This document shows positions 1 through 64,000 of a stretch of DNA of 64,000 nt, one piece after another (positions within the stretch are counted from its first letter, which is position 1; each line of letters begins with the position of its first letter). Source of the DNA: Malacoraja senta (lineage: Eukaryota). The translations under genes and the position numbers were made by a program. The notes under the pieces are model-generated. The model searched no databases, was not told the origin of the DNA, and was given only the letters and a program-made list of their open reading frames with translations. Location: NCBI GenBank assembly GCA_038087875.1, contig CM075988.1, forward strand, positions 15,316,001-15,380,000. Direction: 5' to 3'.

Positions 1-636
1 ACCCAACTTTTTCCCTGTCGGGTCTCCGGTGTCGTTGGGCCTAACATCGTGGAGCCGGCGGCGGCCTCCAACCGGAACAAACCTGAGGGCCCCAGTCGTG
101 GAGCCTGCGGACTCACCATTGCGGAGCTGGCCGACTTTGGAGCGGGGAGAGCTGTGGTGGCGCATGGCTGAAACCTGACTTCGGAGCTTCGGAGGCTCCG
201 GACGCAGGCCCGGTGGACAGGAACATCGGGAGCTCACAGGTCCCTGGTGGGAGACCGCTTTTCGGAGCTCCCGCAATGGCAACTTCTCCCGTCGGAATCG
301 TGGGGTTTAAATGACTCGGAGCGGGGCCTAACATCGCCCGGCGCGGCTTAAACGGCCGCGGGACTTACCATCGCCCGCCGGGGGCTTTAACATCGTGAGC
401 CCCAGTCGCCTCGACACTGCAGTTGGACTGCTGGACCGCGGGAGAAGAACAAAGGGAAGAGATAAGACTTTTGCCTTCCATCACAGTGAGGAGGTGTTAG
501 AGATCCACTGTGATGCATGTTTGTGTAAATTGTGTTAACTGTGTGTCTTGTTTTTTTTTGTAATGTAATGTTATGACTGTAGGAATGAAATTTTGTTCAA
601 ACCTTGTCTGTTTGAATGACAATAAAAGGCATTCTA
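1..636 (+). repeat. GC-rich interspersed repeat with LINE-like tail (tgacaataaa)
   Basis: CpG-rich body, ttgccttccatcacagtgag motif and 3' tail; related sequence inverted at 55700-56035. Confidence 0.6.
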
Positions 637-3464
637 TATGTCTACACTGTGCAATATCTACAACTTTCAACAGGAACTGTTCATAGTCCCTGTAAACATT
701 GGACCAAGGATAAGGACAGCAGATGGATGGGAACAGCATCATTTCCAATTATGCCATCAGTGACACATGACCTTATTTGGAAATTTATGATCTATACTTC
801 AATGTTACAGAATCAAAATCTTCGTCGATAACACAGAGTGTTTACCCCAAGTGGACCAGAGTCCTTCAAGAAGGCAGATCATTGCCATCACACAGATTAT
901 GAATGGACAATAAATGCTGCCGTTGCTAGGAATACCAAACACCCTGCGAGTGAATCAATAAATATTAAAAAGGGGATCACAAGATAACATACTGGTTAAG
1001 TTAGTAAAGTAGCATTGAACACTTCAGCTTTAACTGATCAGGCACATGAAGTCAAATTCTACCACAGAAGCTGCGAAAATCAAATTCAGCTAATTAAAAT
1101 AAATCTTAACAATGTGGTGGCAGAGATAACTGGCCTTGATAATGGCAATGAAAAAAATGGTGGGAATTTTACAACTGATCTATTTTGCTGATCCATGTAA
1201 ATCATCTTTCCTTACTTGGACTAGTAATCATTCCTCACCTACAGCAGAATGTTTGAAATTTATTTGTATGCTGGAAATAACTACCTAATCACGCAGCAGC
1301 CTCAAACCATCACTAAAGAACGATACATTAACTCAATTTATCCAACATCAATCAAGGCACAAGAAATGGATGTTACAAGGCAAACCCAGCCCACAGGGAG
1401 ACATTTATTTGATAGTATGTCATGGATTCGTACCTTTTCACCAACAGTACACATCTCTCCTTCACCATTGTAGGGCACACCCCATTCCACTGGGAGGACA
1501 AATATTCAGACTGACAGCAGTAACATATGCACCCAAAATGAAGTGGTTCCAAGATTGCTTAACTAGGATTCCTCAACTCACTTCCTACCTTATCTTCCAT
1601 ATTGATTACTTGAAACAGAGCACAAAGGACACATTGGTGGGGTCTTCAACATTAAATCATCAAGGGTGGTTCAGTAGCACAAGCACTGACTAACTTGGCT
1701 AAATCCTTAAGGGCCAGACTGAATCTCCATCTGGTGGTAAGCAAAACAATACAAAAACTGCAATCTTTTCCTGCTGTAGATGCAGGTTGCAAACTTCCTT
1801 ACTGAATGCTTCACCCAGTTTCTTTGCCTCCAGAGACTGGTTTTGTGATTGTGGCAGTCTTTTATTAATGCAACTAAAAGAGCACGTCATAGAGTCATAC
1901 AGTGTGGAAACAGGCTCTTCGGCCCAAGCCGACCAACATGTCCCATCCACACTTGTCCCACCAGCCTGTGTTTGGCCCACATAACCCACTAAACCTATCC
2001 TATCCATATATCCGTCAAAATGTTTATTTCCTGTCAAAGTTTGAGTTTTCTGCAGCAAAACTATCAAAGGTGCATTCCAACCATCTTGAAATTGCACATA
2101 GTACCATCATCAGTCAAGACACTTAATACCATCAAAACTAAGCACTCCACATTTGGAACTCAGATAATATCCTTCGATATTGACTACTAAATAATCCATC
2201 TTCAGTGTGCACTATTCATAAGAGACAATTTATAGTGGCATACAGCATAGAAACAGTGCATTTGACACACCATATCAATAGTGACCAGTGGGTACCCATC
2301 TGTACCAATGCTACCTTTGGGCAATCATCCCTTAACCTTTGCTAAGGCAATTCAAGTGCTCATCTTCACACTTCTTAAATACAAGGTTTCTTTGATATCA
2401 TTGTCCCAGTCTTTACACTACATAAAAGATGGGCAACAAGCATAAGGGAATCCTAGCACCCCAAAATACTCCTGCAAGTTCCACACCATCCCCTAACTTG
2501 GAAATGTATCACAGTTGCTCCATCTTCAAATTCCTCAACTCCCTTGGAGATGGTAGAAATACTGTAACTTCAAACATCTTCACCTCAGCTACATGATTCA
2601 AGGTGACAGCACACCAGACGTTTCTAGGGTAATGGGGGCGGGCAATAAACGTTGCCTTAACCAATAACGCCTACATGCTGCGATTGAGCAAATAATCAAA
2701 TCTGGGTCACAGGTATGAGTCACACAGGTTTTAACCAGATTTAACTGAAATTGTTAACAATATGGAATCCATTTGAAAGCAATGTAGCATTGATGCTACT
2801 CAGCAATGACTAATTCATTATTGCAAAGATCACTATCTCTGGTAGTTCACCAAGAAACTTTACCTTGTAATAGATCACGTTCCCCTAATAGAACAGAGAA
2901 TGTTGGAATGTCTTTGACTCGGTTGCCTTCTCCACATATGCTGCCTGACTTTCTGACTATTTCCAGTATTTTGGGGGCTTTATTTCAGTTTTCCACACCT
3001 GCAGTATTTTGATTTGCCATCACTTTTCACTGGGCGGTTAATTTATTCACCAATTCTGGCCAGCTGGCGGTTTCTGCCCAGCAGGCTTTTGCCGTCAACA
3101 GGTTTTAAAATACCACTGGAAATCTTCTCCTCCCAATGCATCCTTGCTGTCTGACCAGAAAAGAATCAGCATATATCCCTCAGCATTCATTGCACCATTG
3201 TCAGGAATACCATTTGAATTTTGATCAACACTAACAGCAACAAGTATGCCTTTGTTCAGTTCCATATTTAGGCAGCGGTTCTAGCATTGTAGACAATTCT
3301 ATATCTATTGTAGACCGAGAGATTGATTATTATGGTTATACAATGATGCAGTGGAGTGGGGACACCAACTATGGGTCAGTAACACTCAATTACCTACTTC
3401 TGCACTACAATTTCTAATAAAATTGCATCGCCATTGGCAATCTCCCCTCTACTCTCTCAATTTC

Positions 3465-3724
3465 AGGGTGGCATGGTAACATAGTGGTAGAGACCAGGGT
3501 TCAATCCTGACTGTGGGTGCTGTCCGTATGAAGTTTGAACACTCTCCCAGTGACAGCATGGGTTTTCTCCAGGAGCTCCAGTTTCCTTCCACGTGCAGGC
3601 TTGTAGGCTTCGGACGAAAATTGTAAATAATCCCTAATGTGTAGGATAGTGCTCGTGTACGGGGATTGCTGGACAATGCAGACTCGGTGGGCCGAAAGGC
3701 CTGTATCCGCAGTGTATCTCTAAA
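3465..3724 (+). mobile_element. tRNA-derived V-SINE (HE1-like)
   Basis: A/B-box-like head (gggttcaatcc), V-domain, CR1-like tail gggccgaaaggcctg...tgtatctctaaa. Confidence 0.8.
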
Positions 3725-6179
3725 AAAACTTTTTTTAAAGTTGAGATGCCGCGTTCAGCAGCTCATTTATTGCTCTAGATCCAAGCATTGCTGTTTTGTG
3801 TCTGCACCACCACTGTATTGGGCAACTAACAAACACTAAAAGATGAGCTTGTAATTTCTCATCCGGAAATACCCATGGATAAGTCGTAGGCTAGATTCAG
3901 AATGTTGCCAGCAATGAAGGTTTAGTTATCACTGAGCAACTTGGCAGGTCAGGCAGCATCCCTGGAGAACATAGACTAAAAAAGGATCTAAAGGAGGATC
4001 CTGACACAGAACGTCCTCTATCCATGTTCTTCAGGGATGCTGTCTGGCTCACTTACTTACTCCAGCACTTTGGGCCTTGTCTTTTTTTTTAATAAGGTAA
4101 ATATTTAACTTGTCTAACATTCCAACGCATTTCATGGCAGCTTTATTTTATAAATGTGACAGCCATCTTGCACTGAGACAGCCAATGCCAGTTGGTAGCA
4201 ATAAAGGTACCACGCGGTGCTTGGTAAAGAGGGTGACATGGAAAGAATTCCAGGTCTAGATTATTCAGTGAACAATGATGAAAAATACTCAAGTGAACAT
4301 TGGAAAGGATCAGATTGCACTGACTGTGAAGACACGAGAGGCGGCAATCAAGAGCAACAGATAATCTGCTGGTGGAACCTGAACAGCATCTGTGGGCAGA
4401 AAGGAACGATCAACATTTCGGGTTGGAACCTTGCATTAGGACAGAGAGGGAGAGAGAGCCAGTATGAATAGAAGAAGTGGTGAGAGGCAATTGTGGACTG
4501 AGAAGATGTTAAGGATAGGCAAGTAGAGTGGGGTAAGGGAGATGGGGGTGGGTGGGGAGAAAATGAGGTGGCATTGGGGGACAGAGGCAGGTGGATGATG
4601 GATGGAGGTAGGTGGAAGGAAAATATGTCAGATGGAGCCAGGTGAACTGACTGGTGTACTTCAAGGCCTTCCCACTGTCCATTTGGTAATAACAAGCACC
4701 CTATGTGCCTTCAGTTCTTGCATTGTGTTTACGGGGCTCTATAACCCACCAAAAACTGCAAATCCCCAATCTCAACCATCCCCAATCTCAACCCAATTGA
4801 AGAAGCTGTGGGTATTCTCCGTGGGACAGTGCATTTTGTGAGGGTATCAGATTGAGGTACTTGAAATCATGATCGGCATGGATAGACTTACTGTTGAGAG
4901 AAACTCTTCTATCTTACAGAGGGGATGTAGAATAGGTGATTGGTAAAAATGAAGAAGGATTTTTTTTTTTAAGTGTTGGTTTGGAATGCACTGCTTGAGG
5001 TAGTGGTGGAGACAGATTCAAAAAGGATTTGGATAAGTAATGAAATGAAAGAATTTGCAGGTGTTGGGGTTTTGCAGAGTGGGATTTTTCATGCAGACCA
5101 TGTGGATTAATGTCCTCCTCTTCTGTGACAATAGAGTGGTTCCGCGGCCTTCTGCCATCAAGTCTGATCCCTAATTACCAAGATGAATGACCATAATTGT
5201 GCCACATATCCAAGAGAAAAAAAATTGACAAAAATAAAAGAGAAACTTGGTCGTTATCAGTCACTGACAGATGAAGCCGATAAATAAAGTCATAGAATTG
5301 TACAGCACAGAAACAGTCCATGCTAACCTAGGTGAATATCGGAGCCTGTCCAATTTACCCGATTTGGGCCCATATCCCTCCGTATCACAGTACAAGAATA
5401 CTATCAAACACTTTATTTCACATTGTTGCTAAAAAGCACTGGTAAGCGGGGAAAACAAACACAATAACAGGAACTATAATCAGACAATATTACAACCACA
5501 GCTTCTGCTGAAGTGCAGCTGGGCAAGGGAGTGGCCAACAGGCTAGTCTCCTGTAGGAATTTTACATCCTCTTTCTAAACCCTTAAAATGCTAGCACATA
5601 CTGTACCTCAGTCTGTATAACACTTACAGCAGATACGTAGAAGTGAAGGTGCAGCATTTGCTGCAGAAGTTATTGAATACTTGGAAGTACAAAGGAACCA
5701 AGAGGGATTACCAGGGGTCACCAGCAACCAATAAAAGAAAGAGCAAAACTTTCTGTTATCTCAGTCACGTCATTTTGAAAACGGAAGTATCTTTGAAAAT
5801 AAATGTTTGAGCAATTCTAAGCACGGAAGAAATTTCCACAATCTTTTGAACTTGTTTAAATGTAAATAAATCATGCTAGAGGTTAGGCCCGCCAATAACC
5901 AATTTCGAGCTGATCAAGGCTCATCAGTCACAGCACTGCAGTTCTTTAAAGTGGCTCTTCAAACTAAACCGGTTCTTTTGGGTGCATGGCCACAAATAGG
6001 CAGATTACACATCGTCAGATTCTTAATTTAACTTTCAAGAAAATGACCCACTTCATAAAACCAATGATAAAAAAAATACTGCAGAAACTGAAAATCTGAA
6101 ATAAAAAATACAAAATACTGGTAATACATAGCAGGTTGTGGAGTTAAAGTTGTCCAGCTTTGAAAACAGGTGCTTTGGT

Positions 6180-6850
6180 CCACCATGTTTATGGTGACCA
6201 TAATGCCTATCTATACTGTTCCCACTTACCTGCATTAATTCCATATCTCTATGCCTTGCGCAATTAAGTACTTCTCCAGATGCCTCTTAAATGCTATTAT
6301 TGTTCCTGCCTCCACTACCTCCTCCGGCAGCTCATTCCAGATACGAACTACTTTGTATGAAAAAAAAATGCCTTTGGTTTCCTTTTAAGCCTCCTCTCTC
6401 TTACCTTAAACGTATGCCCTTTCATTTTAAACTCCCTAACATTGGAAACAGACTCTGGCTATCTATACGTCATAATTTCAGAAATCTCTATCATGCAACT
6501 CGCAGTCTCTTGTGCTCCAGGGAAAAGAGACCCAGACTACCCAATTTCTCTTTATAACTCAATCCCTCCAATCCAGGTACCATTCTTGTGAAACTTTTCT
6601 GCGCCCTCTCTAGCTTAATCACATCCTTCATGTAGCCTGGCAACTGGAACCGTGCACAATACTAGAAGTGTGGCCTAACCAGCGTTTGTACAACTGTAAC
6701 ATGACATCTCAACTATTGTACTCAATCCCTTGACCGATGAAGGCAAGCATCCTATTTGCCTTTTTCACCACCATGTCTACCTGTGTTGTCCCTTTCAAGG
6801 AACTATGTACTTGCACCCCAAAGTTTCTCTTTTTGACAACACTCCCCATC
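6180..6850 (-). mobile_element. Old CR1 3' fragment
   Basis: Reverse strand reads like the CR1 motif LVRPHL.YC..FQLP, followed by a CR1 3' UTR. Confidence 0.7.
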
Positions 6851-7998
6851 ACTCCACAGGTCTGGAGGCATCTGTGGTGAGATGCACCATGTCACAGCAG
6901 ATTTTACATTTGGTATTGGTAAATGAGTTTTCACAGAAATCTGACAAAAATATAATAACATGTCAATTTGGATGCAGTTTAAGCTCGAATCCCTAATTGT
7001 GCCCAAGATAGAAATATTATTTATTAAACAGCAAGTTCAGAAGCCCAGTGTTAGAGCTGGCATTGCACTTTATCCCTCAGGAACCTTGGCAAAGAATGAA
7101 CCATGTTCCAACATGAAATGAATCCCCCAAACTGCATCTCATCATCTCTGGAAATCCAAAATAATTTAGTTTATTGTCACATGTACCGAGGTACAGTGAA
7201 ACGCTCTTGTTGCATGCTAACCAGTCAATGGGAAGACAATACATTATTGCAATTGTGACTTTTTTTAAAAAAAGCACACAGAAAATGCTCAAAGCTCACA
7301 GCAGATCAAGCAACAACCCTGGGAAGAGAAATAGAGTTGATGTTTCTGGTCAAGGACCCTTCAATTGGGGCAGAGAGTTATGTTAAAGATTAGGGTCCAA
7401 TCATGGACATCTCAAACCAGCACCAGTAGAGGTTGGAATCAATCCTTCAGTGGTTGGGATCTTTGCCAACATCAAAATTCCAGGAAAATCCTGGATTAGG
7501 GTGAAAACAGTTTAGGACTGCTCCTGAAATCCAGACCTGGATCTAAGTGAGGCAGTACCACGTTGTGTACTGGGGCGGGAGCGAACAAGAACAGAACAAG
7601 GGAGCTGTCACTTTCTGCCATTCACTCTGTAATCGCCTGCAGGGGTGAAATTAGTGCAAATATTGACAATCGCATTTTCTCAGCTTTCAGACTCCAGTCC
7701 CTCTGATTATGTAGGATCAACAGCTGGAATTAAATCTCTTTAAATAAAAAGGAACAGGTAGCCCAGGAAGTCGTTTAAATCAGTTAAATATCGCATTATC
7801 CGCTAAAATCATTGCGGAACACCCTAGTCCCATCCACAGGTTAACGGCGATGGAGTTATCTTATCCAGGACACTGTCTGCTAAAATAACTTTCAGCTGAA
7901 GAAATTCAGATTCCAGCAATATCCGCGATATTGTCTAACAAAATAACCGAGAGCATCCTATTAAACGTCCCGCTCTGAGGTTGAGAGCGACCGCTTAC

Positions 7999-8065
7999 CT
8001 GCTTGTTCCCGGGATTGTGAAACACCAGTTCGGACATCCGATGATTTATCCGTCCCGACACTCAT
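7999..8065 (-). CDS. POU2F3: Probable POU2F3 N-terminal coding exon (exon 7999-8069, ATG at 8065)
   Basis: Strong acceptor tttcctttgcttgcag and donor CAG|gtaagc, ending phase 1. Encodes (K)MSVGTDKSSDVRTGVSQSREQAG versus recalled human exon 2 KMSGDVADSTDARSTLSQVEPG. Same strand and downstream of OAF, as in mammals. No POU-domain exons in the window. Confidence 0.6.
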
Positions 8066-8277
8066 CTTACTGCAAGCAAAGGAAACAACTGACTTTTAAT
8101 TTACAAAAACGCGCGTCTCAAAAACAAAACTAAAAGCCTACCGGTAAAAATCAACCGAATTGAATGGGCAACATCATCATCACATCGTCAACGGTTCTTG
8201 CGTCCTCTTTCCCGAGCGCAAACTTTTTCCAGGTGTGGAGACAGCGTGGGACGAGCGAACTATTTAGAAATCATTAC

Positions 8278-8480
8278 CTGACAGAGACCGATCTCTTCCC
8301 TCCGAGACCTCTTACGCTCGGTCACTGCTCCACGGCACAGGCAGCAGGCGAGAGGCACTCCGTTCCGTGTAATTTGGGCAAATTTGACTCGAACACTGCA
8401 GGTGGGTCACGGTGCCTTTCGACAGAGGAACTCGCTGTGAGTTTAGGTGCAAGACAAAGAGATATTTGCATATCATCGCA
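8278..8480 (-). promoter_or_regulatory. Candidate non-coding first exon and proximal promoter of the POU2F3-like gene
   Basis: CpG-enriched unique sequence around 7950-8480; donor CAG|gtaatg at 8278/8277 giving a 208-nt intron; octamer ATTTGCAT at 8464-8471. Confidence 0.4.
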
Positions 8481-8949
8481 GGCAGTGCATCAAGACCAAC
8501 CCATACACCCTCATTTGTTTAACTCAACAAGTACCAGTTCTGAATAAACAGAGATTATCGTTTAACTTTACAACTAAGAGTTGCGTGAAATTGTTGCAAT
8601 GTGTTTGGAGTGGATTATATTCCAACCACCACTCCCCCTTGCTGGACGCGTAGAATTATTCCGCTTCAAGACCAACGAGACATTTGGCGTTAAAGGTACA
8701 GTGGCTTCATGCCTGCGTCTCTCAACTACCATCCATTCCCGGGACCAGGACTCCGGTCCTGCGAAAGTCATCTCTAATTTTGCTTGGGAAGGGGATGGGG
8801 TGGTGAGGGGAGGACTTCAGCTTCCCCGCTTCTGGAGTCAACAGATGCCCAAACACCGAGGGAGGCCCGGCGCCGGCTGCACGCCGGTGTCCGATCCCTC
8901 AGCTGTGAACGGGCTGGTCGCCTGGTTCTCAGATGCGCAACTATTTTTT

Positions 8950-11900
8950 TCCCAGGCCTCACCTTTGTACCCCTGCACCCACAACCCCAATGAGTCGTGG
9001 GCCAGCCAGCATGTCGAGCTACTCTTCCATCACCTCTGCTGCTGCTGCTGCGGTACCTATTTATGTAGGAAGAGTCCTTGTCTTCCATTGATCCGTCCCC
9101 CAATCCTCCTCTTTTTGCTGAGAGAATGGAGCAGCTGGACTTGTACACTCTGGAGTTTAGAAGGATGAGAGGGTATCTCATTGAAACATATAAGATTGTT
9201 AAGGGCTTGGACACACTAGAGGCAGGAAACATGTTCCCGATGTTGGGGGAGTCCAGAACCAGGGCCACAGTTTAAGAATAAGGAGTAAGCCATTTAGAAC
9301 GGAGACGAGGAAACACTTTTTCTCATAGAGAGTGGTGAGTCTGTGGAATTTTCTGCCTCAGAGGGCGGTGGAGGCCGGTTCTCTGGATGCTTTCAAGAGA
9401 GAGCTAGATAGGGCTCTTAAAAATAGCAGAGTCAGGGGATATGGGGAGAAGGCAGGAACGGGGTACTGATTGGGGATGATCAGCCATGATCACATTGAAT
9501 GGCGGTGCTGGCACAAAGGGCCAAATGGCCTACTCCTGCACCTATTGTCTATTGTCTTTCTCATGAACACCCTCTATTGGCCTTCGACCAATCTATCGCT
9601 TCATTTCCAACTGCTGCTATCACGCAGACTATCTTGCTTCCACCACTCCGGTCCAAACCCGCAGCTCTCCACTCACTCCGCACCAAGCCCAACCCCGTCA
9701 GCAAACGTGCAAGCAAGAGTGGACCCATTGTCGTGTGGTGGACTGACCCGTACGTCTCCTGCTGAGGGGAGGTAACAGGTCTCACACACCTCCATAGGCA
9801 TGACCCAACACCAGGCCAACCTCCCAAACCATCACAAATCTCATCACTTCTGGCAATCTCCCCTCCAAAGCCTCCAGCCTAATAACTCTGCACACTGCCT
9901 GTTTCTATCTCCTACCTAAAATCTAAGTCTACCCTGGTAGGCCTGTTGGCTCTGTTTGCCCCTTGCCTGCAATGAACTCATCTCTTTACATCTCAACTCT
10001 CTATCTTATTCCTTTATCGTATCCCCCCCAGTCCCTTCACAGTTACATCTGGGGCACCCCACATGCTCTCCACCACTTCAACAACTTCCATTTCCTTGGT
10101 TTCCTGCCAGCCCCCTGCCACCATCCATCCCACCTCACCACCATCCATTCCAAGCCCCCCCCCCCCCACTCCACTTACCCCCACCTCATCTTTACCATGG
10201 ACGTCCAGTCTCTTTACACTTCCATTCTCCATTAGGATGGCATGGGGGCCCTTTGTTTCTTCCTGGAACAGGAACCCAACCTGTCCCCTCTACTAACGCT
10301 CTCTGTCTGGCAGAACCTGTCCTCACCCTCAACAACTTTTCCTTTGAATTATCTCACTTTTTTCAATACAAAGGTGTAACCATGAGCACATGTATGGGCC
10401 CGAGCTATTCCTGTCTTCTTGTTGGCTATGTTGAGAATTCTTTGTTCCAAATGTATCTCCAAACCATTCCCAAGTCTTTCTCAGCTACTTGACAACTGCA
10501 TTGTGGCTTTCTCCTACACCTGTGCTCAACTGGTCAATTTCACCAACTTTGCAACCAAATTTCAACCCTGCCCTCAAATTTTCGTCAAATTCATCTTTGA
10601 CACCTCTCTCTCATTCCTGTGGAGTATCTACATACTTCTATTCCAAACCCATTGACTCCCACAGCTACCCCTTCTTGTTTCTACACCTCCTTCCACCCTG
10701 TCTCTAGCAAGGAGGCCATCCTTTTCTCACAGGCTTTCCGTCTCAGCTGTACCTGCACTCAAGATGAGGCATTCCATTCTGGGGAATCTGAGATGTCCTA
10801 CTTCTTAATTAAATCTAGCTATGCCCAACCCCCTTTTTCCTCACCACTGCCTCCTCTGTTTTACACCGTTCCCCTCCACCTAGAGAAACCAGATAGAGTT
10901 ACCTGGTCCTCACCTTCCACCCGTCCAGCCCCGCATCCAACACATCATTCCCTGAGCTATCTGCCAGGTTCAATGCAATCCCAACATCAATTACAACTTC
11001 CCCGCCCTACTCTTTCTGCTTTTCACTGAGACAACTCTCCCTGGTTCACACATCCATCTCCACCCACCCCTCTCCCACTTCAAACACATTGCCCTGCACC
11101 TGCAGGAGGTGCATCACCTGCCCCTACACCTCCTCATCCTTCACCTTCATTCAGGGACCCTAACAGCCCTTTTAGGTGAGATCAGAGTTTACATGCACCT
11201 CCCCCAACCTCATCCATTGTATTTGGTGTTTCTTGATGTGGCTTTCTCTATATTGGTGAGGCCAAACATAGACTAGGCAACCACTGCTGAACAATTGTAC
11301 TTTGTCTGACAGGGCAGGGCATAATTACACACACTAATTCCTTTCTGCTAGCCTCTTTTTTTAAAACTCATTTCTATACCAACTTGTTAGTCCTTGGCCA
11401 TCTCCACTGCCCGAGTGAGGCCACCTTCAAACTGGAAAAAGATCTCCTCATATTTTGTGTTGGTAGCCTACAACTTAATGGTATGACCATTGAATGCTCC
11501 AATTTCAGGTAACCCCAATCCCCCACCTGCTCATATACCCAGGTCTCCCATCCCTACACATTCCTTTCTTTCCACCTCCCCAATTAAGTTCCCACACTAC
11601 CCCCCACCTACTTCCTTTCCCAACCATCACCTCCATTCACTCCCACCCACCCCTCCCTGCCCCAAGCCCCCCATTCTTCACCCCACCCCTCCATTCCCTT
11701 CTATCATCCTCCTCCTACTGTACTACATTTCACACCCTCTTTCCTTTCTTATCAGATTCCACAATTTGCATCCTTTTTGTTCTCCACATCACCTCCAGCA
11801 GTTACATCTCCAGCCCCACCTGGATCCACTTATCATTGGCCAGCTCTTTCCACGCCACATCCTCTCACATCTTGCCACTGGCCTTCTCCCCTCAACTCCA

Positions 11901-11990
11901 TCAGTCTGGAAGCGGGTCCCGACCCAAAACATTGTCTCCCCATTTCCCTCCACAGATGCTGCCTGACCCCTTCAGTTCGTCCAGCAGTCG
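8950..11990 (+). mobile_element. Old degenerate Penelope-like element, interrupted by a CR1 fragment
   Basis: Remnants GLTFVPL, AALHSLRT..IVVW, IFTMDVQSLYTSI, GVTMSTCMGPSYSCL; colinear with the 17-19 kb copy but with many frameshifts; terminal repeat at ~11900-11990. Confidence 0.88.
9118..9553 (+). mobile_element. CR1 LINE 3' fragment nested in the Penelope fossil
   Basis: LYTLEFRRMRGYLIETYKIVKGLD and a 3' end tactcctgcacctattgtctattgtc. Confidence 0.9.
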
Positions 11991-12423
11991 GTTCCCAGCA
12001 CATGGGGAATTTTATGTTTCCACCTGCTATAACAGGTTTGTTTTTCCAATACCACTCACCCAGCCAAAATATTGAGTCTCAGGATCTTCAGGACAGCTCT
12101 GGTCACCCAACGTGCACTGGTGGCAGTTAATGATAATGTAAGGAGAATTTTATTAAAATATTATTTATTTAGGATGAGTGTTAATGGGTCGACGGTTTGC
12201 GTAGAAGCAGTAGTGACTTGATGTCACCTGAGTCAATGCAAATTTGCATGGGCACAAACAGATCTGGGCATTTGTCGGCCAAGAGCAGGACTGGTTTCAT
12301 GGGGATCAATGGGCACTGCTTCCAAATATAGGGTAGAGTCCTGTGGAAACCATCTGAGGTCCTGAGCCCCGGTGAAATGGGTAAGCAGTAAATAAAAAAT
12401 AATATTTCGGGAGGTTTGAACTG

Positions 12424-12734
12424 TACTCCCCGTTGAATTGCAACCTTGTCGTGGTCGGGGAGCTTGTGTGTCTCAGTGGCCCCTAGAGCTATGCCAGTGG
12501 GAGATTCGTCTCCTGTTAGGGTCTCCCATGCTGGACAGGTCGAAGGGTAGACACGAGACAGAAGAGTGATCCACTGGTCCTCCAGGTTGCAGGATGAGCA
12601 CAGGGCTAACAACCCTGTCTCGTAAAACAAATATGTTATGGAAACAGCAACTGAAGGAATCAACACTTCTGAGTGGAGGACTTTCGTTGCTGCTCTACAT
12701 GCCAGGAGGCATAATAGGCAGTAAGTAAGTAAGA
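12424..12734 (+). mobile_element. Internally deleted RTE-clade element (5' UTR joined to 3' end)
   Basis: RTE-type 5' UTR motifs (ccttgtcgtgg, agggtctcccatg, gggctaacaaccc...gtaaaa) joined to a 3' end with (TAAG)n tail; candidate TSD tgaactg at 12417-12423 and 12735-12741. Confidence 0.7.
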
Positions 12735-13919
12735 TGAACTGAGGTGATGATTAAAAAAGTGAATTAAGCAATTACAACTATGGTGGGGAGTGGGGGGACT
12801 GGTTGATTTGGGTAACATCATTGGGTATTGGAGAGATGCTACCAATACTGTACACAAAATCTTCCAAATGCGCTGGAGATAAGCAAACCCACATTGCTGT
12901 CCTCTTGTGGGCTAAAATCCCGAGCATTGAGATAGTAACACCCAGTTGGCATTTTTAACAGACCACATTATTGATGTGCCCAACGCCAGGAACTGGAGAT
13001 AGACACATTATTCCGAGCCCTGGCAGAGGAAAAAATTCACAGATGTCCTTAAAGCATCTGAAAAAATGCAGTTTCTCTGATACAGATTCTTGGACATCTT
13101 TGGCTCATGTCCATTTAAAGTGAAAAGAGGTATTTGGACGTGTATTGAGAATGCAAGCACATGTATCGGAAGCACATATAAGTCCCATGTCAACAGTGGA
13201 AGGAAGACATCACTTCGTACATACCAACCTGCCTGCTATCAGTCATCTTCCATCTGTGAAGGGGCCTGCCATTCCCACATTGTCCTCTTCAGTCACCTCA
13301 TTTTAACTCCAGTTTTGTGTGGTTTACTGTAACTGACGTTCAATCCCATGCTACTGTCTGGGTAATGATAAGCAGGGCACACCACCATGAGCTAGTCAAT
13401 TTAATGCTGCAAGTCCATCTGTTAATGTTGAAATCAGCAGAAGTAATTTAAATTTGAGATGCTTATTCTGAATGCACAAATCATTCATAACGAGTTAGCC
13501 GAACTAAAAACAGAGATCTGAAATAAAAGCTGCAGCTGAGACAAGGTCATAGAGTGCCATAAGGAACTAAATATTCCAGGTAAATGGAAAGAAAGTCGTG
13601 AGGGTACTCAGTAGCTTGCATAATAAAGGATGAGATAAAGGCAGAAGTGAGGAACAGTCTTGGACTGGAAAATCAGGAAGAATCATTACTGTTGGAAAAA
13701 AAAGGTAACATAGGTGAAAAGATTTCATGGGGTTGTTGACTCTAGGTATAATCTATTAGCAAGGATCAAGACATAAGAACATTATAATAAAGATGTAGCA
13801 ATAATCTTAGAGTTTTAAACTATTATTACACACTAGACAAATCTAAAGAACAAATTAACTGCAGAACAATTTTATAGGATGCATCTGAGACAGATCCAAA
13901 GCAATATGTTATGGAACTG

Positions 13920-14092
13920 GTACACAAAAATGCTGGAGAAACTCAGCGGGTGCAGCAGCATCTATGGAGCGAAGGAAATAGGCAAAGTTTTGGGCCGAAA
14001 ACTTTCGCTCCATAGATGTTGCTGCACCCGCTGAGTTCTCCAGCATTTTTTGTGTACCTTCAATTTTCCAGCATCTGCAGTTCCTTCTTAAA
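13920..14092. mobile_element. Fold-back Penelope terminal-repeat insertion
   Basis: Inverted arms at ~13920-13975 and ~14003-14058; TSD atgttatggaactg at 13906-13919 and 14097-14110. Confidence 0.85.
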
Positions 14093-15717
14093 CAACATGT
14101 TATGGAACTGACCATGAATCGGATATTTTAGATTATGTCTTGTTTAATGAGACAGTGTTATTCAGAAACATGATGATAGATTATCTTGGGAAAAGTGATG
14201 TATTATAATAGAATTTCAAGCAAAGTTTTTAAGGGATGTATTTAAATTGGAATAGAGACCAATCGAAAAGGTAATTATGTAGAATGAGGGGCAAAGGATT
14301 AAACAACATGTTAAGAAATATTTCCCAATTATAAACAAATATATTAACAGTGAGAAAAAAAAATCTTGTTGGAAATGTAATCAATCTCTTGATAACTAAG
14401 ATGTTAAGAATTGTATTGGATCTAACGAAGAAGCTGCTTTTACAAATAAGCCTTAGAAATGGGTAAGATTAAGAAACAAGCATATCACGACCAAGATTTA
14501 GAGTAGAACAAATGGAATATGAGAACAAACTATCCAGCAATAATAAAGCATATTATAAGAGCTTGTATGGATGTGTGAAAAGAAAGAGAGCAACAAATGT
14601 ATATGTGGACACCTTGGAACCTGATTGAGGAAAAGTAAGGAAGTGCTGAAAATTAAAAAAAGTATTGTATCCAATTTCACTGTAAAAACATATTGAACGA
14701 ATGGAAGTAACGAGTCATTGAGAATGAGAAACTTAATGTAATGAACATGTAATGTGAAGAAAAAGTACCAGAGAAAATAATAAATATCTAGCACTAAATG
14801 GGTTACTTCCTGGAGTTCCAGAGAAATTATTGCAGAGATACAGGATATATTTTCAGAATTCCATAGATTCTGCTTCCGAAGAAAACACGTGTAAGTGAAA
14901 AATGAAGGAGAGAGAAATTAGGGAAATATTGGTAAATTCATTTAACACAGGTTGCTGGAAAACTACTGGAATCATAACTAAGGAAGTGGTAACATGGCAT
15001 TTAGAACATTATATGATTGAACAGAGACAACATGGTTTTGTGAAAGGGAAGTCTTGTTTGATAAATCTTCGGCTTTTGAGTATGTAGCTTGCAAGGGGAA
15101 TCCCAAGGATGCATTTGTAGATTTTAAAAAAAATTCGAAAGGTTGCTACATAAAATATCGATATACAAAATATTCCTAGGCCCTACATATGAATGGAATA
15201 GATAATTGGTTTAAGGACAGAACACACTCAGAATAAATGGATTTATATCAAATTGGAAGGTTGTTACTTGTGAAAAGCCACAAAGATCAGTGATGGACTC
15301 TGTTCTGAAAACAAGCCCTGCCAGTGCGGAAAATTAAACTTGAAATACTCAGCAGGTCAGGTATCTTCTGTGGAGAAAAAAACCGGAATTAATGTTTCAC
15401 ACTGTTGATTGTTGATCAGAATTAGGAAAAGCCCATCTAATTACAACCTATCTTAATGAATTGAATCAGCGGACTAAATCTATGCAAATTCTTTGTGAAC
15501 CAAAGCTATGCCAGAAATAAACATATAGTTATTCACATCAATCATTAAAAATATTTAAAAATGTAATGCCGAGAAGCTATTATACGTTTGTCTTCAGAAG
15601 GATTTGAGGATCCTTGCACAATAGGACAATTAATAAGATACATAACTTTGCCTTTATTTTAAGGGAATTATCGTACCAGTGAACATAATTATTGCTGCAT
15701 TTCTATGGATGAAAGAC

Positions 15718-15885
15718 AATAATAGACAATAGACAATAGACAATAGGTGCAGGAGTAGGCCATTCGGCCCTTCGAGCCAGCACCGCCATTCAATGTGATC
15801 ATGGCTGATCATCTCCAATCAGTACCCCGTTCCTGCCTTCTCCCCATATCCCCTGACTCCGCTATTTATAAGAGCCCTATCTAGC
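15718..15885 (-). mobile_element. Short young CR1 3' end
   Basis: (GACAATA)n tail followed by a sequence nearly identical to 40690-40843. Confidence 0.9.
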
Positions 15886-16961
15886 ACTGGGAACCACACA
15901 GCAACTGATTTCCTTTGTTGTCACAGAATCTTGTGTTTTAATGAGCCAATATCTCAATTTCCTAAACTCCAGATAACATAGGGCAAACCAAAGAAGAAAG
16001 ACTTCTTGGCTGGTTGTGCAGATACTGTATTCAACCACAGTTAGATAAATGTGTTCAGTTTTGGACTTCAACCTAAACAAGGATATCCTTATCTTAAAGG
16101 CTTTACATGAAGGTTCAAAATATTGATGCTTGGGATAATAGGGATGTCTTTGAGAATAAATTGAATACAGTAGATTTGCCCTATGTTATCTGGAGTTTAG
16201 GAAAATGAGATATTGGCTCATTAAAACACAAGATTCTGTGACAACAAAGGAAATCAGTTGCTGAGTGTGATTCCCAATGACTGGAGAGTCTAGAAGTAAA
16301 CCATCTTTTTAAAAGTCTATAATGGTTTGTTGCCATTGGTGGCAAGCCTGTTATTTGTTGCCCATCCTAACTGCCCTTGAGTAGTCAGTGCGTTTAAGGA
16401 GGAGCATTACAGCTGATACAGTGAAGGTACTCCCAGACTGCTGTTGTGTATGGGGTTTCAATATTCATAAGCAGTGCCGATGAAGGAATGGTGATATATT
16501 TCCATCAGAAAATGAAGTGATAAGCAAACTTGTAGATTATGAGGTTTTTAGTTTGGTTTAATTTATTATTGTCACATGTGCCATGGACTATACATGAAAC
16601 CCATCAAACCATGCAAAGTACACACATAAAGAATAAAAGGTACACATTTAGTGCAAGATAAAGTAATAAAGTCTGATTAAAGATAGTTCAAAGGTCTCCA
16701 ATGAAGTAGACGGGAGGTCAAGTCTGCACTTGAGCCGATCAACCCCATGCATGCTCCTAGAATAAGGGACATAAGAGGGGACAATCCAATACTTAAGGGT
16801 TATTAATCTTTTGAATTTGCAATGACAGAGGCCTATTATTGCACCTGAATTTTGAACCTGTGGCAGAATTAACCAGTATAATCATGCAGATTAGTGAGGT
16901 TGAGGTTAAGACTGAGACTGAAGGAACAAATTTGAGACTGGGTCATCTTGAGACTTTGAGG

Positions 16962-18971
16962 CTGGGTCATCAAACCCGCCGACAAGGGAGGTGCCGTGGT
17001 AGTCTGGCGCGCCGATCTCTACAAAGCTGAGGCCAAGCGCCAACTCTCGGACACCTCCTCCTACTTACCCCTGGACCATGACCCCATTGACGAGCACCAG
17101 GCCACTATCTCTAGCACCATCACCGACTTCATCAACTCCCACGCCCTGCCCGAACGAGCCTCCAACCTCATCGTTCCCCAGCCCCGCACAGCCCGCTTTT
17201 ACCTTCTCCCCAAAATCCACAAACCTGACTGTCCCGGCAGACCCATTGTCTCTGCCTGTTCGTGCCCCACCGAACTCATTTCCACCTACCTTGACTCCAT
17301 CCTATCCCCCTTGGTTAAATCCCTCCCTACCTATGTTCAAGACACCTCAGACACTCTCCGTCGTCTCCGCGCATTCCATTCTCTAGGCCCTCACCCCCTC
17401 ATCTTCACCATGGATGTCCAGTCACTCTACACCTCCATCCCCCACCAGGATGGTCTCGAAGCCCTCCGGTTCTTCCTCGACCAGAGAAGCAACCTATACC
17501 CGGCCACTGACACCCTCCTCCGCCTAGCGAAGTTGGTCCTCACTCTCTATAGCTTCTCGTTTGACTCCTCCCATTTCCTCCAAATGCAAGGCGTAGCTAT
17601 GGGCACACGCATGGGCCCCAGCTACGCCTGCCTCTTTGTCGGGTACGTCGAACAATCCTTGTTCGCTACGTACCAGGGCCCATCCCCGACCTCTACCTCT
17701 GCTACATCGATGACTGCTTTGCTGCCACCTCCTGCACCCACACACAACTGACTGACTTCATCCACTTCACCACCAACTTCCATCCGGCACTCAAATACAC
17801 CTGGACCATTTCCGACACTTCCCTACCATTCCTTGACCTCACTATCTCCATCGCAGGTGATAGACTTCTGACCGACATTCACTATAAACCTACTGACTCC
17901 CATGGCTATCTGGACTACACTTCTTCCCACCCTGCTTCCTGTAAGGACTCCATCCCCTTCTCCCAATTCCTCCGTCTACGCCGCATCTGCTCCCAGGATG
18001 AGGCATTCCACACCAGGGCATCTGAAATGTCCTCATTCTTCAGGGAACGGGGGTTCCCCTCCTCCACCATAGATGAAGCTCGCACCAGGGTTTCTTCCAT
18101 AACCCGCAACACTGCTCTCTCTCCCCATCCCCCCACTCGCAACAAGGGCAGAGTCCCCCTAGTCCTCACCTTTCACCCCACCAGCCGTCACATGCAACAA
18201 GTAATCCTCCGTCAGTTTCGCCACCTCCAACGTGACCCCACCACTCGCCACATCTTCCCATCTCCCCCCATGTCTGCCTTCCACAGAGACCGCTCCCTCC
18301 GTAACTCCCTTGTCAATTCTTCCCTTTCCTCCCGTACTACCCCCTCCCCGGGCACTTTCCCTTGCAATCGCAAGAGATGCTACACTTGTGCCTTTACCTC
18401 CCCCCTCGACTCCATTCAAGGACCCAAGCAGTCGTTCCAGGTGCGACAGAGGTTCACCTGCATCTCCTCCAACCTCATCTATTGCATCCGCTGCTCTAGA
18501 TGTCAGCTGACCTACATCGGTGAGACCAAGCGGAGGCTTGGCGATCGTTTCGCCGAACACCTCCGCTCGGTCCGCATAAAACCAACCTGACCTCCTGGTG
18601 GCTCAGCACTTCAACTCCCCCTCCCATTCCGTATCCGACCTCTCTGTCCTGGGTCTCCTCCATGGCCAGAGCGAGCAACACTGGAAATTGGAGGAACAGC
18701 ACCTCATATTCCACTTGGGTAGTCTGCATCCTGGGGGCATGAACATGGAATTCTCCCTATTTTGTTAGCCCCTGCTGTCTCCTCCCCTTCCTATCTCTCC
18801 CTCAGCCCTCGGGCTCCTCCTCCTCCTTTTTCCTTTTTTCTCCACCCCCCCCCCCTCCCCCACACACACACCCTATCAGTCTGAAGGGTTTCGGCCCGAA
18901 ACGTTGCCTATTTCCTTCGCTCCATAGATGCTGCTGCACCCGCTGAGTTTCTCCAGCATTTTTGTGTACCT
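16962..18971 (+). mobile_element. Young 5'-truncated Penelope-like element (RT + GIY-YIG endonuclease), frameshifted
   Basis: IKPADKG..VVVW, FYLLPKIHK, GRPIVS, FTMDVQSLYTSIP, GVAMGTRMGPSYACLF, YIDD at ~17704 in a shifted frame, GIY-YIG motif NLIYCIRCSRCQLTYIGET; 15-bp TSD acaaatttgagactg at 16926-16940 and 18972-18986. Confidence 0.95.
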
Positions 18972-19701
18972 ACAAATTTGAGACTGTGAGGACCCTTAAT
19001 TCCACTATTTTATGCTAAAAGCCTACTTGCTCCCTGCCCATGCATTGCATGAAACTTTAATGTCCAATGTTCACGGAATTCGTAATCGTGGTGATCATTT
19101 TGGGTTGTCTATAAGATTGTCAGGATATTCTGTATTGGTGAAGAAATTTGTAACAAGGAATTTGTCCATCAGACATTGGAACAGGGTTTCTAGCTTTATT
19201 TTGGAGTAGTCTGTTCCTGGCATTTACAGGTGAACATTCTGCATCTGCCTCAATCAGGAGCAACTTTGCAGTTCATTGTCATTGTGATGAAATCAATAGA
19301 CAATGTTGAGGATAAAGAATGGAATCAGCCATTGCCAGAGGTGAAAGGTGGAAGTTCTCACTCCGCTTTTTAAGATTGTCTGTAGCCCTATTGCAGTGAA
19401 CTGCAAATCAACAATCCATGATTAGGGTCAGAAGTCAGTCTCGGTCTCAACAGGGCCCGAGGTGCTGAGTGGAGGAGGAATGTGGGCGATTTGTAAAGCA
19501 GCTGTTACTTTCCGGGAGTGAAAGCCCCTACAGGTGTATAAAGGGAAGGCAGCCACTGGCAAGCAGCCATTTTTGAGCAGCCATGTTTGTGAGTGGCTGA
19601 GATTGAGGTGTAGTGTGAATGCTTAGAATTGAGAAGCTTCGGCAAGGAGGCTAACCAGAGGGAGAAGGTAAGATAATATAGGTGTAGGAAGGAACTACAG
19701 A

Positions 19702-20292
19702 ACCTACTCCAGTCGAGCCGCTCCCTATACTTGCAGGCATTGCGCCTGCAGGGATCCGAAGGCAAGCAGCAACTCTGGCACTATCTCGTCGTGCCATGGA
19801 CCCAGATCACCTCCTCCATCAGGCTATCAGCAGAGAGCAGAGGCCACGCGGACTGAAGTCCCCTTTGCTCCACATGGAAAAACAACTCCTAGCATCCATC
19901 CAGGCAACTGAGACAAGAGCACACTGGATAGCCACCAAGTGGTCACAGGAGTGAAAGGCAACCTCATCTCCATTACACAGCTACATCTCTTCACCAGATT
20001 AAAGCTGTCCAGGGTCTGACCTCCCCAGAGGAGCATGGGTGAAGGTCAACAGACTTCGTACTGGAGTTGGGTGTTTCAATGCCAGCATGTGGAGATGGGG
20101 ACTCCGCCAGAGCCCAGCCTGTGAATGTGGAGCAGAACAACAGACAGCCAACCATGTCATCTCTACCACCCACCAAATGGAGCTCAGGGCCTGGCAGACA
20201 TTGATGCAGAGACAACAACCTAGCTGCTCAACACCTGGCTTGAGATCTAACTATTCCTTTGGATTATTTATGTTTCATTCGCAAGAAGATGA
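19702..20292 (+). mobile_element. 5'-truncated Ingi/Vingi-type LINE 3' end
   Basis: Frames give PVEPLPILAGIAPAGIRRQAATLALSRRAMDPDHLLH and NRLRTGVGCFNASMWRWGLRQSPACECGAEQQTANHVI (C-terminal zinc knuckle). Ends cattcgcaagaagatgaa and splits a Penelope terminal-repeat fragment. Confidence 0.75.
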
Positions 20293-20914
20293 ACAGATGT
20301 TGGTTTAAAACGAAGATAGACACAAAAAACTGGAGTACTCAGCAGGACCTATACCTTTTCTGCAGAGATGCAGTCTGACCCACTGAGTTACTCCAGCTTT
20401 TTGTGTGTAAGATAAGATAGGGTATTTTTAACTTTCTTCTTTGGTCTTAGTTCAGTTGGAATGGCAGTTATGGCAGTTGCTCCTCTTTCCGGATGTGGGA
20501 AATCAGGAAACCTTCCAGTGTGGAAAGGTGCATCCCGTTGCAGCTCCTGACTGACCACATGAGCCTGAAACGTCATCCATTCTTTCTCTCCAGAGATGCT
20601 GCCTGTCCCGCTGGGTTACTCCAGCTTTTTGTGTTTATCTTCGGTGTGACCACATGAAGGAACTGGAGCTGGAGCTGGAAATGGACATCACATGACAGCA
20701 TCATAGATGGAAGCTTTCGCGAGGTGGCCACATCTTAGGTGTAGGCAGATAGTAGCTGAGTGACCACCAGGAATGGTAAAGGAGGGACACAGAGAGTGCA
20801 GGACAAGCCTGAGCCGTTGCTCATGAAAATATGTACACCATTTTAGATACAGTTGAGTGAGGTGTGAGTGGTGGGGGTGAGGAATGACTATTCAGGAAAA
20901 AGCAGCAGTCGCAG

Positions 20915-21440
20915 TCTGGAATATTGTGTTCAGTTTTGGTCACTGTAGGAAACACGCCATTAAGCTGGAAAAAATGTAGAAAAGATTTATGAAGATGTTC
21001 CCAGGGCTCGAGGGCCCGAGCTATAGGGAGATGTTGGGCAGGCTAGGACTTTGTTCCTTGGAGCATAGACAACTGAGAGGTGACCTTATACAGTTGTACA
21101 AAAACATGGGGGGCAAAGGTAGGGTGAATGCACACAGTTTCCCTCCAGATTTGATGAATCAAGAACTAGAGAGTATAGGTTTAAGGTGAGTGGGGAAAGA
21201 ATTTATAGGAAACTGAGGGGCAACATTTTCCACACAGAGGTGGTACATATATGGAACAAACTGCGAGAGGAAGTGGTTTAGGCAGATACAATAACAAAAT
21301 TTAAAAGACATTTGGGCAGCTTTGTGGATAGAAAAGGTTTAGAGGGACATGGGCCAAATGCAGGCATGCGTGACTTGCTTAGATAGACATCTTGGTTAAC
21401 AAGTTAGGCTGAAAACCTTGTCTCCATGCTATATGGCTCA
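20915..21440 (+). mobile_element. CR1 3' fragment
   Basis: MFPGLEGPSYREMLGRLGLCSLEHRQLRGDLIQLYK. Confidence 0.8.
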
Positions 21441-21598
21441 ATGATTAGAATTCAATTCACCCAATTCAAATGCGCAGGTGTCAGACTTTGATCAAATTAT
21501 TGAATAATACAAAAAAGAGGCCAATTAGCCAAATGCACCTAAACTGCCTCTTTAAACGATCTTAGACACAAAAGGTTGGAGTAACTCAGCGGTACCGG

Positions 21599-21652
21599 GG
21601 GGTGGAAGATTGCAACCTTCACGTGGTCCACCCTGTTTCGACTAATGCAATC
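21599..21652 (+). ncRNA. Minimal HDV-like self-cleaving ribozyme motif (54 nt)
   Basis: P1 GGGGTGG/CCACCCT with G1.U wobble, P2 GATTGCA/TGCAATC, P3 ACC/GGT, L3 TTCACGT, P1.1 G21635, tiny P4 T-TTCG-A, J4/2 CTAA with putative catalytic C21642. Confidence 0.85.
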
Positions 21653-21741
21653 AACTCGACGTGCACAAACAGAAGATCAAATAGAACAAGTTGTCCTACA
21701 ACTTTAGGCTGTGCACACCACACGAAAGAAGAAGAAGAAGA
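21599..21741 (+). mobile_element. Short SINE-like retroelement with HDV-like ribozyme head and (GAA)n tail, copy 1
   Basis: TSD agcggtaccgg at 21588-21598 and 21742-21752; inserted into a Penelope terminal-repeat fragment; highly similar to 23618-23759. Confidence 0.9.
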
Positions 21742-22569
21742 AGCGGTACCGGCAGCATCTCTGGAGAGAAGGAATGGGTGACCATTCGGGTCGATACCCT
21801 TCCGCCCCAATCTCCTTCCCCTAAAAACCTGCAAATGTTTGATTTCAACTCGTTATCCAAATACCTTTTGAAAAATATTAAATTTGGTTCAACACATTTT
21901 CAGACAGTGCAATTTACATCACAACAACTCACTGTGATAAAATAATGGTCAGCCCCCTCCCTTAGACTCTTTAGTCAACTTTACATTTAATCGCTCTATC
22001 TACCTACCCTGCTGCCAGTGAAAAAAAAAAACAAGTATCTCCCCTGTTAATCTATCAAAACCCTCTAAAATGTTAAAAGTTCCCATTAATCTTTAACTTT
22101 CTCAGTATTAAGGGGAACAAGCACATTTTCTCCTGCCTCTCCATGTAAATCACATCCTGATTGCTGGTATTATCATACTGTATTATTGCAGTATATACTG
22201 TATTATTGTGTTAGGTACAATAGCCTAGTGATAAAGTTACTGGACAAACAGCTAGAGTTTGGGACTATTGTTCCGGAGACTTAAGTTTGAATCCCACCAC
22301 AACAGCTGCTGCTTTTAAATTCAAGAAATTGAAAACAAAGGTAATGATGACCATAAAATGGCAGAATTGTCATACAAACCTATCTTGTTCACGGAAGGAA
22401 ATCTAATCTAAATATACCTTCAGATCCACGGATGTGGTTAACCCTTTACTGATTCCTCAGTTCAGGAGCAGTAAATGTTGGCACTGCCAGTGACACCCAC
22501 ATCCTGTGAAAGAACAAATAGAAAATATATTCTCCACATCCTCTCCAAACCCAAATTTCATGCACATTG

Positions 22570-23135
22570 CTGCCATTACAATGATGTGTACAGTGACGAG
22601 GCAGGTGGCTGAATTCTTGTTTCAATCAGCATCTTTTCATCATACAACTTGGGGTCATACTTGAACCTGAGGGTTCTCCGATTTACGGGGACACACTCAG
22701 AGTCGGACATCAAGTGCTGCTTGAAGACCATCACTTCTGATCTGCCTGCAACGTGGCGGTCTCCCAGCACAGTAAGATGTCAGTAAGGGAATGTTGCTGA
22801 TGGGCCCAGTCCAGACTGCAGTGTGCATGTGGAGGGATTCACTGAAGCTCGGTGCGGCCAACGCCAAGGCTCTGTGGGGGAAGACCACAGTCTGGGGACT
22901 CTCTGCTGTTGGACACTGAGGAGCAGAGTCCAGTGGAACCAACCCCTTAAACAGGGGAAGAGATATCACCTCAGGGGGCTACGTGGCAAGGGTGTTTTAT
23001 GTAAGACAGGTGTGACAACATTGAGCAAGACACTATTGAATGTACAGGCACGTAAGAACTTATGAAGTGTTTTTGCACAGGTTTTGTTTTATACATATTT
23101 TTTTATTACAAATAAAGTTTATTTTTGAAATAAAA
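22570..23135 (+). mobile_element. L1/Tx1-type LINE 3' end
   Basis: Remnants GTHSESDIKCCLKTI and RDSLKLGAANAKALWGKTTV; ends aataaagtttatttttgaaataaaaa. Confidence 0.65.
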
Positions 23136-23617
23136 AGTTACTTGATCTTGAACCCGGCTGAAACTCTTGAACAACCTCATACTTAACAACTGAATTGTCT
23201 GATAGTAATTACTTTATATGATGTTTATATTAAATGATATTAATAACATTAATTCTATGAAGAGTGGTCCCGACCTGAAACACCTATCCATTTTCTCAAG
23301 AGATACTGCCTGACCCGTTGAGTTACTCCAGCATTCAGTGTCTATCCTTGGTATAAACCAGCATCTGCAGTTCCTTGTTATTTCATACTAAACAGTGTCT
23401 CTTCAGACTTCTCTGAAGGTTTTGTGTTTATTTTCAACTGAATATGTCCCTTGAGAGATATAATCAATAGTAGGGAAGTTAGAATGAACAAGCAGTGAAT
23501 TTGTTAAAACCTATATCTATCCATGGTTAGACCACACTTGAAATCTGTGAGTAGTTCTGGGCTTCATGTTGAAGGTGGACTAAAGTAGCTGTAAACGGAT
23601 TCACTGGAGTGAAACCA

Positions 23618-23671
23618 GGGGTGGAAGATTGCAACCTTCACGTGGCCCGCCCTGTTTCGGCTAATGCAATC
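23618..23671 (+). ncRNA. Minimal HDV-like ribozyme motif, copy 2 (one P3 mismatch)
   Basis: P1 GGGGTGG/CCGCCCT (extra U.G), P2 GATTGCA/TGCAATC, P3 ACC/GGC (A-C mismatch), L3 TTCACGT, J4/2 CTAA (C23661). Confidence 0.75.
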
Positions 23672-23759
23672 AACTCGACGTGCACAAAACGGAAGATCAA
23701 ATAGAACAAGTTGTCCAACAACTTTAGGCTGTGCACGCCACACGTAAGAAGAAGAAGAA
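23618..23759 (+). mobile_element. Short SINE-like retroelement with HDV-like ribozyme head and (GAA)n tail, copy 2
   Basis: TSD gagtgaaacca at 23607-23617 and 23760-23770; same 5' start and 3' tail as copy 1. Confidence 0.9.
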
Positions 23760-24254
23760 GAGTGAAACCAGAAAAGAGCAATTATGCTCATCAGGAAAGA
23801 CCGAAGAGTCCAGGAATCTTTTCTCTGGAAAAGACCAGTGCGCTGTAAAAATATGTTTTCACTTATGGTGGAGACTACAACTAATCCTATAATGAATCTA
23901 ATCACTAATAAATCCAACTGGGAATTGAAAGGATTATTTTTAATGAGCATGTGGTCACAACGTGGAACTCATTCAATCAGCAGTATGAACACAGAAATTG
24001 AGAACAGGAATAGGCCACTCGGCCCATTGAGCCTGCTCCTCATTCAATAAGATCATGATTTACCCGACTCTAACCTGAGTCATCTGAATATTTCTGCCAA
24101 CCCCCATAACCTTGACCAGCCCCGCTCCCTCCCTTTGTTCACCGTTTATTTACCTCTGCCTTCAAAATATTCCAAGTCTCTGCTTCACTGCTCTGTGAGG
24201 AAGAGAGTGTTTCACAACTCTCAAAGAAAAAGATTTATGTCTCCATTCTGTCTC

Positions 24255-24545
24255 AGTGGTGCAGTGGTAGAGCTGATGCTTCATGGTGCCAGAGACCCCG
24301 GTTCGATCCCGACTACGGGCGCTGTCTCTGCAGAGTTTGTACATGCTCCCTGTGACCTTGTGGATCTTCTCCAAGTGCTCTGTTGTCCTCCCCCATTCTA
24401 CAGACATGCAGGTTTGTAGATTAATGGCCCTCTGCAAATTGCCCCTAATGTGTAAGATGTGAAAGTGGGATAACATGGAACTAGTGTGTGGGTGATCAAT
24501 GGGCTAAATGGCCTCTTTCCACGCTGTATCTCTAAACTAAGCTAA
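24255..24545 (+). mobile_element. V-SINE (HE1-like)
   Basis: B box ggttcgatccc, V-domain, tail tgtatctctaaactaa. Confidence 0.8.
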
Positions 24546-25323
24546 AGTGGGTAATCCAGTAATTTCTCAATAATGAGTCTAATTTTGGGATGTTTAAGAA
24601 AGAACTGCAGATGCTGGAAAAATCGAAGGTAGACAAAAATGCTGGAGAAACTCAGCGGGTGAGGCGGCATATATGGAGCGAAGGAATACGTGACATTTCG
24701 GGTCGAGACCCTTCTTCAGACTAATTGCTGGATCCTCCCACAAGAGAAGATATGCTTCTTGCATCCACTCTGTCAAGACCCATCTGGGCCTTTTATTTTT
24801 CAATCAAGTCCCCTCTCACTTTTTTTTAAACTCCAGTGGTCAGACAACTATGCATGTCAAACCTTTCTTCGTTAGACAAGCTGCCCAGTCCAAGTATCAG
24901 ACTGGACTGCTTCCAATACCTTTACATACTTCATTAAATAACAAGAACAACACAGTGCACAGTACTCAAGCTATGCCCTGTGTAACTGATAGATCACTTG
25001 GCTATATTTGTATTTATTTCCCCTGTCAGTAAATGATTTCACACTGTTAGCATTCCTAATTGTTTGCTGTATCTGCACATCAGCATTCTGGAAATCCTGC
25101 ACTAGGACACCCAAATCTATTTGTATCTTCAACTCCACAATCTCTCACCGTTTAGTTAAAATGCTTTACATTTCTTGCCAAAAAAGGTAAATTTTACATT
25201 TTCCCACATTTCCTCTATTTGCCAGCTCTTTGTTCAGTTATTTCACCTAACCTTTGTAGCCTCTTTACCATATACTTTTCTTTCTATCTTAGTGTCGGCA
25301 ATAAAAAAAAATCAGTATCCTTA

Positions 25324-25731
25324 AGGGCCTGTCCCACGGGCATACGACTCCATGCGGCAAGCGCGACCTAACCGGAAGCGGGGCCGCGCGGAGGTCGAGT
25401 GATCCCCGTACAAGGCCGGTCCCACCAGCATGCGGCTGCATGCGGCAAGTGCGACCAAACCGGAAGCGGGGGCCGCGCGGAGGTCGAGTGACATCAAGAC
25501 GGTGCGCACGGCCTCGATGCGGCTGCGGGACGGCAGGCCGTTGCTGCGCAGAGTTTTTGAACAGTGTCAGATTTTCGGAGCCCAGCGCGATGTCGGGACC
25601 AGCTCCGCACAACTCCATACGGCTCCGGCGATCGAAGTGGGACCGGCCCCGCGACCTCCGCGTGGCCCCCGGACGGCTTCCGGTTAGGTCGCGCTTGCCG
25701 CATGGAGTCGCATGCCCGTGGGACAGGCCCT
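25324..25731. mobile_element. GC-rich non-autonomous DNA transposon (PIF/Harbinger-like MITE), unit 1
   Basis: TIR AGGGCCTGTCCCAC extended to ~55 bp of inverted identity; flanked by tta/taa; no transposase. Confidence 0.8.
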
Positions 25732-25734
25732 TAA

Positions 25735-26305
25735 GGGGCCTGTCCCACCAGCATGCGACTGCATGTGTCTAGCGCGACCAAACGTGGTGGCTTGAGCCGT
25801 ACGGCCTCGTGGGGCCGGTTCCACTTCCAACCACGGAGCCGTCTGGAGTTGTGCGGAGCTAGTCCCAACATCAAACTCACCAATCAGGGCCGACTGAATT
25901 TGGACGTCGCACGGCGTCAGGCGGTTACGTCATCACGCAACGGCACGCCGGGCGGTGACGTCATCGCGCAATGCCACGCGCTAGGCGTACGCCGTCAAGA
26001 CGCTGCATACGGCGTCAAGACGCTGCGTTCAGCGTCGAGACGCTGCGTACGCCGTCGAGGCGGTGCGTGCGGCGTCGAGGCGGTGCGTACGGCCTCCATG
26101 CGGCAGTGGGCCGGCAGGCCTTTGCAGCGCCGAATTTTTGAACACTGTCAGTTTTTGGGAGCCCCGCGCGATGTCGGGACCAGCTCCACATCTCCATGCG
26201 GCTCCGACGATCGAAGCGGGACCGGCCCCGCGAGGCCGCATGGCTAGCGCGACCACGTTAGGTCGCGCTAGCCGCATGCAGTCACATGCTCGTGGGACAG
26301 GCCCT
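25735..26305. mobile_element. GC-rich PIF/Harbinger-like MITE, unit 2 (directly adjacent to unit 1)
   Basis: GGGGCCTGTCCCAC...GTGGGACAGGCCCT termini flanked by taa/tta; internal short repeats (gcgtacg/cgtcaag); shares internal blocks with unit 1. Confidence 0.8.
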
Positions 26306-26894
26306 TTACCTTCAGGCCCTTCTCCATTTATGTAAATTGTAAAATGCCCCAATAACAATCCCTGTGGCCCAATATTTGTTACGTGTTGCCAGCCAAAATT
26401 ACCCATTTATGGCACCTCTTCATTTCTCGTTAGTCAGACAACCATCTACCCATCCCGGTATCTTCCCACCACTATCACAAGCTTTTGTTTTCCACAATTG
26501 ATGTAGCACTTTATCAAATGCCTTCAGAAAATCTTCATACATCTCTCAGTTTCCCTCTATCCACAGAGTATGTTACAAAGCCTTCCGATAAAATTGTCAA
26601 ATGTGATATCCCCTTCACATAAGCATGTTGACTTTGCCTTTTAGCCTTAATTGTTACAAGTGCACAACACATTGTAGTAGTAACATGTAAAATTGTCCCT
26701 CTGACTAAAGCTAAACGGCCTGCAGTTTCCTGTTTTTTCGTTTGGCTCACTTTTGAATAATGGAGTTGCATTTGCTATTTTCTGATAAAATGGGAGTTGC
26801 CCTGAATCCAGGATATTTTGGGGGAAATTAAAACCAATCCATCAACTATTTCATTCACCATTTCCGTTAAGATTCTGTGATGAAATCCATCAGC

Positions 26895-27171
26895 CTACAT
26901 TTAGGATTGAGATAAGGAAAAACTTTTTCATCCAGAGAGTTGTGAATCTGTGGAATTCTCGGCCACAGAAGGCAGTGGAGGCTAATTCACTGGTTGTTTT
27001 CAAGAGAGAATTAGATTTAGCTTTAAGGGCTAAGGGAATCAAGGGATATGGGGAAAATCCGGAATGGGGTACTGATTTTGGATGATCAGCCATGATCACG
27101 TTGAATGGCGGTGCTGGCTCGAAAGGCCGAATGGCCTACTCCTGCACTTATTTTTCTATGTTTCTATGTTT
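26895..27171 (+). mobile_element. CR1 3' end
   Basis: RVVNLWNS-type coding remnant and tail tttctatgtttctatgttt. Confidence 0.8.
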
Positions 27172-30100
27172 CAAGGCCCTGCAGCCCAACTCATCCGTTC
27201 TGACCAAGGTGCCTTTCTGAGCCAGTTGCATTTTCCTGCTTTTGGCCCATATCCCTCAAAACTTTTCTGAATAGAGTCAGGACAATTCATCACAGTATTT
27301 CTTCCAAAAATCGGCACATGTACAATCAACTACAAATAACACAACCCCATTCCAGCCACGTCAAGATCCTCACATATCCAATTAGAATTCCTTGTACCGT
27401 CAGCTACGTTAACTTATTAACATTCGTTTACACAATCAGTCATTCTCAGTAGCAGTGTCTTAACAATCAATGTCAGTAACATCTCCACACAGGAAAGATT
27501 TATTTTTCTTTCAAAAATATATTAAAAGGTTTACAGCTAGTCTATCAGAAGCTGCTATTAGCAACTTTGGTTTCCAAAGGGGATCTTAAAGATGGTTGCC
27601 AGAGATTAGGGTCAGAGTATATATTAAAGTAACTTGATTATTTTATACCCAATAAGCTTCCAATTATTTCATTATGAAGACCTGAGATATTTAGAATCAT
27701 AGGATCATTCGGCATTGAAACAGGTATTTTTGATCCAACTCATCCATGATCCTATATACACTAATCCATCTATCTGCATTGTCCACACTCCTCTATGTCT
27801 CTCCCATCCAGGTACCTGTCTAAAAGGCCCATCCAAATGCCAAACTGACCATTGATAAAAGAACCATTGAACCAAATCGTACACAACACCCAATGCATCA
27901 GTCACATCTGGTGGCAAAGCATTACAGACACTCCCCGACCTACACAATAGGGGACTTAAGTAAACTGGCACTTACAGAAACAATTCTGTACTCGGGCCTT
28001 AGTGCAATGAAGGCCATTTGTAACTTCCACAACATTGTACAATCACTCAAGTTTACATTGGAAACAAGCCGGCAGTTCTGCGGAAAGTGCCCCAATGACG
28101 AGGCAGAACTCAAGCCGTCAATGGTGGGGGTGCTTACTCAGGCAGCCGTGGGTAGAAAGTCCCCGGACGCAAGCAGACGCCGCTGAGACAGTTAATGCTC
28201 TCAGTCAGTTATTCGGGCAGGGGATGGGGATGGTGATTCCGTTTTACAAAATATCTGACTTGTAGGTGGTCACAGAACGGAACCCTCACATAAGCCGGGG
28301 AGTGCCTGTATTTTACATTTATTTAAATCGTCATGGAATTTTTCTTTCTTGTTTCAATGCATCTATTATTTGTTGTTTTAAGGATTCCTATAAATGCCTG
28401 ACACTACATTTCAATCGACAAATTCGCCCGTTCGTTTTGGTTAGCTCAGTTTTCAAGCACATATAATTGTTCTTATTTGTTTAAAAGAGCAAGTGGCATT
28501 GATGTACTTAAGTTGCTGAATCAGCATATGATGGAGAGGTTAGTAGAACAATATGGCAATGTGTTAATGAAGGGGGGTGAGGAGAGGTTTATCTGGAGTT
28601 TTTAACAATGCATGGGAGGGTCAGGCTAAATGGTTGAATCTTGTGCTTTTCCACAATGGTGAATGTGGATCGGCTGTTCAGATAGAAACCATGTAATACT
28701 TTGCTGAAAGGCTGCTGATTTGTGTCCAGCACCCAAACAACATGGACTGTGAAAGGTAACTCAATGGATTCACAGACGACACAATGAGATGCTGACCTAA
28801 TCTTAGGTGGCAACTCCTACTCTCAGACCCTTTGATGGGGTCAATTGAATCATTTTGTTGTAAATACAGTAACTACACTACAATTAGCGATGGCAATAAG
28901 GGCCATTTTTCCAGTACCCTCTACATAACGAAAGACTACTGGAAGCTGAATTCAGCCTAGTCTTCCTCTTTGCTGGAGAAATTCTGCTGCATTTCTTGCC
29001 TCGAAGCGACCTCACAAAAATCCGGTACATCAGACAACCTAAACCCCAAGCAACAGTCTAAGAACATAAAAATAGCCAGGCCAGGCGTAGAGAGGGACAT
29101 CGGATCGCAGGACGACCTAAATGGAGGTGACGGCTGCACGAGGCCTTTGTGGCCAGATGCAGCTGGGACTGCAAAATGGCGGCAAAATGGTGCATCTTGC
29201 ATGTAGACTCAGTTGGTTGTTCTGTACATTCTGTACTAACTGGGGTGATTGTGCTTATGTATGGGGACAGTCTTGCTGAGCGGATTGCAAAAAAATGTAT
29301 TTCACTGTACCTGTGACAATAAAGAAAAAAAGAGCCATTGAAATAGGTGCAGTAGGTCAGTTCGCCCCCCAAGCCTATTCCACCATACAATATGATCATA
29401 GTTGCAATTGCCCCAGACCTCCTCTCCGCTTCTGTGCGGAATCCCTAGAGCCCTCAATTTCCTGATCTTTCAAAAAACGTATCTACATTCTTGTGAAAAA
29501 TTCCCATTCCAGAGATTCGACACGCTGACAGTTCTGAGGTCACAGTCAAGCAAAATAACATGCTGAAGAAATTCATCATCATTCCCCCTTAACCTGTGGC
29601 CTAACCACCACAGATCCAGCCTCATTTTGTACTGTCTAACCAATTTGGCTCTAAAATAGGTGACCTCACACTTGTCTGCAGTGGAAATCCATTTGTCGCA
29701 GTTTTGCCACTTGTTTAATTTGTCAGTGTCTTTTGTAATTTAGGTGCTGGAAACATTCAGTAAGTTAGGCAGTATTGCAGCAAGAGAAATGGGGCCGGTG
29801 TTTCAGATCGAAGATCCTTCACCACGATTCCATCAATCTTGTTCCATCCAATCTAATTACACATTCATTATTCCAATTCTTTGCCTTCGGCTCGCAGTAA
29901 CTTTGCTTTCAAATCATTGAGCTTTCATTTTAGGTCAAGGAACCTGAAATTTTCACTTGTTTTCACTCAAAACAGACGCAGCCTGCCCGGAATATTTCGG
30001 GAACTTTCAGTGTTTACGGGAATCACCCCCAACGTTCTCCATACACATTCAACTTACAATTCTCACCAGCAATCCATCTTTTCTTCTGTTGCTATATTCC

Positions 30101-30439
30101 CAGCCAATATTTCCCAAGATAGGTGCAAAGTGCTGGAGTAACTCAGTGGGTCAGGCAGCATCTCTGGAGAAAAAGGATGGGTTACCAGCATCTGCAGTTC
30201 CTTTCTACACAATATTTCCCAAGTCTCTCTCTACCCACCTTCAGATTGTTGAACCCATTTTTGCATGTGTCTCAATTACCAATATTGTGAATACTTTCCT
30301 CCTTGGGAAATCTCTAAGGTTCAAGGATGACTTGCTTCTACTCTGGATCTGTGGATTCAAATATGGCTGGAAAAAAACCAATATCAGGAATGCAAACTCT
30401 TCCACAGGTAGCTCAGGAAGTGTTTGATGGAGGTACTAT

Positions 30440-30790
30440 GTCAGATGATGTGCTCTTCTGCTGTAGATGCAGGGCATCTATGTGTTCCCAATCTGTGGAC
30501 TCAAGCTTCTCAACACCATCGCAAATGTTCCTTCTACACTTGAACTCCAAGCCTTTGTTGACTTGTTTACTGCAGCATGTGAAAGACTGGGCCTTATACC
30601 CAACATACACAAGACAAAGGTCCTCAACCAACCTGTTCCCATGGCACCACACCAACCCTCCAACAATGAAGCTTCTCACCAAGAACTCGGAGAAGATGGG
30701 CCACTTCCCGTATCTCAGGAGCCACTTCGCAGCAAAGGTGGGCATTGATGATATGAATATTAAGTCCCAGGGAATCAGCTTATGTGTGAC
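30440..30790 (+). mobile_element. RTE/BovB-like RT fragment
   Basis: ELQAFVDLFTAACERLGLIPNIHKTKVLNQP and HFPYL motifs. Confidence 0.65.
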
Positions 30791-31124
30791 TAATAAGTCT
30801 TGGAAAGTTGCCAAAATCCATATGAAAAAGAGCCAATTCATTCTCTCCCTCATTTATTGTGCGAGGAAATGGTTTGTGAATACCTCATTCACATCTTTGG
30901 ATCTAAATTACTTATTTTAGATTTAGATTAACTTGTTTATTTGACGTGTGGCATTTTGGTAGCTTCCCTTCCAATTAATTCCATCCACTATATACACTAT
31001 ATATTTGATGCTTGGTGAACAATTCACAATCCTTTATAATTACTCTGTCAATTTTATGATCTTTTGATTCCATCAGCTGATAGACTTCCTTCCTAAAAAT
31101 GATTGATTAAATTGATGGATTGAG

Positions 31125-31410
31125 AGATACAGCATGGAAACAGGCCTATCAGCCCATCGAGTCCATGCAGACCAACAATCACCCATTCACTTTAGTTCGA
31201 AGTTATCCCATTTTCTCATCCACTCCCTAAATACTATAGGCAATTTACAGAGGCCAATTCACCTACAAACCCACACATCATTCAGATATGGGAGGAAACG
31301 CACACGGTCACAGGGTGAACATGCAGACTTCACATAGACAGCATTCACGGTCAGGATCTAACCCGGGATCCTGGTGCTGTGTGGCAGCAGCCATGCCACT
31401 GTGCCACCCT
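31125..31410 (-). mobile_element. V-SINE (HE1-like)
   Basis: Reverse complement of the same head, V-domain and tail. Confidence 0.75.
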
Positions 31411-32311
31411 GTGCTGATTAATGACACAGCTACCTGTCAAACTCTATGCTTTTACCTTGTATCCATTAAGGTTGTCCCACCTTCTGTTGTCTTTAAGATA
31501 CTAACTGTAGATGACATGTGCATGTACTTTAACATAGTGACCTCACCACTACTAACCACTCCCCACATCACTAGTATAATTACAACCTTCCCACCCAGTG
31601 CTCTCTCTCTGGTTCCCGTGACAGACCACGAACAGCTAGGGCAGTAAAGTATGTGTATCATGAATAAACAGTAGTAAAGAAACAGTGTGTTATGACTCCT
31701 CTTTACACTAACTATCTTAATAGTTTCTCAAACTGCAGTTAAACCTAATTTCAATATTTCACTGCGAGTAGTTAATGTAGAAATTGAGTTTTTCTTTCTA
31801 GATTTCTTTCCCTCCATTTCCGCTTCTAGTACTTTCTCAAGCTTCTCTGCCCTCACTGTCAGAAACTTTCTTTTCTATCACTTCCCAAATTGTCCTACTC
31901 TTTCTAGCTACATTCTTTGCCCCTGATTTCACATTGGAAAACTCTTCTTTCCCTGATTGGTGATCTCCCCCTGGACCTACTGCATTCTTCATGATGCTAC
32001 ACGTTGAAGAACGTATTGTCCCGTGAAGAACATATCACCACTTGTCCCATGCAGAACATAGCATGTTGTCCTATGGAGAACATAGCACGTGCTGTCCCAC
32101 CCTCCATGGAAAAACCCAGCAGTATCACCCACAACACCATGACTTCTCAATCGCATCTCTATTCGAAGCTTCTGTCTGAAGTTACGCTATGGATGTCAGC
32201 ATTCACCCCAGCCCCCTCCATTCAAACCCTCTTTAACCTCAGGTCAGTCTGCAGCCTGGACACAATTAGCAACAGGAATCTGTGGGAGGAAGTGAATGAT
32301 GAGCGCAAGAG

Positions 32312-35300
32312 TTTATTATTGAACACGACATACAAGAAGAGTTAATGAATAAAGCCATCTTTTAATTCTTTTTAAAAAACACATTAATACAAAAATAATT
32401 TGTTAGGAATCTGAAACAATGAACAGGACAAGAAGGCACTTTTGTGAGATTGCAGTTATTGAGGTGAAGGCTTTCCATGCTACATCCTACAAAACCTTTC
32501 CCCACAACATCCCAAAAATATTCTCATTAACACCATGGGTCCTCTAATGCTTGACCCGAGGCTCTGGTGTCTCCAAAGTACTACCTCTAACGGCAGCCCA
32601 TCAAACCAGGCACGGGTCTTGTGACACATCACAGGCTCAGCTCCTCTCAACCCCAAATTGGACAACAAGTCGAGAACATGGTCTCGCCTCAAATACAGTA
32701 ACATGGACGGGCGTGAAATGAAGAGAACCAATTTCTATCTTGCCGAAGATCCCTCACGAGGGACAACTGCAAAACACCGAACGTACACCTGAAGCATTTC
32801 AAAAGCTTTTTACTGTACCTCAGTACACGTGACAGTAAACTAAACTGAACTGAAGCGGTGGCCATTCTTCAGGTCCGTGCAAAGAGTTGGTGGTTAACGG
32901 CATTTGAGACCAGAGATTATCATGAAGATAAACTCTAAACTCACATCCTGAAGAGAAGGCGAGGAGGAGGAATTAGAGAACCATGTTCAAGCGTGGCTAG
33001 GAAATGGAGTAACAAACTGTGCTGGAACAACAATAATTCCCCTTCTAAGTCATGACCAAAAACTCACAGTTTGCCCAGAGTAAGACATTCTTGTTTGCCC
33101 AGAGTAAGATCATCAGCTTACCTACAAAGCTCTAGAACTCATCACATTACCCTTGCTGACCCCAACCAAGAGAGACAAACAAAATGGACATTCAAAGGCA
33201 CATAGTCCACAACAAAAGTATTATTTTACCTGCACAAACTGGGAATATATTGTGTAAATATATACACAATATAGTCACACCATCTCAAGATAGCCAATAT
33301 TAACAAGGACAGCTCACACACCAATTATTTTCCCTTTGTCCCTCTCCCCTTAGACAGAAGATACAAAAGTGTGTTAGCATGTACCACCAGATTCAAAAAC
33401 AGCTTCTTCCCTGCTTTTCTGGACTTTGGAACAGACTGCACTACCTCATGGTGACCCCTACACTTCCTTTTTCTAAATCTGCACTTTCTCTGTGGCTGTA
33501 GCACTATATTCTGCATTCTGTTTATTTTCTCCTTTGCATTACCTGTTGTATGGCAAGAAATACCTGGATAGTACACAAAACTAAGTTTTTTCATTGTATC
33601 AAGATGCATGTGACAATAAACTAAAACCAATACCAATTAAAGAACAAACATGTATCAAGGAGTTAAGGCCTGGCATCAATTCTTGTACGTCAAACATATG
33701 TTTTTACTTTGTTATTGAAAACATTCATGTCATGGACCAGCTCGTCTTTCACTTCCTTGAAATGCCTGGAAGCCAAGAGGTTATTAAAGTAGTGAAGAGA
33801 ATGTGCTTGTGTCAAGGTGTTTCCCTCATCTACTATACACACCCACTGGTCCCCACACACTCACCTCAGAAAGGTTGTGTTTTACCTTAACGGGATCTCA
33901 GTGCAGTTGCTAGGATCTTTGGTTACTTACTCGCATTTAAATTTCTACCTCACAATATTATTTCCAAAGAAATACACCAATACAAACTCAATACTGTGAC
34001 AATAATCTTTCCCTCCAAGCTTCCTTCCTGTTACCAATATATTCTGGGGATAATATATACATATATATTTAAAGTTTCAATGTGGAAAGCACTCTGGATA
34101 CTGGAGATATTAGATTGAGTGTAATACCTGTAAACATGACCTCCTACTTCAATCTCAGGACATTTTGGCTAAGTTCCACAGGACGGAGACTACACACATA
34201 GATTTACAATATTTAAACAGAACTCATGAGCCTTTTTGTTGAATTTGGCAAATAAAGATAGGTGCAAAGAACCGGGACTGCTGGAAATCTTCTGATTTCC
34301 TTTACTTTTGCTTGTTGTGATTTAAGTATTTGGTGAAAATACAGGCCTAGAGTCTGTGCTAAGAGATAGATAGGCTGGTCGAAGAAAGGAGCCATACAAA
34401 CAGAATAATATGTTAGTCACTTAGGAAGAACGAAACACTTAGTGGAACTCCTGGGTGGGGCCATGAGATAGCCTGACCTCCTCTGGCAGATTAAAAGACA
34501 CATTTGTCATCTGCATCAATCTTCTGACATTAGGACAAATTGCTGGCTGCTCCTGCATTGGATAACACTCCCTGTGATAATTCTCAATGGATTAAAAAAA
34601 AAAAAAAGGGATTTAGGATTACGTCATGAACAATTTAATACGAGTAAGACCACTGCCCCATGAATAGCACCTAGTAATTTAGTGGTTAACAACCTCTCCT
34701 GACTATTGATTCAATGCCTGGTCAAAGAATTAGCTTTTGCCATCAAGAATGGTGGTTCTATGTATTTTATGCAAGCTAAGAAACTATTGGCCTATACGTC
34801 ATGGAGGATGGGTAAAAAATCTTATTGAGTGTTGGTTAAAGTTCATTTTACAATCTGAGGCACTTTTTATCACCAGGATGAAGTGGTCTGGTACCCTACT
34901 CTGCCAATGTTGAGCNNNNNNNNNNNNNNNNNNNNNNNNNNNNNNNNNNNNNNNNNNNNNNNNNNNNNNNNNNNNNNNNNNNNNNNNNNNNNNNNNNNNN
35001 NNNNNNNNNNNNNNNNNNNNNNNNNNNNNNNNNNNNNNNNNNNNNNNNNNNNNNNNNNNNNNNNNNNNNNNNNNNNNNNNNNNNNNNNNNNNNNNNNNNN
35101 NNNNNNNNNNNNNNNATGAAAAATCTCTAATGCAAACACACCACTTCTCACCGACTCGCTCCCATCCCAGCGAACCCCCCCTCATTAATGACCACAACCA
35201 GAGAGCTCTCAAACAGATTCCCAGTCTCCATTTGGCACGCAAGATGAATACGTAGACTATCGTTAGCACTGTCACCCCGAACTCCTCCCAGTCAAATGAG

Positions 35301-35315
35301 AGGAGTGGGTGACGT
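32312..35315 (-). other. OAF: Candidate OAF 3' UTR ending near AATAAA at 32312-32317
   Basis: Mostly unique sequence after the stop codon, with a minus-strand AATAAA at 32312-32317. It crosses the N gap, so its extent is uncertain. Confidence 0.3.
34916..35115. other. Assembly gap (200 N)
   Basis: Exactly 200 consecutive N; the round number suggests a scaffolding spacer of unknown true size. Confidence 0.99.
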
Positions 35316-35581
35316 TTAAGTGTCCTCGTCCCACAGACACAGCTGTTTCTGCGGGACATAGAAGTCAAACTGGGAACATTTCTGGCAGCTTTTGATGCCA
35401 CACTTGTAGGTGCTGGTTTTCCCAGCGGCATCCTTTGTCCGACAGTATTTCAGGAAGCAGGGGTACCATTCCACACACAAGGAGTAGCGACAGATGCAGC
35501 CCTTCCACCACTCCCGGCTGGTCCGACATCGAGGAACATCTTCTGACACGTGGATTGCTTCAAAGATGGAAGCATCGACAC
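35316..35581 (-). CDS. OAF: OAF last coding exon (Cys-rich C-terminus, stop TAA at 35316-35318)
   Basis: Acceptor ...ccccacacggtcag|GT, phase 1, joins exon 3 in frame. Encodes GVDASIFEAIHVSEDVPRC...WYPCFLKYC...YKCGIKSCQKCSQFDFYVPQKQLCLWDEDT*, the typical OAF C-terminus (ORF 35316..35549). Confidence 0.95.
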
Positions 35582-35811
35582 CTGACCGTGTGGGGGGAAC
35601 AAGAGGAGAAACAAGTCAACCAGGGGTCAACAAATTACCCCACAAACAAAGTGCATTTATATAGCACCTCGCTTATCTCTTTCAAAACATCCCAAGACAC
35701 CCTACAATCTATTAAGTACTTTTGGGAAGATTACCTTCATTGCAATGTAGGAAATATAGCAGCGATTTGTACACAGCAAGCTCGCGGAAATAACAAAGTA
35801 ATAATGACAAA

Positions 35812-36016
35812 ACAAGGAACTGCCGACGCTGGTTTACACAAAAGGATACAAAGTGCTGGAGTAACTTAGCGGGTCAGGCAAAATCTTTGGAGTAACATGG
35901 ATAGGTGATGTTTCGGGACGGGACCCTGAAGAAGGATCCCAACACAAAACGTCGCCTATCCATGTTACTCCAGTGATGCTGCCTGACCCCCTGAGTTACT
36001 CCAGTACTCTGTGTCC
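35812..36016. repeat. Fold-back Penelope terminal-repeat element
   Basis: Inverted arms around ctgaagaaggatccc at ~35926. Confidence 0.7.
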
Positions 36017-37469
36017 AAAGTAATAACAACTATGTTATCATTTTCAGAACTTGGTCACCAAATTATCAGGGATAACTTCCATGCTCCTCTTTAAAATGCT
36101 GCCACAGGATCATTTTAACATCAACTCAATTGAACTGTTGGTACATTAAGACCCTGTTTTCTGTGAGGGATAGAGGCATAAGGATCCCACGGATAACAAT
36201 AAAAAATAAACATTAAAAAACACCCACTCCATGGCATCCAAATACATCCCAAAAATAAATACGTATGCCCTCAAATGCTCTAAAAGCATTAATGTACACT
36301 AATAACACATTACAATATTAAAATAGTTAAGAAGGAATGATATTTGCAGCAAACTACTTCCATTCCATGTGCTCAAACTTACAAGCAGTGACTGCTTTTC
36401 AAAGCATAAGGTGCAGCTGTGTAAATAAAGACTGCTCGTTCTTAGATTAGGAGCCACGAGAAGGCAATAAGGTGATGATGAGTTTCCCAACCAAAGAGGT
36501 CTGGTTCCTCAACCTCAACACCTATATATTTGTTCAAAAGTGTTCGAGATGCACCTTAAGCCCACCTGATGAGTCTGCAAACCCACAGATATCAAGGAGC
36601 AGAACTTCACTCGAGACTTCTCTCTAAATGGACTGAGACCTGAGCCATCTGACTCACTGGGAATGGTCATGAGTCATATGGGCGTGGAAACAGGCCACTC
36701 AGTCCCTGCATCCACATCTGTACTAATCCCATAGATAGACACAAAAAGCTGGAGTAACTCAGCGAGTCATACAGCATCTCTGGAGAAAATGAATAGGTGA
36801 TGTTTTCGGGTCGAGACCCTTCTTCAGACACATCTTCAGTAAGGGTAATGCAATGAGTTCTGGAGCTTTGTAGATGGACAGCAGGAAGATTCGGGGGGGG
36901 GGGGAGGGGGTGTTAATGGTCACATGTGAGAAAATGGGTTACAGGAAATTACTGGAGAGGGGGGGGGGGGGGGGAGTAAAGGGATTGCTGAGACTCAGTA
37001 TACAGTCAATGGGCCAAATGACCTTCCTCACTGTCGTAAAGAAAAACAAAATGTATGGATATCACCTCTGGGAGTTGAAATTGAGAGTACATCTGCCTGT
37101 CAGGGTAAACTCTGAGAACTGGAGAAGATCCAGTTCAGAGAACTGGTCCAAGATAACTGGAATGCACATGGATAGGAGTTGCATGGCAGTGGTTGAAGGT
37201 TTCACTTTCAACCCAGCTGGGCTACTGCACGCAGTTCGGAGCACAACTCACGGGGATGGAGAAGGTGCAACAGAATATCATTGGGCTAAAATGGGAGCAG
37301 TCAAACATCCCGGCATTATATTTCCTTGAGCATATACCGATTAATGAATTACATCATCGTTTAAAATGAGTAAAGGAACAGAGAGGTCAGAAAGCTGTGA
37401 CATATTCCCTCTGCTGTACCAAATACACAAGGGCACAATATTGTTCGCACTGTGCAAGTATTTGCCTCG

Positions 37470-37810
37470 GTAGAGTGAATGTGGAGAGGATGTTTCTACT
37501 AGTGGGAGAGTCTAGGACCAGAGGCCATAGCCTTAGAATAAAAGGACATACCTTTAGAAAGGAATGAGAAGGAATTTATGTAGTCAGAGGATGGTGAATC
37601 TGTAGAATTATTTGCCACAGAAGGCCGTGGAGGTCAAGTCAATGGATATTTTTAAGACAGAGATAGATGGATTCTTGATTAATACGAGTGTCAAGGGGTT
37701 ATGGGGAGAAGGCAGGATAATGGAGTCGAGAGGGAGAGATAGATCAGCCATGATTGAATGGCACAGTAGATTGATGGGCCAAATGGCCTAATTCTGCTCC
37801 TATACCATAT
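37470..37810 (+). mobile_element. CR1 3' fragment
   Basis: Similar to the other CR1 3' ends; finishes ggcctaattctgctcctat. Confidence 0.8.
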
Positions 37811-38084
37811 GAACCTCATGGACAATATTAAAATTAGTTCGGGACAATACCAAACTGATACACGACATGATATAGATTTTGGAACCTTCTCCCACAAAAA
37901 GCTGTTGAGGAAGAGAAATTGAGGACAATTGAAAAACAACTGAGGTCGGTAGATTTTGTCCATGAAAGGTTACAGCAAAGAGGTAAGTACTGATCAGCCA
38001 AAATCTACTTGCGTGGTGGAACAGGCTCAAGACACTCGACAGCCTTCCACTGCAAGCATTCAATATGCCTGCCTGTATCTTGCA

Positions 38085-40335
38085 TCAAGTCAAGTCAAGT
38101 CAAGTCACATTTATTTATATAGCACATTTTAAAAAACAACTCTTGTTGGCCAAAGTGCTTTACATTTGTTATAAGAATAGCACAAACAAAGCAAACTACA
38201 TACATATATACACGTAGCCCTCACTCAGAGGACATCAGGAAAGGCTTGGGAGTATAGATAAGTCTTTAGTCCTGACTTAAAAGACTCGATGGAGGGGGCA
38301 GTTCTGATGGGAAAGGGGATGCTGTTCCACAGTCTAGGGGCTGCAACCGCAAAGGCGCGGTCACCCCTGAGCTTATGCCTAGACCGCGGGATATTCAGCA
38401 ACCCCAAGTCGGCCGATCTGAGGGGCCTGGAGGTGGAGTGGTGGGTGAGAAGACTTTTTATGTAGGTGGGGGCAAGCCCATTGAGGGCTTTGTAGACATG
38501 GAGGAGGATCTTGAAGTTTATACGGAACCGCACAGGGAGCCAGTGGAGAGAGGCCAGGATCGGGGTGATGTGGTCCCTTTTTCGGGTGCCCGTCAGGAGT
38601 CTCGCTGCGGCGTTTTGGACCAGTTGCAGGCGGGACAGGGAAGATTGGCTGATGCCAGTGTAAAGGGAGTTGCAGTAATCTAGGCGGGAGGAGATGAATG
38701 TGTGGATGATCTTTTCGAGGTCATCAAACTGGAGGAATTGTTTTATTTTAGCTATCGTCCGAAGCTGAAAGAAGCTAGCTTTTACCACGGCATTGACTTG
38801 TTTGTCAAATTTCAATGCTGAGTCAAATATCACGCCAAGGTTTTTGACGTGAGGTTTGAGTAGTGGGGTAAGGCTTCCAAGGCTGCCTGCTATCATTTTG
38901 ATTGAGTCCGAGGGGCCGAGAAGGATGACCTCAGACTTACTCTCGTTTAGTTGGAGGAAGTTCTGGGCCATCCAACACTTTATATCCTCGAGGCAGTGGG
39001 TAAGGTTAAGCAGATTTGATTGTTTTTTCGGCTTCAGGGGAGATAGAGTTGTGTATCGTCTGCGTAGCAATGGAAAGAAATGCCGTGCCTTTCAATGACT
39101 TGGCCTAAGGGGAGCATATAAAGGGAAGAAGAGAATGGGGCCAAGGATGGAACCTTGTGGAACCCCACAGCAGAGATTAGCTGGAGAGGAGAAAGAGTTG
39201 CCTATGTTAGTCGAGAAACTCCTACCTTTGAGGTAGGAGATGAACCAGCTCGGGGCAGTGCCATCAATACCAACCCCATACGGTCAATTAGGATGGTGTG
39301 GTCGACAGTATCAAATGCTGCGCTGAGGTCAAGAAGGAGCAGAATTGCACAGTCGCCGGAGTCAACGGTGAGCAATAGGTCATTGTGTACCTTCAACAAG
39401 GCAAACTCTGTGCTATGGTGAGCCCTGAAACCTGATTGGAAAGTTTCCAAGATAGTGTTTTGGTGAAGGTAAGGTATAAATTGACTTAAAATTACCTTTT
39501 TAAGGGCTTTTGAGAGGAAAGGCAGTTTAGAAATGGGTCTGTAGTTGCTTGGCAAGGTGAGGTGGAGGTTAGGTTTTTCAGGAGTGGTTGGACCACCGCA
39601 TGCTTGAAGCAGGTAGGTACAGTGCCAGTGGCCAGAGAGCTGTTGAAGATGGCGAGGATGCTGGGACCAGCTGTTGTAATGACGTCCTTTAGGAGGGCAG
39701 AGGGACAGTGTCGAGGGGGGCAGGTAGTAGGTTTCATGGTGGTGATCAGTTTTACAAGGGAGGGTAGAGTAACGGGTTGGAAACAGTCTAATTTTGATGA
39801 GACAGCCAGGTCACGGGTGGGAGGGGAAATATTCATTCTTATGTTCTTTACCTTGCTGGTGAAAAATGTGGTAAATTCCTCGCACTTAGCAGGGGACCCA
39901 GTTAGGCTGGTGCTGGGGGCAGGACAAATGATGGAGGTGATGGTGCTAAAAAGGACCTTGGAATTTTGCGCATTTTTGGAGATAAGGGTGGAAAAATATT
40001 TAGTTCTTGCAGATTTTACCGCTTCCTGGTATTTGTGAAGATTATTTTTCAGGAGTTCAAAGGAAATTTGAAGCTTATCAGATTTGTACTTCCGTTCTGA
40101 TTTTCTGCATTCTCTTCTTAGGGCTCTGGTGGTATCATTGAGCCACGGATTGCCATTAGGCTTAGGCTTTTTCATTTTAAGAGGAGCAACAGAATCCAGG
40201 ACGGAGGGGCAGGTATTATTGAATAAAGAAATTAGGTCGTCGGTACTGAGATGGGTGGTGGACGCCTCAATAGTGCAGATGTCGGGGCCTCAGAGAACTT
40301 ACTGGCCGTCGTGGAGTTAACGTAGTGGGAGTAGC
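38085..40335 (-). mobile_element. 5'-truncated L2 LINE (RT region, frameshifted) in OAF intron 3
   Basis: ORFs 39492-40175, 39202-39555, 38225-39070 with NYRPISKLPFLSK, FQSGFRAHHSTE, LLLLDLSAAFDTVDH, HITPILASLHWLPVRFRINFKILL; (TTGAC)n tail at ~38085-38107. Confidence 0.93.
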
Positions 40336-40412
40336 GAGCAGGGAGATGGGATTTTGAGGGAGAGAAAGGCAGAGATATATCGAATATAATAGCACTATGA
40401 TCAGACAGATCA

Positions 40413-40676
<264 letters not shown>

Positions 40677-40686
40677 TCAACAACAA

Positions 40687-41200
40687 CATAGACAATAGAC
40701 AACAGGTGCAGGAGTAGGCCATTCGCCCCTTCGAGCCAGCACCGCCATTCAATGTGATCATGGCTGATCATCTCCAATCAGTACCCCGTTCCTGCCTTCT
40801 CCCCATATCCCCTGACTCCGCTATTTTTAAGAGCACTATCTAGCTCTCTCTTGAAAGCATCCAGAGAACCTGCCTCCACCGCCCTCTGAGGCAGAGAATT
40901 CCACAGACTCACCACTCTGTGAGAAAAAGTGTTTCCTCATCTCCGTTCTAAATGGCTTACTCCTTATTCTTAAACTGTGGCGCTTGGTTCTGGACTCCCC
41001 CAACATCGGGAACATGTTTCCTGCCTCTAGCGTGTCCAAACCCTTAGCAGTCTTATATGTTTCAATGAGATCCTTCGAAACTCCAGAGTGTACAAGCCCA
41101 GCTGCTCCATTCTCTCAGCATATGACAGACCCGCCATCCCGGGAATTAACCTTGTAAACCTACCCTGCACTGCCTCAATAGCAAGAATATCCTTCCTCAA
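40687..41200 (-). mobile_element. CR1 LINE 3' fragment
   Basis: Reverse-complement match to 9118-9553; RFTRLIPGMAGLSYAERMEQLGLYTLEFRR. Confidence 0.9.
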
Positions 41201-41245
41201 ATTAGGCATAACAGGCAAACATAAACAGACAGACTGTTGGGGAGT

Positions 41246-41495
41246 GGGGCGGCACAGTGGTAGAGTTGCTGCCTTACAGCGCCCGCGACTTGGGTTCGAT
41301 CCTGAACTCAGGAGCTGTCTGTGCGCAGTTTGTACGTTCTCCCTGTAATCACGTGGGTTTGCTCCGGGTGCGCCGGCTTCCTTTCACACTCCAACGATGT
41401 GCAGGTTTGTAGGTTAATTGGCTTCTATAAGTTCCCCCTAGTGTACAGAATGTGAAAGTGGAATAACAGAAGTGGTGCAAGAGTGATTGTTGGTC
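41246..41495 (+). mobile_element. V-SINE (HE1-like), 3' part interrupted
   Basis: gggttcgatcct B box and V-domain. Confidence 0.75.
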
Positions 41496-42366
41496 GGAGA
41501 TAGACACAAAACGCTGGAGTAACTCAGCGGGCCAGACAGCATCTCGGGAGAAAAGGAATAATTGATGTTTTGGGTTGAGACCCTTCTTCAGACTGAGAGT
41601 CAGGGTGAAAGAGAAACAAGAGACATAGATGGTGATATAGAGAGAGAGATAGAACAAATGAATGAAAGACATGCAAAAAAGTTACGATGATGAAGGAAAC
41701 AGGCCAAAGTTTCAGGAACTGTTTGGATTGGAATCATTCAATAAGAAGCTACTTGTCAGAGGTCTGCAAGCAGACTTCACAATGGGGTCGTAGAGTCTTA
41801 CAGTGCAGAAACAGGCCCTTTGGTCCAACTTGCCCACACCGACCATCATGTCCCCTCTACACTAGTCCCACTTGCCTGCGTTTGACCCATATCCCTCTAA
41901 ACCTGTCCTATCCATGTACCTGTCTAATTGCTTCTTAAACATTATTAAAAGCATTAAAACAATATTTATTAAAAGCAATTGTGTTATTAAAAATGTTATT
42001 AAAACAATATTAAAAGTGGTTACTATTGATTTCTGCTGAAGTGCCCAGACCAAGATTTAGTTCTAACCAGTTATATTGGGACTAGAAGGAGAGTAGCCCC
42101 ATTCTGGAAGGCATGAGTTAGGAGCAGTAGATTGACTGCCCCAGAGCTTGCTCCAGGAGGTCACATCTGAACTGTTGTCATCTCAACACCACACACCCAG
42201 CTACCCGCAGTAATTTTTCACCATGTTATTCACTGAGAATTTACCTACATCTGCCTTGCAACATTCAAAAACAATCTTCCATAAACTAGGAGGCAAACAC
42301 AGTACACACTTGTCCAGATGTGGTCTTAATACAGCTGAACTATAACCTCTCTACTTATGTATACCG

Positions 42367-42747
42367 TAGGTACACCATCGATTTTACAGCACCCTTGGTT
42401 CCAGAGCCTTGCCGGGTTATCCATTTTGACGGACCAACAAAGGATTCATTTGTTGTAATAATAAACTAATTATTATATGTAATACTTAATAACATGTAAT
42501 AATAATTCAATAATTCCTCTGATCCACTAATTATACCCCTCCGTGTCTCTAAAACCCCATGGACTGACAGAAACTTAAATAAAGAATTAACAATTAACAA
42601 AGAAGTGAACAATTAATTCTGAAGGAGCTTAGGAGCTTAGGCCTAAACTCCTGAAGGAGCTTAGGCCTCCCACAACCCTCGCATAATTTTGTCCAGATTA
42701 ATGGTGGTCCCGGACCATCAGTTGCCGGAAAATCGGCGGGGAACCTG
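42367..42747. mobile_element. Tc1/mariner (pogo/Tigger-like) MITE
   Basis: Imperfect TIRs aggtacaccatcgattttacagca / tgccggaaaatcggcggggaacctg followed by TA; AT-rich interior; interrupts a CR1 remnant. Confidence 0.6.
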
Positions 42748-43760
42748 TATTCAGTTCCCTTCACAAATAAAGACTAATATTCTGCTTAATTAATTGCAGC
42801 ACTAACATACCAGGATTCTCAGATCCCTCTGCATCCTCTCATCTTTGGGGTAATTTGCCTTTATTTTTCCCGCATGATTGAACAATTTTACAATTTCCCA
42901 TGTTCCACTCCATTTGCAGGATCTCTGTGCATTTATTTGGATGATGTATATCCCCTTCATGGTGCCCTTATGTCCTCTTCACAACTTTCCTACCCACCTC
43001 GTGTTATCAGCAAATTTAGTGACATTATCTTTGGTGCCTTCGTCCGAGTAATTGATGAAATGTATAAAGTTGGGGCCTCAGCACCAATTACTGCAGTGTG
43101 TGTTCCTGGCATCTTGCCAACCGGCAAAAGACAAATTTTGTTTCTCTTTGGTTTCTGTTAGATAGTCAATTTTCTACCCAAATCCATTTATTTATTGATA
43201 TACCATGAGATTTTACATTCCACTATAACCTTTGGAGCAACACCCAGTTGATACCAATAAGTAAACACCTTTAGGACATTTTAGCATCTCCACCATTTTC
43301 CCCTTTATCATCAGCCTATTACTCATTTAAAGAATGCCAATAAACTAAATAATTGTGATTATTTTTCCCCCCCCAAGTACCCTGCTGCCACATGTTGTAT
43401 AACAGTTTCTGACTTTTACATCAATAAATCAACACTGATTAGCAACCGCATCACCAACACCTCCGCTCTCACCCAGTGATCGGAACAACATGCTTTCCTG
43501 TCTCAAAAACAATCTGCTTGAGGAACTTAGTTGGTCAGGTAGCATAGTCATAGAATTAAGCAGCACAGAAACAAGCCCTTCTATCCAACATCCATGTTGA
43601 CCAAGATTGCCCATCTAAGTTAGTCCCATTTGCCTGCTTTAGATCCATATCCTTCTTAACCATTCCAATCCATGTACTTGTCTAAGCGTCCTGTAAATTT
43701 TGTTATTGTGCATTTACAATATGTCTACAATACAGCAATTACAATGTACGCTGCACTGTG

Positions 43761-44060
43761 GGGTGGCACGGTGTCACAGTGGTAGAGTTGCTGCCTTACA
43801 GAGCTAGAGACCTGGGTTTGATCTTGACTATGGGTGCAGTCTGTACGGAATTTGTACCATCTCCCTGTGACTGCGTGGGTTTTCCCCGGGTGTTCCGGTT
43901 TCCTCCCACTCCAAAAATGTACAGGTTGTAGGTTAATTGGCTTCAGTAAAAATTGTAAATTGTCCCTAGTGCATAGGATAGTGCTAGTGAACAGGGATCA
44001 CTAGATGGTGTGGACTTGGTGGGCCGAAGGGCCTGTTTCCGCACTGAATCTACACTAAAC
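43761..44060 (+). mobile_element. V-SINE (HE1-like)
   Basis: Full head, V-domain and tail gggccgaagggcctgtttcc. Confidence 0.85.
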
Positions 44061-44149
44061 CAAATTATTCTACCTGCCTCAACTACTTTCTCCGACAGCT
44101 CATTCCATATATACGCACCACCCTCTGCATCCATTGAGAAAAATGGTTA

Positions 44150-44440
<291 letters not shown>

Positions 44441-45472
44441 CTATTTCAAAGAGAAGAAAGGAGTAAAAAAATGACCAACGATGTGTGAGAATGGAGATGT
44501 CAAACAGTACAAGAGCCCGTGTGATAATCAGTTCAGTTTTGTTTATTATTGTCACGAATACCGAGGTACAGTGAAAGGTTTTTTTCTTGCGCACTATCCA
44601 GTCGGCGAAAAGACTACACATGTTTACAATCAAGCCATCCACAGTGCACAGATGCAGGATAAAGGTATCATGTTTTGTGCAAGATAAAGGCCAGTGAAGT
44701 CTGATTAAAGATAGCTCGAAGGTCTCTACTGAAGTAGATGTGAGGTTAGGACCGCTCTCTAGTTGGTGAGAGAACTGTTCAGTTGCCTGATAACAGGTGG
44801 GAAAAAACTGTCCCTGTATTGGGACGTATGGTATGGAGGTGATCAGATCTTCTGCACCCTTCTGCTTCTGGACCTGCTACTGTGTAGTGAAGCCAGTAGT
44901 GTACCCCATTGAAAAATATTTAATTTAGAAATTCTGGTGCAGATCCCCCAATTAAGGTTATTTAGGAAAAAATGTGACTGCAGGAGTCCTTTCAGATTGT
45001 ACCTTTCATAACCTTTAGGGACAGGATCACTGCCAGGTCTCTCAGTTCTTCTCCATCCTATCCCACCCCTTTCCCAGCCCTCCGCCAGTGGCACTTTGTG
45101 CTTACAGTCCACAATATCACCTGTGAGAACTAAAATGTCTGCCCACATGATGGCGCCAGATCCTCACAAACCCATTCAAGTGCTTGTTCGCTACTCAAGA
45201 TTATGGCCTCTCATTGCAGAGGAATTACTTCCATATCCAACTCCTCTCACCCTCTCGCCACTTCCCTGCCACCCATTCCCGACATTAATTTACACCATCT
45301 CATCTTCTAACAATAAATGAAAATCAGAACGCTACAAAGTCTTGTACAAGTGTACAGGGGAGAACATACAGTGTAGGAAGGAACTGCAGATGCTGGTTTA
45401 AAACAAAGATGGACACAAATTGCTGGAGTAACTCAGCGGGACAGGCAGCATCTCTGGAGAGAAGGAATGGGT

Positions 45473-45500
45473 GACGTTTCGGGTCGAGACCCTTCTTCAG
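45473..45500 (-). ncRNA. Minimal hammerhead ribozyme core in a Penelope terminal repeat
   Basis: Minus strand reads CTGAAGA-A-GGGT(CTCG)ACCC-GAAAC-GTC: core CUGANGA, stem II, GAAA, palindromic mini stem III and a GUC site. Stem I is weak. Confidence 0.6.
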
Positions 45501-45931
45501 TCTGACGAACAATCTGCTTACCTATCATAGCATGAGAGACAGAGTTAGACCATGAGACCATCAGACATAGGAGCAGAATTAGACCATTCGGCCCATCGAG
45601 TCTACTCTGCCATTCAATCATGGCTGATCTATATTTTCCTCGCAACCAAATTCTCCAGGCTTCTTCCTGTAACTTTTGGCGTCCTTCATAATCAAAAACC
45701 TATCAATCTCCGCATTACAAATACCCAATGACATGTCCTTCACAGTCAGGAGTGAAAATGAATTGCAGGGATTCATTACTCTCTGAATAAATTAATTTCT
45801 CCTCAAGAGTTGATTTTTCAGAATGAAGGGTTTTCAACCTGAAATGATAACTCTGCTTCTCTTTCCACAGCTGCTGCCCGACCAACTATGTGCTTCCAGT
45901 ATTTTCTGTTTTATCTCACCTTTAACCAATG

Positions 45932-46520
45932 TGCGGCACGGTGGTGCAGTTGCTGCCTTACATAGACCTGGGTTTGATTGTGACTACGGGTGCTGTCTGT
46001 ATGGAGTTTGCACGTTCTCCACGTGAGCTGCGAGGGGTTTCCCCCGGGAGCTCCGGTTTCTTCCCACACTCCAAAGTAAAGTAAACTTTATTGTCAATTC
46101 AAATAATGCAACAAGTAGTTACACAGAGGATTGAAATTGCGTTTCCCCATACTCCAATGTGCAAGTAATATTTATAACACAGATGGACAATATACCAATA
46201 AAGATAGACAATGGACATATACATTATATAAAACATTCACAGTGTGCCAGAGTGTAGTAAAATTTTGAGGTATGTTATTAAGGTGCAATAATAAAAGGTG
46301 CAATATAGAAAAGTGCAAATAGCATACTGCAGATATTGAGTTAAAGTTAATTTGACAGTCAGTTGGTCTTTGTTTGTGTAATGTTCATGGAATTTTCTTG
46401 AGTGTGTTGAGTAGTCTGATGGCCTGAGGGAAAAAGCTGTTTTTGAATCTGGTGGTTTGCATAGCACGGACTCTGTGGGCCGAAGGGCCTGTTTCCATGC
46501 TGTATCTCTAAAGTAATCTA
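45932..46520 (+). mobile_element. V-SINE split by a minus-strand Rex-type LINE 3' end (~46076-46460)
   Basis: SINE head 45932-46075 and tail 46465-46520 flank an insert starting aagtaaagtaaactttattgtca. Confidence 0.7.
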
Positions 46521-47221
46521 AACCAATGGAGAGAATTCATTTGATGTACAACAGTTCTCCCACTGACACCGTGGAACAGGTCAGCTGGCTAAATATAACC
46601 ATTGGAACATTGATCAGCCCAATGTTGTAGAGACCTTCCCTTGCAAAGGAGTTCATTCTCAAAACCATCTCATTAACACTCTCCCTCCACCACCCCCCCC
46701 CCCCCCCCCCCAAATTACACTTCCCCACCCTCGTCCTAACAATCGGATCCATTAAAAGATTAAAATGCAACTAATGTCAACCCTCAGGGCAGCTCATTAG
46801 AAAGTTGTAGATTTGCAACCCAGCACAGGAAAGACTGTGTTTCCAAACAATAAAACTTCTGAGAAAGTCGCCTTTGATCTGTCTCTGGCTCAGATTATGT
46901 GTCACATTTTGCAATCTCTCCCTGTCCCTTATCGAATGTTATAGAAACATGAAGGGATAAAATAATCCACTTCCTGTTGATAAGCAGATACAAGTCTGAA
47001 GTTGAACGAAGTCCAATTAGGAAAGTCCCTATGGAACTTACCAGGAGCCGAAAGCAGAGAAACCCGGCTAAGCCACTGCAGTAACTCAGCGCTGCAGGGA
47101 CTCAGTCCTGCTCCACGGTTTGCATTTCAAACAGATTAAAATGGAAACGGTGATATGGCCAAAACAGGTGGACAGATTTGTGTTGGATGACAGAACAGTG
47201 TTTTCCAAATATATTGCTATG

Positions 47222-47510
47222 CCTCAGTGGTGCAGCAGCAGCTGCCTTACAGCGCCAGGGATCCAGGTTCGGTCACGACTATGGGTGCTGTCTGTACGGA
47301 GTTTGCACGTTCTTCCTGAGACCACGAGGGTTTTTTCTGGGTGCTCCGGTTTCCTCCTACATTCCAAAGACGCGCAGGTTTGTAAGTTAATTGGCTTCTA
47401 CAAATCATCCCTAGTGTGTAGGGTAAAATTAGTGTATGGGTGATTGCTGGGCGCCGTGGAATTGGTGGATTAAAGGGCATGTTTCTATGCTGTACATCAA
47501 AACTAAACTA
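47222..47510 (+). mobile_element. V-SINE (HE1-like)
   Basis: Head, V-domain and aaactaaact tail. Confidence 0.8.
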
Positions 47511-47929
47511 ATTTCTATCTGGCAAATTAGAAAATCAGACCTGATCATTATAATTTTTGATTAGTAGAGAAAATGTTTGTGACAGGCACTCTATGTGATG
47601 CAGTCACACTAACCAATGTCTGGTATTAGATTTAGCACAGCAAATAACGTTTATGGAAAAAAATGATCACAAGTTCAAATCCAAGACCAGGCAGAAAGAT
47701 AAAACTCCAAGATGACTTTTCATTATAGTTCTGAAGGACCATCATTGTTCAAATGTGACAACCCTGGGATTCTTCCACCCTCTCAGACACCCCCATGGCA
47801 CTACAAAGCAGTGTGCCAATTATTAACCAACACCATCTGAAAGATATTAACTGGTAATTCAACTCTTATTCTGCACTCTCTTTGGATGCAAAGGACTCAG
47901 TCATTAAGAGGTAAAAAGCATTAAACACA

Positions 47930-48695
47930 TAACATGGAACAGAACAGGCACAGACCCTTCAGCCCACAATGTCTGTGTCAAACATCAGGCCAAGGCAAAT
48001 TGTTAACTGCTTGCACATAATCCATATCCTAACATTCCCTTCATATCCATCTGCTTATCCAAACGTTTCTTAAATGGTACCATCATATCTGCCTAACCTG
48101 CAGCAGTGCATTCCAGGCACTCACCACCCTCTGTGTAAAAAAAACTGTCCCTGCACATCACCTTTCAATGCTGCCTCTCTCACCTAAAAACTATGGCTTC
48201 AGGCATTTGATTTTTTCCATTCTGGGAAAAAAAAGTTCTGACTCTCTACCATGTCTATGCTTCTCATAATTTTATATACATCTATCAGGTCTCCCCCACA
48301 ACTTCTGGCATTCAAGTGAAAACAATCCAAGTCTTGTCCAACCTCACCCTGTAGCTAATGCCCCCAAATCCAAGGCATCATTCCAGTAAACCTCCTCTGT
48401 GCTCTTCCAGTTGCACTAAACGTTATTCCCTTTATCCTGTTTCTGTACACTGTGGACGGTTTGATTATATTCATGTATAGTCTCTCCGCTGACTGGAGAG
48501 CACCCAACAAAAAAGCCTTTCACTGTATCTAGACTCCTCCAGGTACACATGACAATAAACTCAACTAAACAAGACAAAACCTGCACATCCTTACTGTAAT
48601 AAGGTGACCAGAACTGCACGCAATACTCCAAATGTGGCCTAACCAAAGAACTATGAAGCTGTAACATGACTTTCCGACTCTTATGTTAAATGCCC
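47930..48695 (-). mobile_element. CR1 3' fragment with a nested Rex-type tail (~48410-48570)
   Basis: [28 protein letters not shown]. Confidence 0.8.
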
Positions 48696-49549
48696 CAACC
48701 ATTAAATGAACGGGGATGCTTTGAAGATGTGGAAATGTTAGCAAGATCACATTGAATCAACCAATTTCCTTGAGAAGGTGTGGGTGATACAACTGGCTGT
48801 CTGTTCACTTCAGGGCACATTGATGGTCATCGGGTATCAGAGGCCAATGCCGACCTGATTAGACGGATACAGTAGTCATCTCTTCCCAAGCTGACTGGGG
48901 GCTTGGGCAATGATGCGGCTTCCTTGTTCATACAAACCAAAATATTCAGCTTCAAGAACAAAATGAACTCAATCTATGTGTTTCAGTATTGGCTCTTTCA
49001 CCTGGGCTGATCTTATTCACATTGAATCACTAGTTTCTGACTACTGAGCGAACAGTTTTATGCTTTGAGAACTCGTGCCGAGCATGATGATAGGAAGACC
49101 ACAGGAGAGGGTTGAGGCAGAGAGTGGAGAGGCCTCCTGACATAGAGGGCAGTCAATCTGTGCTTTGCCTTCCAATTTCTGGATCACTTGCGCTAAATGA
49201 GTCGCTGTCTGACTGGGCAAGAGTTGGGATAATGGGACCAGCAAGCCTCCTGGTTAGTTTCCAGCTCTGAAAATCACATCGTGGCAACAAGCCCATTTGA
49301 ATTGCCCAAAGAATTTTCTCCTGGAGTTCAAGGTCGGGGGCTGGTGTTCATGTGATGTGGAATCAGGCAATGTCTCACTGCATTCAAGTTTGTGTGCCAA
49401 CTGCCCATTACCTCAGCCCTGGTTTATTTTATTCATTAATCAGCCCTGGTGTATGGCTTGATGCAAAATACAGACTGAATTGAAATTACTAAATGTATCT
49501 GAACTCATAATTTAAAAAAAGCATAAAGCTAGACTCCTCCAGCAGCTGT

Positions 49550-50695
49550 CTAAGCTCGCTTTAAGCAGAAGACATCCATCCTGTCAGACTCGAGTCTGCC
49601 TTTTCCCAGGGTCACTGTTGCAGAAGTTAGATCAGTTTTCTTGAGGCTGAACCCATGGAAACCAACTGGCCCGGATGGAGTCCCTGGCCCCGTCCTTTGG
49701 AACTGTGTGGACCAACTAGCAGGAGTGTTCATGGACATCTTTAATCTCTCCCGACTCCGTTCTGAGGTGCCCACCTGCTTCATGAATTCCATTATCATCC
49801 CAGTGCCAAAGAAAAGCAAGATCCCATGCCTTAATGACTACCGCCCAGTGGCCTTGACATCCACCGTCATGGTGCTTTGAAAGGCAGCTTCTGCCACACA
49901 TTAAATCCAGCCTACCAAGCAACTTTGACCCACCCGCCACAACAGGTCCACGACTGATGCCATGTCCCTGGCCATACAATCATCCCTGGAACACCTGGAT
50001 AAGAAGGACACCTACATCAGACTAATATTCATAGGCTGGAACTCTGCTTTTAATACCATTATCCCAACCAAGCCCATCTCCAAACTTGTGGAACCCGGGA
50101 GTCAGCAACTGGATCCTCGACTTCCTGACCAACAGACCACAATGAGTGAGGATAGGTGACAAATAATCCTCTACAATAACACTGATGCCACGCAGGGATG
50201 CGTTCTCAGCCCCCAACTATACTTCCTATATACTCCAGACTGTGCAGCCTAATAGCAATCTAACTCAATTCACAACTCAAGACAACATCACTGTAGTGGG
50301 CCGGATATCAAATAATAAATAGATGGAGTACAGGAAGGAGATTGAAAACCTCGTAACCTGGAGCCAAGACAACAACCTCTCCCTCCATGTCAGCAAGACA
50401 AAGGAGATAGTGATTGACTTCAGGAAGTGAAGGAGTACACACACCCCCGTAAACACTGATGATGCCGAGGGAGAGATGGTCAAAAGCTTCACGTTTGGCT
50501 TAGGAAGTTCGGCATATCCCAACAACCATCACCAACTTCTGCAGATGTTTCATAGAAAGCACTTTATTGGGATGCAGCACCGCCTGGTTTGGGAACTGCT
50601 CCACCCAAGTCTTTTTTTGTAATCATGTATAGCATGCAAATAAAAGCTTTTGAATGTACCTCGGTACACGTGACAATAATACATCAAACTAAACC
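49550..50695 (+). mobile_element. Degenerate Rex1/Babar LINE (RT plus 3' tail)
   Basis: [68 protein letters not shown]; tail gtacacgtgacaataa. Confidence 0.88.
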
Positions 50696-51739
50696 ACACA
50701 CACACACACACAATGAAAATGGAGAAGAGTGCTGCCTGCTTTGGGCTGTAAACACTGCCGCAGTCCCCCAGCAAGTGGAGTGCCCTGTGCCGCTGGGAAC
50801 TGTTTAATGAAAAGCCTGGACACATGCAGACCCCTAGCTGGCCCCTAGAATTCTCCACCAGATGTTTGCAATGTTGTTCCGGAGAAACCTTTCAACCCAC
50901 CAGGAGGTGACTCAGGCTGTGATCAGTTTTCAGACTCTGAATCACTGAGTGTTGTTTTTTTCGCCATTCACTGTTTCCCTGTTTATTTTCATTCTCCAGC
51001 TCTGTACTTTAATGCTCCCTCCCCTTCTGGATGAGTTCCAGAGTCAGAGCTAACACTGCCCCCCTGTGTTCCTGCTCCTTGTCATCCTCCCTCTTTATCT
51101 AAGTTGTTGTCCATCCCAAATTACTGAATTAATACATCATTATTTTATTGGCTTTCCATAGCCTGGAAGTTTGCCTCCTCCCCTCCCCCCTCCCCAAAAT
51201 GTGCTCAAAACCGGACACTTGGTCTTCATCACTTCCACTTGGACACCGTCACTTCGAGAAAAAGATCTCAGAACTTCCACGGTTGTAAACGAGTAATATA
51301 AAGGCAAAGTCTAATATGGTGCTAGGCAAATTGGCACTCAGGTCTTTAACTCTTCAAAAACTGTGTCCTACCAGGACGCCTCATTCCTCAAGCATTAACC
51401 CCATGAGGTTTGGTCTGAATCAAAGCAAACTAGGCCGGGATTTGGGGATCCAAATCCATCCACCCATTCACCACTGGCACAGTGTGCATTCATCCCTGGC
51501 CTCCACAGTTCCTGCAGTTAGACAAGAGAAAAGCAAGGAGACCCCAAGAGATCCAACAACATACAGCTGGGCATCTTTGCACCGACATCAATGCCAACAA
51601 AACACTGGCTGTACATGCATTAGTAGAAGGGAGAGAGTGACTGGCAGTATCTAGAATGAAGACACCCTTTTTCTACAACTTATGTTCATATAATCACCAT
51701 ACATGGGGCGGAAGGCATGGTCAATATTCACAAGTTAGA

Positions 51740-52018
51740 GTAGAATGAGGCCATTCGGCCCATCGGGTCTACTCCAGCATTCAATCATGGCTGACCCCTG
51801 CCTCCTAATCCCATTTTCCTGCCTTCTCCCCATAACCCTTGACACCCGTTCTAATCAAGTATTTGTCTATCTCTGCCTTAAAAATATCTACTGACGGCCT
51901 CCACAGCCCTCTGCGGCAATGAGTTCCACAGATTAACTACCCTCTGCCTAAAGAAGCTCCTCCTCACCTCCTTTCTAAAGGAGCGCCCTTTAATTCTGAG
52001 GCTATGACCTCTGGTCCT
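51740..52018 (-). mobile_element. CR1 3' end
   Basis: RTRGHSLRIKGRSFRKEVRRSFFRQRVVNLWNSLPQRAVEA. Confidence 0.85.
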
Positions 52019-52074
52019 AAAGATTGACGGATTATTTTGAGGCAATGTCCAATAATGCAAGGAGTGGCTGTTGG

Positions 52075-52365
52075 TTTAGTTTTAGTTTTAAAGATACAGT
52101 GTGGAAACAGGCCCTTCAGCCCTTTGAGTCCATGCTGACCAGCGATTACCCGTTCACACTAGTTCTATCCTACACACTTTACAGAACAATTTACCGAAGC
52201 AAATTCACCGACAAACCTGCACATCTTTGGGATGAGGGAGGAAACGGGGAGCACCCGGAGCAAACCCACACAGGTCACTGGGAGAACGTGCAAACTCCGC
52301 ACAGACAGCACCCGTGGTCAGGATCAAAGCCGGGTCTCTGACGCTGTAAGGCTGCAGCTCTACTG
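52075..52365 (-). mobile_element. V-SINE (HE1-like)
   Basis: Reverse-complement copy with a tttagt tail. Confidence 0.8.
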
Positions 52366-52469
52366 CTGGATTCTGTCCACGTGGCAGGGTTTTGGTCTAA
52401 ATTCCGAGTGTGGTTTTGGAATCTGTTGAAAAAATTGTGTGCTGATTCTACCCAGGATTTAAAAACAGA

Positions 52470-52675
52470 GATAGGCACAGAATGCTGGAGTAACTCAGTA
52501 GGTCAGGCAGCATCTCTGGAGAAAAGGAATAGATGATGCTTCGGGTCGAGACCCTTCTTCAGACCCGAAATGTCACCTATCCCTTTTCTTCAGAGATGCT
52601 GCCTGACCCGCTGAGTTACTTCAGCTTTTTGCGTCTATCTTCAGTTTATACCAGCATCTGCAGTTCCTTCCTACA
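52470..52675. repeat. Fold-back Penelope terminal-repeat element
   Basis: Arms ~52470-52550 and ~52562-52640 are inverted copies. Confidence 0.8.
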
Positions 52676-52709
52676 TATTTACTCTGATCTCTCGCTTTCC
52701 TTCCTCACA

Positions 52710-52986
52710 GTCACGGTGGCGCAGCGGTAGAGTTGCTGGCTTACAGCGAATGCAGCGCCGGAGACCCGGGTTCGATCCCAATTACGGGTGCTGTCTGTAC
52801 GGAGTTTGTATGTTCGCCCCGTGACCTGCGTTGGTTTTCTCCGAGATCTTCGCTTTCCTCCCACAATGGACGTACAGGTTTGTAGGTTAATTGGCTTGGT
52901 AAATGTAAAAAAAATTGTCCCTAGCTGGTCGGCGGGGACCCGGTGGGCCGAAGGGCCTGTTTCCGTGCTGTATCTCTAAACTAAAC
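52710..52986 (+). mobile_element. V-SINE (HE1-like), young
   Basis: gtcacggtggcgcagcggtagag...gggttcgatccc, tail tgtatctctaaactaaac. Confidence 0.85.
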
Positions 52987-54046
52987 AACCCTCTTTCCTT
53001 GTATTTAGTCAATTGTGCTTCTGATAGACATAGCAGCATGTACTGGCTGTGTGACCAGACCTCTGGTTCCATTCACAATGGATTGTCATTTTGCTCTGTA
53101 TTAACAGCTCAGCATGTTGCGATCACGAGTTAAGGTCACTTGATAGGCAGCAATTGTACAATACGGAACCTACTGAATACATTTAGCAGTCAGGTCTCCC
53201 TCCTGCACAAAAGGCAAAACGCTGTTTTTAAAGGCTCATCACCACTTTCTCCATGTCAAATAGAGATGGGCAATAAATGTTCTCAAGCCATTGACAAACA
53301 TATATTGTAAATTAAATGAAAAATGAATGTCAGAACCATCCCTTTCCAAACATTATTTCAGGGCACTCACGAAGATCATGGCTCCAGTCCCTACCCCCAA
53401 ACATCATACAATTCCTCTGATCTATCTATCAGTCTCGCTTCACTCACAGGGAGTCACAACAGAATCTGGGGCATAAACAACCTACTGGAGGAAGTCAGCA
53501 GACTTCAGCATCTATGGGGGGAGGGTGCAGAAAAAATTATCCTGATGCTAGGCTTCGTCCCGAGACGTTGAGCATTCCTTCCCCCACCCCTTTCCCTGCC
53601 CCCACCTCCACCCTCCGGTGCTGCTCACCCCACTGAGTTCTTGCTGCAGGGTCATCTTATTCCCTGGTGAGGTTTGCACTCTCACTACATCTCTGCTTCA
53701 CTTGGTTTTCACTTCCTGAAACCAAAAGCTAGAGCGACTGGTTTTCCCAAGAGGTAACTTTATGTATGCTTTAGCTTTCAAGCATCAAAGGTATCTAAAG
53801 GATAGGAACGACAGGCAACGTCTGCATTTGTCCTGCCCTTCATAGTCCAAGCTCTCCCCAAGAAAACAATTGGCACAAACTCTGAGTAATGATCCCGACT
53901 TCATGATCTGTGGTGTTAAAACCTGCCAATTAACTCATTCCGGGCCATTAAACAGCAAAACGACATGAGTAAAAGTCTCCAAATTAAAGTCAGATTTCAG
54001 ATCACAAACGGACTGTTGCAATAAGTTTTACAAAAGACAATGTGTA

Positions 54047-54353
54047 CGGCACGGTGGCGCAGCGGTAGACTTGCTGCCTTACAGCGTCAGAGACCCGGGT
54101 TTGATCCTGACTTTGGGTGCTGTCTGTACGGAGTTTGTACGTTCTCCCTGTGACCGCAAGGGATTTTCCCGGTTGCTCCAGTTTCCTCTCACACTCCAAA
54201 GACGTGCAGGTTTGTAGGTTAATTGACTTCGATCAGAGGGTATAAATTGTCCCCAGTGTGTAGAATAATGTTAGTGTTTGGGGATTGCTGGTTGGTGAGG
54301 ACTCGGAGGGCTGAAGGGCCTGTTTCCGTGCTGTATCTCTAAACTAAACTAAA
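54047..54353 (+). mobile_element. V-SINE (HE1-like)
   Basis: Complete head, V-domain and (CTAAA)n tail. Confidence 0.85.
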
Positions 54354-55699
54354 CAATATTCAAGAAACATACATTACAATGTCCCTGCTGACCACGTTGT
54401 TACAATGGCCCCAAATTCTATTTTGGGCAAGTCAATAAAGGGTGAAAGGCTAATTAAAGATTAAAAGGGTTAACTAGCCCATTACACATTAACTTTCTTT
54501 TACATTATCATAAAGTTATGGATTAAGACACGAGTTATGCAGCAACAGGTTAATGATCTGCAAAGTGTCTTTGAGGAAATACTTGAATGTGACAAGAGAA
54601 GTAATGAGAAGTTACGTCCCATCTCACTCAATGAGAAAATTACAACCATCATAGTTTTGGACTTCATTTAGTTTAATGATACGGCATGGAAACCCATTCC
54701 TTCTCTCCAGAGATGCTGCCTTAGCTGCTGAGATACTCCAGCATTTTGTGTCTACCTTCGATGAAAACAGGCCCATCGGACAACGAGTCCATGCAATCGT
54801 TGATCACCTGTTCACACCAGTTTAGTGTAGTAATACAGCTCGGAAGCAGGCCCTTCAGCCCACGCCGAGCATTGATCACCCATTCTCACTAGCTTAGTTT
54901 AGTTCTATGTTATCCCACTTTCACATTCACTCCCTTGAAGCAGCAAAGCTGGCTTTACATTAGAATTAAACACCACTGTAACTCAACATGCCAAACACAG
55001 ATTGCTTTTTGGCACTGATGAATGTGGCTCAACATCAGTGCCAAAGACAAGTAATGCTGGAATTTCAAACCAAATCATTGGTATGAGACAACATGGCATC
55101 TCATTCTGGGTATTTACCTTCTCCTAAACTACACCCGTTGCTCTCAGTCACCAGCCAACTGATGGAGGCTGATGCCCCTTTGGATTCTGCCAAGACTCCA
55201 ACTTGACTCCACTTCCATCACACCCTTGGTTCAAACTCAGACCAAGGAGCCAAGTTGCAGGAGGTGATGCAAGAGGGACAGACCTTGAAACCAAGGCAGC
55301 ATTTCAAGTTTGAAGAAGGGTCTCGACCTGAAACATCAACTATCCATGTTTTCCAGAGATGCTGCCAGACCAGCCGAGTTACTCCAGCACTTTGTGTCTT
55401 TTTATGTGATATTGGGGAGTCCTGGTAACACTCGGGTCCAAATAGGAGACACTTCTGTTGTTGGAGTCACGACCTCAGTCAAAGAATAAGGTATGCATTT
55501 GAAGCAGCTCAACCTTCCCACCCCCATGTCTTCAATACAGCGCAGAACATAGAACAGCACAGTACAAGGACAGATTCTTCGGCCAACAAACTGTGCCGAA
55601 CATGATGCCAAGATAAACTAATCTCTACCTGCATATTATCCATATCCCTCCATTCCATCCAAGTGCCCATCTAAAGGTCTCCCAACCACCACCATCTTA

Positions 55700-56035
55700 T
55701 CAAAGTCAAAGTCAAAGTCAATTTTATTCGTCACATGCACCTGAAGGTGCAGTGAAATGAATTTGCCAGCAGCGATACACTTAAAAAGAACACACAATAC
55801 ACAATAAGATTTAACACAAACATCCACCTTCACTGTGGTGGAAGGCAACAAAGTTCAGCCAGTCCTCTTTTGTTCACCCGTGGTCGGGGCCATAAACCCT
55901 CCGTAGTCGCCACTACGGACAGCCCGATGTACAGGCCCTCTCGTCGGGATGATCAAAACTCCGACGTCGGGACGGTCAAACACACTCCGCGGCTTGGAGG
56001 TCCCGAATTGGCACTTTCCTACCGGAGACCGCGTA
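55700..56035 (-). repeat. GC-rich repeat related to 1-636, with (CTTTGA)n tail, nested in a CR1 remnant
   Basis: cactgtggtggaaggcaa is nearly the reverse complement of 471-488; tandem tail tcaaag x3. Confidence 0.6.
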
Positions 56036-56364
56036 TTCAGGATGGATAAGGCATTATCTGCCTCAACCACCACACCTGGCAGCGTGTTCCAGGCATCACC
56101 ACCCTCTGTGTAAAACAACTTGCACCACGCACCTCCTTTAAACTTTCGCCTCCCACCTTAAAGCTATGCTCCCTAGTCTTTGACATTTCAACCCTTGAAA
56201 AACAATTTTGACAAATCATTCATCTGTAACTGTCACAATTGTTCTTCTTGTTCCTCTTTCTGCCGGTGCTGACTGATCTGTTGAATATTTTTAGAATTTT
56301 CTTTTATTTCAGATTTCCAAAAGCTGCGATGTGCAGCATCTCACGGTTGCAGCACGGTTCAGTT

Positions 56365-56655
56365 CTGTTCAGGTCAGAGATACAGCATGGAAACAGGCCC
56401 TTCAGCCCACCAAGTCCATGCCAGCCAACGATCACCCATTCACACTAGTGCCATGTCCTGCACACTAGCGGCAATTTACAGAGGACCAATTAACCCGCAA
56501 ACTTGCACATGTTTGGAATGTAGGAGGAAACCAGAGCACCCAGAGAAAACCCACACAGTTACAGGGAGAACATACAAACAGCACCTGAGGTCAGAGTCGA
56601 ACCAGAGTCTCTAGCATTGTGAGACAGCAGCTGCACCGCTGTGCCACTGTGCCGC
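56365..56655 (-). mobile_element. V-SINE (HE1-like)
   Basis: Reverse-complement copy. Confidence 0.75.
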
Positions 56656-57309
56656 TTCACCTGAACATTTTCCTCTCTACACTTTGCTCATTCAGCGGCC
56701 TCCATTTACACTGCTCCCATTACAATTACTAAGCTTTCATCAGCCTCTCCTAGAGGGTACCAATGGCAATGGCGTCAAGTAGACAATCATGGTCTCCAAC
56801 TATCAGAGTAACTCCCTGTCTTCTCTCCATTCCTCCCCCTCTCTGCTACATTAAAGCACGTCTGTTTTCTTAGCTTCCTACTTTGAAGAAGATCATCAAC
56901 GTGAAATGTTTGCTATCTTTTCAGATACTGCCCAGACCTGCTGATAATTTCCAGCACATCCTTTGTTTGTTTCTGCTTTCCAGCAGCTGCAGCATTTTGC
57001 TTTGAGATGCACGGATGCCTCAAGTGTCAACAATCAAGGAGCACCAACATCAACCTTCGACGTGCCAACACTTGCAGAAAGAGGGTCTAATAAGATCTAA
57101 TCTAAACTAAAATTATTGAAAGAGAGAGCGCAGACAATATATTTTGAATTGCAAGACATCCTTGCCAAGCATACGCAAGGAATGCAGGGTGCAAGGAGGA
57201 CACTGGAGAGCCACGTGCTCATGTTCGACAGTGAATCAGTGAACCATCTGCACCTGAATGTAGAAGAGAGAGGACAAAGGGAACTGTTGACAACGTACTA
57301 AAAATAATG

Positions 57310-57543
57310 TGTAGGAAGGAACTGCAGATGTTTGTTTAAACCGAAGATAGACACAAATAGCTGGAGTAACTCAGCGGGTCAGGCAGCATCCCTGGAGAAA
57401 AGGAATAGGTGACGTTTCGGGTCGAGACCCTTCTTCACACTGTGCAGAAGGGTCTTGTCCCAAAACGTCACCTATTCCTTTTCTTCCGAGTCTGAAGAAG
57501 GGTCTTGACTCGAAACGCCACCGATTTCTTTTCTCCAGAGATG
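57310..57543. repeat. Penelope terminal-repeat cluster (one inverted plus two tandem hammerhead-like units)
   Basis: Minus unit 57310-57437, then plus units at ~57446-57485 and 57490-57543. Confidence 0.75.
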
Positions 57544-58389
57544 GTACCAAATATAATGTCAGCTCTGGGGGGTCCACGTCCCAGGGATGGGATGTTCGAG
57601 ATTCTAGTCATTCCAACTCACCGAGTAAACACTACCTTCTCAGAGGTTGGTGGAAAGAGTTAATCATAATCTAACTGCTGCTAGAATCCAAAGTCATCTT
57701 TCTTTTTTTGTCAAGTCCTGAAGGATGGGCTTCGAAGACAATGGGAATGAATATTCTTAATCACATTTCCTGCAGGAGTGGAACAAGTTTTGGCAGAACG
57801 AAGACACGCCTACGCAGAGACACAGAACATTTCATGGGAATCAGCCCGAGCTGTGGTGTAACCAGTGGCAACTTCAACACCCACCTGCCAAGTGGTGAAC
57901 CACACACAACAAGATGAAAACCTCAGGCTTCATCTACCGTCAATGCCGGACAAACTCAAAGCACTAGAGGTCATCTGAGATTTATTGCTTCCGAAAGAAT
58001 TCATGTAAATAACTGAACTTCATACCAAACAAAAGCTGGCCTGCTGCTCTCCCTAGTCCAGGGTCAACAACACAATTAACCATTGACATGCCAACCAGAA
58101 CACTCGGCGACTATTCTTGTTGCAAGCATGCCTCCATCATCAGCTAAGAAACAGTTAAGAAAACCACCATGGCATCAATGCCGTGCATTCTCAGCCCCCT
58201 CACATTCCATCTTGCAACAGTGAGGGGTTCAAAGATCTTAATCTGATTGAAATCAACAGTGCCATTCATGGGAAAGTTTATCCCCTGAAACATTCATCTC
58301 TCTGTCCTTGATGCCAAACATATGCAATATTTTCTATTTCTATTTCTGATTTCCAACATCTGCAGCATTTTGCATAAACAAGTATACAG

Positions 58390-59520
58390 TTCAGATTGAC
58401 CCATTACAGGAAGGATGTGGCAGCTGGACAGGTTACAGGAGAGGTTTATGAGAATGTTTCCTGGATTAGAGGATATTCGCTAGAAGGAGACATTGGACAA
58501 TTTAGATTATTTTTTCTTGGAATACCAGAGGCTGAGAGGAGACGTAGAGACTTAGAGACATAGAAAATAGGTGCAGGAGTAGGCCATTCAGCCCTTCGGG
58601 CCAGCACCGCCATTCAATATGATCATGGTGTGTATATATATATGATTATTCATGTGTGTATATATTTATATAATGGTATATGGACACACTGATCTGATCT
58701 GTATTCATGCCTACCATATTCTGTTGTGCTGAAGCAAAGCAAGAATCTCATTGTCCTATCTGGGACACATGACAATAAACCCTCTTGAATCTTGGCTGAT
58801 CATCCAAAATCAGTACCCCGTTCCTGCTTTCTCCCCATTTCCCTTGATTCCGTTAGCCCTAAGAGTTATACCTAACGAAAACTAGAGAAAGCTGATTGAA
58901 GCACATAAAATTATGAGTGGCATCAGAACCTTTTTCTCCAGAGTGGGACTATCAAAGACTAGAGGGCGGAGCTTTCAGGTGAAAGAGGCAAAGTTTAAAG
59001 GAGAGGTGCGTGGAAATGTTTACGTAAGGGGTGGTGGGTGCCTGGAATGTGCTGCCAGGTGTGAAGGTGGAGACAGATATGATGGTGTTTAAAAGACTTT
59101 TAGATAGGGCCAGGGATATGCAGGGAATGGGAGGATCTGGATCACGTGTGGGCAGATAAGATAGGTCTTGACATCATGAGATTAGTTTATCTTGGCATTA
59201 TTTTTGGCATGGGCATCATAGGCTGAATGGCCTGTTTCTGTGCTGTACTGTTCTATGTCCTCATAGGTTCTAGGAGCAGAATTAGGCCATTCGGCCCATC
59301 AAGTCTACTCTGCCATTCAATCATGGCTGATCTATCTCTCCCTCTCAAACCCTTTCTCCTGCCTTCTCCCCATAACCCCTGACACCCTTATTAATCAAGT
59401 ATCTGTCTATCTCTGCCTTAAAAATATCCACTGACTTGGCTTCCACAGCCATCTGCGGCAATGAATTCCACAGATTCACCACCCTCTGACTAAAGAAATT
59501 CCCCCTCATCTCCTTTCTAT
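58390..59520. mobile_element. Cluster of nested CR1 fragments in both orientations
   Basis: Plus-strand CR1 58390-59258 split by a minus-strand CR1 end (~58555-58870, itself split by a Rex-type tail); another minus-strand CR1 at 59262-59520. Confidence 0.7.
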
Positions 59521-61239
59521 CAGTGAGAAGACCAGGAGACCACCTCCTTTCAACAGTTGCCTGCAACTCCTTACGGATACGGTCACAATGGGCAAACCTA
59601 GTCAGTGCCCAGAGAAACAGGATACACTGCCCGTTGTTTAACAACACATGATCGGTGGACTTCCTGATCCATCAGACAACAGTTTGAATTGTCAATGAAT
59701 TTCTGCACTTACCAGAACATGCTTTATGCAGTCGTAACTCAATTTGATTTCAGACGTACATTGGTGGAATGTGGAGCCATTTGGGATAAATGTTGCATGC
59801 AGATGCTCCTACTTTGTACTTTCACTCCTGATGGACATGGTCTGACTTCATCTCAAGCACTTTATCCATTACTAGTCAGAGAAATACCTTCTTTCAGATC
59901 TACTCCTGCATCCCACAAATGACACACATACACAGGGTGGGGAGACAACCTCGCTAAAAACCATAGTCCTCCTCAGAACAACTCATTGAGAAAACATATC
60001 TAACGCTGCAAATACAAAGCGATCCTTTCTCGTTCTCTATTTCCCACCAGCTGAGCACCTTCACTTTTCAGCTGATACCTCTCACCTATATACATCACCT
60101 ATTCCTTTTCTCCAGAGATGCTGCCTGATCCGCTGAGGCTACTCCAATATTTTGTGTCTCTCTCTTTTCCATCATTAAACATGTGCTCCGGAGAAACCTT
60201 TCAAACCACCGGGAGATGACTCAGGCTTCCCTCACTGATCTTCTCCAGAGCGTCTCTAGACTTCCGCCAAACCTATGACGAACACTGCACGGTGCTCAAG
60301 CAGCAGCCAGACACCCGACAAATCTTCACTGATGGAGATGAAAACACCAAAGTCAAGGATATGGGCTTCAAAGTTAGAAGTACTTGTAGCTGCAACAATT
60401 CAGCTTCTTGCAAAATCTACATTTTTGGACCCAAACCACTGCTATCCTTGCCACGAGATTCCTGAGGTAATTATAACTTCAATTTATGAAGCAACTAAAA
60501 GGTCAGACAGTTCTGTGTCATTGCACTGAACAGCTCAGCTTCAGAACGTTGCCCGCCTTCACGCTGACTGAGGGTCTACATGCTTCAAGTGAATTAGATA
60601 ATTGGACAGCTCAGTAACAAAGGATTCGGCAGGAAAAACACACACGTACATAGGATTAAGAGCATGAGCTCATTTTACACCTCAAGGCAGCCTTAACACT
60701 CAATAACATCATGGCTGTTCCGTTTTTATCTCAACCCGGCATCTCATCTACTCCTGGTTACTTTTTATGCTCTCGCCTATCAGGAATTTATCTTTGTGCA
60801 GGAAGGAACTCAGCGGGACAGGCAGCATCTCTGGAGAGAAGCTATGGGTGACGTTTTGGTTCGAGACGCTTCTTCTGAATTTATCTTTGTTTGGATAGAA
60901 AACGTATTCCGAGTCTGCTTCCACTCTTCTCTGAAAAGACTACGCCAAAGACTCACCAACCTCTTGATGTCAAACATTCATTGCAGGTCTGTCTCACAAG
61001 GATGTCCCACAAAAGTAAACATCTTCTTCATAACCACCCCCCCCCCCTCCCCCACCACACCCTCCACCAAGACCCTCAAAATCCAGCTGATACCTCTCAC
61101 CTATATTCACTATGGAGGAGCACAGGGAGGATAGCGAGTTCTGGGAGGAGTATTTGGATAAACTTGACCTTAAAGAGAAAGTGATAGATATCTGCGACTT
61201 GGACCTGAATTTATGCGACTTGGACCTGCAAGTTTGTAC

Positions 61240-62090
61240 AAGACACAAATGTTGGTGGTGTTTTAGATAGCAAGAAAGGTTAGATAAGACTACAGTAGGA
61301 TATATATAGGATGAAAAGTCAGGTGAAACTTTGGCAAAGGGAATTTGACCCAAACAAATGCAAGGTGGTGTATTTTAGGAAGCTATATGGGTTTAGGATG
61401 TATTCTGTAAATGGTCGGACTCTAAGGAATGTTGATAAACAGACTTTACAGTTCATGTCCAAAGTGCCCTGGAAAAGCAGAACATGTAGATGGACTAGGG
61501 AAGGCGGCACATGACATGCTCGCATTCGTAGATCATGGCAGAGAATATAAAGGCTGGGCCATAATGCTGCATCTTTACAAAACACTGGTTAGACCAGACT
61601 TGAAGTACTTTGTGGGGTACTAGTTCCCACACTGACAGATGGTTATGTTGGATATAGTTGTGCTGGAGAGAGCAGAAATTCACCAGGATGTTACCAGGAT
61701 TGGGAGATGGTAGTCAGGTGCAGGGATTGGATAATTTGGCTTACTTACCCCCAGAGTGAATAAGGCCGAGGTTTACCTGATAGAGGCACATCATTTTTTA
61801 GAAGGTATATAAATGGTGGACAGCCAGTATCTTTTTCCCCATAGCAAGGGAATGAAAAACAAGGGGGCATATATTTTTGAGAGGAAGGAGTTTTAAAGGG
61901 GATTTGTAGGGAATATATTTTTTGAACACAGAGTAATTGATATCTGAAATTCGCTGCCAGTCAGGGGTGGAGTCAGATACAGTCATTATGTTTAAGAGAC
62001 ATTTAAACAGGCACTTAAATTGGTATGGGATAGAAGAACATAGATCTAATGCAAGGATTAGTGTAGGTGGGTACCAAGGTTTTGCATAGA
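61240..62090 (+). mobile_element. Degenerate CR1 ORF2 C-terminal region
   Basis: WQREFDPNKCKVVYF and MLHLYKTLVRPDLKY remnants. Confidence 0.75.
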
Positions 62091-63077
62091 TGTGGTATTG
62101 CTGCAGTAGGCAATGCGGAGACCAGCTGGCCTGGCAGCAGACCAAGTGGGACCAACAACGAGAGAGCAGTCCTGAGCTACTATCTGCCTCAAAGGTAGAC
62201 ACAAAATGCTGGAGTAACTCAGCAGGACGGGCAGCATCTCTCAGAAGAAGGAATGGGTGATGTTTCAGGTCAAATGGGTGACTCTGTCTTCCAGTCTGAA
62301 GAAGAGTCTCAGCCCAAAATGTCACCCATTCCTTCTCTCCAGAGATGTTGCCTGTCCCGCTGAGTTACTCCAACATTTTTGGTGTAAACCAGCATCTGCT
62401 GTTCCTTCCTACGCATACTATCTACCTCAATGGAGACCCTCGGACTATCTTTGATCAGACTTTACCTTGCACTAAATGTTATGCTCATTATTCTCTTTAT
62501 CATGTATCTGTACACTGTGGATGGCTCGATTGTAATCATGTATTGTCTTTCCGATGACTGCCTTGCACACAACAAAAAGCTTTTCACTCTACCTCGGCAC
62601 ACGTGACAATAAACTAAACTCAAACTCTTTCCCAAGGCACATGGGAGTAGGTGATGGGCTTTGTTGGGTACAGCACTTGCATCGTGTTACCTGGAGCTTT
62701 GTGAGCACCTCTGGTCTCCTTGTTTAAAGACGTTTGTTTAAACATTGAGAGCTGCTCTGAGAAGGATTACTAGACTGACACCCAGAAAACGTGATGGGCC
62801 AACTACAACTATGATATAACTCTCTCTGTCCAACCTGTTCTTATAAAACAACCCACCTTTTCCAGGTATCCATTGAACACATCACCTGTCCCCCTGGGCC
62901 TCTGCAAATAATCCCACTTGGTTCTGATGACTGCCTGACGGATCGCTACACTTGTTTACTGCTTTCATTTCCTGGGAAGCCCTTGCTCTAACCGCACTGT
63001 CACCCGAGAACATGCAAATAACTGCACTGACCAACACTTAGCAGCTGACTTGTTAATTCCTGCTCTCATTAAAGGTC

Positions 63078-63236
63078 TGAAGAAGGGTTTCATTCCTGCT
63101 CTCATCAGTCTGAAGAAGGGTTTCGGCCCGAAGCGTTGCCTGTTTCCTTCGCTCCATAGATGCTGCTGCAGCCGCTGAGTTTCTCCAGCATTTTTGTGTA
63201 CCTTCGATTTTCCAGCATCTGCAGTTCCTTCTTTAA
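63078..63236 (+). mobile_element. Solo Penelope terminal-repeat insertion
   Basis: Nearly identical to the 3' end of the 17-19 kb element; TSD ctcattaaaggtc at 63065-63077 and 63237-63249. Confidence 0.88.
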
Positions 63237-63489
63237 CTCATTAAAGGTCCTATTGCCCAATTGAATAGGTGTCTCTCACAACAGGATCTGCAAATCCAGA
63301 CTTGCAGGAAATTGAGTAAAGGTAAAAGTGGTACCGTGAGAATCTTAATGCGAGAAAAGCGGAAATGCAGGAGAGAGTAGTAAGTGAGAGTTCCCTCTCA
63401 CTTCTCAAACTTGGATCACTAACACCAACGTCTTGAATAAGCCACCGTTTACTCAGTTTCAACACTTGAAGGCGAATATTTCCTCTTCA

Positions 63490-63830
63490 GGCCCCACCAT
63501 CCCCCGCTGCCTCCCCTCCCTTACCCCCCTCTCCCACTCCCCTCCCCCTCCAGCCCCCATTTCTCAAATCCCCCCTGCCGCCCAACCCCCTCTCAACAGC
63601 CAGCCCCCCCCCCTGCCGCCCAACCCTCCTCTCAACAGCCCCCCCTTGCCGCCCAACCCCCCCTCTCCACAACCCCCCTCTTCTCTGCCGCCCAACCCCT
63701 CACAACAGCCCCCCGCCCAACCGCCCCTCTCAACACCCCCCCTCTCAGCAGTCCCCCCTGCCGCCTAACCACTCCGCTCAACAGCCCCCCCCCCTCTCCC
63801 CTCTCTCCTCTCCCCTCTCCCCTCTCTCTG
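63490..63830. repeat. C-rich low-complexity minisatellite
   Basis: Repeated unit approximately ccccctgccgcccaaccccctctcaacag, followed by (CT)-rich sequence. Confidence 0.85.
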
Positions 63831-64000
63831 GGGCAAGTTTATGCTGAAGTAGACTTGTGACCACTTGTCCAAGCCTGGCCGCTGGTTCTCATCACTCCAC
63901 AGTGAGACCACAGACATTCATTACCAACCAAAAATCACCTACTTCCTCATCGGAGGATGATTGCTTAATCCTGTTCAGAAAAACAAGGTGCTGGAGGAAC

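What the first reader, a model, noticed from the sequence alone, without database searches (positions are those of the whole stretch)
21599..21741. SINE-like element whose head is a minimal HDV-like ribozyme rather than a tRNA
Seen: the first 54 nt fold by eye into the full HDV nested double pseudoknot. P1 is 21599-21605/21628-21634 with a G1.U wobble; P2 is 21608-21614/21646-21652 (7/7); P3 is ACC/GGT; L3 TTCACGT fits UYCHCGY; P1.1 is a single pair; P4 is reduced to T-TTCG-A; J4/2 is CTAA. The TSD ends at 21598, so the element starts exactly at the predicted cleavage-site G. No pol III A/B box is visible. Known: HDV-like ribozymes process the 5' ends of R2, RTE and L1Tc/ingi retrotransposons. 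Inference: a promoterless ~143-nt element that cuts itself out of host read-through RNA and borrows a LINE RT. I do not know of a description in elasmobranchs, but cannot check.
Basis: partly seen in the sequence, partly recalled or inferred. Interest (0 to 1): 0.9.

Follow-up and report, generated by a model that had tools for sequence, protein, structure and literature searches.

The report
Short retroposon headed by HDV-like ribozyme
A 143-base mobile element present in roughly ten thousand copies starts with a 54-base fold of the hepatitis-delta/CPEB3 self-cutting RNA type instead of a tRNA-like promoter, and a fuller version of the same fold heads the LINE that probably copies it.

Summary

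The head is not a chance fold. The same genome holds at least five other repeat families whose 5' ends pass Rfam's curated cut-off for the CPEB3 (HDV-like) ribozyme, at 36-64 bits. Aligned with them, the head keeps P1, P2 and P3 through compensatory changes. Covariance models built without any copy of this element find only its two copies in the 64-kb window, with exact borders.

One of those families is a young, intact 3.15-kb single-ORF LINE (endonuclease plus reverse transcriptase). It starts at G1 of its ribozyme and ends in ACACGAAAA(GAA)n with 11-12-bp duplications. It is the likely partner.

No tRNA, A box or B box is present. About 9,600 heads are in the assembly.

Self-cleavage is untested and no RNA data were available. 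Ribozyme-headed non-autonomous LINE derivatives are already known (R2 SIDEs, NARTc, RTE "bipartite" elements). This is therefore a new variant: lacking the P4 helix, 54 nt, vertebrate, high-copy. A side result is that CPEB3-type ribozymes act as retrotransposon heads outside mammals.

The parts
21588..21598 (+). left target-site duplication AGCGGTACCGG
   Evidence: Exact 11-nt direct repeat with 21742-21752. It ends at the base before G1.
21599..21652 (+). 54-nt HDV-like (CPEB3-type) ribozyme head without a P4 helix. Predicted cleavage is 5' of G21599.
   Evidence: Read. Scores: RF00622 24.9 bits and RF02682 17.5 bits; own models built without this family, R2 31.4 bits and R1 27.5 bits, both with exact borders. 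Covariation with sister families.
21599..21605 (+). P1 5' strand GGGGTGG (pairs with 21628-21634 CCACCCT; G21599.T21634 wobble)
   Evidence: In alignment A1, 3 of 7 P1 pairs show changes on both sides. Position 21630 is A here and G in most copies, giving U-A or U.G.
21608..21614 (+). P2 5' strand GATTGCA (pairs with 21646-21652 TGCAATC)
   Evidence: In A1, 6 of 7 P2 pairs show changes on both sides and 96.3% of cells are paired.
21615..21627 (+). P3 ACC/GGT enclosing L3 TTCACGT. C21620 is the proposed P1.1 partner of G21635.
   Evidence: L3 is identical to the Rfam CPEB3 consensus. In A1, 2 of 3 P3 pairs change on both sides; the P1.1 C-G pair is invariant in 27 of 27 rows.
21635..21641 (+). 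J1/4 (GT) plus a TTCGA linker that replaces P4
   Evidence: 24 alignment columns of P4 are absent here and in family F4. Position 21640 varies G>A in a minority of copies.
21642..21645 (+). J4/2 CTAA. C21642 is the predicted catalytic cytosine.
   Evidence: It aligns with the C of CGAA/CTAA/CCAA directly before the P2 3' strand in all families. Position 21643 is the variable N: T, G or A. The Rfam CPEB3 model, which has no P2 pairs, puts its C at 21639 instead.
21653..21719 (+). body with no ORF. Predicted outer stem 21661-67/21710-16 and hairpin 21688-94/21698-704.
   Evidence: Folds. The energies are not better than shuffles (z 0.49 and -0.76). The hairpin stem is constant and its loop varies among subfamilies.
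21720..21741 (+). 3' terminus ACACGAAA followed by the (GAA)n tail
   Evidence: The same octamer plus GAA units ends the ribozyme-headed LINE.
21742..21752 (+). right target-site duplication AGCGGTACCGG
23618..23761 (+). second, older copy of the same element (94% identical). TSD GAGTGAAACCA at 23607-17 and 23760-70.
   Evidence: The head scores 26.8 bits (R2) and 22.1 bits (R1). One P3 pair is broken in this copy.

Best explanation
The element is a short non-autonomous non-LTR retroposon of the SIDE / 'bipartite non-autonomous LINE' type, not a pol III SINE. Its first 54 nt are a reduced HDV-like ribozyme of the CPEB3 type with the P4 helix replaced by a 5-6-nt linker.

Proposed life cycle:
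- A copy is transcribed as part of a longer host or neighbouring transcript (inferred).
- The head folds and cuts the RNA 5' of G1, which sets the exact 5' end (inferred from structure and from the 5' junctions).
- The 3' end ACACGAAA(GAA)n is used by the endonuclease/reverse transcriptase of a young RTE-like LINE of the same genome for target-primed reverse transcription (inferred from shared end, tail and TSD size).
- This gives full-length or 5'-truncated copies flanked by 9-17-bp duplications (shown).

The LINE carries a full-size ribozyme of the same type at its own 5' end.
For: 1. Anatomy and TSD.

2. Family size. A 30-nt head pattern with up to 3 mismatches matches 9,596 places, against 0 in the reversed control. 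All 40 scored full-length matches are 97-100% identical.

3. 5' junctions. Of 52 distinct full-length copies, 47 have a TSD of 9-17 bp (median 11). In 37 of those 47 it ends at the base before G1, in 8 one base away, and in 2 two or three bases away. 5'-truncated copies with their own TSDs also exist.

4. Kinship of the head. RF00622 searched in the own genome gave 39 of 59 scored candidates over the 35-bit cut-off, best 64.2. One tested copy from each of five such families passes the cut-off (59.7, 54.5, 45.8, 43.4 and 36.3 bits).

5. Covariation. 15 of 23 pairs change on both sides. The covariation score is 0.515 against at most 0.106 when slid, and 0 of 500 shuffles reach it.

6. Independent models. 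Two covariance models built from the 21 other-family heads only find 21599-21652 (31.4 and 27.5 bits) and 23618-23671 (26.8 and 22.1 bits) as the best hits in the window. The next best hit scores 11.2 bits.

7. A second short family without P4 (F4) shares the linker region but has different, still complementary helices.

8. Candidate partner.
- One full-length LINE copy has a single open frame of 940 aa with Exo_endo_phos and RVT_1 domains.
- Its ribozyme head starts right after an 11-bp TSD in 2 of 3 copies checked. The third copy has an altered 5' end and a 12-bp TSD.
- The 3' end is ACACGAAAA(GAA)2-4 in 20 of 20 further copies.
- There are 212 such 3' ends in the assembly.
- After the last whole GAA unit, G follows in 75% of 20 LINE copies and 80% of 49 element copies.

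9. No pol III-type head.
Against: - No cleavage assay and no RNA data were available.
- The head itself is below Rfam's cut-offs (24.9 of 35; 17.5 of 44).
- Model R1 with default filters missed the 21599 copy and found it only with filters off.
- Within this element's own subfamilies there is no compensatory change, only three tolerated differences (positions 8, 32, 45).
- The deficit of subfamily differences in the head is not significant: 3 of 54 columns against 14 of 84 in the body, Fisher p 0.065.
- Single copies decay as fast in the head as in the body. This is expected for dead copies but gives no support.
- The covariation comes from about six families, so the independent events are few. 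Seven of the 28 fetched heads were left out of the alignment. Two of them (L094, L102) were dropped because my script found no P2 partner.
- Element and LINE share only 8 nt plus the tail at the 3' end.
- Pattern searches found no LINE that shares the element's body or its exact head.
- Natural activity of an HDV-like ribozyme without P4 rests on work I only recall; I saw only the title of Riccitelli 2014, in reference lists.
Confidence: 0.8

Rival explanations
1. The head works mainly, or also, as an internal promoter at the DNA level, as Pr77 does in L1Tc/NARTc. The exact 5' ends would then come from transcription starts, and the ribozyme fold would be inherited baggage or a second function.
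For: Exact 5' ends fit a fixed start site as well as a cleavage site. A dual promoter/ribozyme head is documented for L1Tc/NARTc (abstract of PMC3383444; passage in PMC8256844). 9,596 heads is a large number for an element that depends on read-through alone.
Against: There is no tRNA, A box or B box, and no other small-RNA family matches the head. Helices are kept by compensatory changes across families, which a DNA promoter does not explain. The LINE and four other families have different primary sequence in the helices but the same fold.
Confidence: 0.1
2. The head, lacking P4, no longer cleaves. It is kept because the LINE protein binds it, as the R2 protein binds the 5' pseudoknot, or because a full-size ribozyme or a host nuclease makes the end.
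For: P4 is missing. The head scores below Rfam's cut-off. Binding of R2 protein to its ribozyme region is described in the review PMC6765202 (passage).
Against: All core features remain: G1.U, the P1.1 C-G pair, L3, and C-N-A-A directly before P2. A second family lacking P4 (F4) keeps the same core, reaches 36.3 bits, and also starts right after its TSD in the 2 copies checked, L087 and L088. The positions that vary between subfamilies are the ones that also differ between the aligned sister families here (J1/2, the N of J4/2) or that keep a pair (U-A / U.G).
Confidence: 0.08
3. The fold is a chance resemblance in an ordinary repeat.
For: Loose HDV descriptors give chance hits. My own gave 1 in 46 Mb of random sequence, which means tens of hits in a 1.9-Gb genome.
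Against: The fold sits exactly at the first base of the element. Models trained on other families find it with exact borders. Its helices co-vary with those families. The descriptor gave 36 hits in 597 kb of real sequence and all 36 are these heads.
Confidence: 0.01
4. The ribozyme reading is right, but the reverse transcriptase comes from another LINE than the ribozyme-headed RTE-like one. Candidates are the young L1-like family or a LINE not found here.
For: Only 8 nt plus the tail are shared with the RTE-like LINE. An L1-like family with many intact 1271-aa frames is also present. The element's body and hairpin have no counterpart in any LINE found.
Against: The one L1-like copy read ends in an A-rich tail, not GAA. 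In 296 kb of sampled genome, no other repeat with a (GAA)n end was seen. Tail unit, junction signature and TSD length match the RTE-like LINE.
Confidence: 0.25

Closest known systems
R2/R1 hybrid SIDEs and R2 SIDE of Drosophila (Eickbush & Eickbush 2012, PMC3414825; passages read)
   Same: They are short, ORF-less elements made of an HDV-like ribozyme plus a few nucleotides, joined to sequence that a LINE's machinery uses at the 3' end. They are not transcribed by pol III. Most 5' junctions are precise. They are mobilised in trans, and the ribozyme can differ from the partner's by compensatory changes.
   Different: SIDEs sit only in 28S rDNA and depend on rRNA co-transcripts. They are low-copy, 200-530 bp long, and have large R2-type ribozymes with P4 and a long J1/2. 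The element here is dispersed at about 9,600 sites, is 143 nt long, and its ribozyme is 54 nt without P4.
NARTc / SIDER and the Pr77-L1TcRz head of trypanosomatids (PMC3383444, PMC4035085, abstracts; PMC8256844, passage)
   Same: They are dispersed non-autonomous partners that share an HDV-like ribozyme head with their LINE. The head releases the RNA from longer transcripts.
   Different: They are protist elements of the ingi clade with a 77-nt head that is also a promoter. The head is the same sequence in LINE and partner. Here the head and the LINE's head differ in all helices.
Bipartite non-autonomous LINEs of the RTE clade, and RTE ribozymes (Kojima 2018, PMC5786205, passage; Ruminski 2011 not held, known to me only through citations)
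   Same: They are non-autonomous derivatives that keep the LINE's 5' end, where a self-cleaving ribozyme is predicted, together with its 3' end. RTE is one of six LINE clades reported with 5' ribozymes.
   Different: I could not see the sequences of those elements or whether any lacks P4. The element here is not a simple 5'+3' deletion product of the LINE found, because body and helices differ. I infer the clade of the LINE from its architecture only.
Mammalian CPEB3 ribozyme (Rfam RF00622)
   Same: L3 (UUCACGU) is the same, as are the CCCUGU stretch after P1 and the single C-G P1.1 pair. The model places G1 at 21599. Sister families in this genome pass the curated cut-off.
   Different: The CPEB3 ribozyme is a single-copy intronic RNA with a P4 helix, described as mammalian. 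The head here scores 24.9 bits against a cut-off of 35, lacks P4, and is the 5' end of a repeat.
Minimal HDV-like ribozymes of the human microbiome (Riccitelli, Delwart & Luptak 2014; only the title seen, in reference lists; content recalled)
   Same: They are natural HDV-like ribozymes of about 50-60 nt with a reduced P4.
   Different: They are microbial and not heads of retroposons. I could not read the paper.
Hammerhead-bearing SINE-like elements (Schistosoma Sm-alpha) and retrozymes (review PMC6765202, passages)
   Same: They are non-autonomous retroelements that carry a small self-cleaving ribozyme.
   Different: They use a different ribozyme class, process multimers or circular RNA, and have a pol III or LTR context.

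Membership tests
HDV-like self-cleaving ribozymes (structural class) | Nested double pseudoknot: P1 with the cleavage site at its first nucleotide, P2 crossing P1, P3 nested, P1.1 | tested here: met
   Pairs read. 91.8% of cells pair across 27 distinct heads, and 15 of 23 pairs change on both sides.
HDV-like self-cleaving ribozymes (structural class) | G1.U wobble at the base of P1 | tested here: met
   G21599 with T21634. GU in 15 of 27 aligned rows; the other rows have decayed or flank letters at column 1.
HDV-like self-cleaving ribozymes (structural class) | Catalytic C in J4/2, directly followed by N-R-A and the P2 3' strand | tested here: met
   C21642-T-A-A followed by TGCAATC. The C and the first A are invariant columns in alignment A1.
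HDV-like self-cleaving ribozymes (structural class) | P4 helix | tested here: not met
   Only a 5-6-nt linker (21636-21641) is present; 24 P4 columns are absent. P4 is reported as dispensable (recalled; title only seen). PMC4870747 speaks of about 50 nt for the minimal fold.
HDV-like self-cleaving ribozymes (structural class) | Divalent-ion-dependent self-scission leaving a 5'-OH at G1 | not testable with these tools
   This needs in vitro transcription. No RNA run was available for reading 5' ends.
Rfam RF00622 CPEB3_ribozyme | Score at or above the curated gathering score of 35 bits | tested here: not met
   24.9 bits for 21588-21649. Sister families in the same genome score 36.3-64.2 bits.
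Rfam RF02682 HDV-F-prausnitzii | Score at or above 44 bits | tested here: not met
   17.5 bits, with borders exactly 21599-21652.
SINE in the strict sense | Head derived from tRNA, 5S, 7SL or snRNA with an internal pol III promoter (A and B boxes) | tested here: not met
   ARAGORN finds nothing. No such Rfam family matches at E up to 10. No A or B box at up to 2 mismatches lies inside 21599-21741 (box consensus recalled).
Non-LTR (TPRT-made) retroposon | Variable-sequence TSDs, a 3' repeat tail, 5'-truncated copies | tested here: met
   47 of 52 copies have TSDs of 9-17 bp. Tails have 1-9 GAA units. Truncated copies have their own TSDs.
SIDE / bipartite non-autonomous LINE | 5' end and 3' end both derived from the partner LINE, with the coding part deleted | tested here: inconclusive
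   The head has the same ribozyme type and layout as the LINE's (P1 7 bp, J1/2 AA, P2 7 bp, P3 3 bp, same L3) but different helix sequences. The 3' identity is limited to ACACGAAA plus GAA units. No LINE with this element's exact head or body was found.
RTE clade (for the candidate partner LINE) | Placement of the reverse transcriptase within RTE in a phylogeny | not tested
   Only architecture speaks for it: about 3.15 kb, one 940-aa frame, N-terminal endonuclease plus RVT_1, short UTRs. Homologues are unnamed or named only 'reverse transcriptase'.

The most novel reading that the evidence does not exclude
The mammalian CPEB3 ribozyme is not a mammalian invention. It would be one exapted copy of a vertebrate-wide family of retrotransposon 5'-processing ribozymes.

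In this genome that family is still at work. It heads an intact RTE-like LINE and at least two short parasitic elements. In the parasites it has been pared down to a 54-nt core without P4. This would be the smallest natural eukaryotic HDV-like ribozyme and, at about 10^4 copies, the most abundant one in a vertebrate genome.
Probability: 0.35. Interest if true: 0.85.

Novelty: new variant of a known kind. Interest (0 to 1): 0.65.

Why it matters
For ribozyme biology, the element offers a natural 54-nt HDV-like core without P4 that can be tested directly, together with a graded series in one genome. The heads run 78, 73, 68, 64 and 54 nt with different P1, P2 and P3 sequences, which amounts to a natural mutagenesis set.

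For mobile-element biology, it shows that ribozyme-headed, promoter-less parasites of LINEs can reach SINE-like copy numbers in a vertebrate and spread genome-wide. They are not confined to rDNA niches or to trypanosomatids.

For the long-open question of where the CPEB3 ribozyme came from, repeat heads over Rfam's curated CPEB3 cut-off in a non-mammalian genome make a retrotransposon origin testable. One would look for remains of LINE sequence downstream of the ribozyme in CPEB3 introns, and for such heads in other vertebrate LINEs.

For genome annotation, Rfam-based pipelines may label these repeat heads as 'CPEB3_ribozyme' genes.

Tried and rejected
- **RNA evidence.** No RNA holder was listed. 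The four runs laid were contigs of unknown kind, so no starts, ends or expression could be read.

- **Partner LINE by shared 3' sequence.** I ran five pattern searches with 'not-this-base' codes at three boundaries and one behind the ribozyme. They gave only copies with indels, 5'-truncated copies, local duplicates and a palindromic rearrangement.

- **A (GAA)n-tailed LINE in the 296 kb already held.** None was found.

- **The best RVT_1 hits.** They led to an L1-like LINE with an A-rich tail, not the partner.

- **A P4-bearing ancestor with this element's own helices.** None was found. The 30 one-mismatch hits are ordinary copies.

- **Energy-based support.** The whole element and the 3' domains of the element and the LINE fold no better than shuffles.

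- **Earlier notes of this scan.** Nothing was held.

- **Literature.**
  - Ruminski 2011 and Webb & Luptak 2011 are not held.
  - The search for the Rfam name CPEB3_ribozyme found one unrelated paper.
  - My search was too loose to be of use.

- **Pfam scan of the whole LINE frame from typed letters.** The two halves were scanned by reference instead.

- **Pol III rival.** I had first noted by eye a weak A/B-box likeness in the head. The pattern scans do not bear it out at up to 2 mismatches.
Full report
**What is there**

Window 21599-21741 (+) is a 143-nt element flanked by the exact 11-bp repeat AGCGGTACCGG at 21588-21598 and 21742-21752. It ends in ACACGAAA followed by five GAA units.

- P1: GGGGTGG with CCACCCT, including G1.T.
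- P2: GATTGCA with TGCAATC, 7 of 7.
- P3: ACC with GGT, around L3 TTCACGT.
- One possible P1.1 pair, C21620-G21635.
- A 5-6-nt linker where P4 would be.
- J4/2 CTAA directly before the P2 3' strand.

The element is inserted in another, far more abundant repeat. Contigs of four public runs join the two flanks while skipping 154-164 nt.

A second copy (94% identical) lies at 23618-23761 with its own TSD.

**It is a large, young family**

The assembly (1.94 Gb) has 9,596 matches to a 30-nt head pattern at up to 3 mismatches, and none to the reversed control. The 40 scored full-length matches are 97-100% identical.

Of 52 distinct full-length copies that I held, 47 have a TSD of 9-17 bp (median 11). 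The position of the TSD relative to G1 was as follows:
- In 37 it ends at the base before G1.
- In 8 it ends one base away.
- In 2 it ends two or three bases away.
- In 5 my script found none.

These copies were chosen as full-length. The count therefore speaks to extra bases at the junction, not to truncation. 5'-truncated copies with their own TSDs are common.

Tails have 1-9 GAA units.

A composite subfamily that carries a copy of the host-type repeat inside the 3' hairpin has also transposed and still starts at G1. So has a subfamily with an internal deletion right behind the ribozyme (about half of the 54 hits).

**It is not a pol III SINE**

ARAGORN finds no tRNA. No tRNA, 5S, 7SL or snRNA family of Rfam matches the head at E up to 10. 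No A box or B box at up to 2 mismatches lies inside the element (box consensus recalled).

The nearest A-box-like and B-box-like words (21582-92 and 21788-98) belong to the interrupted host repeat.

**Is the fold more than chance?**

On its own the head is weak by Rfam:
- 17.5 bits to RF02682 (cut-off 44), though with borders exactly 21599-21652.
- 24.9 bits to RF00622, the CPEB3 ribozyme (cut-off 35), with E 3.6e-5 for the 81 nt searched and G1 placed at 21599.

I wrote a loose descriptor after seeing the candidate, from recalled HDV features. In 597,456 nt of real sequence it hit 36 sites, all of them heads of this element. In 46 Mb of Markov-random sequence it hit one site. Chance hits somewhere in a genome are therefore expected, but not at the first base of a given repeat.

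**The decisive evidence is comparative**

Searching RF00622 in the own genome gave 39 of 59 scored candidates over the curated cut-off, the best at 64.2 bits. About 102,000 first-look candidates were not scored.

I fetched 28 of these places. They fall into five families whose heads share L3, the CCCUGU stretch, J1/4 GU and C-N-A-A before P2. They have different P1, P2, P3 and P4 sequences and P4 lengths. One copy of each family passes Rfam's cut-off, at 59.7, 54.5, 45.8, 43.4 and 36.3 bits.

I made a plain MAFFT alignment of 28 heads: 7 of the 55 copies of this element, chosen to span its subfamilies, and 21 of the 28 fetched heads. Seven fetched heads were left out:
- L082 and L098 for altered or truncated 5' ends.
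- L088 for a deletion.
- L107 and L108 as near-repeats.
- L094 and L102 because my script found no P2 partner.

|---|---|---|
| Cells paired | 91.8% | 34-45% with partners slid |
| Covariation score | 0.515 | at most 0.106 with partners slid |
| Shuffles reaching the score | – | 0 of 500 |

Of the 23 pairs, 15 change on both sides: P2 6 of 7, P1 3 of 7, P3 2 of 3 and P4 4 of 5. The changes come from about six lineages, so the number of independent events is small.

Two covariance models were built from the 21 other-family heads only:

| Model | Helices modelled | 21599-21652 | 23618-23671 | Other hits |
|---|---|---|---|---|
| R2 | P2+P3+P4 | 31.4 bits (E 3e-6) | 26.8 bits | none |
| R1 | P1+P3+P4 | 27.5 bits, filters off | 22.1 bits | next best 11.2 bits |

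With default filters R1 lost the first copy.

**Inside the family the signal is weak**

The three subfamilies differ in the head only at position 8 (J1/2), position 32 (U-A or U.G in P1) and position 45 (the N of J4/2). In the body they differ at 14 of 84 columns, which gives Fisher p 0.065.

The same three places are the only variable ones in the head in contigs of four runs, against eight places in the body.

Single copies diverge from their subfamily majority as fast in the head as in the body. This is expected for copies that are dead on arrival.

**A likely partner**

One of the families with a CPEB3-type ribozyme head is a LINE. A full-length copy (L082+L089, adjacent stretches of one contig) is about 3.15 kb long and laid out as follows:
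- A 73-nt ribozyme with an 8-bp P4.
- One open frame of 940 aa with Exo_endo_phos/Exo_endo_phos_2 and RVT_1 domains.
- A 3' UTR of about 225 nt.
- The end ACACGAAAA(GAA)n and a 12-bp TSD.

In two further copies an 11-bp TSD ends at the base before G1 of the ribozyme.

The assembly has 212 such 3' ends at up to 3 mismatches, at least 100 of them exact. Twenty of twenty further copies end in 2-4 GAA units.

The base after the last whole GAA unit is G in 75% of the LINE copies and in 80% of 49 element copies.

Element and LINE thus share ribozyme type and layout, the terminal octamer, the tail unit, the junction signature and the TSD size. Nothing else is shared.

I infer the clade (RTE-like) from architecture only. 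Homologues with 50-64% identity occur in sea urchin, amphioxus, insects, Anolis and a fish, and carry no clade names.

An L1-like LINE with many intact 1271-aa frames is also present. The one copy I read ends in an A-rich tail.

**Mechanism**

Shown:
- The retroposon anatomy.
- The exact 5' junctions.
- The conserved, co-varying HDV-like fold.
- A co-resident intact LINE with matching ends.

Inferred:
- Transcription by read-through.
- Self-cleavage 5' of G1 with C21642 as the catalytic base.
- Use of the LINE's protein in trans.

A second short family without P4 (F4, about 165 nt, TSDs in L087 and L088, tail AAG units) has nearly the same linker (GUUUCCACCAA against GUUUCGACUAA) but different complementary helices. 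This suggests that loss of P4 is tolerated in the non-coding parasites.

**Comparison with what is known**

- Drosophila R2/R1 hybrid SIDEs are an R2 ribozyme plus 5-8 nt joined to an R1 3' end. They cleave in vitro (PMC3414825, passages read).
- NARTc and SIDER share the L1Tc ribozyme/promoter head (abstracts; passage).
- A review states that some LINEs and SINEs use HDV-like ribozymes, and that hundreds of intergenic copies with conserved downstream sequence were seen (PMC6765202).
- Kojima 2018 lists six LINE clades with 5' ribozymes and notes that RTE, Ingi and R2 give 'bipartite non-autonomous LINEs' (PMC5786205).

The kind is therefore known. The following are not in the papers I could search:
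- A 54-nt head without P4.
- SINE-like copy number in a vertebrate.
- A head that is not the partner's own.
- CPEB3-family heads on repeats outside mammals.

Ruminski 2011, Webb & Luptak 2011 and Riccitelli 2014 were not readable, and Repbase and Dfam were out of reach. Prior description cannot be excluded.

**Verdict**

- The element is a new variant of a known kind.
- The side result on CPEB3-type heads may be the more interesting lead.

Noticed in passing
own genome, e.g. L090:41-124, L092:41-129, L097:41-115, L099:41-119, L106:41-103: At least five repeat families carry 5' heads that pass Rfam's curated cut-off for the 'mammalian' CPEB3 ribozyme (36-64 bits). 39 of 59 scored candidates were over the cut-off, and about 102,000 first-look candidates were unscored.
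   Followed up: partly
L082:112-901 with L089:1-2352 (one contig, adjacent); also L081/L110 and L090/L111: An intact, young, about 3.15-kb single-ORF LINE (940 aa, endonuclease plus RVT_1). It has a 73-nt CPEB3-type ribozyme as its first bases, the end ACACGAAAA(GAA)n and 11-12-bp TSDs. There are 212 such 3' ends in the assembly.
   Followed up: partly
L087:801-854 (-), L088:799-851 (-), L100, L104-L109: A second short ORF-less family (about 165 nt, TSDs, AAG-unit tail) with its own ribozyme head lacking P4. The head reaches 36.3 bits on RF00622.
   Followed up: partly
window 21560-21598 and 21742-21830; also 20302-20419 and B-box-like words at 24700, 36808, 45481, 52543, 57419: The element sits inside a much more abundant repeat with an A-box-like word (TAACTCAGCGG, 21582-92) and a B-box-like word (GGGTCGATACC, 21788-98), probably a tRNA-derived SINE. 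The insertion splits its two boxes. Contig depth on the flanks is about ten times that on the element.
   Followed up: no
L079:738-1100, L080:735-1095: A composite subfamily. A copy of the host-type repeat is inserted in the element's 3' hairpin, with the hairpin duplicated around it. The whole has transposed to at least four places.
   Followed up: partly
own genome, 54 places listed: About half of the hits are copies in which the ribozyme is joined directly to AAATAAGATCAA. This is a deletion between two AATCAA words that removes the 5' strand of the predicted outer stem, yet the form is found at many loci.
   Followed up: no
L078:1-1900 and the table: An L1-like LINE with many copies of an uninterrupted 1271-aa frame. 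The one copy read (L078) ends in an A-rich tail. There are 159,857 first-look RVT_1 candidates in the genome.
   Followed up: partly
proteins P0002-P0120: The LINE's reverse-transcriptase half has homologues of 50-64% identity on about 3-kb contigs. By name they include sea urchin, amphioxus, psyllid, moths, Anolis and an Antarctic fish. This spread is unusually wide for such identity.
   Followed up: no
L076/L077 (two contigs, 100% identical over 1199 nt): A ribozyme head lies inside a palindromic rearrangement, present twice in the assembly. This is probably an assembly duplicate.
   Followed up: yes
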